Assembly (NCBI GenBank): GCA_965224655.1
Contig: OZ245060.1
Coordinates: forward strand, 258,917-322,916
Length of the DNA: 64,000 bases
From: Woeseiaceae bacterium
GTDB lineage: Bacteria; Pseudomonadota; Gammaproteobacteria; Steroidobacterales; Woeseiaceae
Direction: 5' to 3'
This document shows positions 1 to 64,000 of the stretch, piece by piece. A program made the translations under genes and the position numbers. Position 1 is the first letter of the stretch, and each line of letters begins with the position of its first letter. The notes beneath the pieces were generated by a model. That model worked only from the letters and a program-made list of their open reading frames with translations. It was not told where the DNA came from and did not search any database.

Positions 1-147
1 AATCTGCGAACCGGTGACGGTGATCTCCTCGATCTCGTCATCTGCTTCCTCCTGCGCCAGCGCCTGCGAAAATGGCAGCGCCGCGCCTATCGTGGCGAAC
101 GCCAGGAGTCGGCGAATCAGCTCGCCGAAGTGCGTCGGATGTTGCAT
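1..147 (-). CDS. TonB-dependent receptor, N-terminal fragment (continues beyond left edge)
   Basis: Not in the ORF track (under 60 aa). The reverse complement from the ATG at 147 reads MQHPTHFGELIRRLLAFATIGAALPFSQALAQEEADDEIEEITVTGSQI. This is a signal peptide followed by an acidic stretch and the 'EEITVTGS' lead-in typical of TBDR plug domains. It is divergent from the LysR gene. Confidence 0.5.
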   Translation of the reverse strand, partial: MQHPTHFGELIRRLLAFATIGAALPFSQALAQEEADDEIEEITVTGSQI

Positions 148-286
148 GTTTTGCCCCCTGAAACTGTAGTTCATCGTCTTCTGTAGCGAGACGTCCTGCA
201 AAGCTATCAGGGCGTTCGCGCGCTAGCCAATAGCATCGTTTCCGCGCCCCATAACCACTGGCTATACTATCCTAGGGAGGTCACCA

Positions 287-1189
287 ATGCGTCTTCGACA
301 GATTGAAGTTTTTCACGCCGTGTACTCTTCGGGGTCCATGACAGCGGCCGCCGAGCTGCTCAACGTCTCGCAACCGTCCGTGTCGAAAGTGCTGGCGCAC
401 GCTGAGCAGCAACTCGGCTACCTGCTGTTTGACCGGGTCAAGGGAAAGCTTGTTCCAACGCCCGAGGCGCATCGGCTGTTTTCGCACGTTGCGACCGTCT
501 ACCGGGACGTCGACCGCCTGAAGCAGGTGGCCGCCAACCTGCGAGGTGGTGATACCGGCGTAATTCGGATTGCCGGCACGCCGGCGTTTGGCATGGGGAT
601 ACTGCCGCACGCCATCACGAGTTTCAGAAGAAACCACAAGGACGTGGTCTTCGAGGTCGAAACACTGCATTTTGAGGAATTGACGACAGCACTGCTGGAA
701 TCCCGAATCGACATAGGGCTTGCTTTTGAGCCGCCGGCGACCGCCGGAATCGATGTGCATTGCATCGCCGAAAGCCGCTTTGTCGTCGTCGCATCTCCCG
801 AATTCGACTTCGGCGACAAGGCATCTCTCACAGCCGCTGATCTTCGCGGATTCCCGGTCATCGGCCTGAACAGCCGGGGCCCGCTGGGGCGTATCCTGTC
901 GAGCTACCTCGGTCCGGTCGAAGACGAGCTGACCATCGTTGCTCGATCCGAAACCTACCACGTCGCCACTGCCTTGGCGGCGCGCGGCGCCGGTATCACG
1001 ATCGCCGACGAGGTAACCGCACGATCCGGCGACCCGGCCCATCTCCGCATTCTGCCTTTGCGACCCGAGCTGAAATTTGCCATTGTCGCGCTGCACCTCA
1101 GTGATTTGCCGTTGTCGTTGACAGCCCGAAACTTCATGGCGCACCTCGAGAACAGCGTCAGGGAGTACCTCGCCCGGCGTACCCCATAG
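287..1189 (+). CDS. LysR-family transcriptional regulator
   Basis: 300 aa. The N-terminal wHTH 'MRLRQIEVFHAVYSSGSMTAAAELLNVSQPSVSKVLAHAEQQLGYLLFDR' is the LysR signature. GGAGG lies 6 nt upstream of the ATG. Confidence 0.9.
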   Translation: MRLRQIEVFHAVYSSGSMTAAAELLNVSQPSVSKVLAHAEQQLGYLLFDRVKGKLVPTPEAHRLFSHVATVYRDVDRLKQVAANLRGGDTGVIRIAGTPAFGMGILPHAITSFRRNHKDVVFEVETLHFEELTTALLESRIDIGLAFEPPATAGIDVHCIAESRFVVVASPEFDFGDKASLTAADLRGFPVIGLNSRGPLGRILSSYLGPVEDELTIVARSETYHVATALAARGAGITIADEVTARSGDPAHLRILPLRPELKFAIVALHLSDLPLSLTARNFMAHLENSVREYLARRTP

Positions 1190-1259
1190 ACCCGGGCTAT
1201 ACGAAGCACAACAATGGTCATTTGAAGGCGGTCGACACAGCTACTTAGTATCGGCGCCT

Positions 1260-2471
1260 ATGAACGTCATCGTCATAGGCGCCGGAGTCATTGGCATAAC
1301 GACCGCCTACTTCCTGGCCCGGAAGGGCTGTCAGGTCACGGTTGTGGACGGTTCCCGCGAGGTTGCGAGCGGCGCAAGTCATGCTAATGCGGGGCAGTTA
1401 TCCTGGAGTTTTACCGATTCGCTGGCCAGCCCGCGCGTACTGGCCAGTATTCCGGCCATCCTGGCGGGACGCGAACCCGGAATGCAACTCAGCCTGACCC
1501 TCAGCCTGTTTCCCTGGAGTGCCCGCTTTCTCAGCCAATGCACAATGCGCCGGGCGCAACGAAACACCGCGGGGCTGCTACGCATCGCTATGCGTTCCTC
1601 CGAGCTTATGCATGACCTGCGCGCACAGGCACCGTTCGAATTCAGCTACCGTGGCGCGGGCAAACTGGTCCTCCTGGCGAACGCGGGCGACGTGCGCAAC
1701 GCGCGCGCCTCATCGCAGATGAAGAAAGACCTCGGCTGCGAAGTACACGTCATTGGAAAACGCGAAGCACTGGCTATCGAGCCCGCCCTGGGCGCGTTGC
1801 AGGATGAGTTCGAGGGCGCCGTGTTTTCTGAGAACGACGACGTTGCTGACGCACGCCTCTTTTCGCATGGGTTGCGCACCTGGCTGGAAAACCAGGGGTC
1901 GGTACAGTTTCGCATGGGACAGCCGATCGAGCGCATCGAGGTGGAACACGGCCTATGCCGGTCAGTCAGCACAGGCGACAATCGCCTCGTGGCGGATGCC
2001 GTAGTCGTTTGCGCCGGCGTACATTCGGAGTCACTGTTGCGACCACTCGGGTTGAAAACCAATATTTATCCGGTCCGCGGCTACAGCGTAACGTTACCGC
2101 CGGGCGAGTTCTCACCGATGGTTTCCGTAACTTCCATGCAGCGACGCATCGTATTCAGCCGCATCAATGGCGACCTTCGCGTTGCCGGGTTTGCGGATTT
2201 CCACGGGCTCAGCAGACACCGCGATGCGTCACGGATCGCGAATCTGCTGCAGGCGGCCCGGGAGTGCGCACCGCTTGCTGCAGATTACGCAGCAACGGAC
2301 AACCATGGCTGGGGCGGATTCCGTCCGTTGACACCGGACGGTCAGCCCCGGGTCGGCAAAACCAGGATCAACGGACTCTACGTGAATACGGGCCACGGTA
2401 TGCTCGGCTGGACGCTGGCATGTGCAACCGCCGAGACAGTGAGCAACTCGATAACAACAACGACGCACTGA
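1260..2471 (+). CDS. D-amino-acid dehydrogenase-like FAD oxidoreductase (DadA family)
   Basis: 403 aa. It has the Rossmann motif 'VIVIGAGVIGITTAYFLARKG'. The C-terminal 'GFRPLTPDGQPRVG...NTGHGMLGWTLA' is collinear with E. coli DadA. Confidence 0.8.
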   Translation: MNVIVIGAGVIGITTAYFLARKGCQVTVVDGSREVASGASHANAGQLSWSFTDSLASPRVLASIPAILAGREPGMQLSLTLSLFPWSARFLSQCTMRRAQRNTAGLLRIAMRSSELMHDLRAQAPFEFSYRGAGKLVLLANAGDVRNARASSQMKKDLGCEVHVIGKREALAIEPALGALQDEFEGAVFSENDDVADARLFSHGLRTWLENQGSVQFRMGQPIERIEVEHGLCRSVSTGDNRLVADAVVVCAGVHSESLLRPLGLKTNIYPVRGYSVTLPPGEFSPMVSVTSMQRRIVFSRINGDLRVAGFADFHGLSRHRDASRIANLLQAARECAPLAADYAATDNHGWGGFRPLTPDGQPRVGKTRINGLYVNTGHGMLGWTLACATAETVSNSITTTTH

Positions 2472-2476
2472 GAAAC

Positions 2477-3658
2477 ATGATGCAACATCAAAACCCGCTC
2501 GTCGTGCTGGCACTCGCCCTTCTGTTCGCAGGCTGCGCACAACAGGTTGCCGTCTTTCGAAGCGGGACGCCATGCGATACCGGCGCGTTCCGGGTCCTCG
2601 ACGATTTCGCAGGCGCGCGCCGTGGACGCTGCGCTGTTATCGCACAGGACGAAGTCATACTGAGTATCCGGCCAGAGGACGATGGGTACATCAATGACAG
2701 TCCTTGGTTCGCATTCCAACTCTCGGCGCCGGCCCCGGTCGAGGCGAATATCGTGCTTCGCTACTTCGGAGGACATCATCGCTATGTCCCGAAACTCAGC
2801 ACGGACGGCATTCACTGGCGCGCCATCGACAGCAGCAAAGTCGAGATTTCGGCCGACGGACAGCGTGCAACGTTCACTGTGCCAATCGCAGGCGCCGATA
2901 TCTGGGTTTCGGCGCAAGAATTGATTACCCCGCCAATCTATGAGGCGTGGAATCGCAAACAGGACGCCGAAACGTCTGCACACCTCTCGGTACTTGGCTT
3001 GTCGCGTGGTGGCTTGCCCATCTCAATGCTGCGCTCCGGCGACGAACACAAAGACGTATTGTTCCTGGTGGGTCGGCAGCACCCGCCGGAGGTTTCCGGT
3101 GCATTCGCATTTTTCAGTTTCTTTGAAGCGCTGCACGACGACACCGAGCTCGCACGGCAATTTCGCGACCGATTCGGGATCGTAGCGATTCCGATGCTCA
3201 ACCCCGATGGAATTGTGGGCGGCAACTGGCGGCACAACCTGAACGGCACAGACCTGAACCGCGATTGGGGGCCGTTCAGGGAACCCGAAACCCGGCTAAT
3301 CAAAACGCTGCTCGATACCCTCGACGAGGAGGGCCGGCAACCACGGGTTTTTCTTGATTTTCACTCGACGCAGCGCAACGTCTTTTACACCCAGGATGAA
3401 GACAGCGAAACACAACCGCCGCGATTCACGCGCCGCTGGCTCGACAAGGCCAGAAGCCGTATCGAGAATTACGAGTTCGACAATGACGAAAACCCAACGG
3501 ACCGGATTGGGGTTTCCAAGAATTACATCTACCACCGTTACGGCATTCCGGCGTCCACCTACGAAGTGGGTGACGAAACCGACCGGGCCGCCGCGCAGGC
3601 CGCCGCCGCCGTGTTTGCCGAAGAACTCATGATGCTGATGCTGGCCGAGGAGTATTGA
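2477..3658 (+). CDS. M14-family zinc carboxypeptidase, predicted lipoprotein
   Basis: The start was trimmed to the in-frame ATG at 2477, because track ORF 1955..3658 reads through the dadA-like gene. It has the lipobox 'LLFAGC'. M14 zinc/active-site motifs are present: 'HPPE', 'NPDG', 'LNRDW' and 'LDFHS'. Confidence 0.75.
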   Translation: MMQHQNPLVVLALALLFAGCAQQVAVFRSGTPCDTGAFRVLDDFAGARRGRCAVIAQDEVILSIRPEDDGYINDSPWFAFQLSAPAPVEANIVLRYFGGHHRYVPKLSTDGIHWRAIDSSKVEISADGQRATFTVPIAGADIWVSAQELITPPIYEAWNRKQDAETSAHLSVLGLSRGGLPISMLRSGDEHKDVLFLVGRQHPPEVSGAFAFFSFFEALHDDTELARQFRDRFGIVAIPMLNPDGIVGGNWRHNLNGTDLNRDWGPFREPETRLIKTLLDTLDEEGRQPRVFLDFHSTQRNVFYTQDEDSETQPPRFTRRWLDKARSRIENYEFDNDENPTDRIGVSKNYIYHRYGIPASTYEVGDETDRAAAQAAAAVFAEELMMLMLAEEY

Positions 3659-3659
3659 G

Positions 3660-5201
3660 TTGCGACTACCAGTCCTGCTTGCCTCTATGCTGCTGACGTC
3701 GTGCGCATCCAGCGATATTGCCTACGATGTGCTGATCAACAACGGGACGATTTATGACGGCTCCCTCGGTGTGCCGGTTGCTGCCAGCATAGGAATCGCC
3801 GATGGTCGCATCGTGTCCATGGACGCCGATCCTCTTGCACCTGCCGATCGGGTCATCGATGCACACGGTAAGCTCGTCATGCCCGGGTTTATCGATCCGC
3901 ACACGCACGCTCGCAGTGGCTTGTCGAAGCCGCAGACGCGCGCCGGCCTCAACTACTTGATGCAAGGCGTAACAACGGTCTTCATCGGCAACGATGGCCG
4001 CGGTGTTCCGAATCGCGACGAAAACTTCGAGGAACTACGCGAGAACGGTTTTGGCCCGAACATCGGCTGGTTTGTCGGGCATGGCGAAGTGCGCCAGGAA
4101 ATTATGGGTATGGCCGATCGCAAGGCTACAGTTGCGGAACTCGACGCGATGAAGGCTTTGATCGAGTCAGCCATGCGCGACGGTGCCGTCGGAATCTCGT
4201 CCGGACTGTTTTATGCGCCAGGCTCGTACGCACCGACCGAAGAAGTGGTTGCACTCGCCGCAGTCGCGAGCCAATACGGTGGAATCTACGATTCGCACAT
4301 CCGTTCCGAAAGCAGCCACGGCATCGGTTTGATGGCATCGCTTGACGAAGTCATCCATGTTGCCCGCGAGGCCCGCATTCCCGCTCACATATCGCACTTG
4401 AAGGCGCTGGGCGAAGACGTCTGGGGCAAGAGTACCGAGATTGTAGGCCGCATTGAGCAGGCGCGCAGCGACGGTCTCGATGTTACCGCCAACCAATATC
4501 CGTGGGAGGCATCCGGAACCCGTTTCAGCAATGCACTGATACCGAAGTGGGTCATGGCCGACTCAAAGGAAATGATGCGACGGCGCCTCGCAGACCCTGA
4601 GCTTTTTCCCGGCATCGAAGAGGAAATGCGGAACAACCTGCGGCTGCGTGGCGGCCCGGGCGCCATGCTGATAACCGCAGCCGACAATCAGTACGTCGGC
4701 ATGACGCTGGCCGACGTTGCGGCATTGACGAATCAGGATCCACTCGTTGCAGCGATCGACCTTGTCCTTGACGACGACCCTTCCATCGCATCGTTCGTTA
4801 TGCACCGCGACGACATCGATCGTCTCGCCGTGCAACCATGGGTAATGACGGGGTCCGACGGCTCATCCGGCCATCCGCGGCTATACGGCACATACCCGAA
4901 AGCGTGGCGCGACTTCGTCGTAGAGCGAAAACTGATGAGTGCCGAACAGTTTGTTCACCGCAGCTCCGGACTCGTCGCCGACACCTTCGGCCTTTGCGAC
5001 CGAGGCTATCTCAGGCCGGGATACGTTGCCGATATCGCGATTATCGATCCCCAAGAATTCCGGCCTGTGGCCGACTACCGCAATCCGACAGCATTGTCGG
5101 TGGGGATCGCTTATGTACTTGTCGGCGGTGTCCTCATCGTTGATGACGGCCACACCGGCGCGCTGCCCGGCAAAATCATCGCGAAACCCCGGTGCGACTG
5201 A
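3660..5201 (+). CDS. N-acyl-D-amino-acid deacylase (D-aminoacylase family amidohydrolase), predicted lipoprotein
   Basis: 513 aa. It has the lipobox 'LLTSCAS' and the amidohydrolase metal motif 'PGFIDPHTH'. Length and collinearity fit D-aminoacylases. Confidence 0.75.
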   Translation: MRLPVLLASMLLTSCASSDIAYDVLINNGTIYDGSLGVPVAASIGIADGRIVSMDADPLAPADRVIDAHGKLVMPGFIDPHTHARSGLSKPQTRAGLNYLMQGVTTVFIGNDGRGVPNRDENFEELRENGFGPNIGWFVGHGEVRQEIMGMADRKATVAELDAMKALIESAMRDGAVGISSGLFYAPGSYAPTEEVVALAAVASQYGGIYDSHIRSESSHGIGLMASLDEVIHVAREARIPAHISHLKALGEDVWGKSTEIVGRIEQARSDGLDVTANQYPWEASGTRFSNALIPKWVMADSKEMMRRRLADPELFPGIEEEMRNNLRLRGGPGAMLITAADNQYVGMTLADVAALTNQDPLVAAIDLVLDDDPSIASFVMHRDDIDRLAVQPWVMTGSDGSSGHPRLYGTYPKAWRDFVVERKLMSAEQFVHRSSGLVADTFGLCDRGYLRPGYVADIAIIDPQEFRPVADYRNPTALSVGIAYVLVGGVLIVDDGHTGALPGKIIAKPRCD

Positions 5202-6709
5202 ACCTGCGCAAATACGCCTGGATTCTACTGGTCGCGTTCTGTGTGCTGGTTGCTGCCTGGGCGGCAAAGCAGGATCCTGCGGAAATAGCTACGGCGGGGC
5301 ATTACGGCCCCATGTCGCTTGCACCGGCGCTCGCCACACTGGTGATCTGTTTTGCAACCCGCAACGTCATTTTCGCGTTATTCATGGGTGTCGTCGTCGG
5401 CGGTCTCGCATCGGGCCAGGAGAATATCGTCCGGCACTTCCTGATCCCCAGTATTGGCACCACGCGTTTCGCGGAAATACTGCTTGTGTACCTGTGGGCG
5501 CTGGGCGGCTTGCTCGGAATCTGGAACCGCAACGGTGGCGCCTGGCACTTTGCGGACTACGTTTCGCGAAACCACGTGAAGTCCCGTCGGTCGGCCTTGT
5601 TCTTTGCATGGCTGATGGGCGTCATTTTCCACCAGGGCGGCACGATCAGCACGGTACTGACCGGTACTACCGTGAGACCGGTTGCCGACAAGGAGAACGT
5701 CGCGCACGAGGAACTGGCCTACGTTGTCGATTCTACGGCCTCGCCCATCGCCACTGTCATTCCGTTCAACGTCTGGCCGGTCTACGTCGCCGGCCTGATT
5801 GCGATTCCATTGATGAGCCACTTTATCGCCACGCGTGAAGACGCCATCGCGATGTTCTTGAAAGCGATTCCGTTCAATCTTTACGGAATATTTGCGGTAA
5901 CGATGACGCTGTTGTTCGCACTGGATAAACTGCCGTGGATCGGGAAACGCATGGCCGCGGCGCGACGGCGCGCTGTGGAAACCGGGCAACTCGATGCGCC
6001 AGGGGCAGAACCGATGCTTGCAAAGGAACTGGCCGAGCGGAATATCCCCGATGGATATGAGCCCAGCTTGCTCGACTTTTTCGTCCCTATCGCTGTGTTG
6101 CTCGGTTTCTCGATAATCCCCTGGGCGGCTGGCGGCAGCCCAATGATTTTCGAGGCATTCGGACTCGCAGTAATCAGCGGCATGCTGCTATCGATCGCGC
6201 GTGGCATGCGTGTGGCCGACGCCTTCGAAGGGCTGATAGACGGCATCAAGGGCGTCACGGTCGGCGCGATTATTCTTGCGCTGGCCGTCACGCTGGCGAA
6301 AGTCTCCGAGACGCTGGGAGCCTCGGCGTTCGTAATCGAGTACGCGGCCGGGTTCCTGTCGGTCGTGCCCTATGTCCTGCCCGGCTTGCTCATGTTGATC
6401 TGCATGCTGGTGTCATTCTCGGTCGGTTCTTCCTGGGGCACCTATGCGGTTGTTTTTCCTATCGCCTTACCGTTGGCCTATATCATCTCGCCGGATCCGA
6501 ATTACATCCTGATGTCGTTCGGCGCGATTATGGGCGGCGCCGTGTTTGGCGATCAGTGTTCACCGATCTCGGACACGACCATCCTGTCGTCACTGGCTTG
6601 CGGTTCCGACCTGATGGACCACGTCTTCACGCAGCTGCCGCTGGCCGCTGCCGCCGCGTTCACCTCCATCGTGCTGTACACGCTTGGAGCGCTGTTCCTG
6701 CTCGGCTGA
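5192..6709 (+). CDS. NhaC-family membrane transporter (Na+/H+ antiporter-like carrier)
   Basis: 505 aa and polytopic. The C-terminal 'GDQCSPISDTTILSS' motif is characteristic of the NhaC family. It overlaps the upstream gene by 10 nt. Confidence 0.7.
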   Translation: MRLNLRKYAWILLVAFCVLVAAWAAKQDPAEIATAGHYGPMSLAPALATLVICFATRNVIFALFMGVVVGGLASGQENIVRHFLIPSIGTTRFAEILLVYLWALGGLLGIWNRNGGAWHFADYVSRNHVKSRRSALFFAWLMGVIFHQGGTISTVLTGTTVRPVADKENVAHEELAYVVDSTASPIATVIPFNVWPVYVAGLIAIPLMSHFIATREDAIAMFLKAIPFNLYGIFAVTMTLLFALDKLPWIGKRMAAARRRAVETGQLDAPGAEPMLAKELAERNIPDGYEPSLLDFFVPIAVLLGFSIIPWAAGGSPMIFEAFGLAVISGMLLSIARGMRVADAFEGLIDGIKGVTVGAIILALAVTLAKVSETLGASAFVIEYAAGFLSVVPYVLPGLLMLICMLVSFSVGSSWGTYAVVFPIALPLAYIISPDPNYILMSFGAIMGGAVFGDQCSPISDTTILSSLACGSDLMDHVFTQLPLAAAAAFTSIVLYTLGALFLLG

Positions 6710-6781
6710 TGTTATATAATCGCCGCCCGCAACCGGGCCATTCGCCCGGTGCCGTCACACACCAAAGTCCGGAGCAGTAAC

Positions 6782-7294
6782 TTGAGTCGCGACCAGCAGT
6801 TTTTTGACATGTATTCCCTCGTAATCGGTGTCCTGGCCGCGGTCGCACTCGCGATCCTCGTGCTCGCCATGAAGATGTCCGACCTGACGCAGGGCGTTTA
6901 CACGCGCAACGTGGATGAGTACCAGGCGGCGGTCGACGAGCGCATTCGTCCCGTCGGCCAGGTCTACCTGCCCGGCGAGGAACAGCAGGCCGAGGCGCCA
7001 ACGGTTGAAACGCCGCCGGCACCCGAGCCGGTCGCGACCACGATGTCCGGCCCGCAGGTGTATAACGAAGCCTGCCTCGTGTGCCACGGCGCCGGTATCG
7101 GCGGCGCGCCCATACTCGGCGATGCCGGCCAGTGGACCGACCGTATCGCGCAGGGCAACGATGTCCTCGTGCAGCACGCGATCGAAGGCTTCACCGGCTC
7201 GACCGGCTTCATGCCGCCGAAAGGCGGTCGCGCCGACCTGTCCGACGACGAAGTGGCGGCTGCGGTCGAATACATGGTCGACGAATCGCAGTAA
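6782..7294 (+). CDS. membrane-anchored cytochrome c5-type monohaem cytochrome
   Basis: It has the CXXCH motif 'CLVCHG', and its 'GFMPPKGG...LSDDEVAAAVEYM' C-terminus is typical of cytochrome c5. There is an N-terminal TM helix and an Ala/Pro/Glu linker. The TTG at 6782 has GGAG 7 nt upstream; ATG 6809 or track start 6749 are alternatives. Confidence 0.75.
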   Translation: MSRDQQFFDMYSLVIGVLAAVALAILVLAMKMSDLTQGVYTRNVDEYQAAVDERIRPVGQVYLPGEEQQAEAPTVETPPAPEPVATTMSGPQVYNEACLVCHGAGIGGAPILGDAGQWTDRIAQGNDVLVQHAIEGFTGSTGFMPPKGGRADLSDDEVAAAVEYMVDESQ

Positions 7295-8815
7295 TCAGCA
7301 CCGATCCAGGTAACGCAACGACAACGCCTCCGCAATATGCGGGGGCGTTATTGTTTTGGCGGCCGCAAGATCGGCAATGGTGCGAGCGACTCGCAAGACC
7401 CGGTGATGTGAACGTGCGGACAGATTGAAGCGCTCCGCGGCGCGCTCCAGCAACTTCCAGCCGGCATCATCCACCTTGCAGTTCGATTCGAGCGTCTGTC
7501 CGTGCAACCGCGCATTGCTCATGCCCTGGCGTTGTTGTTGCACCGTCCACGCGGCCTCAACCCGCTCACGCACGACATGACTCGGCTCGCCGTCGCCACC
7601 CGTCCTGCGCAGGACCTCGGTCGACGGCCTCGGCACTTCGACGTGCAGGTCAATCCGGTCGAGTAACGGCCCTGAAATCTTGCGACGGTAATTGATGACC
7701 CGGTCCGCACTGCAATTGCAGTCGGCCAGCTTGTCGCCCTGGTATCCACACGGACAGGGATTCATCGCCGCGATAACCTGGAAGCAGGCCGGATACTCGA
7801 CGTTGCCGATCGCTCTCGCAATATGAATCGCGCCGGTCTCGATCGGCTCGCGCAGAACTTCGAGAGCACGCCGATTGAACTCCGGCAGCTCGTCGAGAAA
7901 CAGGACGCCGTTGTGCGCGCGGGAGATTTCCCCCGGCAGCATCCGGGGTCCGCCACCGACAAGCGCTGACGCGGATGCCGTGTGGTGCGGTGCCCGAAAC
8001 GGGCGGCGGCGCCAGCGAGTCGTCGCAACCGGATTGCCCAGTACGGACTCGACGGCCGCCGTCTGCAGTGCCTCGTCTTCGGTCATCGGCGGCAGGATTC
8101 CGGGCAATCGTCTTGCCAGCATGCTCTTGCCGGTCCCGGGCGGTCCAACCAGCAACAGGTTGTGGTTGCCGGCCGCCGCGATTTCGAGTGCGCGCTTGGC
8201 CTGCTGCTGCCCACGGACATCCACGAGGTCGTTCGGCTCCTGCCCGCATTCCGGCGCGTCCGTACTGCTCACGCGTTCCAGCGACTCACGCCCGGCAAGG
8301 TGCTCGACGACATCCCGCAGCGTATCCGCCGCAAACGCGTCGGCGTGCGCCAGTGACGCTTCGGCGGCGTTCTGGCGCGGCACGATGATACGCCGGCCGG
8401 CGCGCCTGGCTGCGAGCGCCGACGACAGTATCGCCGTAATCGGCCGAAGCTTGCCGTCCATCGACAACTCGCCATAGGCCTCCACGTTGTCGAGGGCACG
8501 TCGTGGGAACATTTTTTTAGCACTCAGGATGCCGAGCGCGATCGGCAGGTCGAAACGGCCGCCGGTCTTCCGCAGCTCTGCCGGGCCGAGGCTCACGGTC
8601 ATGCGTTCCTGCGGCCACTTGAAGCCGCTGCTCATCAGGGCACCGCGAACGCGGTCCTTGCTTTCGCGGACAGCGGTTTCCGCCATACCGACAATCGAGA
8701 ATGTCGGCAGGCCGCCGGACAGGAACACTTCGATCGTGACAGGGGGCGCGGCGGTTCCGCACTGCGCCCTGCAATTGAGGATTGCGAGTCCCACGTTGCG
8801 GCCCTCCGTGGCCAT
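7295..8815 (-). CDS. comM: YifB/ComM family Mg-chelatase-like ATPase
   Basis: 506 aa. It has an N-terminal Lon-protease-like domain and the Walker A motif 'VGPPGTGKSMLA'. The ChlI-like AAA+ core and C-terminal domain are collinear with YifB/ComM. Confidence 0.9.
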   Translation of the reverse strand: MATEGRNVGLAILNCRAQCGTAAPPVTIEVFLSGGLPTFSIVGMAETAVRESKDRVRGALMSSGFKWPQERMTVSLGPAELRKTGGRFDLPIALGILSAKKMFPRRALDNVEAYGELSMDGKLRPITAILSSALAARRAGRRIIVPRQNAAEASLAHADAFAADTLRDVVEHLAGRESLERVSSTDAPECGQEPNDLVDVRGQQQAKRALEIAAAGNHNLLLVGPPGTGKSMLARRLPGILPPMTEDEALQTAAVESVLGNPVATTRWRRRPFRAPHHTASASALVGGGPRMLPGEISRAHNGVLFLDELPEFNRRALEVLREPIETGAIHIARAIGNVEYPACFQVIAAMNPCPCGYQGDKLADCNCSADRVINYRRKISGPLLDRIDLHVEVPRPSTEVLRRTGGDGEPSHVVRERVEAAWTVQQQRQGMSNARLHGQTLESNCKVDDAGWKLLERAAERFNLSARSHHRVLRVARTIADLAAAKTITPPHIAEALSLRYLDRC

Positions 8816-8842
8816 TGGCAGGAACTGTAGTTAGCGCGCCTG

Positions 8843-9079
8843 CTAGTCGTCTTCGAGTTCCCCGAGGCGCGCTTCGAGCGCCTCGAGTTTTTCGCGCGTT
8901 CTCGCCAGTACGGCTTCCTGGACTTCAAACTCCTCGCGCGTCACGAGATCGAGCTTCGCAAGGCCCGAGCGCAGCACGCCGCGAAAATTGCTTTCGAGGT
9001 CCTCGCGCATCGATCGCAGCCCCTCGGGCACTGCCTCGGCCAGTTTCCGGGCCAGGTTTTCAATGGATTCGTCTGCCAT
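8843..9079 (-). CDS. ubiK: ubiquinone biosynthesis accessory factor UbiK (YqiC/BMFP family)
   Basis: The start was trimmed to the ATG at 9079. The 78-aa coiled-coil protein reads 'MADESIENLARKL...DLVTREEFEVQEAVLARTREKLEALEARL', which is the UbiK pattern. The upstream 71 aa of the track ORF are Arg/Ala-rich read-through. Confidence 0.75.
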   Translation of the reverse strand: MADESIENLARKLAEAVPEGLRSMREDLESNFRGVLRSGLAKLDLVTREEFEVQEAVLARTREKLEALEARLGELEDD

Positions 9080-9254
9080 ACGCGATTGATACCTGAGGCG
9101 TGCCGGAAACGCCAGTAACAAAACCACGCGCACGGCCGAGATTCCGCCGGCCGGTTCCAAAGCGGTGCAGATTACCCGCACCAGCGCACCAATGCGGCGC
9201 AGCGCCCATTCGGTTGCATATGCAACCCGATGATTTCCCGCTGCATTCCGAAAC

Positions 9255-9270
9255 TGGCACGCATCCTGCT
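9255..9270 (+). promoter_or_regulatory. sigma54 (-24/-12) promoter candidate for the porin-glnK-amtB operon
   Basis: The sequence is TGGCACGCATCCTGCT, against the consensus TGGCACG-N4-TTGCW. The GG and GC are exactly 12 nt apart. It lies about 50 nt upstream of the porin start at 9321. Confidence 0.6.
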
Positions 9271-9320
9271 CCTGGTACCTGCAACGACTCACAACTTTGA
9301 AACAACAGGAGCGCTACACC

Positions 9321-9938
9321 ATGACACTCAGAGGACTCATCGCAGTATTGCTACTCACCACGGGCACCGCGCACGCCGAGGTATCGGCCAACATCGGCTA
9401 TGCCAGCGACTATTTCTATCGCGGCATTTTCCAGGCGCCAAACTCGGCAAACGGCGGACTCGATTTCGAGAAGGGTGGTTTCTACGCCGGTACCTGGGCG
9501 GCTGACGTCAAGGACGGCCTCGAAATCGACGGCTACTTCGGCTACGGCGGAACGCTCGGCGAAATCGGCTACAGCGTCGGATATACGGGCTACTTCTATA
9601 CCGGCGACTTCGACGACACCTACCAGGAAATTAACCTCGGCGGCAGTTTCGGGATCGCATCGCTCGATATCGCCGTCGGCCAGTACGAAAACTTCGGCGG
9701 ACCGCAACAGGACTACACCTACTACGCACTGACGCTCGAAAAGGCCGGCTTCTACGGCAAATACGCCGGGTTCACACAGGACTTTGCCGGCGAATACGTC
9801 GAGCTCGGTTACGGCGCAACGATCGGTGACGACCTGTTCGACGTCGGCATCACGGCCATTTTCGCGAACAAGGACCTTGTCGGGCGGAACGAGGAATCCC
9901 TCGTTGTGACCGTCGGCAAATCGTTTGACATCAAGTAA
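9321..9938 (+). CDS. TorF-family putative outer-membrane porin (beta-barrel)
   Basis: The ATG at 9321 has GGAG 9 nt upstream. The signal peptide is 'MTLRGLIAVLLLTTGTAHA'. It has the 'ASDYFYRGI...GGFYAGTWAADV' pattern and an alternating aromatic/Gly beta-strand composition. Confidence 0.65.
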   Translation: MTLRGLIAVLLLTTGTAHAEVSANIGYASDYFYRGIFQAPNSANGGLDFEKGGFYAGTWAADVKDGLEIDGYFGYGGTLGEIGYSVGYTGYFYTGDFDDTYQEINLGGSFGIASLDIAVGQYENFGGPQQDYTYYALTLEKAGFYGKYAGFTQDFAGEYVELGYGATIGDDLFDVGITAIFANKDLVGRNEESLVVTVGKSFDIK

Positions 9939-9963
9939 GGAGACGGTCGCCAGATCGTCATAA

Positions 9964-10317
<354 letters not shown>

Positions 10318-10328
10318 GGAGAATCGAA

Positions 10329-11606
10329 ATGGACGCAACAACCCAGATCGCGGCGCAGGTGACCGAACTTTCCTACGCGCTGGACACGTTTTACTTTCTG
10401 ATGTGTGGCGCGCTCGTCATGTGGATGGCCGCCGGCTTTACGATGCTCGAGTCAGGCCTCGTGCGCGCGAAGAATACGGCTGAAATCCTGACCAAGAACG
10501 TCGGCCTGTATTCAATTGCCTGCATCATGTACATGCTGTGCGGCTACTCGATCATGTACCCGGGCGATTTTGCCGGCGGGCTGTTCGAAAGTCTCGGCAA
10601 TATCGGTAATCTCGGCAGTGCCGACAACACGGCCGAAATCGTTGTTGCCAGCGGCGGCGACACCTACTACTCGGGCCTGTCGGACTTCTTCTTCCAGGTC
10701 GTGTTCGTCGCGACGGCGATGTCGATCGTGTCCGGCGCCGTCGCCGAGCGCATGAAACTCTGGTCGTTCTTCACTTTTGCCATCGTCCTGACCGGCTTCA
10801 TTTACCCGGTGCAGGGATTCTGGAAATGGGGCAACGGCTGGCTCAACGTCGGCGGCTTCCTGGACTTCGCCGGATCCGGCGTCGTACACATGTGCGGTGC
10901 GGCCGCCGCACTTGCGGGCGTGCTGCTGCTCGGTGCACGCAAAGGCAAGTACGGCCCGCACGGACAGGTCAACGCCATCCCGGGTTGCAACCTGCCGATG
11001 GCGGCACTGGGCACGCTGGTACTGTGGATGGGCTGGTTCGGTTTCAACGGTGGCTCGCAGCTCGCGGTGTCGAACGTTGAAAACGCCAATGCCGTCGCGT
11101 TGATTTTCGTCAACACGAACATGGCAGCGGCCGGCGGCCTCGTTGCGGCATTGCTGCTGGCGCGACTCTGGTTCGGCAAGGCCGACCTGACGATGGCGCT
11201 CAACGGTGCGCTTGCCGGCCTGGTGGCGATTACCGCGGAACCGCTGACACCGACGCCGGGCGTCGCGACGCTGATCGGCGCCGCCGGTGGTCTGCTCGTC
11301 GTTGCCTCGATCGTCACGCTCGACAAGCTGAAGATTGACGATCCTGTCGGCGCAATCTCGGTGCACGGCGTTGTCGGCATCTGGGGCTTGCTGGCGGTCT
11401 GCATCACCAACCCGGACGCATCACTCAAGTGGCAGCTGATCGGCATCGCGTCGATCTTCGCCTGGGTGTTTGCGACCAGCTTCGTCGTCTGGTTCGTCAT
11501 CAGGAAGACGCTGGGTATTCGCGTGTCGGAAGAAGAGGAATACGAGGGCGTGGACCTGCACGAGTGTGGTCTCGAGGCCTACCCGGAATTCGCAACCAAC
11601 GAGTAA
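10329..11606 (+). CDS. amtB: ammonium transporter
   Basis: 425 aa and polytopic. Amt signature stretches include 'DFAGSGVVHMCGAAAALAG' and 'DDPVGAISVHGVVGIWG'. Confidence 0.95.
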   Translation: MDATTQIAAQVTELSYALDTFYFLMCGALVMWMAAGFTMLESGLVRAKNTAEILTKNVGLYSIACIMYMLCGYSIMYPGDFAGGLFESLGNIGNLGSADNTAEIVVASGGDTYYSGLSDFFFQVVFVATAMSIVSGAVAERMKLWSFFTFAIVLTGFIYPVQGFWKWGNGWLNVGGFLDFAGSGVVHMCGAAAALAGVLLLGARKGKYGPHGQVNAIPGCNLPMAALGTLVLWMGWFGFNGGSQLAVSNVENANAVALIFVNTNMAAAGGLVAALLLARLWFGKADLTMALNGALAGLVAITAEPLTPTPGVATLIGAAGGLLVVASIVTLDKLKIDDPVGAISVHGVVGIWGLLAVCITNPDASLKWQLIGIASIFAWVFATSFVVWFVIRKTLGIRVSEEEEYEGVDLHECGLEAYPEFATNE

Positions 11607-11658
11607 ACATAAGACGACAGCAGCGATTTCCCCCCGATTTCCCCGCAAATCGCATTTG

Positions 11659-11696
11659 GCGGGCCCTTGAGACCATCCGGGGCCCGCTGTTTTTAT
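11659..11696 (+). terminator. Rho-independent terminator after amtB
   Basis: The stem GCGGGCCC (11659-11666) pairs with GGGCCCGC (11680-11687). It is followed by TGTTTTTATT. Confidence 0.65.
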
Positions 11697-11775
11697 TGAC
11701 CGACCGTCAAATATCACGAAATTGGATGTGATGATCGTCACAACAAAGCTGCGGCGCGCATGCTCTAATAACGGC

Positions 11776-12240
11776 ATGAATACTCGACACCTCATGGCGA
11801 GCCTTGTGGCTTTCGCACTTACAGCCAGCGGCGGCGCCCTGGCTGACGGCATCTATAAGTGGACCGACGCAGATGGCAACGTCCACTACGGTGATCGGCC
11901 ATCGGGTGCGCCGACCGAGGAACGCCTGCACATGTCCTACAACCGCACCAGCGCCGCGTCGGTAAATCGCCGAGTCGATGCCTACCGCGACGCCACCGAG
12001 GCTCGCAACAAAGCCAAAGAGGAAGCCGCCGAAGCGGAGGCCGCTGCGGCCGAGGAGCGCGCCCAGGCGGACCAGCGCGCGGCCAAATGTGAGCAGCTGC
12101 GCACGCAGCTCAGGGCCATGCTCGATGCACGCCGCGTCTACAAGGAAGACGCGAACGGTGAGCGTGTCTACCTCGACGACGACGGACGCGAGGCTGCGCG
12201 CACCAAGGCCGAACAACAGATCCAGGAATTCTGCTCCTAA
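11776..12240 (+). CDS. DUF4124 domain-containing secreted protein with charged coiled-coil tail
   Basis: The start was trimmed to the ATG at 11776. It has the signal peptide 'MNTRHLMASLVAFALTASGGALA'. The DUF4124 motif 'GIYKWTDADGNVHYGDRP' follows, then an Ala/Glu/Arg-rich helix. Confidence 0.7.
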   Translation: MNTRHLMASLVAFALTASGGALADGIYKWTDADGNVHYGDRPSGAPTEERLHMSYNRTSAASVNRRVDAYRDATEARNKAKEEAAEAEAAAAEERAQADQRAAKCEQLRTQLRAMLDARRVYKEDANGERVYLDDDGREAARTKAEQQIQEFCS

Positions 12241-12322
12241 GACGTTGTAAATTGAGGACTTTGTCCTCACTTCGCCGCCGTACTGACGCTACAATACCCG
12301 CGCACCGACACGGAGCGCCGGC

Positions 12323-13369
12323 TTGGCATCAGCAAATCATCACGACCAGGTATACCTCCCCGACTTTTGCGCGGCGAGTACGCTGTTCGTGATCGTCCTG
12401 GTCGCGGAACTGGTCGCTATCGTCCTGACACTCGCGGCCTACGGCCCGGGCGAGCCGTTCCTGCTCGGGCTTTCCAAGACGTCTTTCTTTGTCCTCTGGA
12501 TCGCTTTGCTCGGGACGGCGCTCTTGTGCCAGATGCGTTCCCGGCTCGAACAGGCCGGTCCCAAGCGGGCATTTGTCATTGCCTTCATCGCACTCGAGAT
12601 CATGAGTCTCGTCATCGCCGAAGTGGCGTGGCAACTGACTCGCATCTTCGGCGCGTCCGCGATCATCCACGGCACGCACAGCGAGTTCCTGCTGCGCACG
12701 TTTGCGATCAGTTCCATCGTCATCGCGCTGGGGATGCGATACCTCTACATTTCCAGCGAGTGGCGCCGCAGTATCGTGCTCGAAGCACAGGCACGCATCA
12801 GCGCCCTGCAGGCGCTGATCCGGCCGCACTTCCTGTTCAACAGCATGAACACGATCGCGTCGCTGACGCGCAGCGATCCGGCACGCGCCGAGGAAGCGGT
12901 GGAGGACCTGTCAGACCTGCTGCGCGCAAACCTCGGTAAGTCCGGCGACCGCTCGTCGCTGAAACAGGAGTTTGAAACGGCAGCGATCTATCAGCGCATC
13001 GAAAAGCTGCGACTCGGTGAGCGGCTTGCCGTGCGCTGGGACGTCGGCAATCTGCCAATGCGCGCACGCATTCCGAGCCTGACCATCCAGCCGCTGCTGG
13101 AAAACGCGATCTACCACGGCATCGAATTACTGCCGGACGGCGGCGAAGTTCACATTGCGGGCGAGGTCGACGGCGACGCGCTGCGAATCAGCATTTCCAA
13201 CCCCGTCGCGGTGGGCGAGGCGCGCAGCGAGGAAGGCAACCAGATGGCCATGTCGAACATCCGCCAGCGATTCGAACTCGCCTACGGCAGCAAGGCGTCA
13301 GTCCAGATTAACGACGAAGGCGAACGCTTCACGGTCAACCTGCGGTTCCCGTACGAGAGCGGCGAATGA
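12323..13369 (+). CDS. algZ: LytS/AlgZ-type sensor histidine kinase
   Basis: 348 aa. The N-terminus has 'LPDFC' and 4 TM helices. The His_kinase motif 'LIRPHFLFNSMNTIASL' and the HATPase motif 'LTIQPLLENAIYHGI' are present. It is followed by algR and hemC, as in Pseudomonas. Confidence 0.85.
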   Translation: MASANHHDQVYLPDFCAASTLFVIVLVAELVAIVLTLAAYGPGEPFLLGLSKTSFFVLWIALLGTALLCQMRSRLEQAGPKRAFVIAFIALEIMSLVIAEVAWQLTRIFGASAIIHGTHSEFLLRTFAISSIVIALGMRYLYISSEWRRSIVLEAQARISALQALIRPHFLFNSMNTIASLTRSDPARAEEAVEDLSDLLRANLGKSGDRSSLKQEFETAAIYQRIEKLRLGERLAVRWDVGNLPMRARIPSLTIQPLLENAIYHGIELLPDGGEVHIAGEVDGDALRISISNPVAVGEARSEEGNQMAMSNIRQRFELAYGSKASVQINDEGERFTVNLRFPYESGE

Positions 13370-14112
13370 AGGTCCTGATCGTCGATGACGAACAACCGGC
13401 ACGCGACCGGCTGCGCACGATTCTCGACGACGAGCCCGGCTGGGACGTCGTCGGCGAAGCGAGCAACGGCCGCGAGGCGCTCGAACACTGTGTACGGCTG
13501 GCGCCGGATCTCGTTCTTCTCGACATTCGCATGCCCGGACTCGATGGCATCGAGACCGCACATCACCTGAATACGCTGGAAAACCCGCCGGCCGTTGTTT
13601 TCACGACGGCCTACGACGAGTACGCGATCGACGCCTTCGACGCCCGCGCTATCGGCTATGTCCTGAAACCCGTGCGGCGCAGCAAACTGAAGGCGGCGCT
13701 CGAGCAGGCGGCGCGACTGTCGCCGCGGGCGCTCGCCGAGGTATCGACAGACGCGAATCTCGGCAAGGCGCGCAAACATATCTGTGCCCGGGCGCACGGT
13801 GAATTGCGACTGGTGCCCATCGCCGACGTCATCTGTTTTTCGGCCGACCAGAAGTACGTGGCCGTCGACCACGACGGCGGCACCGAGTTGATCGACGAAT
13901 CGCTGAAATCCCTGGAAGACGAGTTCGCGGACCGCTTCGTCCGCATCCATCGCAGCGCCCTGGTTGCCCTCGACCGCATCGAGCGCCTCGAGAAAACCGC
14001 CGACGGCAAATTCCATATCGTGCTGCGCGACGGCTCGCAAGTCGGCGACAAAGAGCTGATAATCAGCCGCCGGCACCTGGCGGATGTACGCCGCCGCCTC
14101 AGGAATTCCTAG
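13366..14112 (+). CDS. algR: LytTR-family response regulator
   Basis: 248 aa. The receiver domain reads 'MKVLIVDDEQPARDRL...LLDIRMPGLDG', and a C-terminal LytTR DNA-binding domain is present. There is a 4-nt overlap with algZ. Confidence 0.85.
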   Translation: MKVLIVDDEQPARDRLRTILDDEPGWDVVGEASNGREALEHCVRLAPDLVLLDIRMPGLDGIETAHHLNTLENPPAVVFTTAYDEYAIDAFDARAIGYVLKPVRRSKLKAALEQAARLSPRALAEVSTDANLGKARKHICARAHGELRLVPIADVICFSADQKYVAVDHDGGTELIDESLKSLEDEFADRFVRIHRSALVALDRIERLEKTADGKFHIVLRDGSQVGDKELIISRRHLADVRRRLRNS

Positions 14113-14120
14113 GAACCAAA

Positions 14121-15041
14121 TTGAAAATCCGCATCGCAACCCGCAAGAGCGCCCTCGCGCTCTGGCAAGCCAACCACGTTGCCGCGCTGCTGGGCGACCT
14201 GCCGGGCGTCAGCGAAACCGAACTCGTTCCACTGTCGACGAAAGGCGACGAGATTCTCGATCGGAGTTTGCAGAAGATCGGCGGCAAAGGACTCTTCATC
14301 AAGGAGCTCGAGGTCGCGATGCAGGAAGGCGTCGCCGATATCGCCGTGCACTCGATGAAAGACGTACCGGCGGAAATGCCGGACGGCTTTTGCCTGGCCG
14401 CGGTTTTGCCACGCGCGAACCCGGCCGACGCGCTGATCAGCCCGGGCGGCAAGCTGTTGCGGGACCTGCCCAAAGGCGCGCTCGTTGGCAGCTCGAGCCT
14501 GCGCCGGCAGGCGCAGCTTCGCATGCTGCGGCCCGACCTCCGCATTAAACCGCTACGCGGCAACGTCAACACCCGACTCGCAAAACTCGAGGCCGGCGAG
14601 TTTGACGCGATCATTCTCGCGGCGGTGGGCCTCGAACGCCTCGGTCTGGGACATCACGTCAGCCAGCAGTTCACGCCCGACGAAATGTTGCCGGCGGCTG
14701 CGCAGGGCGTCCTCGGCATCGAGTGCCTGTCCGACAACGAATCACTGCGCGCCCTGCTCGACCAACTGAGCGATGCGAACGCCATCAGGACCACCACGGC
14801 CGAGCGGGCCATTGCGCGCATCCTGCAAGCCAGCTGCACGTCCCCGGTCGCTGCGTATGCGACGGTCTCCGATGCAGCGCTCGAACTGACTGCGCTCATC
14901 GCCCATCCGGACGGTTCCGAGTGCATCCGTGAATCGGCCAGCGGCGACGATGCAGAACAACTCGGCACCGCACTTGCGGAGCGCCTGTTGCAGCGGGGCG
15001 CCGCCGACATGCTGCGCACGATCGAGGCACAGTTTGGCTGA
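14121..15041 (+). CDS. hemC: hydroxymethylbilane synthase (porphobilinogen deaminase)
   Basis: 306 aa. The 'IRIATRKSALALWQANHV...TKGDEILD...GGKGLFIKELE' pattern matches HemC. It has a TTG start. Confidence 0.95.
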   Translation: MKIRIATRKSALALWQANHVAALLGDLPGVSETELVPLSTKGDEILDRSLQKIGGKGLFIKELEVAMQEGVADIAVHSMKDVPAEMPDGFCLAAVLPRANPADALISPGGKLLRDLPKGALVGSSSLRRQAQLRMLRPDLRIKPLRGNVNTRLAKLEAGEFDAIILAAVGLERLGLGHHVSQQFTPDEMLPAAAQGVLGIECLSDNESLRALLDQLSDANAIRTTTAERAIARILQASCTSPVAAYATVSDAALELTALIAHPDGSECIRESASGDDAEQLGTALAERLLQRGAADMLRTIEAQFG

Positions 15042-15819
15042 CAGCACACTCGACGGTATCGGCGTCCTCGTGACCCGCCCTGCCGCGCAGTCGGCCGGTC
15101 TCATCGCGGCGATCGAAGCCAGTGGTGGACGGGCTATCGCGTTTCCGGCTATCGAGATCGTGCCGCTGGGCGCTGCTGCGGTCTGCGACGCCGCGGCCCG
15201 ATTGCCCACACCCGACATTACTGTTTTCGTCAGCCCGAATGCCGTCGAGTACGGTGCTGAATTCGCGGGCGACGCAACGATTGCGGCCGTTGGGCCCGCC
15301 ACGGCGCAGGCGCTGGCCGCGTCGGGCAAGCCGGCCGACATCGTGCCGACCGTCGGCTACGACAGCGAGAGCCTGCTCGAAGAGCAGGCGCTGCAGAATG
15401 TCGTCGGCAAGAATATTGTGATTATTCGTGGCACCGACGGCCGACAACTCCTGGGCGACACGCTTCGCGAGCGCGGCGCGCTAGTGCACTATCTCGCCGT
15501 CTACGAACGGATTCCGGCGACGCACGACGCGGCGGCGACCGCCGCAGTGGAAGCGGACTGGCGTGCCGGCAATATCGACGTCGTTACCGTGATGAGCGTG
15601 GCGACCCTCGACAACCTCGTCGAATTGCTGCCGGAAAGTTGCGTCGAAAGGCTGGCCGGGACGCCACTGGTGACGCCGGCAGCTCGTGTGATAAAAGAAG
15701 TGCTGAAACGATATCCGGCCTCGCATCCCGTACTGGCGTCCGGGACCGGGGCTGATTCAATAGTCGATGCGATCGCCGTGGCAGCAGATGTGGCCCGGGA
15801 CACTGGACGAAAATCATGA
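15034..15819 (+). CDS. hemD: uroporphyrinogen-III synthase
   Basis: The start was trimmed to the TTG at 15034, overlapping the hemC stop by 8 nt. The 'LDGIGVLVTRPAAQSAGL' N-terminus and the position between hemC and hemX support the call. The track start 14929 lies inside hemC. Confidence 0.8.
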   Translation: MADSTLDGIGVLVTRPAAQSAGLIAAIEASGGRAIAFPAIEIVPLGAAAVCDAAARLPTPDITVFVSPNAVEYGAEFAGDATIAAVGPATAQALAASGKPADIVPTVGYDSESLLEEQALQNVVGKNIVIIRGTDGRQLLGDTLRERGALVHYLAVYERIPATHDAAATAAVEADWRAGNIDVVTVMSVATLDNLVELLPESCVERLAGTPLVTPAARVIKEVLKRYPASHPVLASGTGADSIVDAIAVAADVARDTGRKS

Positions 15820-16949
15820 GCGACACCGAAAACGAACAGGACGCGGAGTTCCCGGTCGAGGAATCCGGGTCCCCCACGATCGAGGTCGAGAAGGAGAAGC
15901 CGGCACGCAGGAAGGGCGGCGGCGTTGCCTGGCTCGCATTCCTGCTTTCCGTCATCGCCGTATCGGCCGTCGGCTACCGATGGTTCAACGACTGGCGCGC
16001 GCCGGAAGACACGAGCCAGCTTGACACGCTGGCCGACGTCAATGCGCTTCGCGACGAGCTGCGCACGACGAACGAGTCGATCAGTACACTCGGAACGCGC
16101 ATCGACGCCATACCGAGCACCGATTACAGCGGTGACATCGCTGCCGTCGAGCAACAGGTCACTGAGCGGCTGCTGCTGCTCAATACGCTGCCGTCGCGCA
16201 TGTCGACGCTTGAGAACTCGGTCGCCTCGCTGGCCGGCATTTCGCAGGGCGCCCGTGAGACGTTCCTGTTGGCCGAGGCCGAGTACTACATGCAGATTGC
16301 CAATGCGCAGTTGCAGCTTGCCAACAATCCCCATCTCGCAACGCTTGCGCTGCAAATGGCTGACGAGCGCGTCACACAACTGGCCGACCCGGCGCTTACC
16401 GACGTACGGCGGACGCTGTCCGACGAGCTCGCCGCACTCGAGGTCCTGGAAAAACCCGATCTCGAAGGGGCGACACTGACACTCGCAAGCCTCGCCCGGG
16501 TCGTCGAGTCGCTACCGCTTGCGAGCCAGCGCCAGGAATCCGGCAACGACAATGATGCTGACGATGAAGAGCAAGGCAGCGTCGACCGCGCCTGGTCATC
16601 GGTCAAGGACGCGATGTCGGGCCTCGTCAAGGTCACGCCGCCGGAGCAGGCCAGGCTTGCGATCCTGTCGCCGGACGCCGAGTACTTCCTGCGCAACAAC
16701 GTTGCGCTGCAACTGCAGGCCGCTCGCCTCGCCCTGCTGCGCGGCGAACAGTCGATCTTCCAGCAGTCACTCGACGACGCGAGTACGCTTCTGAACACGT
16801 TTTTCGATACGGACAGCGATGCCGTTGCCGGTACGCTGGAAACGCTTGGCGAAATTCGTGCCAGTGTATTCACAACGCAAAATCCCGACATCTCGGGCTC
16901 CCTGCGCCTTTTGCGCCAGTACCGGACGCTGAGCGAGACGGTCGAGTGA
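15816..16949 (+). CDS. hemX: HemX-like membrane protein (uroporphyrinogen-III C-methyltransferase-annotated family)
   Basis: 377 aa. It has an acidic N-terminus, one TM helix and a long coiled-coil periplasmic domain. Its conserved position is between hemD and hemY. Confidence 0.75.
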   Translation: MSDTENEQDAEFPVEESGSPTIEVEKEKPARRKGGGVAWLAFLLSVIAVSAVGYRWFNDWRAPEDTSQLDTLADVNALRDELRTTNESISTLGTRIDAIPSTDYSGDIAAVEQQVTERLLLLNTLPSRMSTLENSVASLAGISQGARETFLLAEAEYYMQIANAQLQLANNPHLATLALQMADERVTQLADPALTDVRRTLSDELAALEVLEKPDLEGATLTLASLARVVESLPLASQRQESGNDNDADDEEQGSVDRAWSSVKDAMSGLVKVTPPEQARLAILSPDAEYFLRNNVALQLQAARLALLRGEQSIFQQSLDDASTLLNTFFDTDSDAVAGTLETLGEIRASVFTTQNPDISGSLRLLRQYRTLSETVE

Positions 16950-18145
16950 AACTCGGTGTCATCCTCGTCCTGACGCTGCTCGCGAGCTCGTTCGCCGCGT
17001 ATTTTCTGATTGCGGATCCGGGCTACGTCGTCATCAACTTTCGCGGCTACGTCATCGAGATGAACGTGCCGGTCATGCTGCTCCTGATCGCGACGTTATT
17101 TGTCTCGATATGGCTGCTGCGCAAGATCATTACCGCGCCGCGGCGTATCGGCGAGGCCGCCGGCCGCTATCGCTCGGCGCGTTCGGGCCAGAAAATGACG
17201 CGCGGCATGATTGCCGTCGCGGAAGGCAATTTCGCACGCGGCGAACGCATGCTGGCGCGGGCAGCCAGCACGAGTGACTCGCCACTGTTCAATTACCTGC
17301 AAGCCGCGCGTGCCGCGCACCTGCAGGGAACGGATGAGCGCCGCGATGAGTGGCTGCGACTGGCGTACCAGGAAGTGCCCGAAGCGGCGAATGCCGTCCT
17401 GCTGACACAGGCCGAATTCCAGCTCGACCGCGGCCAGCACGAACAGGCGCTGGCAACGCTGCGCCGCCTCGACGAAAATTCCAAGGGGCACGGTCATGCG
17501 CTCGGACTCATGGGGCGGCTCTACTACCAGCTGGAAGACTGGAAGATGCTGGGCGAGTTGCTGCCGCGCATCAACAAGCACGCGCAGGTCAAGCCGGAGA
17601 CGCTGACGCTGTGGACGATCCGGGTGCACCGGGAAGCACTGCGGGCCGCGGCGGACGCCGAGGTACTGGCGGAAGCGTGGAAAGCCGTGCCGAGGGCGCA
17701 CAAAAAGGACATCTCACTGCTCGAAGCCTGGTTCAGCGCCCTGATGCGCACGGGCCAGCAGGAACGCGCGGAGAAAGAACTCGCCGCGGCGATCAAGTCC
17801 GAGTGGCGCGGGCCGCTGGTGCGCCTGTACGGCGTCGTCGAAGGCCCGGACGCCAGCAAGCAGCTAAAGCGCGCCGAGGGCTGGCTCGCCGCTCACAGCG
17901 AGGACCCTGACCTGTTGCTCGCAGCCGCCCGGTTGTGCCTGCGCAACGAACTGTGGGGCAAGGCGCGCAGCTACCTCGAAACGGTCATTTCGTTGCGGCC
18001 CACGCCCGAGGCGTACCAGGAGTACGGCGCGCTGTTGAACCAGATGGGTGAGACAGATGCGGCTGCGGACGCCTTCCGCGACGGACTGTTGATGACATCG
18101 GCCCCGGTACATGCCGCACTACCCGACCTGCGAAGCCAACCCTGA
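16946..18145 (+). CDS. hemY: HemY-like TPR membrane protein
   Basis: 399 aa. It has two N-terminal TM helices and C-terminal TPR repeats. It completes the hemCDXY synteny, with a 4-nt overlap with hemX. Confidence 0.8.
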   Translation: MKLGVILVLTLLASSFAAYFLIADPGYVVINFRGYVIEMNVPVMLLLIATLFVSIWLLRKIITAPRRIGEAAGRYRSARSGQKMTRGMIAVAEGNFARGERMLARAASTSDSPLFNYLQAARAAHLQGTDERRDEWLRLAYQEVPEAANAVLLTQAEFQLDRGQHEQALATLRRLDENSKGHGHALGLMGRLYYQLEDWKMLGELLPRINKHAQVKPETLTLWTIRVHREALRAAADAEVLAEAWKAVPRAHKKDISLLEAWFSALMRTGQQERAEKELAAAIKSEWRGPLVRLYGVVEGPDASKQLKRAEGWLAAHSEDPDLLLAAARLCLRNELWGKARSYLETVISLRPTPEAYQEYGALLNQMGETDAAADAFRDGLLMTSAPVHAALPDLRSQP

Positions 18146-18162
18146 TCTGGCACGGCATCGCA

Positions 18163-18241
18163 GGGACCGCCGACATAGTGCATCCTGGAATGGCTCGCTC
18201 CGCTGCGCTTTATTTCCTGGATGCACTATCTCGGCGGTCCC
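18163..18241. repeat. long imperfect inverted repeat between convergent hemY and parA-like genes
   Basis: The 28-nt arms are GGGACCGCCGACATAGTGCATCCTGGAA and TTCCTGGATGCACTATCTCGGCGGTCCC, with 2 mismatches. The loop is 23 nt. Confidence 0.8.
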
Positions 18242-18253
18242 GGCCGAGCATGT

Positions 18254-18892
18254 TCAGGGTTGGCTGCGTTTGCTCCGGAGCCAGGCCGTGAGCGGTTCCC
18301 ACTCCTCCCAGTCCGGCCACGCGAGGTATTCGGGCAACTCAAAGATTCCGAGCCCGCGCGTGTACGCGCGCACGTAGTTCTGCGCTTCGCGCAACGCGGC
18401 CACGTAGGGTACCCGTGTCTTGGTCAGGTACTCGTCGAGATCGTCCCAGATCAGCGTATTGTCACGTACGCGGTTCGCGACCGTTGCAATTTTCGCCTGC
18501 TTCTTTTGTACCTTGCCGACGGCTTTGAGCTCATCGAGGAAGGTCGAGGTCGCCTGCATATCGATGGTTGACGGCAGGACCGGCACGACGATCGTCTCGG
18601 CGTGATTGACGAGGTTTGTCAGCTCCGGCCCGTGAGAGCGCGCCGGTGCGTCGATGACCAGGATATCGGCACCACGGGGTGCATGGCGCAGCCCGTCCTC
18701 GAAGCCGGCGACGGCCGCAATCGCCGGGCGATTGTCGGGGCGTCGGTCGAGCCAGTCGAGACTCGATCGCTGCGGATCGTAGTCCGCCAGCGCAACGGAT
18801 GCGCCTTCGTTGGCGAAGTAGGATGCGATGTTGGTCGCCAGCGTGCTCTTGCCGCAGCCACCCTTCGCGTTCAGAACCATTATGTGCCGCAT
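18254..18892 (-). CDS. orphan ParA/MinD-like P-loop ATPase
   Basis: The start was trimmed to the ATG at 18892, with GGAGAG 4-6 nt upstream. It has the deviant Walker A 'NAKGGCGKSTLA'. It is 212 aa, and no parB-like gene is adjacent. Confidence 0.8.
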   Translation of the reverse strand: MRHIMVLNAKGGCGKSTLATNIASYFANEGASVALADYDPQRSSLDWLDRRPDNRPAIAAVAGFEDGLRHAPRGADILVIDAPARSHGPELTNLVNHAETIVVPVLPSTIDMQATSTFLDELKAVGKVQKKQAKIATVANRVRDNTLIWDDLDEYLTKTRVPYVAALREAQNYVRAYTRGLGIFELPEYLAWPDWEEWEPLTAWLRSKRSQP

Positions 18893-18991
18893 GTCGCTCT
18901 CCAATGGGCAATGTTGTTAGTAAGTTCGGCGGTTTATGTAAACTACAGAAGCCGACACTATTAGTCCATTCACGGTCCGGACACGGCATCA

Positions 18992-19825
18992 TTGCAGCAC
19001 ATGGAAGTTTCCTACCTGAAAATGCATGGCACCGGCAACCTGATCCTCGTCGTCGACCAGCGCGAGGGCAAACTGCCGCCGCCCGGCGCGGAACGACTCC
19101 GCGAACTCGGTGACGACTCGACGGGCCCCGGATTCGACCAGTTGATGTGGATCACGCCGTCAGATGACATCGAGACGCTCGCCAGCTACCGGGTGTTCAA
19201 CGCCGACGGCTCGGAGGTACAGCAGTGCGGCAACGGTGTGCGATGCGTCGCTCGCCACCTGGCCGGCGATACCGCGATCGAATTTACACTGTCGAGCCCG
19301 GCCGGGCCGATCGGCGCACGTACGCTTGCCGACGGCACGGTCGCGGTCAGCATGGGGACGCCGTCGTTCGATCCGGCCGACCTCCCGTTCAACGCTCACG
19401 GCGCGGCCGACCACTATCGGGTGGACGTCGATGGCGAGCAGCACGAAGTCAGCGTCGCATCGATGGGCAACCCACACTGCGTCCTGCGCGTCAGCGACGT
19501 CGCGAATGCACCGGTTGCGACCCTCGGCCGGAAGCTCGAACGCCACCCGCGGTTCCCGGAGCGCACCAACGTCGGCTTCATGCAGGTCGATGGCCGCGAC
19601 CGGATCTCGCTGCGTGTATACGAGCGCGGCGTCGGCGAAACCCTTGCCTGCGGCACCGGCGCCTGCGCGGCGGTCGTCATCGGACAGCGCCTCGGGCTCC
19701 TGGACGACGATGTCCGCGTCGCACTGCCGGGCGGTGAAGTCATGGTAAGCTGGCGCGGTGGCGGCGAGCCCGTATGGCTCACGGGCAACGCCGAGAAAAT
19801 CAGCGAAGGAACCTTTCAACTATGA
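18992..19825 (+). CDS. dapF: diaminopimelate epimerase
   Basis: It has 'KMHGTGNLILVVD' and 'GFDQLMW', with the catalytic Cys motifs 'QCGNGVRC' and 'ACGTGACA'. The exact start (18992 vs 19001) is uncertain. Confidence 0.9.
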   Translation: MQHMEVSYLKMHGTGNLILVVDQREGKLPPPGAERLRELGDDSTGPGFDQLMWITPSDDIETLASYRVFNADGSEVQQCGNGVRCVARHLAGDTAIEFTLSSPAGPIGARTLADGTVAVSMGTPSFDPADLPFNAHGAADHYRVDVDGEQHEVSVASMGNPHCVLRVSDVANAPVATLGRKLERHPRFPERTNVGFMQVDGRDRISLRVYERGVGETLACGTGACAAVVIGQRLGLLDDDVRVALPGGEVMVSWRGGGEPVWLTGNAEKISEGTFQL

Positions 19826-20526
19826 GTACGCAACCCGAAGTCGACTACGCCGACGACGACCTGTCTGAACAAGCCATTCACGACTACCTTGCAGCTCACC
19901 CGGATTTCTTCGAGCGCCACAGGACGCTGCTGCAGTCGCTGCACCTGCCGCACGCGACCGGCGGCGCCGTATCGCTGGTCGAACGCCAGGTTTCGGTGCT
20001 ACGTCAAAAAGACATCAAGCTCGAGAAGCAGCTGAAGGAGTTGATCGATGTCGCACGCGCCAACGACCTGCTCTCGGCGAAGATTCACGAGCTGACCATG
20101 CAGCTCCTCTGCGCGACGGACCTGCCGTCGACTGTCGCGGCGATAGAGGAAGGCATGCGATCGGGTTTCGGCGCCGACCAGGCGGTACTCGTTCATTTTG
20201 GCGATCCCGATGCGTTTGCTGACATTACGGGTGGCCGGTTTTTCATGGTCGTCGACCGGGAATCCGATGACCTCGGACCGTTCAAGACGTTTCTCGCCGG
20301 CAGCTCTGCGCGCTGCGGGCGCATCCGCGACAGCCAGCGCGATTTCCTGTTCCGCGAAGACGCCAACGACATCGGCTCGGCCGCACTCGTGCCGCTCGGC
20401 GACAATGCCGCCATCGGCTTCCTTGCGATAGGCAGCACCGACGCCGAACGCTTTCACCCGGGTATGAGTATTGATTTCCTGACTCGCCTGGGCGATCTCG
20501 TGGCGGGCGCACTCAAGCGCTACTAG
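19822..20526 (+). CDS. yigA: DUF484 (YigA-like) protein
   Basis: The start was trimmed to the ATG at 19822, in an ATGA overlap with the dapF stop. It has 'YLAAHPDFFERH..LL' followed by a GAF-like domain. Its conserved position is between dapF and xerC. Confidence 0.75.
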   Translation: MSTQPEVDYADDDLSEQAIHDYLAAHPDFFERHRTLLQSLHLPHATGGAVSLVERQVSVLRQKDIKLEKQLKELIDVARANDLLSAKIHELTMQLLCATDLPSTVAAIEEGMRSGFGADQAVLVHFGDPDAFADITGGRFFMVVDRESDDLGPFKTFLAGSSARCGRIRDSQRDFLFREDANDIGSAALVPLGDNAAIGFLAIGSTDAERFHPGMSIDFLTRLGDLVAGALKRY

Positions 20527-20545
20527 GGCCTGGGAGGCGAGTCCG

Positions 20546-21457
20546 TTGGACGACGCCGGCTGGATCGACAAGTTCATTCACCACCTCGAGGTCGAACGCC
20601 GCCTCTCTCCGCAGACCTGCAAGAATTACCGGCGCGACCTGAAGTCGCTGGTCGCGTTTTGCGAACGAGCGGGTCTCGACGACTGGCGCCAACTAGACAG
20701 TGAGCACTTTCGCGCGTTTTCGGCGACGTGCTACCGCAAGGGACTGTCGCCCCGCAGCATCCAGCGGCGACTGTCGGCCTGCCGCACGTTCTACAGGTAC
20801 CTGATCCGCGAAAAACAGGTTGACGTGCACCCTGTCGTCGACATGTCGGCGCCGAAGGTCAGGAAACGCCTGCCCGGCAACCTCGATGCCGACCGCATGG
20901 CGCGCCTGCTGGATATTCCCGGCGACAGCCCGGTTGTCGATCGCGACCGTGCGATCCTGGAGTTGCTCTACTCATCCGGCCTGCGCCTGTCAGAACTGAC
21001 CGACCTCGATCTCGGTGACGTGGACATGCACGATGCCACGGTGCGCGTGACGGGCAAGGGCAACAAGGACCGCATCGTGCCGGTGGGGAAAAAGGCGCTG
21101 GACGCACTGCGCCAATGGCACCGGACTCGGGCCAACCTCGCCGGGACAGAGGAAAAGGCGCTGTTCGTCAGCACGCGCGGTCGTCGCATCAGTCCGCGCT
21201 CCGTGCAGGCGCGGGTCAAGCACTGGGCGAAAGTCCAGGGCATCGACGCCAACGTCTACCCGCACCTGTTTCGCCACTCGTTCGCAACGCATCTGCTCGA
21301 ATCGAGCCACGACCTGCGCGGCGTCCAGGAATTGCTGGGGCACGCGAATATCTCGACAACCCAGGTGTATACGCACCTTGATTTCCAGCACCTGGCACAG
21401 ATATACGACCAGACACATCCCCGCGCCCGCGCCAAGAAGAAACCGGACAGCGACTAG
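20546..21457 (+). CDS. xerC: site-specific tyrosine recombinase XerC
   Basis: 303 aa. The catalytic region reads '[38 protein letters not shown]'. The dapF-yigA-xerC synteny also supports the call. Confidence 0.9.
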
Positions 21458-21480
21458 GGCGGGCCACCAGAGGAAGCTCA

Positions 21481-22011
21481 ATGGAACAATTCAGAGGGAC
21501 GACCATCGTCTCGGTGCGTCGCAATGGCAAGGTTGCCATCGCCGGCGACGGCCAGGTCAGCATGGGCAATACCGTCATGAAGGGCAACGCGCGCAAGGTG
21601 CGACCGCTTGCCGGCGGGCGTGTCATCGCCGGGTTTGCAGGCGGCACAGCCGATGCGTTTACGCTGTTCGAGCTGTTCGAGTCGAAACTGGAACAGTACG
21701 GCAACCTGACGCGTGCCGCGATCGAACTGGCGAAGGACTGGCGGACCGATCGCCGCCTGCGCCGCCTGGAAGCACTGCTGTGCGTCGCCGACACCGAGAG
21801 CTCGTTCATCATCTCCGGCAACGGTGACGTCATCGAGCCCGAGAACGACCTCATGGCAATCGGATCCGGCGGCCCGTTCGCGCAGGCAGCCGCCCTGGCG
21901 CTGCTGCAGAACACGGATCTCGAAGCAGCCGAGATCGCGAACAAGGCGCTGATGATTGCCGGTGACATCTGCGTCTACACCAACCAGAACATCATTGTCG
22001 AAGAACTCTAG
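21481..22011 (+). CDS. hslV: ATP-dependent protease subunit HslV
   Basis: 176 aa. The N-terminus '[27 protein letters not shown]' carries the Thr active-site context. Confidence 0.95.
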
Positions 22012-22019
22012 ATAACCCT

Positions 22020-23348
22020 ATGTCCCAGATGACCCCCCGAGAGATTGTCCAGGAGCTGAACAAGCATATCGTCGGCCAGGATGAGGCCAAGCGCGCCGTA
22101 GCGATTGCGCTCAGGAATCGCTGGCGCCGCGTGCAGGTCGACGAACCGCTGCGCTCCGAAATCACGCCGAAAAACATACTGATGATCGGCCCGACCGGTG
22201 TCGGCAAGACCGAAATATCCCGCCGCCTGGCGCGACTCGCGAAAGCGCCGTTCATCAAGGTGGAAGCCACCAAGTTCACCGAGGTCGGTTACGTCGGCCG
22301 CGAGGTCGACAGCATCGTCCGCGACCTGATGGACGTCGCTGTAAAAATGATCCGCGAAGACGCGATGGCGAAAGTCAGCCACCGCGCGGAAGATGCAGCA
22401 GAAGAACGCATACTCGATGCGCTGCTGCCGCCGTCATCGTCGGTTGGGTTCACGAGTGAGCAGCCGGCCGATAGCGACACCCGTCAGAAATTCCGCAAGA
22501 TGCTGCGCGAGGGAAAACTCGACGACAAGGAAATCGAGATCGAGATCCAGGCGCTGCCGGTTGGCGTGGAGATCATGGCGCCGCCAGGCATGGAAGAAAT
22601 GACCAGCCAGCTGCAGGGCATGTTCCAAAACCTCGGCGGCAATCGCTCTAAGACCCGCAAGCTGAAAGTGAAGGAGGCGTTTCGCCACCTGACTGACGAA
22701 GAGGCCGCGAAGATGGTCGACGAGGAAGAACTGAAAGCCGAAGCGCTGGACGCCGTCGAACAACACGGCATCGTGTTCCTCGACGAAATCGACAAGGTGG
22801 CGCGCCGCAGCGATACGCAGGGCGCTGACGTGTCGCGAGAAGGCGTGCAGCGCGACCTGCTGCCACTGGTCGAAGGCTCCACGGTAAACACCAAGTACGG
22901 CATGGTTCGTACCGACCATATCCTGTTTATCGCGTCCGGCGCTTTCCACGTGTCCAAGCCATCGGACCTGATCCCCGAGCTGCAGGGCCGCTTCCCGATT
23001 CGCGTCGAGCTGAAGTCCCTGTCGGTCGAGGATTTCGTGCGCATCCTGACCGAGCCCGATGCGTCATTGACGTCACAGTACAGCGCCCTGCTCAACACAG
23101 AGGAAGTCACGCTCGAGTTTGCCGAGAGCGGCGTACGCCGCATCGCCGAGGTCGCCTACCAGGTGAACGAAAACACCGAGAACATCGGCGCGCGGCGTCT
23201 GCACACCGTGATGGAGCGACTGCTGGAGACCGTGTCGTTCGAGGCGTCCGACAAGTCCGGATCGAAGCTGACCGTCGACGCCGGCTACGTCAACGACCAC
23301 CTGGCAGAACTGAGCCAGGACGAAGACCTGAGTCGCTACATTCTTTAG
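22020..23348 (+). CDS. hslU: ATP-dependent protease ATPase subunit HslU
   Basis: 442 aa. It has '[34 protein letters not shown]' and the Walker A motif '[10 protein letters not shown]'. Confidence 0.95.
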
Positions 23349-23380
23349 AGAAATAGTTCTTTGAAGAAACGGTGCTTTGA

Positions 23381-23477
23381 AGAAGAGGGGTCAGACCCGT
23401 AGGGTAAGACCCCTTGCAGATTAGCATCGGGGTGTCTTTAGCCAGGGGTCTGACCCTACGGGTCTGACCCCTCTTCT
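23381..23477. repeat. 97-bp REP/MITE-like palindromic element (33-nt arms, 31-nt loop)
   Basis: The left arm is AGAAGAGGGGTCAGACCCGTAGGGTAAGACCCC (23381-23413). It pairs with GGGGTCTGACCCTACGGGTCTGACCCCTCTTCT (23445-23477) with 1 mismatch. Each arm holds two copies of a GGG(G)TMAGACCC(C) core. Confidence 0.9.
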
Positions 23478-23507
23478 AAATAGAATGGTTTCGGGTATCC
23501 TCCGATC

Positions 23508-24266
23508 ATGGCAGCACGATCAGAAAACGAGAACACCACACACTTCGGTTACCGGACCGTCGATGCCGACGAGAAAGCGGGTCTCGTGCGCGGCGTGTTC
23601 GATTCGGTTGCCAGCCGCTACGACATCATGAACGACCTGATGTCCGCGGGTCTGCATCGGCTCTGGAAACGCTACACGATCGACCAGGCCGCGGCGAAGT
23701 CCGGCCAGACCATCCTCGACCTCGCCGGTGGCACCGGCGATCTCGCCCGCGAGTTCGCAAAGAAGGTCGGCAAGGACGGTCACGTCGTGCTCGCCGATAT
23801 CAACACCGCCATGCTCGAGCAGGGGCGCCGCAACCTCGTCGATGCCGGAATCGCCGGCAACGTCACGATCGCGCAGGTCGACGCGCAGGACCTGCCTTTT
23901 GACGACGGCACATTCGACATCGTCACGATGGCGTTTGGGCTGCGCAACGTAACGGACAAGGACGCCGCGCTCACGTCGATATTCAGGACACTGAAGCCCG
24001 GCGGGAAAGCGATGATTCTCGAGTTTTCGGCGCCAAACGCGGCGATCAAACCTGCCTACGATCTGTACTCGTTCAAGGTGTTGCCCGCGCTCGGCAAGCT
24101 CGTCGCCAGGGACGCAGACTCCTACCAGTACCTGGCCGAATCGATCCGCATGCACCCCGACCAGGAAACGCTGAAAGGCATGATGGAGGCAGCGGGCTTC
24201 GAACGCTGTCGCTACCACAACCTCGCCGCCGGTATTGTCGCGCTGCACATCGGCTACCGGATCTGA
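23508..24266 (+). CDS. ubiE: ubiquinone/menaquinone biosynthesis C-methyltransferase
   Basis: 252 aa. It has '[36 protein letters not shown]' and the SAM motif '[10 protein letters not shown]'. Confidence 0.95.
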
Positions 24267-24269
24267 CGC

Positions 24270-24875
24270 ATGAATGCCCTCGAAGCCGTACTGCGCCCGG
24301 TCGCACGGTTGCTGAACCGCAATATCGAAGCGATCACGCCGGCTCGTGAGCTGTGCGCACAGCTGTCGGGGAAGATAATTGCCGTACGCGTCGACAAGAC
24401 GGCGCTGGCCACGCATTTCATTGTCGGGCCCGATGCGCTCGAGCTGACGACGCGCGCGAACAACGAGCCGGATGTCGTCATCACCGGCTCATTGCTGAGC
24501 CTTGCACGCCTTGCCGGCGACTCCGGGGAGGAAGCGATCCGTGACGGCGAGATCGACCTGACCGGCGACGCGGAAATAGCGCAACAATTCCAACGCCTGC
24601 TGGCGTACGCCAGGCCCGATGTCGAGGAGGAACTGTCGGGCGTTATCGGCGACGTCGCGGCACACCGACTCGGCGAAACTGCCCGCGGAATCGGCAACTG
24701 GAGCCGCGAAGCACGCTCCACCATGGGTGCCAACATCCGCGAATACCTGCAGGAAGAAAGTCGCGACGCGCCCAGCCGTTACGAAGTTGAGCGTTTTACG
24801 GCGGCCGTCGGCACGCTGCGCGACGACGTCGCGCGGCTCGAAGCCCGTATCGACCAACTGCAGGCGGGTGACTGA
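24270..24875 (+). CDS. ubiJ: ubiquinone biosynthesis accessory factor UbiJ (SCP2 domain)
   Basis: 201 aa. Its position between ubiE and ubiB supports the call. It has an SCP2-like N-terminal half and a helical C-terminal tail. Confidence 0.7.
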   Translation: MNALEAVLRPVARLLNRNIEAITPARELCAQLSGKIIAVRVDKTALATHFIVGPDALELTTRANNEPDVVITGSLLSLARLAGDSGEEAIRDGEIDLTGDAEIAQQFQRLLAYARPDVEEELSGVIGDVAAHRLGETARGIGNWSREARSTMGANIREYLQEESRDAPSRYEVERFTAAVGTLRDDVARLEARIDQLQAGD

Positions 24876-24876
24876 C

Positions 24877-26502
24877 ATGCGGCGGCGTACGATCTTTCGC
24901 ATGCTGGCAATCCAGCGCGTGCTCGTGAAATACGGGCTCGACGACGTCATCAAGGAAACTCACCTGCTGCGCCCGTTGCGTTTCCTGTTTTATCTCGCAC
25001 CGCGTCGGCGCGACCGTTCCGCACCGCTCGGCGAACGCATTCGGCTCGCGCTCGAGGAACTCGGCCCGATTTTCGTCAAGTTCGGACAGGCCATTTCCAC
25101 GCGCCGCGACCTGTTGCCGCCCGACATCGCCGACGAACTGGCGAAGCTCCAGGATGCTGTGCCGCCGTTCCCGGCCGAGCAGGCCATCGATATCATCGAG
25201 ACTGCATACGGCAATACCGTCGACAATGTCTTCGAGCGCTTCGATGTCGAGCCGCTGGCCGCCGCATCCATCGCACAGGTGCATACCGCCAAGCTCAGCA
25301 ACGGCCCCGAGGTCATCGTCAAGGTATTGCGCCCGGGGGTGCAGGAGCAGATTGAACGTGACCTCGCCGTGCTGCGAATGCTCGCCGGTCTCGCGGACCG
25401 CTACTGGGAGCACGGCAAGCGGCTGAAGCCGCTCGAAGTCGTCGACGAGTACGAGCACACGATCCTCGACGAGCTCGACCTCATGCGCGAAGCCGGTAAC
25501 ACGGCGCAGCTGAAGCGCAATTTCCAGGGATCGGACATGCTGTACGTGCCGGATATCTTCTGGGATTACTGCCGGCCCGACGTGCTTGTCCAGGAGCGCA
25601 TCTATGGCACGCCGATCAGCGACATGGACACGCTGCGCGCGGCCGGCGCCAACATCCGGAGGCTGGCCGAAAACGGCGTCGAGATCTTTTTCACGCAGGT
25701 ATTCCGGCACAACTTTTTCCATGCCGACATGCACCCGGGCAACATCTTTGTCATCACGACGGACCCGGACCGGCCGAAGTATGCCGCTGTCGATTTCGGC
25801 ATCGTCGGGACGCTGAGCGCGGGGGACCAGCGCTACCTTGCCGAGAATTTCCTCGCGTTTTTCGATCGCGACTATCACCGCATCGCGAAACTGCATGTCG
25901 ACAGTGGCTGGGTGCCGGCTGGCACTCGGATCGACCAGCTCGAAACCGCCGTGCGCACTGTGTGCGAACCGATATTCAACAAGCCGCTCGCCGAAATTTC
26001 GTTCGCGCAATTGCTCATGCGGCTGTTCCGCGTCGCGCAGCGCTTCAATGTCGAGATCCAGCCGCAGATGATCCTGCTGCATAAGACGCTGTTCAACATC
26101 GAGGGGCTCGGTCGACAGCTTTATCCGCAACTCGATCTCTGGAAAACGGCCCACCCGGTGCTGCGCCAGTGGATGGACGAGCAGGTTGGCGGCCGGGCAA
26201 TGCTGAAAGACGTCCGCGAGAATCTCCCACAATTGCGCGACGCACTGCGCGAGCTACCCACCATCGTGCACCACCTCGGCGAGCAGGTTTCCGAAGGTCG
26301 CGTAAACTTCACGATGCGATCGCCGGAACTGGGCGAGATTCGAAAGCAGCTCGATGGCGAGCGCCGGCAAAACTACTGGCTCACCGTTTCCGCCACGTGC
26401 GTCATTTCCGGCGTACTGGTACTGACGCTCGGGAATGTCCCCATACTCGGCTGGGGGCTGTTAGGCGCCGGCGCGATCGCGGGACTTGCCGCCCGGCCCT
26501 GA
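24877..26502 (+). CDS. ubiB: ubiquinone biosynthesis regulatory protein kinase UbiB
   Basis: The start was trimmed to the ATG at 24877, 1 nt after the ubiJ stop. It has 'LEELGPIFVKFGQAISTRRDLLP', the ABC1/ADCK kinase motifs, and C-terminal TM helices. Confidence 0.9.
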   Translation: MRRRTIFRMLAIQRVLVKYGLDDVIKETHLLRPLRFLFYLAPRRRDRSAPLGERIRLALEELGPIFVKFGQAISTRRDLLPPDIADELAKLQDAVPPFPAEQAIDIIETAYGNTVDNVFERFDVEPLAAASIAQVHTAKLSNGPEVIVKVLRPGVQEQIERDLAVLRMLAGLADRYWEHGKRLKPLEVVDEYEHTILDELDLMREAGNTAQLKRNFQGSDMLYVPDIFWDYCRPDVLVQERIYGTPISDMDTLRAAGANIRRLAENGVEIFFTQVFRHNFFHADMHPGNIFVITTDPDRPKYAAVDFGIVGTLSAGDQRYLAENFLAFFDRDYHRIAKLHVDSGWVPAGTRIDQLETAVRTVCEPIFNKPLAEISFAQLLMRLFRVAQRFNVEIQPQMILLHKTLFNIEGLGRQLYPQLDLWKTAHPVLRQWMDEQVGGRAMLKDVRENLPQLRDALRELPTIVHHLGEQVSEGRVNFTMRSPELGEIRKQLDGERRQNYWLTVSATCVISGVLVLTLGNVPILGWGLLGAGAIAGLAARP

Positions 26503-26918
26503 TGTCGCGCTTCCGGGTTCTCTGGCTGCTCGGCGGCCTCACGTGCGTCGCCGTTGGAGCTGTCGGCGTCGTGCTGCCGCTACTGCCGACGACGCCGTTC
26601 CTGCTCGTCGCCACGTATTGTTTCGCGCGCTCCTCGGAGCGCCTCAACCGTTGGCTACTGAATCACCGTACGTTTGGTCCTCTGATCGAGAACTGGCAGA
26701 AATACGGCAGTATCGACAGGCGCTCGAAAAAGATATCCCTCATCGTCATCGTGCTGACGCCGATCATCACGCTGATGATCGGCGTCCCCTGGTGGGCGCT
26801 GGCGGCACAGCTCGTCGTGCTCGGATTGTCGGCAACCTTTATTCTGACGCGCCCGAATCCTCCGCTGGAGCCAGCAAATCCAGCGCCGCCACCGTCATCG
26901 CCTCCACCCCGGTCCTGA
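26502..26918 (+). CDS. YbaN-family (DUF454) inner-membrane protein
   Basis: The start was trimmed to the ATG at 26502, in a TGATG overlap with the ubiB stop. The sequence 'GVVLPLLPTTPFLLVATYCFARSSERLNRWLLNHRTFGPLIENW' is the DUF454 signature. The Pro-rich last ~20 aa overlap the convergent M20 gene. Confidence 0.75.
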   Translation: MSRFRVLWLLGGLTCVAVGAVGVVLPLLPTTPFLLVATYCFARSSERLNRWLLNHRTFGPLIENWQKYGSIDRRSKKISLIVIVLTPIITLMIGVPWWALAAQLVVLGLSATFILTRPNPPLEPANPAPPPSSPPPRS

Positions 26919-28158
26919 TCGAGCCTTCGGGGTCGATCCAGAACAGCGGCGAGTGATGCCCGGCCCAGTTGCCCGACTCGAGGTCCTCGGCCGGCGTGCC
27001 GCCGACACCGAAATAGACGCTCGGGATCGGCGGATCGACGTTGACGAGATCCGGAAAATCTTCGGCACCCATATCTTCCTGGACGAACGGAATCAGCGCG
27101 TCTTCGCCAAGCTCGGCGAGCATTGCTCGACGCACCCGTTGTGCGAGCGCCGCGTCATTGATCGTCGTCGGCGCGCCATCGTCGTAAATATGCACGATCG
27201 GTAACAAGTCGTCCGGCAATCCGGCCGCCTTCGCCGTCTGGACGGCGACACGTTCGATGGCGTCCAGGAGCTGGTAGCGCGTCTTCTCGCTGTTGGCCCG
27301 GACTGTCACGTCGAGCTGTGCCGCATCCGCAATCACGTTGGGTGCCGTGCCGCCGCGAAATGCGCCGACCGTGATCAATGCCGGCTCAATGGGGGATACC
27401 TCGCGAGTCACGATGGTCTGTAGTGCGAGTACGATCTGTGCACCGATCAGGACGGGGTCCTTGCCGAGATGCGGCGAAGCGCCGTGCGTCGCGATGCCGC
27501 GCACGGTAATGCGCACCGTATCCGCGCTCGAGTACATCAGACCGTCAGAGAAAGTAATCGTCCCGGTTTCCTGCCCAGCGCCGACGTGCAGCGCGAGCGC
27601 GAAATCCGGGCGCACCGTGCGCTCGTAAATGCGATCGGCCACCATCGCCCTGGCGCCGCCTTCCGCCTCTTCGGCCGGCTGGGCCACGAGCATCAGCGTG
27701 CCGCTCCACTGGTCCTTCAGGTCGACCATGCGACGCGCCGTGCCAATCAGCGTCGTGATGTGCATGTCATGCCCGCAAGCATGCATGACCGGCATTTCGA
27801 GTCCCTCGAGATTGACCTGCGTTACGTTCGACGCGTAGTCAAAACCGGTCTTTTCCTGGACCGGCAGGCCGTCCATGTCAGCACGAATCATCAACGTCGG
27901 CCCTTCGCCGTTTTTCATGACGCCGACCACTCCCGTTTTGCCGATGTTGCGTGTGACGTCAAAACCAAGCGCCTCCATTTCCTCCGCCATGCGTTCGGCT
28001 GTCTTGAATTCCTGCATCGACAATTCGGGATTCGCGTGGAAGTGCCGGAACAGTGCGTCGAGGTACTCGTAGTCGGCATCGATCGCCTCGCTAAGCGGTG
28101 ATGCGAACGCCGTCGTTGCCATGCCAAAGATAGCCAATGCCTGGATTATTCTTCTCAT
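26839..28158 (-). CDS. M20-family amidohydrolase (hippurate hydrolase / N-acyl-L-amino-acid amidohydrolase type) with signal peptide
   Basis: 439 aa. The signal peptide is 'MRRIIQALAIFGMATTAFA'. It has 'HFHANPELSMQEFKTA', 'MHACGHDMH' and 'QPAEE', typical of M20D enzymes. Confidence 0.8.
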   Translation of the reverse strand: MRRIIQALAIFGMATTAFASPLSEAIDADYEYLDALFRHFHANPELSMQEFKTAERMAEEMEALGFDVTRNIGKTGVVGVMKNGEGPTLMIRADMDGLPVQEKTGFDYASNVTQVNLEGLEMPVMHACGHDMHITTLIGTARRMVDLKDQWSGTLMLVAQPAEEAEGGARAMVADRIYERTVRPDFALALHVGAGQETGTITFSDGLMYSSADTVRITVRGIATHGASPHLGKDPVLIGAQIVLALQTIVTREVSPIEPALITVGAFRGGTAPNVIADAAQLDVTVRANSEKTRYQLLDAIERVAVQTAKAAGLPDDLLPIVHIYDDGAPTTINDAALAQRVRRAMLAELGEDALIPFVQEDMGAEDFPDLVNVDPPIPSVYFGVGGTPAEDLESGNWAGHHSPLFWIDPEGSIRTGVEAMTVAALDLLAPAEDSGASE

Positions 28159-28886
28159 TCTTCGATTCCTTCTTGCAGTACGAACCCGACCTCCCGGCCG
28201 GTTTCCGATATTCCGAAAATCCTGTAACCAAGCCCCTGCAGCATGCGGATACTCTCCGCCGCGCGTTGTTTGCCAATGCCCGGAAAGCGGTGATGGAACT
28301 CGACCAGCAATTGCACCGGCAGGTGCTGCGCCGTCTTGAGGCCGTCGAGAATCTGGAACTCGGCGCCTTCAACATCCATCTTCAGCAGATCGACCTTCCG
28401 GTGCCCGAGTTTCTCCATCACGGTCGGCAACGTGTAGGCCGGCGCATCCATGTAATCGTCCGGGTCTCCGGCATTTTCGTCGGCCGTCCACATCACCTCG
28501 GCGCGCTTGCCGCGTCGATTGACCCGCCGATACAGGCGCAGGCTGCCGTCCTCGGCCGCCGCCGCCCACGGCTTGAAGACAAACGCCGCCGGCGTCTCGA
28601 TGCTGTCCACCCATTCCATTGCCCAGGGCGTCGGGTCGAAAGCATAGACGGTCAGGCCAAAGCGCCGAATCAGCTCCAGATCAAAATCGATCGAATCGCC
28701 CACGCCCAGTGAGTACACGATGGATTCGGGGCCAAGCCGGTCACCAATGTAAGTCCAGTCCGCGGTCTCGACGGTATCGACAGCGACCTCGCGCCTGAGC
28801 CACAGCTCCTTGCCGCTGATGCGCTTCAGGAACAATTTGACGGGCCAGAACCAGGGCTGCCGCTTCATCCATCCGGACGTTCTCAA
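28155..28886 (-). CDS. FkbM-family methyltransferase
   Basis: 243 aa. It has 'YSLGVGDSIDFDLELI...VYAFDPTP' and 'VDLLKMDVEGAEFQIL', which are FkbM hallmarks. The TTG start at 28886 has AAGGAG 8 nt upstream. It overlaps the M20 gene start by 4 nt. Confidence 0.75.
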   Translation of the reverse strand: MRTSGWMKRQPWFWPVKLFLKRISGKELWLRREVAVDTVETADWTYIGDRLGPESIVYSLGVGDSIDFDLELIRRFGLTVYAFDPTPWAMEWVDSIETPAAFVFKPWAAAAEDGSLRLYRRVNRRGKRAEVMWTADENAGDPDDYMDAPAYTLPTVMEKLGHRKVDLLKMDVEGAEFQILDGLKTAQHLPVQLLVEFHHRFPGIGKQRAAESIRMLQGLGYRIFGISETGREVGFVLQEGIEE

Positions 28887-29232
28887 GTGCGGAGCTCCTT
28901 GCGTTCAACCCGGTACACGACATCCCGGATGTGCTTCTCTGCCAACGCGGCGATCAAAGCGCTCGCACGCATTGCCGGGCGCGTTTCGACTCGCCGATCG
29001 AGGCAACGTCAGGTACAGCAAACGAAACGGCAAGAATATTGACGAGGAGTGAAGACTGCATGGCGGCTCATTTGTTGTTGTTGCCGTGATTATACTGCTA
29101 TAGCCTCGGGTGTCGTGAATCGCCCTGTAGCAAGAATGATCGTTGTCGGCCCGGTGTCCTGGTATGTCAATCTCTTCTTTGCCGTTTCGATTACGGCAAA
29201 GCTGCCGCTGCGCAGGGGGGTGCGAGACGCGG

Positions 29233-29790
29233 GTGCTTAAGCGACTCGGAAGACTATTGTTGAAGCTCGGCGGCTGGAGGCCGTTCGGCGAGCACCCCAC
29301 CGTTCCGAAAGCGGTGTTTATCGCCGCGCCGCACACGTCAAATTGGGACGGGTACTGGGCGCTTGTTTACAAAGCGTCGCTCGGTATCGACATACGATTT
29401 TTTGCCAAGGAATCGCTGTTCTGGTTTCCGCTCGGCAACCTGTTGCGTGCGCTGGGCGGCATCCCGCTCGACAGGGGCAAAGCCGGGTCGGCCGTCAGCC
29501 GTGCAGTGCAAATGTTCGAGGACGAAGACAGTTTTTACTTCGGGCTGGCGCCCGAGGGCACGCGCAGCCTGACACCTGGCTGGAAAACCGGCTTTTATCG
29601 CATTGCGACCGAGGCCGGCGTACCGGTTGTCGCCGGGTTTCTCGACTACAGGAACCGCCGCATCGGTATCGGCGAACCGTTCGAGCTGACCGGTGATGCA
29701 AACGCCGACCTGATCAGGATCGCGGCCATGTACACGGACGTCGCCGGCCGCTGGCCGGAGAAAGCCAGCCCGATTCGCTTTCCGGAATAG
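29233..29790 (+). CDS. PlsC-family (lysophospholipid / 1-acyl-sn-glycerol-3-phosphate) acyltransferase
   Basis: It has the acyltransferase motif 'APHTSNWDG' (HX4D) and 'GLAPEGTRS'. A GTG start at 29233 gives 'VLKRLGRLLLKLGGWRP', matching the usual N-terminus. The track start 29143 adds a Cys/Arg-rich extension. Confidence 0.7.
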   Translation: MLKRLGRLLLKLGGWRPFGEHPTVPKAVFIAAPHTSNWDGYWALVYKASLGIDIRFFAKESLFWFPLGNLLRALGGIPLDRGKAGSAVSRAVQMFEDEDSFYFGLAPEGTRSLTPGWKTGFYRIATEAGVPVVAGFLDYRNRRIGIGEPFELTGDANADLIRIAAMYTDVAGRWPEKASPIRFPE

Positions 29791-29818
29791 AAAAGGCCGC
29801 CTCGAAAGGCGGCCTTTT
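29791..29818. terminator. bidirectional Rho-independent terminator
   Basis: The sequence AAAAGGCCGCC-TCGAAA-GGCGGCCTTTT forms a perfect 11-bp stem flanked by A/T tracts. It lies between the convergent acyltransferase and TBDR genes. Confidence 0.8.
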
Positions 29819-29844
29819 GCCGGTCTTGCTTTTACAGCATGCGG

Positions 29845-32127
29845 TTAGCGGCGGAAGTTGACCTCCAGTCCGATGACGCGCCCTTTTTGCATCGGGCCGG
29901 CCGTGTAAATGCCGGAGATCGACGTCAGGTTGCCCCAGTTCGCTTCGTCGCCGAGGTTTTTGCCGTACAGCGACACTTCCCACTGATCATTCGGCAGGAA
30001 CCATGTCGCTGCGGCGTTGAACCGCTTCTGGTCCTCGAAGAATTCCGTGTTCGAATCATTGTACGGATGGCGTTCACGGTAACTGTAATTGGTATTGAGG
30101 TTGATCAGGCCACCATTGGCGAGCGGCAGGTCGAGCGACAATCCAACGTTGTAGTTACTCGGTGCAAGACGCGGCAGCTCCGACCCGATCACGGTACCGA
30201 ATATCGGCTCAATGGTCGGTACGAACGGATCGATCCGATCGTACTTGCCGTCCTGGTATCCGTAAGACGCGTTGATCGAGAAGTTATCTGTGATCAGGCC
30301 GACAAAATCGACTTCGAAACCATTGATCGTGACATCGCCGGCATTGATCGTCGCCTGCAACACGATGACGTCAGCATCGGGGATGTTCAGCTCGCGCTGC
30401 ATATCCTTGATCTCGTTTTGGAATGCTGCGACGTTCAGGCGCATGCGGCCGTCCATCAGGTCCATCTTCGCGCCGATTTCGAAGGTGTTGTTTTCCTCTT
30501 CCTTCGTCGGTCCCGGCGGGATGATGTTCGGCTTCGCATTGCGGAAGTTAAATCCGCCTGAACGGAACCCTTTTGACCAGAAACCGTACAGGTGCCCGGT
30601 CTCCGAAAACGCCCACTGGAAACCGATCTTCGGCGTAATGTTGTCCCAGTCACCCGCCAGGCTGTCGAAGGTGCAGTTATAGGTCACGATATCCGGGCAG
30701 GCGCCGGTAATGATCTGTGCACTCTTCGACTCGTCCGTATAGCGAATGCCGGCGGACAGTGTGAATGCGTCAGTCATGTGAAAATCGTTCGTCCAGAAGA
30801 GGCCCACATTCCTGGCGTCCATGTCACCGCCCAGTGCGCGTCGCAGGGCCGCCTGGATGACACGGCCCTCGCGATACGTGATGCCCTGGTCGAAATAGTA
30901 AAGACCGAGTGTCGCGTCCCAGCGCTCGGTGAAGGAACCGGACCAGCGCAACTCGTTGCTGATCTGGCTTTGGTCCGTAATGCCGGGCACTGTAAACAGC
31001 GGGAAGTACGTGCCGTCGATATCGGCGCCGGAACGTGCGTCGACACCACGCCATCCCAGAATGTTGGTCAACGTGCCGTTGCCCACTTCGCTGATGTTGA
31101 TTTCATTGACAACCTGCGTCCACTCCATATCGGTAAAACCGATTTCGTCGGCCGACGTCGTGAATTCTGCAAGGTCTCCGTTGCGCTGCTGCGTCAGGTT
31201 GGTCCAGACGGCGCCATCGCCTTCCGAGTTGCCGTGCTCGGCGCTGAGCACAACCTCGACGATATCGGACGGCGTCCAGACCAGCGTCGGGCGGATTAAC
31301 CGTGTCGTCATCTCGCCGACCTGCGCACGTGTCGCAGGGTCGAGGTAGAAACTCTGAATCGGGTACGGTGCCGGCGCGATCGGAAATGGCCCGACTTGCG
31401 GTCCTGTGAAGGTCTGATTCACATTCTTGAAGTAACCCTGGTCGTCGTCGTAGTAAACAGCGACCTTTGCCGCCAGCACGTCCTCGATCAATGCGCCTTC
31501 GAATGCGGCCGCGACGTTGAACTGGTCCTCATTGGTCGCGCCAACTCGGATGCGCATGCCGGGCTCACCGTTCGGCCGCGCGTTGCGCAACACGACTGCG
31601 CCACCCGTCACGTTACGACCGAACAGCAACCCCTGCGGCCCACGCAACACTTCGATTGCTTCAAGATCGAAGGTGTCGATGACCACTCCGTAGGTCGTAC
31701 CCATGTACATGCCGTCAACGAACACGCCGACCGTCGGGTCAACCGACGGAATCGAGCTGTTGATGCCCTGTCCACGAATCGAGAAATTCTGTACGCCCGG
31801 GAATGTGCCCACCGCTTCGAGTTGCACGTTCGGCATCATGTGGCTCAGGTCGTCAATCTTTTTGACGAACAGGGCGTCGATCTGCTCCGCACCAAAGGCC
31901 GTCACCGCAACCGGCACATCCTGAACGGCCTCAGCGTTGCTCTTCTTCCGGGCGGTCGTCACGATCTCTTCGAGCAGTGCACCGGCGGAACCGCTTCGGC
32001 CACTGTCCTGCGCCATGACGTCACCGGGTAGCAAAAAAGCAACAACGGCTGCCGTAGCAATGGCTGCCGATGCCGCGCCTTGCTTGAGGTCGATTCTCAA
32101 GTTATTGAAAAATATTAACATTTTCAC
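29845..32127 (-). CDS. TonB-dependent receptor
   Basis: 760 aa. It has a signal peptide and the plug-domain lead-in 'LEEIVTTARKKSNAEAVQDVPVAVTAF'. A long beta-barrel with alternating aromatic residues follows, ending '...GLEVNFRR'. Confidence 0.9.
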   Translation of the reverse strand: MKMLIFFNNLRIDLKQGAASAAIATAAVVAFLLPGDVMAQDSGRSGSAGALLEEIVTTARKKSNAEAVQDVPVAVTAFGAEQIDALFVKKIDDLSHMMPNVQLEAVGTFPGVQNFSIRGQGINSSIPSVDPTVGVFVDGMYMGTTYGVVIDTFDLEAIEVLRGPQGLLFGRNVTGGAVVLRNARPNGEPGMRIRVGATNEDQFNVAAAFEGALIEDVLAAKVAVYYDDDQGYFKNVNQTFTGPQVGPFPIAPAPYPIQSFYLDPATRAQVGEMTTRLIRPTLVWTPSDIVEVVLSAEHGNSEGDGAVWTNLTQQRNGDLAEFTTSADEIGFTDMEWTQVVNEINISEVGNGTLTNILGWRGVDARSGADIDGTYFPLFTVPGITDQSQISNELRWSGSFTERWDATLGLYYFDQGITYREGRVIQAALRRALGGDMDARNVGLFWTNDFHMTDAFTLSAGIRYTDESKSAQIITGACPDIVTYNCTFDSLAGDWDNITPKIGFQWAFSETGHLYGFWSKGFRSGGFNFRNAKPNIIPPGPTKEEENNTFEIGAKMDLMDGRMRLNVAAFQNEIKDMQRELNIPDADVIVLQATINAGDVTINGFEVDFVGLITDNFSINASYGYQDGKYDRIDPFVPTIEPIFGTVIGSELPRLAPSNYNVGLSLDLPLANGGLINLNTNYSYRERHPYNDSNTEFFEDQKRFNAAATWFLPNDQWEVSLYGKNLGDEANWGNLTSISGIYTAGPMQKGRVIGLEVNFRR

Positions 32128-32331
32128 AGCGAGTTCACCTCTCTCCCCATAATAGAAGGCCTATTGGCGATGTTGTACACGCGCATAATACTGGGGATTG
32201 TCGGTGCGCGCCAATGCCGCGGTCCAAATTCGCAACGATGGCCTCGTGTCGATTCCGGTACGCAGCTCCTCTAGAATTCGGCGCTGACGGAGCATTAGGA
32301 TCCACACCGTCAGGCAGTCAGGTTTTATTCC

Positions 32332-33024
32332 ATGCAAGATCACGATCCCAGGAAGCGGACGGTCCGCAGTTTCGTCCGGCGAACCGGGCGCCTGACGCCG
32401 TCGCAGCAAAAGGCGCTGACGGAGCTGTGGCCCGACTACGGGCTCGAGTTTTCCGGCGAGGCGTTCGACTTCGATGCGGTTTTCGGGCGCAATGTTCCTC
32501 GCGTCCTCGAGATCGGATTTGGAAATGGCGAGACATTAGTCCAACAAGCGATGCGTGCGCCGGAGAAAGATTTCGTCGGGATCGAAGTGCACGAACCGGG
32601 CGTCGGCCACTGTCTGCTGAAAGCGCGGGATTCCGGCATCAAGAACTTGCGCGTCATAGTTCATGATGCGATTGAGGTGCTGCAACAGCAGGTGCCACCG
32701 CTGTCGCTCGAGCGGGTCAATCTTTACTTTCCGGATCCGTGGCCGAAGAAACGACATCACAAACGCCGCATCGTCCAGGATTCCTTTGTAAATCTGATAG
32801 CTGAGCGTCTTGCAGACAACGGCACGCTGAATATCGCGACCGACTGGGCGGACTATGCCGAGCACATCGACGACGTTCTTTCCCGGTCGGATCGTTTCGC
32901 GTGTCTGGAACGCCGGGAACACGACGGTGACGCGCCGCGCGATCGTCCCCGCACCAAGTTTGAAGCCCGCGGCCTGCGAAAGGGGCACGGAATTTGCGAC
33001 TGGTGTTTCAGAAAATCCTCATAG
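32332..33024 (+). CDS. trmB: tRNA (guanine46-N7)-methyltransferase
   Basis: 230 aa. It has 'IRSFVRRTGRLTPSQQKAL', 'LEIGFGNGE' and 'NLYFPDPWPKKRHHKRR'. Confidence 0.9.
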   Translation: MQDHDPRKRTVRSFVRRTGRLTPSQQKALTELWPDYGLEFSGEAFDFDAVFGRNVPRVLEIGFGNGETLVQQAMRAPEKDFVGIEVHEPGVGHCLLKARDSGIKNLRVIVHDAIEVLQQQVPPLSLERVNLYFPDPWPKKRHHKRRIVQDSFVNLIAERLADNGTLNIATDWADYAEHIDDVLSRSDRFACLERREHDGDAPRDRPRTKFEARGLRKGHGICDWCFRKSS

Positions 33025-33105
33025 AACCAAAAGTACTTGCGCTCGCCCGCCTGTCATCTATAAATGAAGTAGAGGTGTCACAAACTTTCGAGAGGGAAAA
33101 CGACG

Positions 33106-33396
33106 ATGGCAGTGCAGTATCCCGTCATAGGCAACTGGTTCCGCCGGCCTAACGGGACGCTGTTTGAAGTCGTAGCTGTCGACGAAGACGACGGCACTGT
33201 CGAGATCCAGCAGTTCGACGGCACGATCGACGAATTCGATATCAACAACTGGCCGGAGCTCCTGCTCGTCGAGGTCAGCGCTCCGGAAGACTGGATGGGC
33301 TCCGTGGACATGGACCCCGAAGACTATGTCGGCCGCAAGGACACCGAGATGCCCAACGGCTTCCACGACCCCCTCGCCTTCCTCGACAAACTCTAA
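33106..33396 (+). CDS. small acidic conserved hypothetical protein
   Basis: The 96-aa ORF has typical codon usage and the only plausible frame here. It is Asp/Glu-rich, with no motif I can assign confidently. Confidence 0.5.
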   Translation: MAVQYPVIGNWFRRPNGTLFEVVAVDEDDGTVEIQQFDGTIDEFDINNWPELLLVEVSAPEDWMGSVDMDPEDYVGRKDTEMPNGFHDPLAFLDKL

Positions 33397-33443
33397 TTAG
33401 GGATCAGCTACCTTATTTCGAGTCTAAAACGACCGGCGACGAT

Positions 33444-33800
33444 TCATCGTAACCGGTCCGGCCCGGTCACGTACACGATCCCGTCACGAACGGCGGCATC
33501 GACCCTCCTGAGAGTCCGCCCGCTACCCGGGCCTGCGAAACAGTGGCCCGTCTCTATTTCGTAAGTTGCGCCATGCGACGCACAGATAATGGCCGACTTG
33601 TCCTTCGTCAGGAACTTGTTGGGCGACCAGTTGAGTGGATGCCCGACATGCACGCAAAAGTTCTGGTAAGCGTAGACCGCGTCGCCCTGGCGCACGACAA
33701 AACCGCGGAACGGCCAGTCGCCTTCACCGATCGTGAACTCTCGGCAGCCCGGATCGTCGAGTTCATCCAGCGGGCCGACTTCGATCTCGAGATCAGGCAT
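33444..33800 (-). CDS. small Rieske [2Fe-2S] domain protein
   Basis: The start was trimmed to the ATG at 33800, overlapping the ampG stop by 8 nt. The Rieske ligand boxes are 'CVHVGH' and 'CASHGA'. It is 118 aa. Confidence 0.75.
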   Translation of the reverse strand: MPDLEIEVGPLDELDDPGCREFTIGEGDWPFRGFVVRQGDAVYAYQNFCVHVGHPLNWSPNKFLTKDKSAIICASHGATYEIETGHCFAGPGSGRTLRRVDAAVRDGIVYVTGPDRLR

Positions 33801-35088
33801 CCGGCTCTGCCACCCGACCGCGACGCACGACGACGAGTGCCAGCACAATCGCTGGAATGCCTGTCGCGGCGGCATAGACGAAGAAGCCGACCCATCCAAC
33901 CGCCTCTTGCACATCACCCGACCAACCGGCGACGAGCTTGCCAATAAAAACGGACAACGAACTGAATAGCGCATACTGCGTAGCCGTAAACTGAATATTG
34001 GTCAGGCTCGACAGGTACGCAATAAACACGGTACCCGAAAACCCCTGGGCAAAGTTGTCAAAGCTGATCGTAACCGCTAGACCCCAAATCTCGGGTCCGA
34101 GCTGTGCGAGCCACGCAAAAAACAGGTTTGTTATGGCAATCAAAACGACTGCGGCGATCAGCGACCTCTCGAGTCCGAGTTTAAGCACCGACCAGCCCCC
34201 GCCAGCGATCCCAAACAACGCAATCCACAGTCCGTAAAGTTTCGCAACGCTGGCTACTTCGGCCTTCGTAAAACCGACATCCAGGTAGAAAGGATTGGCG
34301 AGGATCCCCAAGACATAGTCGCTAATCCGATACAGCGCAATAAACGCGAGCATCGTCAACGCAAAAACACCGTAGCGCCTGAAGAAATCGATGAACGGCC
34401 CGATCACCGACTTGAAGAACCACCGAAAGAACCCTTCATCAAAAATGCGTCCCGATTCCGCACCCTCGGGTACCGGCGGTTCCTTGCACCAGAACGTGGT
34501 CGCCACGCCGACCAACATGCAAAGCGCCATGCTCTGGTAAGCAACTTGCCATGAACCCCACTGTGCGATGTACAACGCGAACGCGCCCCCGACGATCATC
34601 GATATCCGGTAGCCGTACTGATACGCCGCGGCGAGCAACGCCTGCATCTCGGTTTCTGCGCACTCGATTCGATACGCATCGATCGCCATATCCTGAGTCG
34701 CTGACGAGACCGCAACACCGACCGCAAGCGCCGCAAATGCGCCAAGCGCTGCCGTCGGGTCGATACCTGCGAGCACATACAAGCCGACTCCGATCAGGCA
34801 CTGCGCGAATAGGAGCCAGGAACGCCTGCGTCCGAGCAAACGTGTCAGCAGCGGCAAGGAAAGCCGATCGACGAACGGCGACCAGAGAAATTTGAACGCA
34901 TATGCAAACCCCACCCAGGCGAACGACGTGATCGTGCTTTTGTCCAGCCCCGCGTCATTGAGGCGCGCTGTCAACGTAGCGTAGACGAGCGGAAACGGCA
35001 GGCCGGCTGAAAAGCCGAGAAAGAAGATGACGAGCACCTTCTCCTGAAGGTACTGCCGCCAGCCACCTACCGTCGCGTCAGCCGCCAT
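33793..35088 (-). CDS. ampG: AmpG-family muropeptide MFS permease
   Basis: 431 aa with about 12 TM helices. The sequence 'FFLGFSAGLPFPLVYATLTARLNDAGLDKSTITSFAWVGFAYAFKFLWSPFVDR' matches the AmpG N-terminal signature. Confidence 0.85.
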   Translation of the reverse strand: MAADATVGGWRQYLQEKVLVIFFLGFSAGLPFPLVYATLTARLNDAGLDKSTITSFAWVGFAYAFKFLWSPFVDRLSLPLLTRLLGRRRSWLLFAQCLIGVGLYVLAGIDPTAALGAFAALAVGVAVSSATQDMAIDAYRIECAETEMQALLAAAYQYGYRISMIVGGAFALYIAQWGSWQVAYQSMALCMLVGVATTFWCKEPPVPEGAESGRIFDEGFFRWFFKSVIGPFIDFFRRYGVFALTMLAFIALYRISDYVLGILANPFYLDVGFTKAEVASVAKLYGLWIALFGIAGGGWSVLKLGLERSLIAAVVLIAITNLFFAWLAQLGPEIWGLAVTISFDNFAQGFSGTVFIAYLSSLTNIQFTATQYALFSSLSVFIGKLVAGWSGDVQEAVGWVGFFVYAAATGIPAIVLALVVVRRGRVAEPDA

Positions 35089-35860
35089 AAACCCAATCGT
35101 AATCCATTGTCAGGGGCGCATGGTCGGAAAAGCGCTGCTCCTTGTAAATGTCGGTTCGTACAATCTTGTCTGCGAGCCCCGGCGTTACGACATGGTAGTC
35201 GATGCGCCACCCCACATTGTTGTCCCAAGCCCTGCCGCGATTCGACCACCAGGTGTACTGGTCCGGTTCCTGCTCTATGCAACGGAAGCCATCATGAAAT
35301 CCATACTCGCCGAACACCTTGTCGAGCCAGGCACGCTCTTCCGGAAGACAACCCGACGTCTTCTGGTTTTGCTTCCAGTTCGTAATATCCTCTTCCTTGT
35401 GCACGATGTTCCAGTCGCCACAGATAATCGTCTCCGAGCGCCGCCGCCTGAGTTTCTTCAGGTGCTCGGTAAACGTGTCCATGCAGCGGTATTTCGCGAG
35501 TTGCCGCTCTTCCTTTGACGACCCGGACGGCAGGTACAAAGACACAACGTTAATCCCTTCGAGCTGCACCTCGAGGTAGCGACCTTCGTTGTCAAACTCC
35601 GGGTCGCCGTAGCCATGTAGGACTTTCTTCGGTTCGTGCCGTGTATAGATCGCCGTGCCACTGTAGCCCTTCTTCTCGGCATCTTCGTAGTAGCAGTGAT
35701 ACCCCGCCGGCGAAAACACCTCGTCGGTCAACTGGTGCACCTGTGCCTTGGTTTCCTGAATACAGACGACGTCTGCATTTTGTGCTCGCATCCAGTCGAA
35801 AAATCCTTTGCGGGCGGCCGCCCTGATACCGTTGGCGTTGAGGCTGATAACGCGAAACAA
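35078..35860 (-). CDS. xthA: exodeoxyribonuclease III
   Basis: 260 aa. It has 'MFRVISLNANGIRAAARKGF...ADVVCIQETK' and a C-terminal 'SDHAPL'. It overlaps the ampG start by 11 nt. Confidence 0.9.
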   Translation of the reverse strand: MFRVISLNANGIRAAARKGFFDWMRAQNADVVCIQETKAQVHQLTDEVFSPAGYHCYYEDAEKKGYSGTAIYTRHEPKKVLHGYGDPEFDNEGRYLEVQLEGINVVSLYLPSGSSKEERQLAKYRCMDTFTEHLKKLRRRRSETIICGDWNIVHKEEDITNWKQNQKTSGCLPEERAWLDKVFGEYGFHDGFRCIEQEPDQYTWWSNRGRAWDNNVGWRIDYHVVTPGLADKIVRTDIYKEQRFSDHAPLTMDYDWVYGG

Positions 35861-35918
35861 ATCCGTACTCCTGTGTCATACTCCCGTCCGTCGCGAATCA
35901 TACTGAAAGAGCCAGCCT

Positions 35919-36566
35919 ATGCGAGCGTACAAACGGGAATTCATCGAACTGGCACTCGAACTTGGCGTTTTGCGCTTCGGTGAATTCACGCTCAAGTCGG
36001 GCCGGGTCAGTCCCTATTTCTTTAATGCCGGTCTTTTTAATACCGGCTACGCCGCGGCCAAGCTCGGACGCTTCTACGCCGAGGCGATCGCAGAATCCGA
36101 CGTGCGTTTCGACATGCTGTTCGGGCCGGCCTACAAAGGTATCCCCCTGGCGACGCTCGCAGCCGCCTCGCTCGCCGAGCAACACGACATCGACGTGCCC
36201 TATGCTTTCAACCGCAAGGAAGCCAAGGCCCATGGCGAAGGTGGCAGTATCGTGGGCGCGCCGCTGGCCGGTGGTGTACTGATCGTCGACGACGTGATTA
36301 CCGCCGGGACGGCCGTCCGCGAAGCGTACCAGGTCATTTCGGCGGCCGGCGCGGAGGTCGCTGGCCTCGTAATCTCGCTCGACCGCCAGGAACGCGGCCA
36401 GGGCGCCTTTTCGGCAGTTCAGGAATTGAAACAATCGCTGGATATTCCGGTCGTTTCCATTGTCCAACTGGATGATCTGATCAATATTCTTGAAGAATCC
36501 AGCGAATACGAGGAATTTCTCGACCCCGTACTGAACTATCGCAAGCAATACGGTGTTATTTCGTAG
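35919..36566 (+). CDS. pyrE: orotate phosphoribosyltransferase
   Basis: 215 aa. It has '[37 protein letters not shown]' and the PRPP motif '[13 protein letters not shown]'. Confidence 0.95.
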
Positions 36567-36679
36567 GGTTTTGGGAAAGGCGGCGCCAGTCCGGTTTACA
36601 GCCAAAACCGGGAGATTTAAGCTGCAATAACGAGAACCAGTCCCGTTTCGGGGCTTTGAATCGGTGGCATATTTTAGCT

Positions 36680-37303
36680 ATGCGGAAAATACTACTCACA
36701 AGCCTGATCGCCCTGGCAATGCCGGTCGTTGCCGCGGCCGACAACCACAAGAAGATCTATTCGTGGACCGACGAGGACGGCGTCACGCATTACGGTGACA
36801 GTATTCCCGCGAAGTACGCCGAACGACCGAAAGAAGTGGTCAACGAGCACGGCGTGACGGTCGCCGAACTCGAGGGCAAGAAAACCGAAGAGCAGATCGA
36901 GCAGGAGCGTATCGAAGCAGAACGCATGGCGGCGGCCGAGAAGCAGCGCCAGGCTGACCTGGCTCTCCTGAATACCTACCTGACCGTCGAAGAAATCCTC
37001 ATGCACCGCGATCGACGTGTTGAGCTTTTCAAGGCGCAGTCAAACGTCACGAAACTGTACCTTGTCAATCTCGAGCGGCGTCTCCAGTCACTGGAGAACG
37101 AGGCGTCCCGCTATTCGCCGTACAGCGACGATCCGGACGCACCGCTGATCAACGACGAACTCGCGGAAGACCTGAAGGAAACGCGCGACACGATCGAACG
37201 CCACCAGTCGAACTTGCAGCAGTACAAGCGCGACGAGCAAAAGATCATCAACAAGTTCGAAGTCGACATCACTCGTTTCAAGAAGCTCAAGGGTATCGAG
37301 TAA
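36680..37303 (+). CDS. DUF4124 domain-containing secreted protein with coiled-coil tail (second paralogue)
   Basis: The start was trimmed to the ATG at 36680. It has the signal peptide 'MRKILLTSLIALAMPVVAA' and the motif 'IYSWTDEDGVTHYGDSIP'. A long charged helical region follows. Confidence 0.7.
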   Translation: MRKILLTSLIALAMPVVAAADNHKKIYSWTDEDGVTHYGDSIPAKYAERPKEVVNEHGVTVAELEGKKTEEQIEQERIEAERMAAAEKQRQADLALLNTYLTVEEILMHRDRRVELFKAQSNVTKLYLVNLERRLQSLENEASRYSPYSDDPDAPLINDELAEDLKETRDTIERHQSNLQQYKRDEQKIINKFEVDITRFKKLKGIE

Positions 37304-37304
37304 C

Positions 37305-37760
37305 CTAACCCGTCCCTGAGTGACCGAATCCGCCGGCGCCGCGGTCCGTCGCTTCGAACTCCTCGACGACATTGAATTCGACCTGTTCCACCGGGACGAA
37401 GACCATCTGCGCAATTCGCTCGCCCGGCTGCACCTCGTAGGGCGTCGAACCGCGATTCCAGCATGAGATGAACACCTGGCCCTGGTAGTCGGAGTCGATC
37501 AGCCCTGTCAGGTTGCCGAGCACCAGGCCGTGCTTGTGGCCGAGCCCGGAGCGGGGCAGCAGCACGGCAGCCAGCGAGGGGTCAGCGACGTGTATCGCCA
37601 GCCCGGTTGGCACCAGCACGGTATCGCCCGGGGTGACGGTTATTGGCTCGTCGATACAGGCGCGCATGTCCAAACCGGCTGAACCTTCGGTCGCATAGTG
37701 TGGCAACGGGATGGTGTCCCCGACCCGTGGGTCGAGTATTTTCAGTTCGATCGATCGCAA
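37305..37760 (-). CDS. dut: dUTP diphosphatase
   Basis: It is collinear with E. coli Dut: 'KILDPRVG...[18 protein letters not shown]...[10 protein letters not shown]...[10 protein letters not shown]'. The likely TTG start at 37760 lies 10 nt after the coaBC stop. The track start 37829 is inside coaBC. Confidence 0.9.
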
Positions 37761-37770
37761 AAGTGGGTTC

Positions 37771-39006
37771 CTAGTCGCTGGTCGAGATGACGGTGAGCCT
37801 GGGTTCGGTGTCCGTGCCGCGCACAGCATAAAAGCGATCCGCGATCAGCTCAACGAGGTCGCGTGCGAGATCCGATTTCGACGCTGTCGGGAACGCCCGC
37901 TCGCCGCCACGCCACAGCACCGTCGCTGCGTTGTCGTCACGGTCGAAACCGCAGTCGCTGCCAACGCGATTGGCGACGATCATGTCGAGCTTCTTCTTTT
38001 CCAGCTTGCCGCGCGCGTAATCGGTGACGTTTTCAGTCTCCGCCGCAAACCCGACCGTAAACGGCGCGGCCTCCATCGCGGCAACCGACGCCAGGATATC
38101 GGGGCAGCGAACGAGTTCAATCGACATCTGCTCGTTGTCTTTCTTTATTTTTTGCTCCGCTGCGGTCGCCGGCCGGTAATCGGCGACCGCGGCCGCCGCC
38201 ACGAAAATGTCGGCGTCCACGACGACATCGTGCGTCGCGTCGTGCATTTGCTGCGCGGTTTCGACGCGCACGACGTCGACGCCGGTCGGCTCGGCGATGT
38301 TCACCGGTCCGCTGATCACGGTAACCGCCGCACCCTCTGCCGCCGCCGCTCGCGCCAACGCGTAACCCATCTTTCCGGAACTGCGATTGGTGATGTAGCG
38401 AACCGGGTCGATGGGTTCGCGCGTCGGTCCGGCCGTAATGACAACGCGCTTGCCCTCGAATCTGCCTTCACCTTTCCCGCGACTGAGTGTAAACACGGTC
38501 GCCGCAATCGTGTCCGGGTCGAGCATGCGCCCGGCGCCGCTCTCGCCGCAGGCCTGTGAACCGACATCCGGCCCCAGGATATGAATACCGCGTTGTTCGA
38601 GGACTTCGCGATTCGCCTGCGTGGCAGGATTGCTCCACATGACGTGATTCATGGCTGGCGCCAGCGCGATCGGCGCCTCGGTCGCGAGGCAAATGGTCGT
38701 CAGAAGATCGGGTGCCGCACCACTGACTATGCGCGCCATGACCTCTGCTGTCGTCGGCGCAATCAACACGACGTCGGCCCAGCGTGCAAGCTCGATGTGA
38801 CTCATCGCCGCCTCGGCATCCTTGTCCCACAGGTTGGACCGCAGCGGCCGACCCGAAACAGCCTGCAGTGCAGTCTCGGTAACAAATTCCTGGGCGGAAC
38901 CGGTCATCACGATCTGCACCTCGGCACCGCGTTCGCGCAGACGGCGAACGAGATCGGGCGCTTTATAAGCGGCAATGCCGCCGGTAATGCCAAGGACGAT
39001 ATTCAT
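37771..39006 (-). CDS. coaBC: bifunctional phosphopantothenoylcysteine decarboxylase / phosphopantothenate-cysteine ligase
   Basis: The start was trimmed to the ATG at 39006, with GGAG 5 nt upstream. It begins '[30 protein letters not shown]', and the 411-aa protein is collinear with Dfp. Confidence 0.9.
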
Positions 39007-39143
39007 TGTGTCTCCGAGTATACGGTACCGGCCAACCCGCAAGAACGGCCAGATTGCACGGGTTTTCGGCCAACGCCCGAACCGCGCGGCCTGCAGAGGC
39101 TCTGAGCTGCTATACCGGATTCGTACCACGGGAGATATGACCG

Positions 39144-39746
39144 ATGCGCACCGCTTCGATATCAGCCTTCGCCCTGCTGGGGCTACTCATCGCCGCTTTC
39201 GCCGTCGCCAACAATACGACGCGCATTGCGGTCGCCAAATTCGACGCCGACGGCAACCTGCTGGTCCCACCCGACCTTGACGAATGGGTCTTCATCGGCA
39301 CGTCGCTGGGAATGGGCTATTCGCAGGCCGACTTCGATCCGGACAGCCCAGGTATGTTCCAGGTTGCGCGCATCGAGCCGCAGGCCTGGGAACACTTCAA
39401 GAAGACCGGCGAGTTTGCCGATGGCACGATGCTGTCGTTGCATTTCTACGGGTCACAGAACGAGATCTCGATAAGCCGTGCCGGATTCGTCATGTCCGAC
39501 CTGCACCTCGCGGAAATTCACTACAAAGACAGCGAGCGATTCCCGGATGGTTTCAATTTCTATAATCTGGCGAACGGCGAACCCATCGGCACGGAGATCG
39601 GCCTTCCCAATGACTGCGTTGATTGTCACAAGCGCGATGGCGCCTACGACGGCGTGTTTGTGCAGTTCTACCCGGCTGTTCACCCCTATCTTCCTGAAGA
39701 CGTGCGTGCCGGACTCGAGCGCCCCGATTCGCATGCGGCGCACTAG
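39144..39746 (+). CDS. putative cytochrome P460-family periplasmic haem protein
   Basis: 200 aa. It has a signal peptide and a single C-terminal haem-binding CXXCH motif ('CVDCHK'). The size and architecture are like cytochrome P460. The family call is tentative. Confidence 0.5.
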   Translation: MRTASISAFALLGLLIAAFAVANNTTRIAVAKFDADGNLLVPPDLDEWVFIGTSLGMGYSQADFDPDSPGMFQVARIEPQAWEHFKKTGEFADGTMLSLHFYGSQNEISISRAGFVMSDLHLAEIHYKDSERFPDGFNFYNLANGEPIGTEIGLPNDCVDCHKRDGAYDGVFVQFYPAVHPYLPEDVRAGLERPDSHAAH

Positions 39747-39763
39747 CGGCCGCGGGGTCGACA

Positions 39764-40762
39764 ATGCCTGAGACCCGGGTCATCGCAGCGCTTGCATACC
39801 CGGGGCTGCAGCTCCTTGACGTCGTCGGTCCGCTCGAGACGTTCAATCTCGCATCTCAGCAACGCATCGATGACGGTGCTGCAAAGTCGCTGTCCTACAA
39901 GGTTGTCGTCGTTTCACGCGGCGGGATGGCCGAAACATCCATGTCCGGACTGTCGATCAATGCGCAGCGCAGCCTGGACGACGGCGCGGAAGGAATTGAC
40001 ACATTGCTCGTGCCGGGCGCGCTGACCGGCGGCTCGAAGTTTTACGAAGACGCGGAGTATGTCCGCTTCGTGCAGCAGGCTGCCGGCGACGTGAGGCGGC
40101 TGTGTTCGGTCTGCTCCGGCGCACTGCTGCTCGCGGCCGCCGGTGTCCTCGACGGCAAACGCGCGACGACACACTGGATGGATGCCGCGGAGTTGCGAGA
40201 GAGCTTTCCGGACGTGCGCGTCGAGGAAAACCGGATCTATCTGCAGGATGGAAACGTCTACTCGTCAGGCGGCATTACCGCCGGAATCGATCTCGCGCTG
40301 GCACTGGTCGAGCAGGACTTTTCCCGGCGTCTCGCGCTGAAGGTGGCCAAGCGTTTGCTCGTGTTCCTGAAACGGCCCGGAGACCAGCAGCAGTTCAGTA
40401 CATTCCTCTCCGCGCAGTCGCATCCGACCCGTTTCATGGAGCTCCTCGACTGGATAACGGACAACCTCGACCAGTCGATCAGCACCCGGGTACTCGCGTC
40501 CCGCGCATGCATGAGCGAACGTTCGTTCCGGCGCCACTTTGAATCCGAAGTCGGAATGCCGGTGCAGCGCTACCTGGCACGAGCGCGTATCACCAAGGCA
40601 CAAAGCATGCTTGAAACGTCGACGCTGCCCATCGTTACGGTCGCCAACCGTTGCGGTTTCCGGTCGGCGGATGCCATGCGCTACGCGTTCGCGACGGAAC
40701 TCGATGTCACGCCGAGCGAATACCGCCGGCGATTTGGCGAATCCGCGAATCCTGACCAGTAA
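39764..40762 (+). CDS. GlxA-family transcriptional regulator (DJ-1/PfpI domain + AraC HTH)
   Basis: 332 aa. The N-terminal GATase1-like domain carries 'SVCSGALLLAAAGVLDGKRATTHW'. The C-terminal AraC-type dual HTH includes 'VANRCGFRSADAMRYAF'. Confidence 0.85.
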   Translation: MPETRVIAALAYPGLQLLDVVGPLETFNLASQQRIDDGAAKSLSYKVVVVSRGGMAETSMSGLSINAQRSLDDGAEGIDTLLVPGALTGGSKFYEDAEYVRFVQQAAGDVRRLCSVCSGALLLAAAGVLDGKRATTHWMDAAELRESFPDVRVEENRIYLQDGNVYSSGGITAGIDLALALVEQDFSRRLALKVAKRLLVFLKRPGDQQQFSTFLSAQSHPTRFMELLDWITDNLDQSISTRVLASRACMSERSFRRHFESEVGMPVQRYLARARITKAQSMLETSTLPIVTVANRCGFRSADAMRYAFATELDVTPSEYRRRFGESANPDQ

Positions 40763-40803
40763 GACGCCTTGTCGCCGGGCGGACGCATGGCGACGATGGT
40801 CGC

Positions 40804-41418
40804 GTGGATAACGTCAATCACAAGGATCGTAGCGACGTTGCCGTGCTGGCCGAGGCGATCGGCCTGCCCGACGGTTTCACCGCGCAACATCTGATCGATC
40901 GGTTTGGCAGCCTGCGCGCGCTGATGCACGCCAGCAACGCGCAACTGATGACGTTTCGCGGCATTGGTAGCAGCCGCGCGGCGGCCATTCGCGCGCTGCC
41001 CGAGCTTGCCCGTCGCTACTACCTCGAATCGCTTCCGGTCGGAGAGTCGATTCGCAGTCCCGCCGATACCGAGTCTTTCCTGCGTGCCCGCATGCGCAAC
41101 CTCGGCCACGAACTGTTCTGCTGCGTGTATCTGGACAATCGCCACCGTGTCTTGCGGTTCGACGAGCTGTTTCGAGGCACGATTGACGGCACGTCGGTCT
41201 ATCCTCGCGAAGTCGTCAAGGAAGCGCTCGCGGTCAACGCCGCCGCCGTCATCCTGGCGCATAATCACCCGAGCGGCGTCGCCGAGCCCAGCCAGGCCGA
41301 CGAACGGATCACGAGGCGCCTCAAATCGGCCCTCGAACTGGTCGATATCCGGCTTCTCGACCACCTCATCATCGGCGACGGGGTATCGACGTCGCTGGCC
41401 AGCCGCGGGCTGCTCTGA
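40804..41418 (+). CDS. radC: RadC-family JAB-domain protein
   Basis: 204 aa. It has an HhH region and the JAMM motif '[17 protein letters not shown]'. It sits upstream of rpmB-rpmG as in enterobacteria. The start codon is uncertain. Confidence 0.85.
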
Positions 41419-41447
41419 ATGCCCTGAAACGCTTGCGCTGCGGGCCC

Positions 41448-41476
41448 TTGCAACGCTCCGGCGACACTGGTATAAA
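41448..41476 (+). promoter_or_regulatory. sigma70-type promoter candidate for rpmB-rpmG
   Basis: The sequence is TTGCAA (41448-53), a 17-nt spacer, then TATAAA (41471-76). It lies about 58 nt upstream of the rpmB ATG. Confidence 0.45.
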
Positions 41477-41533
41477 GTCTCGCTCTTTGCCCGGCAGCCG
41501 CGGGCAACTTTTAATAAAATCAGAGACTTAACC

Positions 41534-41770
41534 ATGTCCAAGGTTTGCCAGGTGACTGGGAAACGCCCGCAAACGGGTAACAACGTTTCTCACGCACACA
41601 ACAAAACTCGTCGTCGCTTTCTGCCCAACCTGCAGAACAAGCGTTTCTGGCTCGAGTCCGAGAAGCGTTACGTGCGCCTGCGCGTTTCGCACAAGGGCAT
41701 GCGCATCATCGACAAGCATGGCATCGAAAAGGTCGTGGCCGACCTGCGTGCCGGCGGTCAGAGCGTCTGA
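41534..41770 (+). CDS. rpmB: 50S ribosomal protein L28
   Basis: The 78-aa '[34 protein letters not shown]...' is the C-terminal part of track ORF 40964..41770. That ORF otherwise reads through radC out of frame. Confidence 0.95.
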
Positions 41771-41786
41771 TCCGGAGGACTGAATA

Positions 41787-41954
41787 ATGGCTAAGGGTAA
41801 CCGCGACAAGATCAAGCTCGTCTCCAGTGCCGGAACCGGTCACTACTACACGGCGACGAAGAACAAGAAGCTCCATCCCGAAAAGATGGAGACCAAGAAG
41901 TACGATCCGACCATCCGGAAGCACGTGCTCTACAAGGAAGCCAAGATCAAATAG
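41787..41954 (+). CDS. rpmG: 50S ribosomal protein L33
   Basis: Not in the track (55 aa). My translation is [60 protein letters not shown] lies upstream. Confidence 0.9.
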
Positions 41955-42005
41955 CAGTACCGCGGCGCATCCTCCCCCGACGCGCTGCAACAAGCGACTG
42001 CGACA

Positions 42006-42038
42006 GAGCCCGCTCCACGAGCGGGCTCTTTTTGTTTT
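42006..42038 (+). terminator. Rho-independent terminator after rpmG
   Basis: The stem is GAGCCCGCTC-CAC-GAGCGGGCTC (10 bp). It is followed by TTTTTGTTTT. Confidence 0.8.
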
Positions 42039-42057
42039 CGGGCATTACAATTGCGGG

Positions 42058-42870
42058 ATGCCGGAGCTTCCCGAAGTCGAAACCAGCCGCCGTGGCCTCG
42101 AACCGCATATCGTCGGTACGGCAATCGCGCGAGCCGTCGTACGCAATCGTCGCTTGCGCTGGCCGGTCGCCAGACACCTCGAGTCCCGCGTTGCGGGACA
42201 GTCGATCGTGTCGATCCAGCGGCGTGCCAAGTACCTGCTCATCAATCTTGAGTCCGGCACCCTGATTCTGCATCTCGGGATGTCAGGCAGCGTGTTCATG
42301 GTGGATGTCGGCACACCATCCGGCGTTCACGATCACGTCGACGTCGAACTCGACAACGGCCTCGCACTGCGGTTTCGCGACCCGCGACGATTCGGTTCGC
42401 TGCACTTCAGTTCCAGGCCACTCGAACACAAGCTATTGCGAGACCTTGGGCCCGAGCCACTCGGTAACGAATTCGATGGCGACTACCTGTGGCAAAAATC
42501 CCGCGGCCGCCGCGTCAGCGTAAAGCAGTTCATCATGAACGCGAACGTCGTGGTCGGTGTCGGCAACATCTACGCCAGCGAGTCGCTGTTTCTCGCCGGC
42601 ATCAATCCGAAACGTGCGGCGGGGCGAATTTCCCGCGAGCGCTATGACGCACTGGCGGCATCGATCAGGGAAGTGCTGTCACGCGCGATCAAGGCCGGCG
42701 GCACGACGCTGCGCGACTTCTACGGCGGCGACGGAGAGCCCGGTTACTTCGCGCAGCAACTCGAAGTCTACGGCCGCGACGGCGAGCACTGCCGCTACTG
42801 CGACACCCTGATTCGATCGATCGTGCAGGGGCAGCGGAGCACGTACTATTGCGTGCAGTGCCAGACCTGA
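42058..42870 (+). CDS. mutM: formamidopyrimidine-DNA glycosylase
   Basis: The start was trimmed to the ATG at 42058. The N-terminus '[14 protein letters not shown]' is present. The C-terminal zinc finger reads '[25 protein letters not shown]'. Confidence 0.95.
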
Positions 42871-43359
42871 TCAGCCGCGGCCGACTTTCTTCAACAGGGC
42901 GTCCTTGACTTTGGGCGACACGAATTCCGTGATATCGCCCCCGAGCTCGGCGACTTCACGCACCAGCGTCGAAGAAATGAACGTGTACTTGTCAGTCGGC
43001 GTCAGAAAAGCGGTCTCGACGTCCTGGGTAAGGTGCCGGTTCATGCTGGCGAGCTGGAACTCGTATTCAAAGTCCGATACAGCGCGCAGCCCGCGGACGA
43101 TAACGCCAAGCTTGTTCTGTTTGGCAAAATCGATTGTCAGGCCTTCGTAGCCCATCACTTCGACGTTGCCGATGTCTTCCAGCGCGTCGCTGGCAAGCTG
43201 CACACGTTCGTCGAACGAGAACATTGTCTTCTTGGTGCCCGTGTTCAGCGCGACGGCGACGACCACCTTTTCATAGAGCTTCGATGCCCTGCGCACAAAG
43301 TCCTCGTGACCCATCGTTATCGGGTCGAACGTTCCCGGGTACATCGCAGATACGCTCAT
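42871..43359 (-). CDS. coaD: phosphopantetheine adenylyltransferase
   Basis: 162 aa. The 'AMYPGTFDPITMGHEDFVRRA' (T/HxGH) motif is present. Confidence 0.95.
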   Translation of the reverse strand: MSVSAMYPGTFDPITMGHEDFVRRASKLYEKVVVAVALNTGTKKTMFSFDERVQLASDALEDIGNVEVMGYEGLTIDFAKQNKLGVIVRGLRAVSDFEYEFQLASMNRHLTQDVETAFLTPTDKYTFISSTLVREVAELGGDITEFVSPKVKDALLKKVGRG

Positions 43360-43362
43360 CAG

Positions 43363-43950
43363 CTATTCCTGTGTAACGCAGACCAATGCATAGCGGACAT
43401 TTCCGGCATGTTTGTCCCGCGTGATCGACCAGCCTTCCGGCAGCACCGGATCCTGCTGCCGATTCATTTCCAGGTAGACCCGTGCGTCGCTGGCGAGCCA
43501 CCCCCCACTGGCCAGTAGTCTACACAATTCGTCCAGCATGTCCTCTGCGAACGGAGGATCGAGGAATACGATGTCGAACCGCCGCTCCGCACCCTGTGCA
43601 AGGAAGCGGCGAGCGTCGACCTGCAGGATTTCGGCGCCGGCCGCCGACAGGCCTTCGATGTTGGCGTGCAGCGCCCTGGCAGCAGCGGCCGACTTCTCGA
43701 CGAACACGACCTCGCGGGCCCCTCGCGACAAAGCCTCGAGCCCGAGTGCGCCGGTGCCGGCACAAAGATCCAGGCAACGGGCGCCGGGCACGTCGTCGGC
43801 GAGCCAGTTGAACAGCGTCTCGCGAATGCGCTCCGATGTCGGACGCAGGCCAGGTACGTCGGCAATCTGCAAAAGGCGACTGCGCCAGTTTCCCGCTACA
43901 ATACGCAGCCGTCCCGCCTGGGATTTTTTGTTGCCTCTGGCCATTGCCAC
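43363..43950 (-). CDS. rsmD: 16S rRNA (guanine966-N2)-methyltransferase
   Basis: 195 aa. It has 'LRIVAGNWRSRLL...PGLRPTSERIRETLFNWL' and 'DIVFLDPPF'. Confidence 0.9.
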   Translation of the reverse strand: MAMARGNKKSQAGRLRIVAGNWRSRLLQIADVPGLRPTSERIRETLFNWLADDVPGARCLDLCAGTGALGLEALSRGAREVVFVEKSAAAARALHANIEGLSAAGAEILQVDARRFLAQGAERRFDIVFLDPPFAEDMLDELCRLLASGGWLASDARVYLEMNRQQDPVLPEGWSITRDKHAGNVRYALVCVTQE

Positions 43951-43978
43951 CCCGAGTAGACCTTACGAACGTATAGCG

Positions 43979-44941
43979 ATGTTTGGAAAAAAAGAAAAGC
44001 CCGAAAAGAAAGAGGGCTTTATCAAGCGCCTGCGCGCACGCATCAACAAGGGCGACAGCTGGCTGACCTACGATCTCGCGAATCTCGTGCCGGGTGGAGA
44101 GATCGACGAAGACGTTCTCGAGGAGCTCGAAGCGTTGCTGGTGATGGCCGACGTCGGGGTCGACACGACGGAACGCATCATTGCGGAGCTGCACAAGCGG
44201 CTGGCGCGCAAAGAGCTCAAGGACCTGGACGCGTTGCGCGCCGGGCTCGAACGATCGCTGCTCGACATCCTCGAGCCGGTCGAGATGCCGCTGGCAATCA
44301 AAAAGCCGAACGGGCCGTTCGTGATTTTCATGGTTGGCGTGAACGGTGCCGGCAAGACGACGACGATCGGCAAACTCGCGAAACGACTGCAGGATGACGG
44401 CTACTCGGTAATGCTCGCTGCCGGTGACACGTTTCGCGCCGCCGCCGTCGAGCAACTCCAGATCTGGGGTGAGCGCAATGACGTACCTGTGATCGCACAG
44501 CAATCCGGTGCCGACCCCGCAGCCGTCATCTTCGATGCCTGGGAAGCTGCCAATGCCCGCGGTATCGATGTGCTGTTGGCCGACACGGCGGGCCGGCTGC
44601 AGAGCCAGACCGGGTTGATGGACGAGCTCGCAAAAATGAAGCGCATCGTCGGTCGCCACGACGAGACAGCGCCGCACGAGACGATGCTGGTGCTTGATGC
44701 CAGCCAGGGGCAGAACGCGCTCGTCCAGGCGGAAAAGTTTCACGAGGCACTCGGGCTGACCGGCATCACGGTGACAAAGTTGGATGGCAGCGCGAAGGGT
44801 GGCATTCTTCTCGCGATCGCGAACAAGCTGCAGGTGCCGGTACGCTTCATCGGAATCGGCGAAGCTGCCGAAGACATGCAGCCGTTCGAAGCCAGGGCAT
44901 TTGTCGATGCCCTGTTGCAGTCCGGCCAGCAAAGTCTGTAG
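43979..44941 (+). CDS. ftsY: signal recognition particle receptor FtsY (short form, NG domain only)
   Basis: The start was trimmed to the ATG at 43979. It has 'FMVGVNGAGKTTTIGKLA', 'DTAGR' and 'TKLDGSAKGG'. The track ORF start 43538 lies antisense within rsmD. Confidence 0.9.
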   Translation: MFGKKEKPEKKEGFIKRLRARINKGDSWLTYDLANLVPGGEIDEDVLEELEALLVMADVGVDTTERIIAELHKRLARKELKDLDALRAGLERSLLDILEPVEMPLAIKKPNGPFVIFMVGVNGAGKTTTIGKLAKRLQDDGYSVMLAAGDTFRAAAVEQLQIWGERNDVPVIAQQSGADPAAVIFDAWEAANARGIDVLLADTAGRLQSQTGLMDELAKMKRIVGRHDETAPHETMLVLDASQGQNALVQAEKFHEALGLTGITVTKLDGSAKGGILLAIANKLQVPVRFIGIGEAAEDMQPFEARAFVDALLQSGQQSL

Positions 44942-45616
44942 ATGATCCAACTCGATAAAGTGACAAAGCGATTTCCGGGCGGGCAGGAGGCTGTTTCCGA
45001 CCTGAGCCTGTCGGTCGACAGGGGCGAAATGGTATTCGTTACAGGCCATTCCGGAGCGGGCAAGAGCACGCTACTGCGGTTGATCGCGCTGATCGAGCGG
45101 CCGACGAGCGGCCAGGTCATTGTCGATAACCGGAATACGCGACGCGTAAAGCGCCGCAAGATCCCGGCCTATCGGCGCCAGATCGGCATGGTATTCCAGG
45201 ACCACAAGCTACTGTACGACCGGCCGGTTTCCGACAACGTCGCACTGCCGCTGGTGATCGCCGGCGTCGGCCATCGCGAGGCGAGTCGTCGAGTTCGTGC
45301 GGCCCTTGACCAGGTCGGTCTGCTGCACAAGGAAAAGCAAAGCCCGCAAACCTTGTCTGCCGGCGAACAGCAGCGAGTCGGCATCGCACGCGCGATCGTC
45401 ACGCGCCCGAAGCTGTTGATCGCCGACGAACCCACCGGCAACCTGGATCCGGAGCTGTCGCTCGAAGTGATGCGGATTTTCCGGCGCTTCAACGAAGTCG
45501 GGGTAACACTGCTCATCGCGAGCCACGATATCGCGCTGATCGACCGGCTCGGGTGCCGACGCATTGCGCTCGAAGATGGCCGTCTCGTGCCGGAGGAGGT
45601 CGACGAATGGCTGTGA
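44942..45616 (+). CDS. ftsE: cell division ATP-binding protein FtsE
   Basis: 224 aa. It has the Walker A motif 'GHSGAGKST' and the ABC signature 'LSAGEQQRVGIARA'. It lies within the ftsYEX synteny. Confidence 0.95.
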   Translation: MIQLDKVTKRFPGGQEAVSDLSLSVDRGEMVFVTGHSGAGKSTLLRLIALIERPTSGQVIVDNRNTRRVKRRKIPAYRRQIGMVFQDHKLLYDRPVSDNVALPLVIAGVGHREASRRVRAALDQVGLLHKEKQSPQTLSAGEQQRVGIARAIVTRPKLLIADEPTGNLDPELSLEVMRIFRRFNEVGVTLLIASHDIALIDRLGCRRIALEDGRLVPEEVDEWL

Positions 45617-46572
45617 CGCGAAATGCTGATGCCGTTGCGCCGGTACGGTCGTCCGGGCCGTTGTCGATCTGGTTGTCGCGGCACGCGAGTACGTCGCTCG
45701 GCTCACTTGGACGAATCGTGCGCCAACCGCTCTCCAGCCTGATGATCGTGCTCGTCATCGGGGTCACGCTTGCGCTACCTGCCGCAATCAACGTCGTCGT
45801 CAAGAATGTGCAATCGGTCAGCGGAAGCTGGGACAACGCCCTCGACTTCTCGGTGTTCCTCAATCAGGACGTTTCCGAGGATGAGGCCGCAGGCCTTGCC
45901 CGCCTGCTAGGGCAGCGTGCGGACATCGAATCGGTCGATCTCGTGACGTCGGCGGAAGCGCTGACCATGTTCAAGGAACAATCCGGATTCGGCGGTGCGC
46001 TCGATCAACTCAACGAGAATCCGCTGCCGCACACGCTGGTCGTGCGTCCGGGCCCGGGCAACACCAGCGCGTCGCTGGTGCTGTTGCAGGAGGAGCTCGG
46101 CAACCTGCCAGAGACCGAGCTGGTGCAGGTCGATACCGAATGGGTACAGCGGTTTCATGCCATTCTCGACATCATTCGGCAGGCGTTGCTGATCGGGTCC
46201 GCGCTGCTGGGCGTCGCGATCATCGTCATCATCGGCAATACGATTCGGCTCGATATCGAAAACCGGCGCGAGGAAATCGAGGTCACCAAGCTCATCGGTG
46301 CGAGCAACGCCTTCGTGCGGCGGCCATTCCTGTGGACGGGATTCTGGTACGGGCTGCTCGGGAGCACGGTCGCGCTGGCGCTTGTGCAGTACGGGCTTTT
46401 CCTGCTCAAGGACCCCGTCGCCCGCCTGGCCGGGCTGTACCAGGGCAACATCGCGATCGCCGCGATGGGTATCGAGGAAAGCGGTCTGCTCATCGGTGCC
46501 GGCATCCTGCTGGGCCTGATCGCCTCCTGGCTGACCGCAGCCCGTCACATGCGCCGCATCGAACCCCGCTGA
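45607..46572 (+). CDS. ftsX: cell division permease-like protein FtsX
   Basis: The start was trimmed to the ATG at 45607, overlapping ftsE by 10 nt. It has four TM helices and a periplasmic loop. It is the terminal gene of ftsYEX. Confidence 0.85.
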   Translation: MAVTRNADAVAPVRSSGPLSIWLSRHASTSLGSLGRIVRQPLSSLMIVLVIGVTLALPAAINVVVKNVQSVSGSWDNALDFSVFLNQDVSEDEAAGLARLLGQRADIESVDLVTSAEALTMFKEQSGFGGALDQLNENPLPHTLVVRPGPGNTSASLVLLQEELGNLPETELVQVDTEWVQRFHAILDIIRQALLIGSALLGVAIIVIIGNTIRLDIENRREEIEVTKLIGASNAFVRRPFLWTGFWYGLLGSTVALALVQYGLFLLKDPVARLAGLYQGNIAIAAMGIEESGLLIGAGILLGLIASWLTAARHMRRIEPR

Positions 46573-46590
46573 CGCCCCGGACTACCTATT

Positions 46591-46663
46591 GGGGCCAGAC
46601 CCCACCAGCCAGGGCCAGACCCCACCCGGTGGGGTCTGGCCCTGGCTGGTGGGGTCTGGCCCC
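46591..46663. repeat. 73-bp perfect palindrome (36-nt arms, 1-nt centre), REP-like
   Basis: The left arm is GGGGCCAGACCCCACCAGCCAGGGCCAGACCCCACC. A single C follows, then the right arm GGTGGGGTCTGGCCCTGGCTGGTGGGGTCTGGCCCC. Each arm contains a 14-nt direct repeat, GGCCAGACCCCACC, twice. Confidence 0.95.
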
Positions 46664-46697
46664 TTATGTTGAATATCTTTATTCCCTACGGATATCG

Positions 46698-46726
46698 GGA
46701 ACTTAGGTGATTTGTTAGCACTCTAA
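46698..46726 (+). promoter_or_regulatory. sigmaE (RpoE/AlgU)-type promoter candidate upstream of rpoH
   Basis: The sequence is GGAACTT-N17-TCTAA, against the ECF sigmaE consensus GGAACTT-N16(+/-1)-TCTRA. E. coli rpoH has an analogous sigmaE promoter (P3). Confidence 0.4.
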
Positions 46727-46769
46727 GCTGGCGAGTGCTAAAATTGGGCACCGGATACGGAGGATGTGA

Positions 46770-47633
46770 ATGACAACCGCTTTAGCCACAACCAACAGAG
46801 ACCTTGTACTGGCCGGACCGGTAGGCTCGCTGGATGCCTACATCCATGCCGTCGGCTCCATCGAAGTGCTTTCCAAAGAGGAAGAGCAGGCGCTGGCTAT
46901 TCGCTATCGCGACGAGCAGGATCTCGACGCCGCGCGCGACCTGGTTATGGCGCATCTCCGCTTTGTTGTTCATATCGCCAAGGGCTACACCGGCTACGGC
47001 CTGCCCCTGAACGACCTGATCCAGGAAGGCAATGTCGGCCTGATGAAGGCCGTCAAGCGCTTTGACCCTGAGTACGGTGTCCGCCTCGTATCCTTCGCCG
47101 TGCACTGGATTCGTGCCGAGATTCACGAGTTCGTGCTCAAGAACTGGCGCATCGTCAAGGTCGCGACGACCAAGGCGCAGCGCAAGCTGTTTTTCAACCT
47201 TCGCAAGAAGAAGAAAACGCTGGCCTGGCTGACCGCGGCTGAAACCAAGGCGGTTGCCGACGACCTCGGCGTCAGCGAGAAGGAAGTCACCGAGATGGAG
47301 AAGCGCCTGCATTCGCGCGATACCATCTTCGACCCGGCACCGGATGCCGATGACGAGCACAGCTATACGCCGGCCGCCTACCTGCCAAGCCCGGACGCGG
47401 ACCCGGCGAAACAGGTCGAAACGGCCGACTTCAACACCGACGCGTCGGAACGCATGCACGCGGCCCTCAACGTGCTCGACGACCGCGCGCGTCGCATCAT
47501 CGAGACGCGCTGGCTGACGGAAGACAAGCTGACGCTGCACCAGCTCGCCGAAGAGTATGGCGTTTCCGCTGAACGCATTCGTCAGCTCGAGGTCAACGCG
47601 ATCAAGAAGCTCAGGAACGCGATGGCAGTCTGA
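46770..47633 (+). CDS. rpoH: RNA polymerase sigma-32 heat-shock factor
   Basis: 287 aa. The RpoH box 'TKAQRKLFFNLRKKK' is present, and regions 2 and 4 are conserved. GGAGGA lies 6 nt upstream. It follows ftsYEX as in other gammaproteobacteria. Confidence 0.95.
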   Translation: MTTALATTNRDLVLAGPVGSLDAYIHAVGSIEVLSKEEEQALAIRYRDEQDLDAARDLVMAHLRFVVHIAKGYTGYGLPLNDLIQEGNVGLMKAVKRFDPEYGVRLVSFAVHWIRAEIHEFVLKNWRIVKVATTKAQRKLFFNLRKKKKTLAWLTAAETKAVADDLGVSEKEVTEMEKRLHSRDTIFDPAPDADDEHSYTPAAYLPSPDADPAKQVETADFNTDASERMHAALNVLDDRARRIIETRWLTEDKLTLHQLAEEYGVSAERIRQLEVNAIKKLRNAMAV

Positions 47634-47647
47634 CCGACCGCCTTTGG

Positions 47648-47684
47648 CCAAAACAGGCCCGGCGTGCGCAGCACGACCGGGCCT
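47648..47684 (-). terminator. terminator hairpin shared by convergent rpoH and DUF3465 genes
   Basis: The stem AGGCCCGG (47655-62) pairs with CCGGGCCT (47677-84), with a 14-nt loop. On the minus strand it is followed by GTTTTGG. There is no T-tract on the plus strand. Confidence 0.45.
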
Positions 47685-48000
47685 ACTTGTAGGTGCGCCT
47701 GCGGTATTTGACCCAGCCGCCGTCCTCTACGCCCTGCGGGTCGTGGTGCGTCCAGTGCACAAGCCCGCCAAGCTCGTTCCATTCGTACATGCCGCGCACC
47801 TGCACCCGGTCGCCCATACCGATCGGTACACGCTTCGCCAGATCGATGTTGTGCGCGATCAGCAACGTTCGGCGGTCGCCGATATTGATAATAAACCGCT
47901 GGTGGCGAGAGCCTTCGTTGTCGTCCGACAGCAACCGCGTCACGTAGCCGGTCACTTCGATCCACTCTCCGGAGTCATTCTTTTTGAATATCTTGCTCAT
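47683..48000 (-). CDS. DUF3465-family protein
   Basis: 105 aa. The sequence 'DDNEGSRHQRFIINIGDRRTLLIAHNIDLAKRV...YEWNELGGLVHWTHHDPQG..DGGW' matches the DUF3465 pattern I recall. Confidence 0.7.
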   Translation of the reverse strand: MSKIFKKNDSGEWIEVTGYVTRLLSDDNEGSRHQRFIINIGDRRTLLIAHNIDLAKRVPIGMGDRVQVRGMYEWNELGGLVHWTHHDPQGVEDGGWVKYRRRTYK

Positions 48001-48022
48001 TGCGCGTTGTTGTTCTTATCGC

Positions 48023-48063
48023 ACAAAAAAACAAGCGCGGCGAGCCATCCCTGGCTGCCGCGC
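48023..48063 (-). terminator. Rho-independent terminator after ompA-like gene
   Basis: On the minus strand, the hairpin GCGCGGCAGCC-AGGGAT-GGCTCGCCGCGC is followed by TTGTTTTTTTG. Confidence 0.7.
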
Positions 48064-48082
48064 CTGTCCTGTTACGAGATGA

Positions 48083-48760
48083 TTATCCCGCGGTCAGCGG
48101 AACCATCGTGATTTCGACACGACGGTTTGCCTGGCGGCCAGCGGCCGTTCCGTTGTCCGCTACCGGACGTGATTCGCCCATACCGAGCGTGATCAGGCGC
48201 TCGTTGATAACGCCCTGACCCTTCAGGTAGTTCGATACCGACGCGGCGCGACGCTCTGACAGGCCCTGGTTATACGAATCGCTGCCCGTGCTGTCCGTGT
48301 GACCGGCAACCTCGACGACCGTCTGCTCGTATTCCTCGAGCACCTTGCCGACCGAGTTGAGTACATCGAAGAACGCCGGGCTCAGGTCCGAGCTGTCCGT
48401 GGCAAACGTCACGTTGCCCGGCATGTTCAGCGTAATGTTGTCGCCATTGCGAACGACGCTGACGCCCGTACCTTCGAGCTCCGCACGAAGCTCGGCTTCC
48501 TGCTTGTCCATGTAGTAACCGACGCTGCCACCGGCAAGCGCGCCAATGCCCGCACCGATCAGCGCATGCTGGCGCCGCTCGACGGCATCGTCACCCGAGA
48601 TCAGCCCCACGACCGCACCGGCCGCCGCACCAATCAGGGCGCCCTTCGTCGCCGAGCTGGTCTTCTCTTCGCGCGTATACGCGTCGAGCGTCTTGCAGCC
48701 GCTCACAAAAACGGCCAAAAAAGTCATAATCAAAACAGTTTTCGAAGATCGTATATTCAT
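48083..48760 (-). CDS. OmpA-family peptidoglycan-binding lipoprotein with glycine-zipper
   Basis: The start was trimmed to the ATG at 48760. It has the lipobox 'VFVSGC' and the glycine zipper 'GALIGAAAGAVVGLISG'. The C-terminal OmpA_C domain reads 'VAGHTDSTGSDSYNQGLSERRAASV'. Confidence 0.85.
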   Translation of the reverse strand: MNIRSSKTVLIMTFLAVFVSGCKTLDAYTREEKTSSATKGALIGAAAGAVVGLISGDDAVERRQHALIGAGIGALAGGSVGYYMDKQEAELRAELEGTGVSVVRNGDNITLNMPGNVTFATDSSDLSPAFFDVLNSVGKVLEEYEQTVVEVAGHTDSTGSDSYNQGLSERRAASVSNYLKGQGVINERLITLGMGESRPVADNGTAAGRQANRRVEITMVPLTAG

Positions 48761-48899
48761 GATCCTTCCCCTGGCTTGCAGTAAGTACGGGTGCATTGTA
48801 GGCACTTGCTAGCTGAACGCATGCTTAATTGACGCGTTTATGTACAACTAGGTCACACGGAAGTTCCATACTGTGGACTACGTCACGTAAACTGCGCGG

Positions 48900-49361
48900 A
48901 TGAGCGAGCCCGACAACTGGCTGAGCCGCTACGAACAAAGCCACGCCACGCTTCAAAACCCGTTCGTTTACTGGATCGCCGTGCCGATGCTCGTGGTCGG
49001 CCTCGTCGGGCTGTTGTGGAGCCTGCCGTCGCCGGCGCAATTCCACGAAATTTCCCCTCTGCTCAATTGGGGAACGGCATTCCTGATGGTCACCGCGATC
49101 TATTACTTCATCATCTCGCTGTCGCTGGCGATCGGCATGCTTCCGTTCCTGCTCGGCCTCGCGACAATACAGGTGTGGTTGAGCGCGTCGCCATGGCCAC
49201 TCCGCGGTATCGCGACGGGCCTCGTTGTCGCCGGGGTCGCGGGCCTCGCGCTGGGTCGCGCCGGCAAGCTGCGCTCGATAGTCGACGATCTGCAGCTCAT
49301 CATGATCGGTCCGCTGTGGCTGCTCGCGGGGATCTACAAACGGTTTCGCATCCCGGTCTGA
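48900..49361 (+). CDS. DUF962 (Mpo1-like) membrane protein
   Basis: 153 aa. It has 'YEQSHATLQNPFVYWIAVPML' followed by TM helices, as in the DUF962/YGL010w family. Confidence 0.6.
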   Translation: MSEPDNWLSRYEQSHATLQNPFVYWIAVPMLVVGLVGLLWSLPSPAQFHEISPLLNWGTAFLMVTAIYYFIISLSLAIGMLPFLLGLATIQVWLSASPWPLRGIATGLVVAGVAGLALGRAGKLRSIVDDLQLIMIGPLWLLAGIYKRFRIPV

Positions 49362-49410
49362 CATCAACTAAACTCTCCGTCCCTTTAGCGAGCCACCCAG
49401 GACACCGCGC

Positions 49411-50577
49411 GTGAGCACCAAACTCGATCCATTGGACCTCTACGACATTCGCTCGGAGCTATCCGAAGACGAGGTCATGGTCAAAGACAACGTCGCCCGT
49501 TTCGTCGACGCCGAAGTCATCCCGCTGATGCGCGAGGCTTTCGAGAACCATGAATTCCCGCAGCACCTTATCAAAGCGGTGGCCGACCTTGGATTACTGG
49601 GCAGCTCCATCGAGGGCTACGACTGTGCGGGCCTCAACGGCGTGAGCTATGGACTCATTTGCCAGGAACTCGAGCGCGGCGATTCCGGCCTGCGCTCGTT
49701 TGTGTCGGTGCAGTCGAGCCTCGTCATGTTCCCGATCTGGGCCTACGGCTCGGAGGATCAAAAGCAGCGGTGGCTGCCGGCGATGGCGCGCGGCGAGGCA
49801 ATTGGCTGCTTCGGCCTCACCGAGCCGCACGGCGGCTCCGACCCCGGCAACATGAAAACGCACGCGAAGCGTGATGGCGACGACTGGATCCTCAACGGCT
49901 CGAAGATGTGGATAACGAATGCGACGATCGCCGACGCCGCCGTCGTCTGGGCGAAGACCGAAGAAGGCGTGAAAGGCTTCATCGTCGAGAAAGACATGGC
50001 CGGGTTCGACACCCAGGAAATCGAGAACAAATTTTCGTTGCGGGCATCGGTCACCGGCGCGCTGTTCTTCGACAACGTGCGCATTCCGGAAGCCAATGTG
50101 CTACCGGGCGTGTCGAGCCTCAAGGGCCCGCTCTCCTGTCTTACGCAGGCACGCTACGGAATTACCTGGGGCGTCATCGGCGCCGCGCAGGCCTGCCTGC
50201 AGGAGGTACTGAACTACACGCAGGACCGCGTCCTGTTCGGGCGACCACTCGCGCATACACAGGCTGTGCAGATCCGCATGGCGGAGATGAGCCGCAAAAT
50301 CACGACCGCCCAACTTCTGAGCCTGCGTCTCGGCCGTATCAAGGACGCGGGCAATCTCAACCCGTCGCAGGTATCGATGGCCAAATGGAACAACTGCCGC
50401 GCAGCGCTCGACATCGCACGGGATGCGCGCGACATCCTCGGCGGCGCCGGTATCAGCGCAGAGTACGTTCCGGTGCGCCACATGCTGAATCTTGAAAGCG
50501 TGATCACTTACGAGGGCACCGAGACCGTTCACCAGCTCGTCATCGGCAAGGAGCTGACCGGAGTCAACGCATTCTGA
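49411..50577 (+). CDS. gcdH: glutaryl-CoA dehydrogenase (acyl-CoA dehydrogenase family)
   Basis: 388 aa with a GTG start. It has '[18 protein letters not shown]' and '[13 protein letters not shown]'. The N-terminus '[16 protein letters not shown]' is typical of GcdH. Confidence 0.8.
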
Positions 50578-50587
50578 GGAGCCGCGT

Positions 50588-51907
50588 TTGACCGCGACGC
50601 CGCTTCCCACCGACCGCGAGGTGTGGCGCATAGCCGCACCGATGATCCTGTCCAACATTTCCGTGCCGTTACTCGGCATGGTGGACACCGGCGTCGTCGG
50701 TCACCTCGAGAGCCCCGCCTATCTCGGCGCCGTCGCCATCGGCGCAACGATATTCACGTTCATCTACATGGGCATGAATTTCCTGCGCATGGGCACGACG
50801 GGCATAGCGGCGCAGGCCTTTGGCGCCGACGACAACGACGGTCTCCGTGCGTCGCTCGGACAAGCGCTCATTGTCAGCGTCCATATTGCGTTGGCTCTGA
50901 TGCTGCTGCAGCTGCCGATTCGCAACCTCGCACTGTTCCTGCTCGGTGGCGAGCCAGAGACCCGGGCATTTGCGGCGGAATACTTCTCGATCCGCATTTG
51001 GAGTGCGCCCGGGACGTTGGCCAACTACGCATTGATCGGTTGGTTCATCGGCTTGCAAAACGCCCGCGTGCCGCTCGCGATCTTCCTGACAATCAACCTG
51101 ACGAACATCGCGCTCGACCTGCTGTTTGTCCTCGTGCTCGGTATGAAAGTCGATGGCGTAGCGCTGGCCTCAGTCATTGCCGAATACACCGGTCTCGCCG
51201 TTGGCGTTGTCTTCGCAGTTCAGGCGCTGCGGCAACGCGAGGGAAGCTGGCCGGTCGAGCGCCTTGTCAAGGTTCCGGCTTACAAGGCTTTTTTCAGCGT
51301 CAATGGCAACCTGTTTGTTCGCACGCTCGCGCTGATGTCGACGTTAGGCTTCATTACGGCCTGGGGCGCACGGCTCGGTCCGCTGATTCTCGCGGCGAAC
51401 GCCGTACTCATGAACTTCCAGATGCTGACCTCGCTGGGCCTCGACGGTATCGCACACGCGGCCGAGGCGATGGTCGGCCGCGCGATCGGCGCGAAACGCC
51501 GCAACGCGCTGGAAATGGCCGTCCGCCTGACACTGAAATGGTCGGTGATCTTTGCGATTGGCTTTACGCTGATCTACATCGTCGCGGGCCAGTGGATCGT
51601 TGCGCTGCTGACAGACCTCGAGGACGTTCGCGCTACGGCGAACCGTTACCTGCCCTGGTTGATCATCTCGCCAATCGTCTCGGTATGGTGTTTCCTTTAT
51701 GACGGTGTGTACGTCGGCGCAACTCGTGCTCGCGAAATGCGCAATATCATGGTGTTCTCGGCGCTCTGCGTATTTCTCCCCGCATGGTACCTGTCACTAC
51801 CATTAGGCAATGATGGTTTGTGGCTGGCGTTCCTGCTATTCCTTGCCAGTCGCGGCATCGGCATGCACATTGGCTACCGCCGCAAACTACTACCCACGTA
51901 TGGCTGA
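50588..51907 (+). CDS. MATE-family efflux transporter (DinF-like)
   Basis: 439 aa with 12 TM helices. The N-terminus 'REVWRIAAPMILSNISVPLLGMVDTGVVGHL' is typical of MATE/DinF. Confidence 0.85.
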   Translation: MTATPLPTDREVWRIAAPMILSNISVPLLGMVDTGVVGHLESPAYLGAVAIGATIFTFIYMGMNFLRMGTTGIAAQAFGADDNDGLRASLGQALIVSVHIALALMLLQLPIRNLALFLLGGEPETRAFAAEYFSIRIWSAPGTLANYALIGWFIGLQNARVPLAIFLTINLTNIALDLLFVLVLGMKVDGVALASVIAEYTGLAVGVVFAVQALRQREGSWPVERLVKVPAYKAFFSVNGNLFVRTLALMSTLGFITAWGARLGPLILAANAVLMNFQMLTSLGLDGIAHAAEAMVGRAIGAKRRNALEMAVRLTLKWSVIFAIGFTLIYIVAGQWIVALLTDLEDVRATANRYLPWLIISPIVSVWCFLYDGVYVGATRAREMRNIMVFSALCVFLPAWYLSLPLGNDGLWLAFLLFLASRGIGMHIGYRRKLLPTYG

Positions 51908-51925
51908 CAATCCAGTCGCCGGTGC

Positions 51926-53293
51926 TCAGACCGCTTTGACGGGGACGGCCGGCTCGAGAATATTGCGTGCCGTGCGGCGTGCCCACAGAAAACCGAGCAA
52001 GCCCGTTAACAAATTCGCCAGCGCATACGCGCCGAAGATTCCCGCAATACCGAACCACTCTTTCGCGACGAGCGCAATCGGCACGTAAATCACCATCATG
52101 CGGGTCACGCTGATGTAGACGGCCGGCATCGGTTTGCCAAGGCCATTGAACGCTGCGTTCATCACCATGACGACGCCGTAGGCACCGTAGCTGATCGGCG
52201 CAATCCACAGGAACAACCGGGTAACTTTGATGACGTCCGGGTTATCGCTGAACATGGTCGGCAGGAACCCCGACGCGAGCGCAAGAAGTACCGCGATGAC
52301 GAGCCCTGCACCCATGCAGAATGCCGACGTCAGTCGCAGCGACAACTGGATCCTGTCGTCTTTTCCCGCCGACAGGTTTTGTCCGACAAACGGACCGATT
52401 GTCGATGACATCGCGTAAAAAACGACGAGCACAAGCGACTCGATGCGGCTGGCGACGCCAAACCCGGCAACGGCTTCCGGCCCGAATCGCGCGACCATGC
52501 CGGTAACGATGGTCATTGCAACCGGGATGATGGCGTTGGTACCCGCCGCCGGAAGGCCGACATGGAGAATGTCGGCCCAGGAACGCTTCAGTTTGTCAGC
52601 GTCCGGCAAAGCCAGGCTCACCATGCCGTAGCGCGTCGTCAGCAGATAGACGGCGCCTACGAAAATCGTGCCCCTTGCCAGCAACGCCGCCACTGCTGCA
52701 CCGTTCAGCCCCAACGCGGGAACCGGCCCGAGGCCGAAGATCAGTATCGGATCGAACAGCACATTCAGGATCGCGCCGCCGATCATCAGCTTGCTGGGCA
52801 GCGTGGTGTCGCCTGTCGCGCGCATGCTGGCCATGCCGACCATCGCGACAACGATGAACGGCACCCCCGCATAAAGGATCAGCATGAAACTGCGGATCAT
52901 GGGAATCATTTCCTCGGGCGCACCGAGCAACCGGAATAGCGGGTTGATCGTCGCGACGCCGATTACTGCGACGACTGCAGTGATCAGGAATGACAGCAAC
53001 AGGCTGTCGGTCGTCAGCCTTTGTGCGCGCTCATGGTCGTCCGCGCCGATGGCGCGCGCAACGACCGACGACGTGCCCGCACCCAGACCGATCGCGATGC
53101 TCGTCACGATCATCAGTATCGGGAAGCCGAAACTGAATGCCGCCAGCGCATCGTCGCCGACCTTGCCCAGGAACCAGGTGTCGACAAATGACTGACCCAT
53201 CATCGTCGTGATACCGAGCAACACGGGCACGGTCATGTTGACGAGGTGACGGCCGACAGGCCCCTCGGTCAGTCTGGCTTTGGGAGAGTTCAT
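51926..53293 (-). CDS. MATE-family efflux transporter (NorM-like)
   Basis: 455 aa with 12 TM helices. The N-terminus 'GPVGRHLVNMTVPVLLGITTMMGQSFVDTWFLGKVGDDALAA' is typical of the MATE family. Confidence 0.85.
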   Translation of the reverse strand: MNSPKARLTEGPVGRHLVNMTVPVLLGITTMMGQSFVDTWFLGKVGDDALAAFSFGFPILMIVTSIAIGLGAGTSSVVARAIGADDHERAQRLTTDSLLLSFLITAVVAVIGVATINPLFRLLGAPEEMIPMIRSFMLILYAGVPFIVVAMVGMASMRATGDTTLPSKLMIGGAILNVLFDPILIFGLGPVPALGLNGAAVAALLARGTIFVGAVYLLTTRYGMVSLALPDADKLKRSWADILHVGLPAAGTNAIIPVAMTIVTGMVARFGPEAVAGFGVASRIESLVLVVFYAMSSTIGPFVGQNLSAGKDDRIQLSLRLTSAFCMGAGLVIAVLLALASGFLPTMFSDNPDVIKVTRLFLWIAPISYGAYGVVMVMNAAFNGLGKPMPAVYISVTRMMVIYVPIALVAKEWFGIAGIFGAYALANLLTGLLGFLWARRTARNILEPAVPVKAV

Positions 53294-53347
53294 CCGAGCT
53301 CTTCGGGCTGTTCCAGAAGAGACGAATACAGGGTATCCGTGTGAAAC

Positions 53348-53938
53348 TCAAGATTGTTCTTCAGCCGCATCGACGCGGCGCGCCGTAACGACATAGCGCA
53401 TCGGTCCGCCCGGTTCGACCGCATCGAACGGATAACAGGTTACGAGACTCAGCAACGCGATGTCGGCTTCGAGCGCGATCGACCCTTTGCGCGAGTCGAC
53501 GATATCGATGTCGACGACTTCGAAGTCGTAGCTTACGCCCTCGTTGGTTTCGATAACCAGGCGCTCTCCGGGCTGGACCTGCTCGAGAAACCGGAAGTGG
53601 GTATCGCGATGTCCGGCGATCACCGAATTGCCGCGCTCACCCGGCGGCGGACTGGCGCCGAGGTGACCGGGACCGAAGGCCAGCGTGCGACCGGAGCCGC
53701 CGGCGAGCACGATGAGATCGACCTCGCCGTCACGCGCCTTCAGCCGCGCCACCGGCCAGGTGTCCGCCCACGGCCACGGCGCGGCGCGCTCCACACCGTG
53801 ATTGCTGCGCTCCCATGCCCGTTGCATGAGCTCCTGTGCAAACCACGCCTTGGCGGGGATGTACGCGCCTTGTCCGAGCTGCCAGAACCCCAGCCCGATG
53901 ACCGCTGCCACGACCAGTTTCCTAGCGCGACCGAGCAT
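53348..53938 (-). CDS. sortase, Gram-negative ('marine proteobacterial') type
   Basis: 196 aa. It has an N-terminal TM anchor, the catalytic His context 'VIAGHRDTHF' and the Cys motif 'LSLVTCYPF' (TLxTC-like). The conserved Arg lies in 'RYVVTARR'. The start overlaps the target gene stop by 17 nt. Confidence 0.85.
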   Translation of the reverse strand: MLGRARKLVVAAVIGLGFWQLGQGAYIPAKAWFAQELMQRAWERSNHGVERAAPWPWADTWPVARLKARDGEVDLIVLAGGSGRTLAFGPGHLGASPPPGERGNSVIAGHRDTHFRFLEQVQPGERLVIETNEGVSYDFEVVDIDIVDSRKGSIALEADIALLSLVTCYPFDAVEPGGPMRYVVTARRVDAAEEQS

Positions 53939-55997
53939 GCCGGGCGCCGCCGCTGCTCTTGTGAAACATCAGCACGAGACCGAACAGAAGGGTCAGGAAT
54001 CCGCTCACGCGCAACAACGGGGCGTTCGTCGCCGTCGCCGGGAACCCCAGGATCGCATTCATGCTTTGTCCATACGGCAGCAGATTGGGGACCTGCTCGC
54101 TGGTCAGCCCGTCGCCGGCCGGTCGAACCGGGGTCTTGTCGACGGCGACGAGGCTCGTGTACTTGCTGACGAGGTGGTGTTCTATCGCGGTATCGACAAT
54201 TTCCTGTCGGGTTGCTGCCTTTTCTTCTTCAGTGCCTGGCGCACGTCGTTCGATATCCATGAGCTGGTCTATTCGTGCGCGTGCCCACAATGCGCCGACT
54301 CCGGGACTGTCGGCGGCGTTTTCAACGTCCATCTCGGCCGTAAATGCGCCCGCGACCGTATTGCCTGCAACCGTTACCGAATCGGAAGATCGCAGCTCGC
54401 CGGAAAGCGCCGCTTTTACAACAATCGGCTCGCCCAGGTAGAGGTCCGGCACCGCGGCAGGGTAGCTCTCGACGAGCACGCCGCTCGGCCAGTGCACTTC
54501 GACGTCTGTAACCTGCGGTTGCTGCAGCTTGCGGAACAGCTCATCCATTCTGTCCTGCACTTCGTGAAGCGCCGAGATAAACGTGTAGGTTCCCTTGCCG
54601 GCCTCCGCGGCCTTGCGCATGAACCAGCTGTTTGGCGCCGACCCGATGCCGACGGTGAACAGGCGTGCCGCGCCGAGTTTGTTTTCGATCATCGAGAACA
54701 ACTCGTCCTCGTAGCCAACGCTGCCGTCGGTAATGAACACAACCTGGCGCAGGTGATTCTCCGAAGGCGGCGAGTTCAGCGCGATGTTCAGGGCCGGGCG
54801 CATCTCGGTGCCGCCTTCGGCCTGCAGTCCGTCAACGAACTTCGCGGCGAATTTCAGGTTCTCGGCCGTCGCCGGTTCGCTCTTCGAGTAAAGCGGTCGC
54901 GTCGCCGAGTCGAACTCGATCACATTGAAACGGTCGCCGGGATTCAGCCCGCGCAATGCAAGTTGCAGTGCTCTTTTGGCCTGGGCAATGGATACGCCGT
55001 GCATCGACCCGGACGTATCGATGATGAATATCATCTCGCGCGGCAATACGGCGTCGGGTATCAGCTCTTCATCCGGTGGCACAACCATTAACAGCATGTG
55101 CGGTTTGCCGGCGACGTCCTCACGGAAGACCATGGCGCGAGGTTTTGCCGACGGCACAGGGCGCCACATCAGCTCGAAGTCGTGATCCATCGCGACCTTT
55201 TCGAGGCTGAGTGAGACCGTGTAGTGATTCTGCTCCCGGGCAATATCCACCGGGTGATACTGGCTCGCGATGAGGTCGAGCGGCATACCAACGTTGATCT
55301 TCACATCCATCGTGATCCGATGCGCATTCGATGACGTCACCTGCGGCGGCGTGATCTGCGATGCATCCGGCACCTCGTCCGTGTCCGGCGACCAGCCGCT
55401 GCCGGTGCGATCCGGCATCGGCGTACCCGGAATGTAGCGCGGCGTCAGCGTCATCGGGAATCGGATACTGAACTGGCCATCCTCGTAGCGAATGTCTTCC
55501 AGGTACTCGACCTCGACGACAACCCGTTCGCCGGGCGCGATGTTTGCCACCGAGGTGGTAAACAGGTTTGCCCGTTGCTGCTCAACCAGGCTTGTCTTTT
55601 TTCCTTCACTCTTGGCTTTTTCATAGGTCTTCTTCGCTTGTTCCTTTTCCTGGATTTCGCCCTCGATGAAGCGATCGCCGATGTGCAATCGCATCCGGTC
55701 GACGGCTGCCTTGTCCGGAAGCGGGAACACGTAAACACCCTCAACCCACTCGCTGCCCGTATTACGGAACTCCTGGCGTACCGAGACGCGCGCGACGAGG
55801 CCGCTGATACTCATTTCCACATCGGTGTTCAGCAGGGTCGCGACCGCGTAGCCGCTCTGCATTCGCAGCAAAAGGCTGCCCGACTGCATGTCGGACGGGC
55901 GGACGTCGTCGTTGCCCTCGGCAGGCGCGTAATACAGAACGGCAGCCAGGACGGCCACCCAGAACCACGATCGGAGGTCGGATTGTGTGCGATGCAT
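53922..55997 (-). CDS. sortase target protein with VIT and von Willebrand factor A domains
   Basis: 691 aa. It has a signal peptide and a VIT domain ('VRQEFRNTGSEWVEGVYVFPLP'). The vWA domain carries the MIDAS motif 'IFIIDTSGSMHG'. The C-terminal sorting signal is 'FPATAT' + hydrophobic 'LRVSGFLTLLFGLVLMF' + basic tail 'HKSSGGARHARSR'. Confidence 0.85.
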   Translation of the reverse strand: MHRTQSDLRSWFWVAVLAAVLYYAPAEGNDDVRPSDMQSGSLLLRMQSGYAVATLLNTDVEMSISGLVARVSVRQEFRNTGSEWVEGVYVFPLPDKAAVDRMRLHIGDRFIEGEIQEKEQAKKTYEKAKSEGKKTSLVEQQRANLFTTSVANIAPGERVVVEVEYLEDIRYEDGQFSIRFPMTLTPRYIPGTPMPDRTGSGWSPDTDEVPDASQITPPQVTSSNAHRITMDVKINVGMPLDLIASQYHPVDIAREQNHYTVSLSLEKVAMDHDFELMWRPVPSAKPRAMVFREDVAGKPHMLLMVVPPDEELIPDAVLPREMIFIIDTSGSMHGVSIAQAKRALQLALRGLNPGDRFNVIEFDSATRPLYSKSEPATAENLKFAAKFVDGLQAEGGTEMRPALNIALNSPPSENHLRQVVFITDGSVGYEDELFSMIENKLGAARLFTVGIGSAPNSWFMRKAAEAGKGTYTFISALHEVQDRMDELFRKLQQPQVTDVEVHWPSGVLVESYPAAVPDLYLGEPIVVKAALSGELRSSDSVTVAGNTVAGAFTAEMDVENAADSPGVGALWARARIDQLMDIERRAPGTEEEKAATRQEIVDTAIEHHLVSKYTSLVAVDKTPVRPAGDGLTSEQVPNLLPYGQSMNAILGFPATATNAPLLRVSGFLTLLFGLVLMFHKSSGGARHARSR

Positions 55998-56118
55998 TGC
56001 TTGCTCCCTTTGGCGTGGTGTCCATTAAGCGCCGCCAAAAAGTCAGGCTGTGGACCTCGGCATGGCAATGCACCGGCGTAATGTGGCAAATTGTGGCGCT
56101 CAATTGATGGAGGCCGCT

Positions 56119-56811
56119 GTGGCAAAACGCATAGCTATCGTTGAAGACGAAGCCGCGATCCGGGACAACTACGTCGAAGCGTTTCGACGCGAGGGCTACG
56201 CTGTGGACGCGTACGACGCCCGTCAGCCGGCGCTCAACGCGTTCGATACGCGCCTGCCCGACCTCGTCGTTATCGACATCAACCTGCGCGACGATGTCGA
56301 AGGCGGCTTCGAACTGTGCCGCGAGTTGCGCGCGCGCTCGACGGACTTGCCGATCATTTTTCTCACCGCGCGCGACAGCGAGTTCGATGCCGTTTCCGGG
56401 CTGCGGCTCGGTGCCGACGATTACCTGACCAAGGACATCAGCCTGCCGCACCTGATGGCGAGAGTCGCCGCTTTGTTCCGCCGCCTCGACGCCATGCAGC
56501 AGCCGGAAGGGAAGGACAGCCGCCTGTCGCGTGGCGACCTCGAAATCGACACGGAACGCATGACGGTGCACTGGAAGGAACAACCGGTCGGACTGACGCT
56601 GACCGAGTTCTGGCTCGTGCACGCGATGGCGCGCTATCCCGGCCACGTAAAGAACCGGCAGCAGCTCATGGATGCCGCCCAGGCGGTACTCGATGACAAC
56701 ACGATCACGTCGCACATCAAGCGAATTCGCCGCAAGTTCGTCGCGATCGATGCCGACTTCGACGCGATCGAAACCGTCTACGGCATGGGCTATCGCTGGC
56801 TGGGCGACTAG
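56119..56811 (+). CDS. OmpR/PhoB-family response regulator of the dedicated sortase system
   Basis: It has the receiver domain 'RIAIVEDEAAIRDNY...DLVVIDINL' and a winged-helix C-terminus 'YGMGYRW'. The GTG at 56119 has GGAGG 5 nt upstream. ATG 56107 or track start 56050 are alternatives. Confidence 0.8.
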   Translation: MAKRIAIVEDEAAIRDNYVEAFRREGYAVDAYDARQPALNAFDTRLPDLVVIDINLRDDVEGGFELCRELRARSTDLPIIFLTARDSEFDAVSGLRLGADDYLTKDISLPHLMARVAALFRRLDAMQQPEGKDSRLSRGDLEIDTERMTVHWKEQPVGLTLTEFWLVHAMARYPGHVKNRQQLMDAAQAVLDDNTITSHIKRIRRKFVAIDADFDAIETVYGMGYRWLGD

Positions 56812-56820
56812 CGCTATCCG

Positions 56821-58833
56821 ATGAATCTCAAACGGCAGTTGTTGCTCGTCAGCCTGATGACGCTGATGCTGCCGTGGGCCGGCTGCGAGTTCATTCGCGA
56901 AACGGAGTCTGCACTGCGCCAGGTGCAGGAGGACATGCTGGCCGGCACGGCACGCGCGCTGGCGACATCATTCGGACAATACCCGGAAGAGTTCCCGGCA
57001 GCCGATATCCGAGGTACCAGCGACGATCGCATCTACCTGCATGCGCTGGGCAAGCGCCCGGAGATCGACGGCTACTTCGACGACTGGCCGCTGGAACCTG
57101 ATGCGCTGCACACAATGACGGGTTTCGACGGACCGATTCGCTACGCGTTCGGCGAAGTCGGCAACGACGTTTACGTATTTGTCGAGGTGACCGATCGCAG
57201 CGTTGTTTACGCAGCAAGCCAGGCGCCTGCCGGCCGTTCCACGTTCGCCGATCGCGTTTCGATCGTGAGCGCCAGCCCGCCGATGTCGCTCGACCGATTT
57301 GTATTCGCCACCGAGGCGCCCGGACAGACTGTTAGTTACCGTCCCGTCGGCCGTGAAATCGAAGTGGAGCCGGCAACAACCGCATACTGGCAGGAATTCG
57401 CCGGCGGCTACCGGCTCGAGGGACGCATACCGGTGTCTTTGCTCGGCAGCAATATCGGACTGGCCGTCGAGAACACGGCGACGGCGTCCGAGCGCGGGAC
57501 GCGGGCGCAAAACTTCGCAGGCACGGTTCCCGGACTCGCAGCGCGGCCACTGCCCGGGATTCGCACACTGGCAGAACCACTGGTTCCTGACGGTACGCGG
57601 GTACTGATAACCGACGCCGAGGGCTGGCGTATCGCGACATCGGGTGCACTACGGCAATCCGCGAGCGACACGGACAACGTGTGGCCAAGACACATCTATG
57701 AGCTGCTCGTCGAAAGCGGCAAGGCGGCCGCGTTCGCCGAACCGGACCCGCAAGGGCGCGAAACGCAGGCCTACGTGAACATTGCGCTGAACGGTACCGA
57801 GCAGACGGCTTGGTTCCGGGCCGAGGACAGCGGCCAGGCCATCATCGCGGCGGCGGCGCCGATCGTGAACAACGGAGACATCGTTGGCGCATTGATATTG
57901 CAACAAAGCACCGACGCGATACTGAGCCTCGCAAACTCTGGCCTTGCCCGGTTGATCAGCATTACGATCATCACGACACTCGTCGTCGCGGCCATCCTCC
58001 TCGGTTACGCCACCTGGCTGTCACGACGCATTCGTCACCTGTCCAGGGCAGCCGAGCGCGCGCTCGAAAACGAGCAATTGCAAAGCGCGCTCCCGGGCGC
58101 GGAAGCGACGGACGAGGTTGGCGATCTGTCGCGAAGTTTTTCGTACGTCCTGCGACAGCTCGATGACTACAACGCCTACCTGCGATCGCTCGCATCGAAA
58201 CTCTCCCACGAACTCCGCACACCACTGGCGATCGTCACGTCGTCGCTCGACAACCTCGAACACGAACAATTGAGTGGCGCGTCAGTCGGCTACATTGACC
58301 GCGCGAGCGAGGGCGCTAATCGCCTCCGCAAGATTCTGAATGCTATGAGCGAAGCGAGCCGCGTCGAGGAGTTGATGGAGAGCGCCGAGCCGGAACAGTT
58401 CGACCTGCACAAGGTGCTCAAGTCGACGGTCGCGGCCTACTCGGACGCGTACCCTGACAGGCGCATCGAATTCGATGCGGCGGTCAACGAGGCAACGGTG
58501 AATGGTTCGCCCGAGCTGTTGATCCAGATGCTCGACAAGCTCGTCGACAACGCGGTGAGCTTTTCCGGCGATGGCGACACAGTCTCGATACGCCTGTCTG
58601 AATCGGACGATTCGGTGATTGTCTCCGTTACCAACCCGGGTCCGCCACTGCCCGAACGCATGCGCTCCCAGATGTTCGATTCAATGGTCTCGATGCGCGG
58701 CGGCGAGGATTCCCGGCACCTCGGTCTTGGGCTATTTGTCGCACGGCTAATCGCCGAAGGACACAGCGGGCGTATTGCCGCCGACAACGTCGATGGCGGT
58801 GTGTGCTTCTCGGTTTTCCTTCCAGTTAACTGA
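56821..58833 (+). CDS. sensor histidine kinase of the dedicated sortase system
   Basis: 670 aa. It has an N-terminal TM helix, a periplasmic domain of about 360 aa, a second TM helix and a HAMP-like segment. The H-box 'LASKLSHELRTPLA' and the HATPase motifs ('NPGPPL', 'GLGLFV') are present. Confidence 0.85.
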   Translation: MNLKRQLLLVSLMTLMLPWAGCEFIRETESALRQVQEDMLAGTARALATSFGQYPEEFPAADIRGTSDDRIYLHALGKRPEIDGYFDDWPLEPDALHTMTGFDGPIRYAFGEVGNDVYVFVEVTDRSVVYAASQAPAGRSTFADRVSIVSASPPMSLDRFVFATEAPGQTVSYRPVGREIEVEPATTAYWQEFAGGYRLEGRIPVSLLGSNIGLAVENTATASERGTRAQNFAGTVPGLAARPLPGIRTLAEPLVPDGTRVLITDAEGWRIATSGALRQSASDTDNVWPRHIYELLVESGKAAAFAEPDPQGRETQAYVNIALNGTEQTAWFRAEDSGQAIIAAAAPIVNNGDIVGALILQQSTDAILSLANSGLARLISITIITTLVVAAILLGYATWLSRRIRHLSRAAERALENEQLQSALPGAEATDEVGDLSRSFSYVLRQLDDYNAYLRSLASKLSHELRTPLAIVTSSLDNLEHEQLSGASVGYIDRASEGANRLRKILNAMSEASRVEELMESAEPEQFDLHKVLKSTVAAYSDAYPDRRIEFDAAVNEATVNGSPELLIQMLDKLVDNAVSFSGDGDTVSIRLSESDDSVIVSVTNPGPPLPERMRSQMFDSMVSMRGGEDSRHLGLGLFVARLIAEGHSGRIAADNVDGGVCFSVFLPVN

Positions 58834-58911
58834 TTGTTTTTAATGGATTTATCAGTTGATCTGGCCTATAATGCTGTATATTAAAACAGTTATTATTTGA
58901 GGGGAAAAATC

Positions 58912-60201
58912 ATGTCATCAGCCGTTGCCTGCCTGCCCCATCCGGACGTCACGGATGGCGAAAAACTCGGCGCCGATATCAGCGAGCTGTCGGCCTACAT
59001 CTACGTTGCGACCTACCAGTTGCTGGTGATGATTGCGGAGTTCGATCGCAAGAAGTACTGGGAAGGACAGGGGTTTCGTAGCTGTGCGCACTGGCTGAAC
59101 CATCACTGCGGCTTCAACATGAATTCAGCGCGTGAACGGGTGCGGGTCGCCCATGCGCTGGGCCGCTTGCCGAAGATCGCGAAAAAGTTCTCCACCGGGC
59201 AACTGAGCTACTCGAAGGTACGCGCTGTGACGCGCGTGGCGGATGAGACCAACGAGGACCAGTTATTGACGTTTGCCGAGCATGGCACGGCTCACCAGGT
59301 GGAGCGGCTGGTGGCGCAGTACCGTCGGGCACAGCATCTGCAGAACGAAGACAACGCGTATCGGCAATACCTGGATCGTGAGGTGAGTTACTACTACGAC
59401 ATCGACGGGGCGGTGGTGATGAAGGTGCGCATGCCCGCGGAGCAGGGTGAGCTGGTCGTTAAGGCACTGGAGCGGATGATGGACGTGGATTTCAGGGGGG
59501 AGGGACCAGACTCCGTTGAGCAAACGGCGGTCGAAGATCCACTGCACGTGCCGTCTGCGGCGCGGCGAGCCGATGCGCTGACGCACATCTGCCAGGCCTA
59601 CCTGAATAACAACGATGAGAAGGGCTCGAAGGCGGATCGGTACCAGGTCGTGGTGCATCAGAAGGAAGGATCTGCCTGCATAGAACATGGCCCAAACGTT
59701 TCCGCGGAAACGTGCAAAAGGATCAGTTGCGATTGTTCGACGGTGACGGTCGTCGAGGATGTTGACGGCGAACCACTGTCCATAGGCCGGAAAACACGCA
59801 CGTTACCACCTGCCATCCGTCGCGCATTGGTGGCCAGAGACGGCGGATGTCGCTTTCCAGGGTGTACCGACCATCGTTTCGTGGTTGGTCACCATATTCA
59901 GCACTGGGCCGATGGCGGCGAGACGAGTCTCGACAACCTCGTACTGCTGTGCGAACACCATCACCACCTGGTGCACGAGGGTGGCTTTGATTGCCGACGA
60001 TCGGAATGTGGCGAGATCTATTTCGTGGACAGGCGGAACGAACCGATATCGACGCATGTGATCCCGCGACCGATTTCGATTGAGAACATCCTGGCCTCGA
60101 TGCGGGCTCGGTTTTCCAGATCCAATGTTCCCGCGGAAACGTTTAGGCCTGCGCAGGCCTCAGGTACCCGGGTCGACTGGTCGCTGGTCGAGTTGGCCTG
60201 A
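58912..60201 (+). CDS. DUF222-domain HNH endonuclease (actinobacterial 13E12-repeat-like)
   Basis: The ATG at 58912 has GAGGGG 7 nt upstream. The DUF222 region reads 'IAEFDRKKYWEGQGFRSCAHWLNHHCG...ARERVRVAHALGRLP'. The HNH motif reads 'HHIQHWADGGETSLDNLVLLCEHHHHLVHEGGF'. Confidence 0.8.
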   Translation: MSSAVACLPHPDVTDGEKLGADISELSAYIYVATYQLLVMIAEFDRKKYWEGQGFRSCAHWLNHHCGFNMNSARERVRVAHALGRLPKIAKKFSTGQLSYSKVRAVTRVADETNEDQLLTFAEHGTAHQVERLVAQYRRAQHLQNEDNAYRQYLDREVSYYYDIDGAVVMKVRMPAEQGELVVKALERMMDVDFRGEGPDSVEQTAVEDPLHVPSAARRADALTHICQAYLNNNDEKGSKADRYQVVVHQKEGSACIEHGPNVSAETCKRISCDCSTVTVVEDVDGEPLSIGRKTRTLPPAIRRALVARDGGCRFPGCTDHRFVVGHHIQHWADGGETSLDNLVLLCEHHHHLVHEGGFDCRRSECGEIYFVDRRNEPISTHVIPRPISIENILASMRARFSRSNVPAETFRPAQASGTRVDWSLVELA

Positions 60202-60215
60202 TAGGCTGACGGCAG

Positions 60216-60533
60216 ATGGACGATCAGAACCAATCAACGAGCTGGACGACGGTGGGGTATTTCTACCACCCGACCGAAGCACGTATTGCTGCCGGTAGAC
60301 TCGAGTCTGAAGGAATTCCCGTCTATCTTCATGGCGTCAATCACGCGACAGCCAACTGGTTGCTGACGACTGCTCTTGGCGGAATTCAACGTCAGGTTCT
60401 CAGGGCTGCTGTCGCTGGTGGCGCATTCGCCATTGCGCCTGCTGCATTGGCCTACGGAATTTTCGTGAAGGCGCTGCCTGTTGCGTACGGCTTTGCGGCC
60501 ACATTGCTCGGGTTGCTTGAGAGGCGAGGTTAG
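60216..60533 (+). CDS. DUF2007-like small protein with C-terminal hydrophobic segment(s)
   Basis: 105 aa. The sequence 'WTTVGYFYHPTEARIAAGRLESEGIPVYLHG' resembles the DUF2007 (putative signal-transducing) fold motif. The C-terminal 45 aa are Ala/Gly/Leu-rich TM-like sequence. Confidence 0.55.
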   Translation: MDDQNQSTSWTTVGYFYHPTEARIAAGRLESEGIPVYLHGVNHATANWLLTTALGGIQRQVLRAAVAGGAFAIAPAALAYGIFVKALPVAYGFAATLLGLLERRG

Positions 60534-60534
60534 A

Positions 60535-61173
60535 TTGATCGTCTGCAGGCACACAGGAACCTACGTGTTTGCAATCGCAATACTATCTGTTGCGCTGTTG
60601 CCAGTCGTCTCCACAGCGCAACCAGAGGATGCCGATATCCGTGTTCGCGAAGAGCTTGTCGCCGCCGCGATGGAAAGAACGAATTACGACGTCACTTACG
60701 ACGGCCGTTACGTGTCAATCGGGTATCCGGGCGGCGACGTGCCGCCGGATATCGGTGTGTGCACCGATGTCATTGTTCGCAGCTACCGCGCCACCGGCAT
60801 CGATCTCCAGGTACTCGTGCACGAGGATATGCAAGCGAACTTCGATGCATACCCGAAATACTGGGGCTTGTCTGCGCCCGACCCGAACATCGATCACAGG
60901 CGCGTGCCGAACCTGCAGGTCTTCTTCTCGAGACAGGGCGAATCGCTGCCCGTTTCGGACAATGCCGACGCATACCGGCCCGGCGACGTGGTTACATGGA
61001 TGCTTCCGGGCAACCTCCCTCACATCGGCATTGTCGTAGCCCAGCGGTCTTCCGGTACGAATCGTCCGCTCGTGGTCCACAATATTGGTGAGGGACCGAA
61101 ACTGGAGGACATCCTGTTCCGATACGAAATCACGGGCCACTATCGATTCTACGGCGCTCGCCAGGAGCGTTGA
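60535..61173 (+). CDS. DUF1287-family protein (papain/NlpC-P60-like fold), secreted
   Basis: The sequence 'YDVTYDGRYVSIGYPGGDVPPDIGVCTDVIVRSYR...NIDHRRVPNL...PGDVVTW...PHIGIV...VHNIG...GHYRF' matches DUF1287. A TTG start at 60535, 1 nt after the preceding stop, gives a signal-peptide-like N-terminus. GTG 60568 is an alternative. Confidence 0.75.
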   Translation: MIVCRHTGTYVFAIAILSVALLPVVSTAQPEDADIRVREELVAAAMERTNYDVTYDGRYVSIGYPGGDVPPDIGVCTDVIVRSYRATGIDLQVLVHEDMQANFDAYPKYWGLSAPDPNIDHRRVPNLQVFFSRQGESLPVSDNADAYRPGDVVTWMLPGNLPHIGIVVAQRSSGTNRPLVVHNIGEGPKLEDILFRYEITGHYRFYGARQER

Positions 61174-61174
61174 C

Positions 61175-61582
61175 TTGAGAGTCTTCTTCTACGGCCTTTT
61201 CATGGACGAATCCGTACTCGCCGCGAAGGACATTGCGTTTACTGCGATTGCCACCGGCTACGTCGAAGACTTTCAATTGCGCATCGGCGAACGCGCAACA
61301 CTCCTTCACAAACCCGGCGGCCGGGCTTGGGGGAACGTGATGGACGTTAGTTCCGGCGACGCAGCACGACTGTATTCAGAAAAGAGCGTTGCCGACTATG
61401 TACCGGAAACGGTTGTCGTCGAAACCGGTGACGGTACGCAGCTCGAAGCAACCTGCTACAACCTGCCGCGCGAGGCAGTCGCCGGCACCAACAGGAGCTA
61501 CGCGAAATCCCTTCTCGCACTGGCCATTCGTTGCGGGTTTCCGGAGTCCTACCTGGACGAAATCCGGCGGGTAGCCGAATAG
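61175..61582 (+). CDS. gamma-glutamylcyclotransferase (GGCT/AIG2-like) family protein
   Basis: A TTG start at 61175, 1 nt after the DUF1287 stop, gives 'LRVFFYGLFMDESVL', the YGxLM-type N-terminus of AIG2/GGCT proteins. It is 135 aa. Confidence 0.6.
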   Translation: MRVFFYGLFMDESVLAAKDIAFTAIATGYVEDFQLRIGERATLLHKPGGRAWGNVMDVSSGDAARLYSEKSVADYVPETVVVETGDGTQLEATCYNLPREAVAGTNRSYAKSLLALAIRCGFPESYLDEIRRVAE

Positions 61583-61586
61583 ATCG

Positions 61587-64000
<2,414 letters not shown>

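Follow-up and report, generated by a model that had tools for sequence, protein, structure and literature searches.

Ever since 2001-2004, the sortases found in diderm bacteria have remained a curiosity without explanation. Class D sortases join their protein substrates to cross-bridges containing mDAP. NCBIfam catalogues the "dedicated sortase system" of Gram-negative bacteria as a set of five models: TIGR03784 (class GN sortase), TIGR03788 (its target), TIGR03787 (PdsR), TIGR03785 (PdsS) and TIGR03789 (PdsO). The gene of the fifth member, pdsO, is placed between regulator and target in Shewanella.

All regulatory evidence on the system comes from a distant relative, Shewanella. The two-component system PghKR (SO2192/SO2193) of S. 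oneidensis is activated by peptidoglycan-targeting antibiotics via a CBM9-like sensor, as well as by loss of PBP1a, and raises expression of the sortase operon SO2194-96 more than 17-fold (bioRxiv 10.1101/2023.05.05.539549). Deletion of SO2194-96 leaves ampicillin resistance unchanged, and the sortase genes play no part in the β-lactam phenotype of PghKR (bioRxiv 10.1101/2023.05.05.539549). In S. algae, the pdsS mutation G547W increases expression of the sortase 126-fold, of the target 388-fold and of pdsO, the most strongly induced member, 799-fold (PMC11580497). The view of our first-pass annotation that what the kinase senses is unknown is thus outdated: peptidoglycan damage is the signal to which PghKR/PdsSR of Shewanella responds, with induction of the sortase operon. 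A literature search found no study of the biochemistry of a Gram-negative sortase (motif cleavage or acceptor), and no identification of the attachment acceptor or of the vWA ligand.

A four-gene sortase locus in Woeseiaceae

Woeseiaceae are abundant marine-sediment bacteria. The stretch of 64,000 nucleotides analysed here (the window) comes from a Woeseiaceae-like gammaproteobacterium and contains the Gram-negative dedicated sortase system in a four-gene form that lacks PdsO. The module is genuine, yet it is an ordinary representative of a known system type, the Woeseiaceae copy of what has already been catalogued. It consists of a class GN sortase gene (53348-53938, minus strand; 196 aa), the gene of the sortase target (53922-55997, minus strand; 691 aa) and, transcribed divergently, the genes of an OmpR-family response regulator of the PdsR/PghR type (56119-56811, plus strand; 230 aa) and of a sensor histidine kinase of the PdsS/PghK type (56821-58833, plus strand; 670 aa). 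The open reading frame list and direct reading of the sequence place all four genes where they were first annotated. They also confirm an overlap of 17 nt (53922-53938, minus strand), from the target stop codon TAG (53922-53924) to the sortase start codon ATG (53936-53938). The overlap implies a single operon and possibly translational coupling.

NCBIfam models recognize the four genes with E-values from 3e-62 to 3e-233, which excludes chance matches. Three proteins score above the family cut-offs: the sortase with TIGR03784 (209.2 bits, cut-off 158.25, E = 3.3e-62, model positions 4-174 of 174), the target with TIGR03788 (775.9 bits, cut-off 551.65) and the regulator with TIGR03787 (385.8 bits, cut-off 335.7). 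The kinase falls below its cut-off, with 530.3 bits against 612.2 for TIGR03785, although this is its best family by far (next CreC, 159 bits) and the alignment spans the full model (1-703 of 703); it is therefore a divergent TIGR03785 member. The initial reading is upheld in its core, the dedicated sortase system of Gram-negative bacteria and a two-component system of OmpR type transcribed divergently from it. Its wording "complete" and "exactly this quartet" is not, as the curated set includes PdsO and the locus has none.

No PdsO was found at the locus, where only 121 bp separate the regulator from the target, and it is absent from all Woeseiaceae-type loci examined; PdsO is therefore not an obligatory acceptor. 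A profile built from five PdsO-like gap open reading frames has a single match in the window, at 48083-48805, the only OmpA-like open reading frame there. It was rejected as PdsO: it belongs to the YiaD family (273 bits), a Gly-zipper/OmpA lipoprotein merely syntenic in Woeseiaceae, and scores 93 bits with the pdsO model, short of its cut-off of 152. In loci L043, L061, L069, L070 and L073 and in five Nitrospira loci, a gene of the PdsO type or another OmpA-like gene does lie immediately upstream of the target.

The four genes co-occur in other genomes. Loci from Woeseiaceae metagenome-assembled genomes are 62-71% identical; homologues reach 80% identity, some of them named Woeseiaceae, and the kinases syntenic in Woeseiaceae loci are orthologues of the one described here. 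The system is common in Woeseiaceae in this stripped-down form without PdsO. The target and sortase genes adjoin in all 77 loci having upstream DNA, and the sortase is retained across several phyla. Of 64 assessable loci, 40 have the two-component system next to the target-sortase pair, among them all assessable ones from Woeseiaceae; in the other 24 the pair stands without it, so control by the two-component system is not intrinsic to the sortase pair. An all-against-all BLAST of 108 flanking open reading frames from loci devoid of the two-component system found no further conserved partner, only lineage-specific synteny, namely the OmpA-like gene of Nitrospira. Rfam and tRNA scans of the window returned no matches, and neither did a σ70 promoter scan of positions 53000-59200.

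Sortase and target protein

The sortase has an N-terminal membrane anchor (aa 7-25; 53864-53920, minus strand) and a periplasmic catalytic domain (aa 72-189; 53372-53725, minus strand); Pfam Sortase (PF04203) matches it with 90 bits. Its catalytic residues are H110, C168 and R181. In 58 diverse GN sortase homologues, R181 never varies, and H110 and C168 reach at least 90% conservation. Two of the catalytic contexts initially proposed, GHRDTHF (H110) and TCYPF (C168), are conserved accordingly. The third, TARR, is not the arginine context: the invariant residue is R181 in MRYVV, aligned with the RY motif of the class D sortase 2LN7 (RYIIEA), which includes an Arg.

Class D sortases of Firmicutes (e.g. 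Bacillus anthracis SrtC, PDB 2LN7; NF058671, "LPxTATN-specific") are the closest Gram-positive class by score, at 82-84 bits versus 30-43 for classes C, E and F, and 2LN7 is the best PDB sequence match (E = 3.9e-12). The GHRDTxF, TCYPF and RY motifs align between the two groups, and the class D substrate motif LPxTATN resembles the xPxTAT(N) found here. The GN sortase nevertheless scores far under the class D cut-offs (82.4 bits versus 165 for NF033746 and 84.2 versus 140 for NF058671). Unlike class D, it carries a GN-specific conserved N-terminal segment, KA..AQ.L...W...PWPWADTWPVARL, resides in a diderm host and serves one substrate, to which it is probably dedicated.

The target begins with a signal peptide (approximately aa 1-27; 55917-55997, minus strand). 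As first read, it contains a VIT domain (aa 56-165; 55503-55832, minus strand) and a vWA domain (aa 321-473; 54579-55037, minus strand), found by the Pfam models VIT and VWA_3/VWA, with the MIDAS sequence DTSGS at aa 327-331 (55005-55019, minus strand). The MIDAS is intact: none of D327, S329, S331 and T397 varies among 68 orthologues, and D424 is an aspartate in 67 of them. A linker of low model confidence, probably disordered, covers aa 611-659.

The sorting signal expected at the C-terminus is present and tripartite: the motif FPATAT (aa 652-657; 54027-54044, minus strand), a hydrophobic transmembrane helix of 18 residues (aa 661-678; 53964-54017, minus strand) and the basic tail HKSSGGARHARSR (53925-53963, minus strand). 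The motif is not LPXTG but a variant of LPxTAT. It is conserved in 26 Woeseiaceae-type and related loci, and more than 60 orthologues follow the pattern [FLYM]Px[TG]AT, then transmembrane helix and basic tail. No other open reading frame within the 64-kb window ends in such a signal.

Sortases in general hydrolyse their substrates if no nucleophile is available. The enzyme could thus be mainly a processing protease, its acyl-enzyme being hydrolysed and the VIT/vWA protein released in soluble form into the periplasm or medium with no covalent anchoring; deletion of the operon in S. oneidensis gave no wall-related phenotype, in keeping with such a role. We consider this highly improbable: an invariant His/Cys/Arg triad and strict conservation of the residues following the scissile bond (TAT) typify transpeptidases with a defined substrate, the long linker before the motif is as in wall-spanning sortase substrates, and simple release would need no dedicated sortase kept across several phyla.

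By sequence, the target matches PARP4 VIT-vWA (E = 2e-38) and ITIH4/ITIH1 in the PDB. Its AlphaFold2 model (pLDDT 67) matches ITIH1 (6FPY) with an E-value of 1.7e-32 and TM-scores of 0.61/0.69 over 619 columns; as modelled, the target would resemble human inter-alpha-inhibitor heavy chain 1 over its whole length. The same VIT/vWA family ends in other taxa in GlyGly-CTERM or PEP-CTERM, signals associated with surface or exopolysaccharide sorting.

Two-component system and divergent promoter

The kinase spans the membrane with TM1 (aa 6-22) and TM2 (from approximately aa 378), which enclose a periplasmic sensor (aa 23-375; 56887-57945, plus strand). Its length, measured at about 353 aa, agrees with the 360 or so first estimated. 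The protein matches Pfam HAMP, HisKA and HATPase_c, with H463 in the HisKA domain (58207-58209, plus strand). The AlphaFold2 model of the sensor (pLDDT 84.5, pTM 0.82) has as top Foldseek matches the CBM9 modules 7NWO (7e-5) and 1I82 and the DOMON-like 2IVF_C, and an α/β subdomain gives weaker matches of the Cache/WalK-like type. The sensor is thus predicted to keep a CBM9-like fold, a β-sandwich at approximately aa 72-230 (57034-57510, plus strand). Pfam gave no CBM9 match in the sensor, only a sub-threshold Cache_WalK, which is why structure prediction was needed.

The regulator, divergent and of OmpR type as annotated, has Pfam Response_reg and Trans_reg_C domains and the phospho-acceptor D53. 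Its maximal open reading frame is 56050-56811 (plus strand). As judged from the sequence, the most likely start is not 56050 but the GTG at 56119, giving 230 aa and an intergenic region of 121 bp. This GTG is preceded by a GGAGG Shine-Dalgarno sequence (56108-56112), and the arrangement GGAG-N5-7-GTG is kept in related loci.

When 15 intergenic regions are aligned, a single long stretch proves nearly invariant. It is a 37-bp block at 56059-56095 (plus strand), which contains the direct repeat TGGCAA-N15-TGGCAA (56063-56089), a 27-bp box with a 21-bp period. Within 1.08 Mb of window and loci the exact box occurs 22 times, 20 of them between regulator and target. These 20 copies, from the window and 19 loci, represent all Woeseiaceae-like loci (L001-L023) with an intact region from two-component system to target. 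The chance expectation of the exact box in the window is 0.16. A second exact copy in the window (16297-16323), one of the two found elsewhere, lies inside hemX of a hemCDXY operon, lacks the extended consensus and was treated as a chance occurrence. Loci of beta- and gammaproteobacteria have versions with up to two mismatches, upstream of pdsO among other places. From conservation alone, the 56059-56095 block is a candidate operator of the PdsR/PghR-type regulator.

The two-component system and the sortase operon might also be neighbours by inherited synteny only, with other genes under the control of the former (for instance those of β-lactamase or the stringent response, as in Shewanella) and independent regulation of the sortase pair. 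The 24 loci with a solitary sortase pair would fit this, as would the sortase-independent β-lactam phenotype of PghKR. We give it little chance, because the divergent layout is found in every assessable Woeseiaceae locus, the 27-bp box occurs almost only in the shared promoter, a related box precedes the pdsO-target-sortase genes in distant lineages, and the two-component system induces orthologous operons in two Shewanella species.

Proposed function and comparison with known systems

Taken as a whole, the locus is best explained, and somewhat probably so, by wall-damage-induced anchoring of the target to an envelope amine by the sortase. The CBM9-like periplasmic module of the kinase would detect glycan fragments freed from damaged murein, and phosphate would pass from H463 to D53 of the regulator. 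The latter would bind the TGGCAA-N15-TGGCAA box and activate the target-sortase operon, probably together with its own. Sec would export the ITIH-like target of 691 aa, and the C-terminal helix would keep this protein in the inner membrane. The sortase, itself anchored in the membrane, would then cut FPAT|AT using C168, H110 and R181, and pass the Thr carboxyl to an envelope amine. The most plausible one is in the meso-diaminopimelate side chain of peptidoglycan or lipid II. The outcome would be a metal-dependent adhesion domain covalently bound to the wall in the periplasm after wall stress.

The anchoring proposal draws on a sortase score nearest to class D, a class known for mDAP, and on the ITIH-like target. 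Against it stand the SO2194-96 deletion with no ampicillin effect, the kinase score under the cut-off, the CBM9 fold undetected by the Pfam sequence model, the absence of PdsO and the 24 of 64 loci with no adjoining two-component system.

The acceptor could instead be other than peptidoglycan: an outer-membrane lipoprotein or OmpA-like protein (PdsO where present), phosphatidylethanolamine or an LPS amine, so that the outer membrane would be where the vWA domain is tethered or displayed. That some lineages have PdsO-type or OmpA-like genes just upstream of the target agrees with such an acceptor, and so do the GlyGly-CTERM and PEP-CTERM endings of the family in other taxa. It is nonetheless unlikely, in view of the lack of PdsO in the window and all Woeseiaceae-type loci and of any other conserved neighbour in loci without the two-component system. 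Moreover, the sortase has its anchor in the inner membrane, no outer-membrane export route is encoded nearby, and the closest sortase class uses mDAP.

Anchoring to peptidoglycan after wall damage can be carried one step further, to a possible though doubtful extension. The locus may be a minimal, PdsO-independent wall-repair device in which peptidoglycan damage leads to an ITIH-like protein being joined via Thr655 to murein meso-DAP, its MIDAS then binding an envelope partner. Such a device would parallel, in bacteria, the transfer of heavy chains onto hyaluronan, and the box would be a previously undescribed PdsR/PghR operator. If true, the TGGCAA-N15-TGGCAA box would be usable for regulon prediction in many phyla.

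The locus offers three handles on such systems: an invariant FPATAT signal, a sharply defined candidate operator and a sensor with a predicted glycan-binding fold. New in this analysis are the predicted CBM9-like sensor fold, the ITIH1 likeness, the promoter box and the adjacency counts. The gain from the window is modest, since Shewanella remains the better experimental system.

In ITIH heavy chains, the C-terminus is covalently coupled to a glycan polymer. The likeness of the whole target to them suggests the hypothesis of stress-induced covalent decoration of such a polymer. The architecture of VIT, vWA and C-terminal domain is common to the target, ITIH1 (PDB 6FPY) and PARP4 VIT-vWA over the whole mature protein. 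The sequence identity is about 17%, and the target is bacterial and periplasmic. The attachment chemistry differs as well, being Asp ester transfer for ITIH and, as proposed for the target, a sortase thioester followed by amide formation.

CreBC is the next-best characterised two-component family by score for regulator and kinase alike, well below the cut-offs in both cases (191 versus 273 for the regulator, 159 versus 356 for the kinase), and CreC has no CBM9-like sensor, unlike the Woeseiaceae kinase as predicted. The two-subdomain layout of PghK of S. oneidensis, with a CBM9-like β-sandwich inserted in an α/β subdomain, is predicted for the Woeseiaceae sensor too, and PghKR/PdsSR shares with the Woeseiaceae pair its NCBIfam families and its place beside the sortase operon. 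The sequences are divergent, and the Woeseiaceae sensor is picked up only weakly by the sequence models of Pfam and NCBIfam.

The proteobacterial dedicated sortase system, exemplified by S. oneidensis SO2192-SO2196, has in common with the Woeseiaceae locus the sortase, the adjoining single VIT/vWA target with its C-terminal sorting signal, the divergent OmpR-type regulator and the kinase with a large periplasmic sensor. In contrast to it, the Woeseiaceae locus lacks pdsO and has an intergenic region of 121 bp instead of 232 bp. Its kinase lies under the curated NCBIfam cut-off (530 versus 612), and its sorting motif is FPATAT, where many other lineages have LP[QKR]TAT.

Gene layout and family membership

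The sortase (53348-53938, minus strand, 196 aa) and its target (53922-55997, minus strand, 691 aa) lie divergently from an OmpR-type regulator (maximal ORF 56050-56811, plus strand) and a histidine kinase (56821-58833, plus strand, 670 aa). ORF calling puts all four where the first-pass annotation had them and reproduces its 17-nt overlap, the target's TAG occupying 53922-53924 and the sortase's ATG 53936-53938. The regulator has a GGAGG at 56108-56112 followed by a GTG at 56119, and GGAG-N5-7-GTG precedes it in related loci; its product is likely the 230-aa protein read from this GTG, with D53 as the phospho-acceptor and an intergenic region of 121 bp.

Scored against the curated NCBIfam cut-offs, the sortase (TIGR03784, 'class GN sortase', 209 bits versus 158), the target (TIGR03788, 776 versus 552) and the regulator (TIGR03787, 386 versus 336) exceed their thresholds; three of the four thus qualify as curated equivalogs. 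The kinase scores 530 bits against a TIGR03785 cut-off of 612 and is a divergent member: this model still leads all others clearly and spans the protein over its full length. Pfam domains agree: Sortase in the sortase, VIT and vWA in the target, Response_reg and Trans_reg_C in the regulator, HAMP/HisKA/HATPase_c in the kinase. Close homologues carry the names 'class GN sortase [Woeseiaceae bacterium]' and 'marine proteobacterial sortase target protein'. The module was correctly identified as a Gram-negative dedicated sortase system.

In other Woeseiaceae loci gltD comes straight after the kinase; in the window about 2.7 kb (58897-61582), which may be a lineage-specific insertion, separates the two. 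Its GC content is slightly lower (0.57-0.58 versus about 0.62), and it encodes a DUF222 and HNH endonuclease ORF (58897-60201), a small ORF (60216-60533), a DUF1287 protein (60481-61173) and a GGACT/AIG2-like ORF (61085-61582). Scans for tRNA and Rfam families matched nothing in 1-64000.

Conservation of the locus

A genome scan with one genome per species yielded 80 loci. The target is directly upstream of the sortase in 77 of the 77 with upstream DNA. Of 64 assessable loci, 40 have kinase and regulator next to the pair, every assessable Woeseiaceae locus among them, so that the four genes do recur together; in the other 24 (of Nitrospira, Deinococcota, alpha- and betaproteobacteria, among others) they were not found within 4-8 kb. 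A gene like pdsO, the OmpA-like fifth member of the curated system, stands between regulator and target only in loci L043, L061, L069, L070 and L073; in L072 it occupies another place in the locus. In Nitrospira loci the OmpA-like gene upstream of the target is a different one, and PdsO is absent from Woeseiaceae-type loci, the window included. Given the constancy of the target-sortase pairing and the patchiness of the rest, these two genes are the conserved core, with the two-component system and PdsO as frequent accessories.

Locus L072 (2015-8510) has another gene order: a pdsO-like gene comes first, and regulator, kinase, target and sortase follow together on the strand opposite to it. Some of the MAGs with class GN sortase/target pairs (loci L031, L033, L034, L045, L046, L056, L057, L063, L065, L066, L071 and L077) bear the labels Nitrospira, Gemmatimonadota, Deinococcota, Vicinamibacteria, Thermodesulfobacteriota and Spirochaetales, which makes the name 'proteobacterial' too narrow, although MAGs are sometimes misbinned. 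An OmpA-like ORF at 48083-48805 (minus strand), about 4.5 kb downstream of the sortase, was considered as PdsO and rejected: it is a YiaD-family glycine-zipper lipoprotein (273 bits), resembling PdsO in the OmpA domain only. Its synteny with two MATE transporters (50588-51907, 51926-53293) and an acyl-CoA dehydrogenase (49411-50577) is seen in 12 Woeseiaceae loci.

Alignment of 15 regulator-target intergenic regions revealed one near-invariant block, at 56059-56095 in the window (GGCATGGCAATGCACCGGCGTAATGTGGCAAATTGTG), which contains the direct repeat TGGCAA-N15-TGGCAA and, judged by its conservation, is a candidate binding site of the regulator. Window and loci together (1.08 Mb) contain 22 exact copies of the repeat, 20 of them in this position: in the window and in 19 loci, which are all the Woeseiaceae-like loci (L001-L023) with an intact intergenic region. 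Beta- and gammaproteobacterial loci carry it with up to two mismatches at the corresponding position, in some cases ahead of pdsO. The other two exact copies are in coding sequence; one, in the window's hemX (15816-16949, in a hemC-hemD-hemX-hemY cluster), lies at 16297-16323 on the minus strand, lacks the extended consensus and was rejected as probably due to chance. Also in the surrounding 13-21 kb region are genes for a LytTR-type response regulator and a ParA-like ATPase, together with dapF and xerC.

Active site, sorting signal and sensor

A search of representatives clustered at 50% identity gave 481 clusters at E<1e-30, from which we aligned 58 diverse GN sortases. Conservation of H110 (GHRDTHF) and of C168 (TCYPF) is 90% or more, upholding the first-pass histidine and cysteine contexts. 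Its arginine context, TARR, gives way to R181 of 'MRYVV', which is invariant and aligned with the RY motif of the class D sortase 2LN7.

Two GN-sortase-like proteins from the representative search, P0124 and P0232, are devoid of the catalytic histidine, with the cysteine lost or displaced (AGNGETHF/VCSYPF; TGRRDTWF/VTGYPF); one is 54% identical to the window sortase, and both could be paralogues without activity or genes in decay. Two others look like target-sortase fusions. P0196 (860 aa) runs in frame through sorting signal, TM helix, basic linker, sortase TM helix and catalytic domain, a two-helix hairpin that is topologically feasible; in P0230 (805 aa) a frameshift or an error of gene calling seems to have joined the overlapping genes.

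After the target's sorting motif, FPATAT (aa 652-657), come a hydrophobic helix of 18 residues and the tail HKSSGGARHARSR; before it lies a linker (aa 611-659) of low confidence in the structure model. No second ORF in the 64-kb window has such a C-terminus. The consensus over loci is [FLYM]Px[TG]AT: FPATAT in 26 loci, among them every complete Woeseiaceae-type target save that of L022 (FPSTAT), LP[QRK]TAT in 15, and LPxGAT and other variants in the remainder. In other taxa, GlyGly-CTERM or PEP-CTERM signals have been noted on members of this target family. All 68 orthologues retain the MIDAS residues D327, S329, S331 and T397, and 67 of them have an aspartate at D424. The model, of moderate confidence (pLDDT 67), matches human inter-alpha-inhibitor heavy chain 1 (6FPY; E 1.7e-32 over 619 columns), consistent with sequence matches to PARP4 and ITIH4/ITIH1.

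The kinase sensor (aa 23-375), modelled from 34 sequences (pLDDT 84.5, pTM 0.82), best matches CBM9 modules (7NWO, E 7e-5; 1I82) and a DOMON-like subunit, with weaker Cache/WalK-type matches on its membrane-proximal alpha/beta part. This predicted layout is the one reported for S. oneidensis PghK.

Proposed mechanism and comparison with Shewanella

The dedicated sortase system is already curated and its regulatory half has been studied. In S. oneidensis, the kinase and regulator SO2192/SO2193, renamed PghKR, are activated by peptidoglycan-targeting antibiotics and by PBP1a loss, a CBM9-like periplasmic module being required; SO2194 (pdsO), SO2195 (target) and SO2196 (sortase) are induced more than 17-fold, and their deletion leaves ampicillin resistance unchanged (2023 preprint, 10.1101/2023.05.05.539549). 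A recurrent pdsS G547W mutation in S. algae raises sortase 126-, target 388- and pdsO 799-fold (PMC11580497). PghKR serves as a biosensor for cell-wall antibiotics in a paper of 2026.

To the observed gene identities, motifs, operon structure and conservation a mechanism can be added. By analogy with Shewanella, peptidoglycan damage would activate the two-component system, which would induce the target-sortase operon; less probably, given its patchy distribution across loci, the two-component system would be only a neighbour of that operon. If it is indeed the activator, the kinase sensor would bind murein glycan fragments and the regulator the conserved repeat. The Sec-exported target would then be cut at FPAT|AT and coupled to an amine of the envelope; less probably, the sortase would be purely proteolytic and release it.

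Should the target be attached, we favour meso-DAP of peptidoglycan as acceptor, because the sortase has its anchor in the inner membrane, faces the periplasm and scores closest to class D sortases, which use mDAP. Absence of PdsO from the window makes it no obligatory acceptor, which we also count toward meso-DAP; an acceptor other than peptidoglycan is less likely. Our literature search found no paper identifying the attachment acceptor of any Gram-negative sortase substrate. This question is old and genuine, and the window makes its answer no more tractable than Shewanella does. The finding is real, another member of a known curated system, which differs from the Shewanella archetype in having no PdsO, a divergent kinase and an FPATAT motif.
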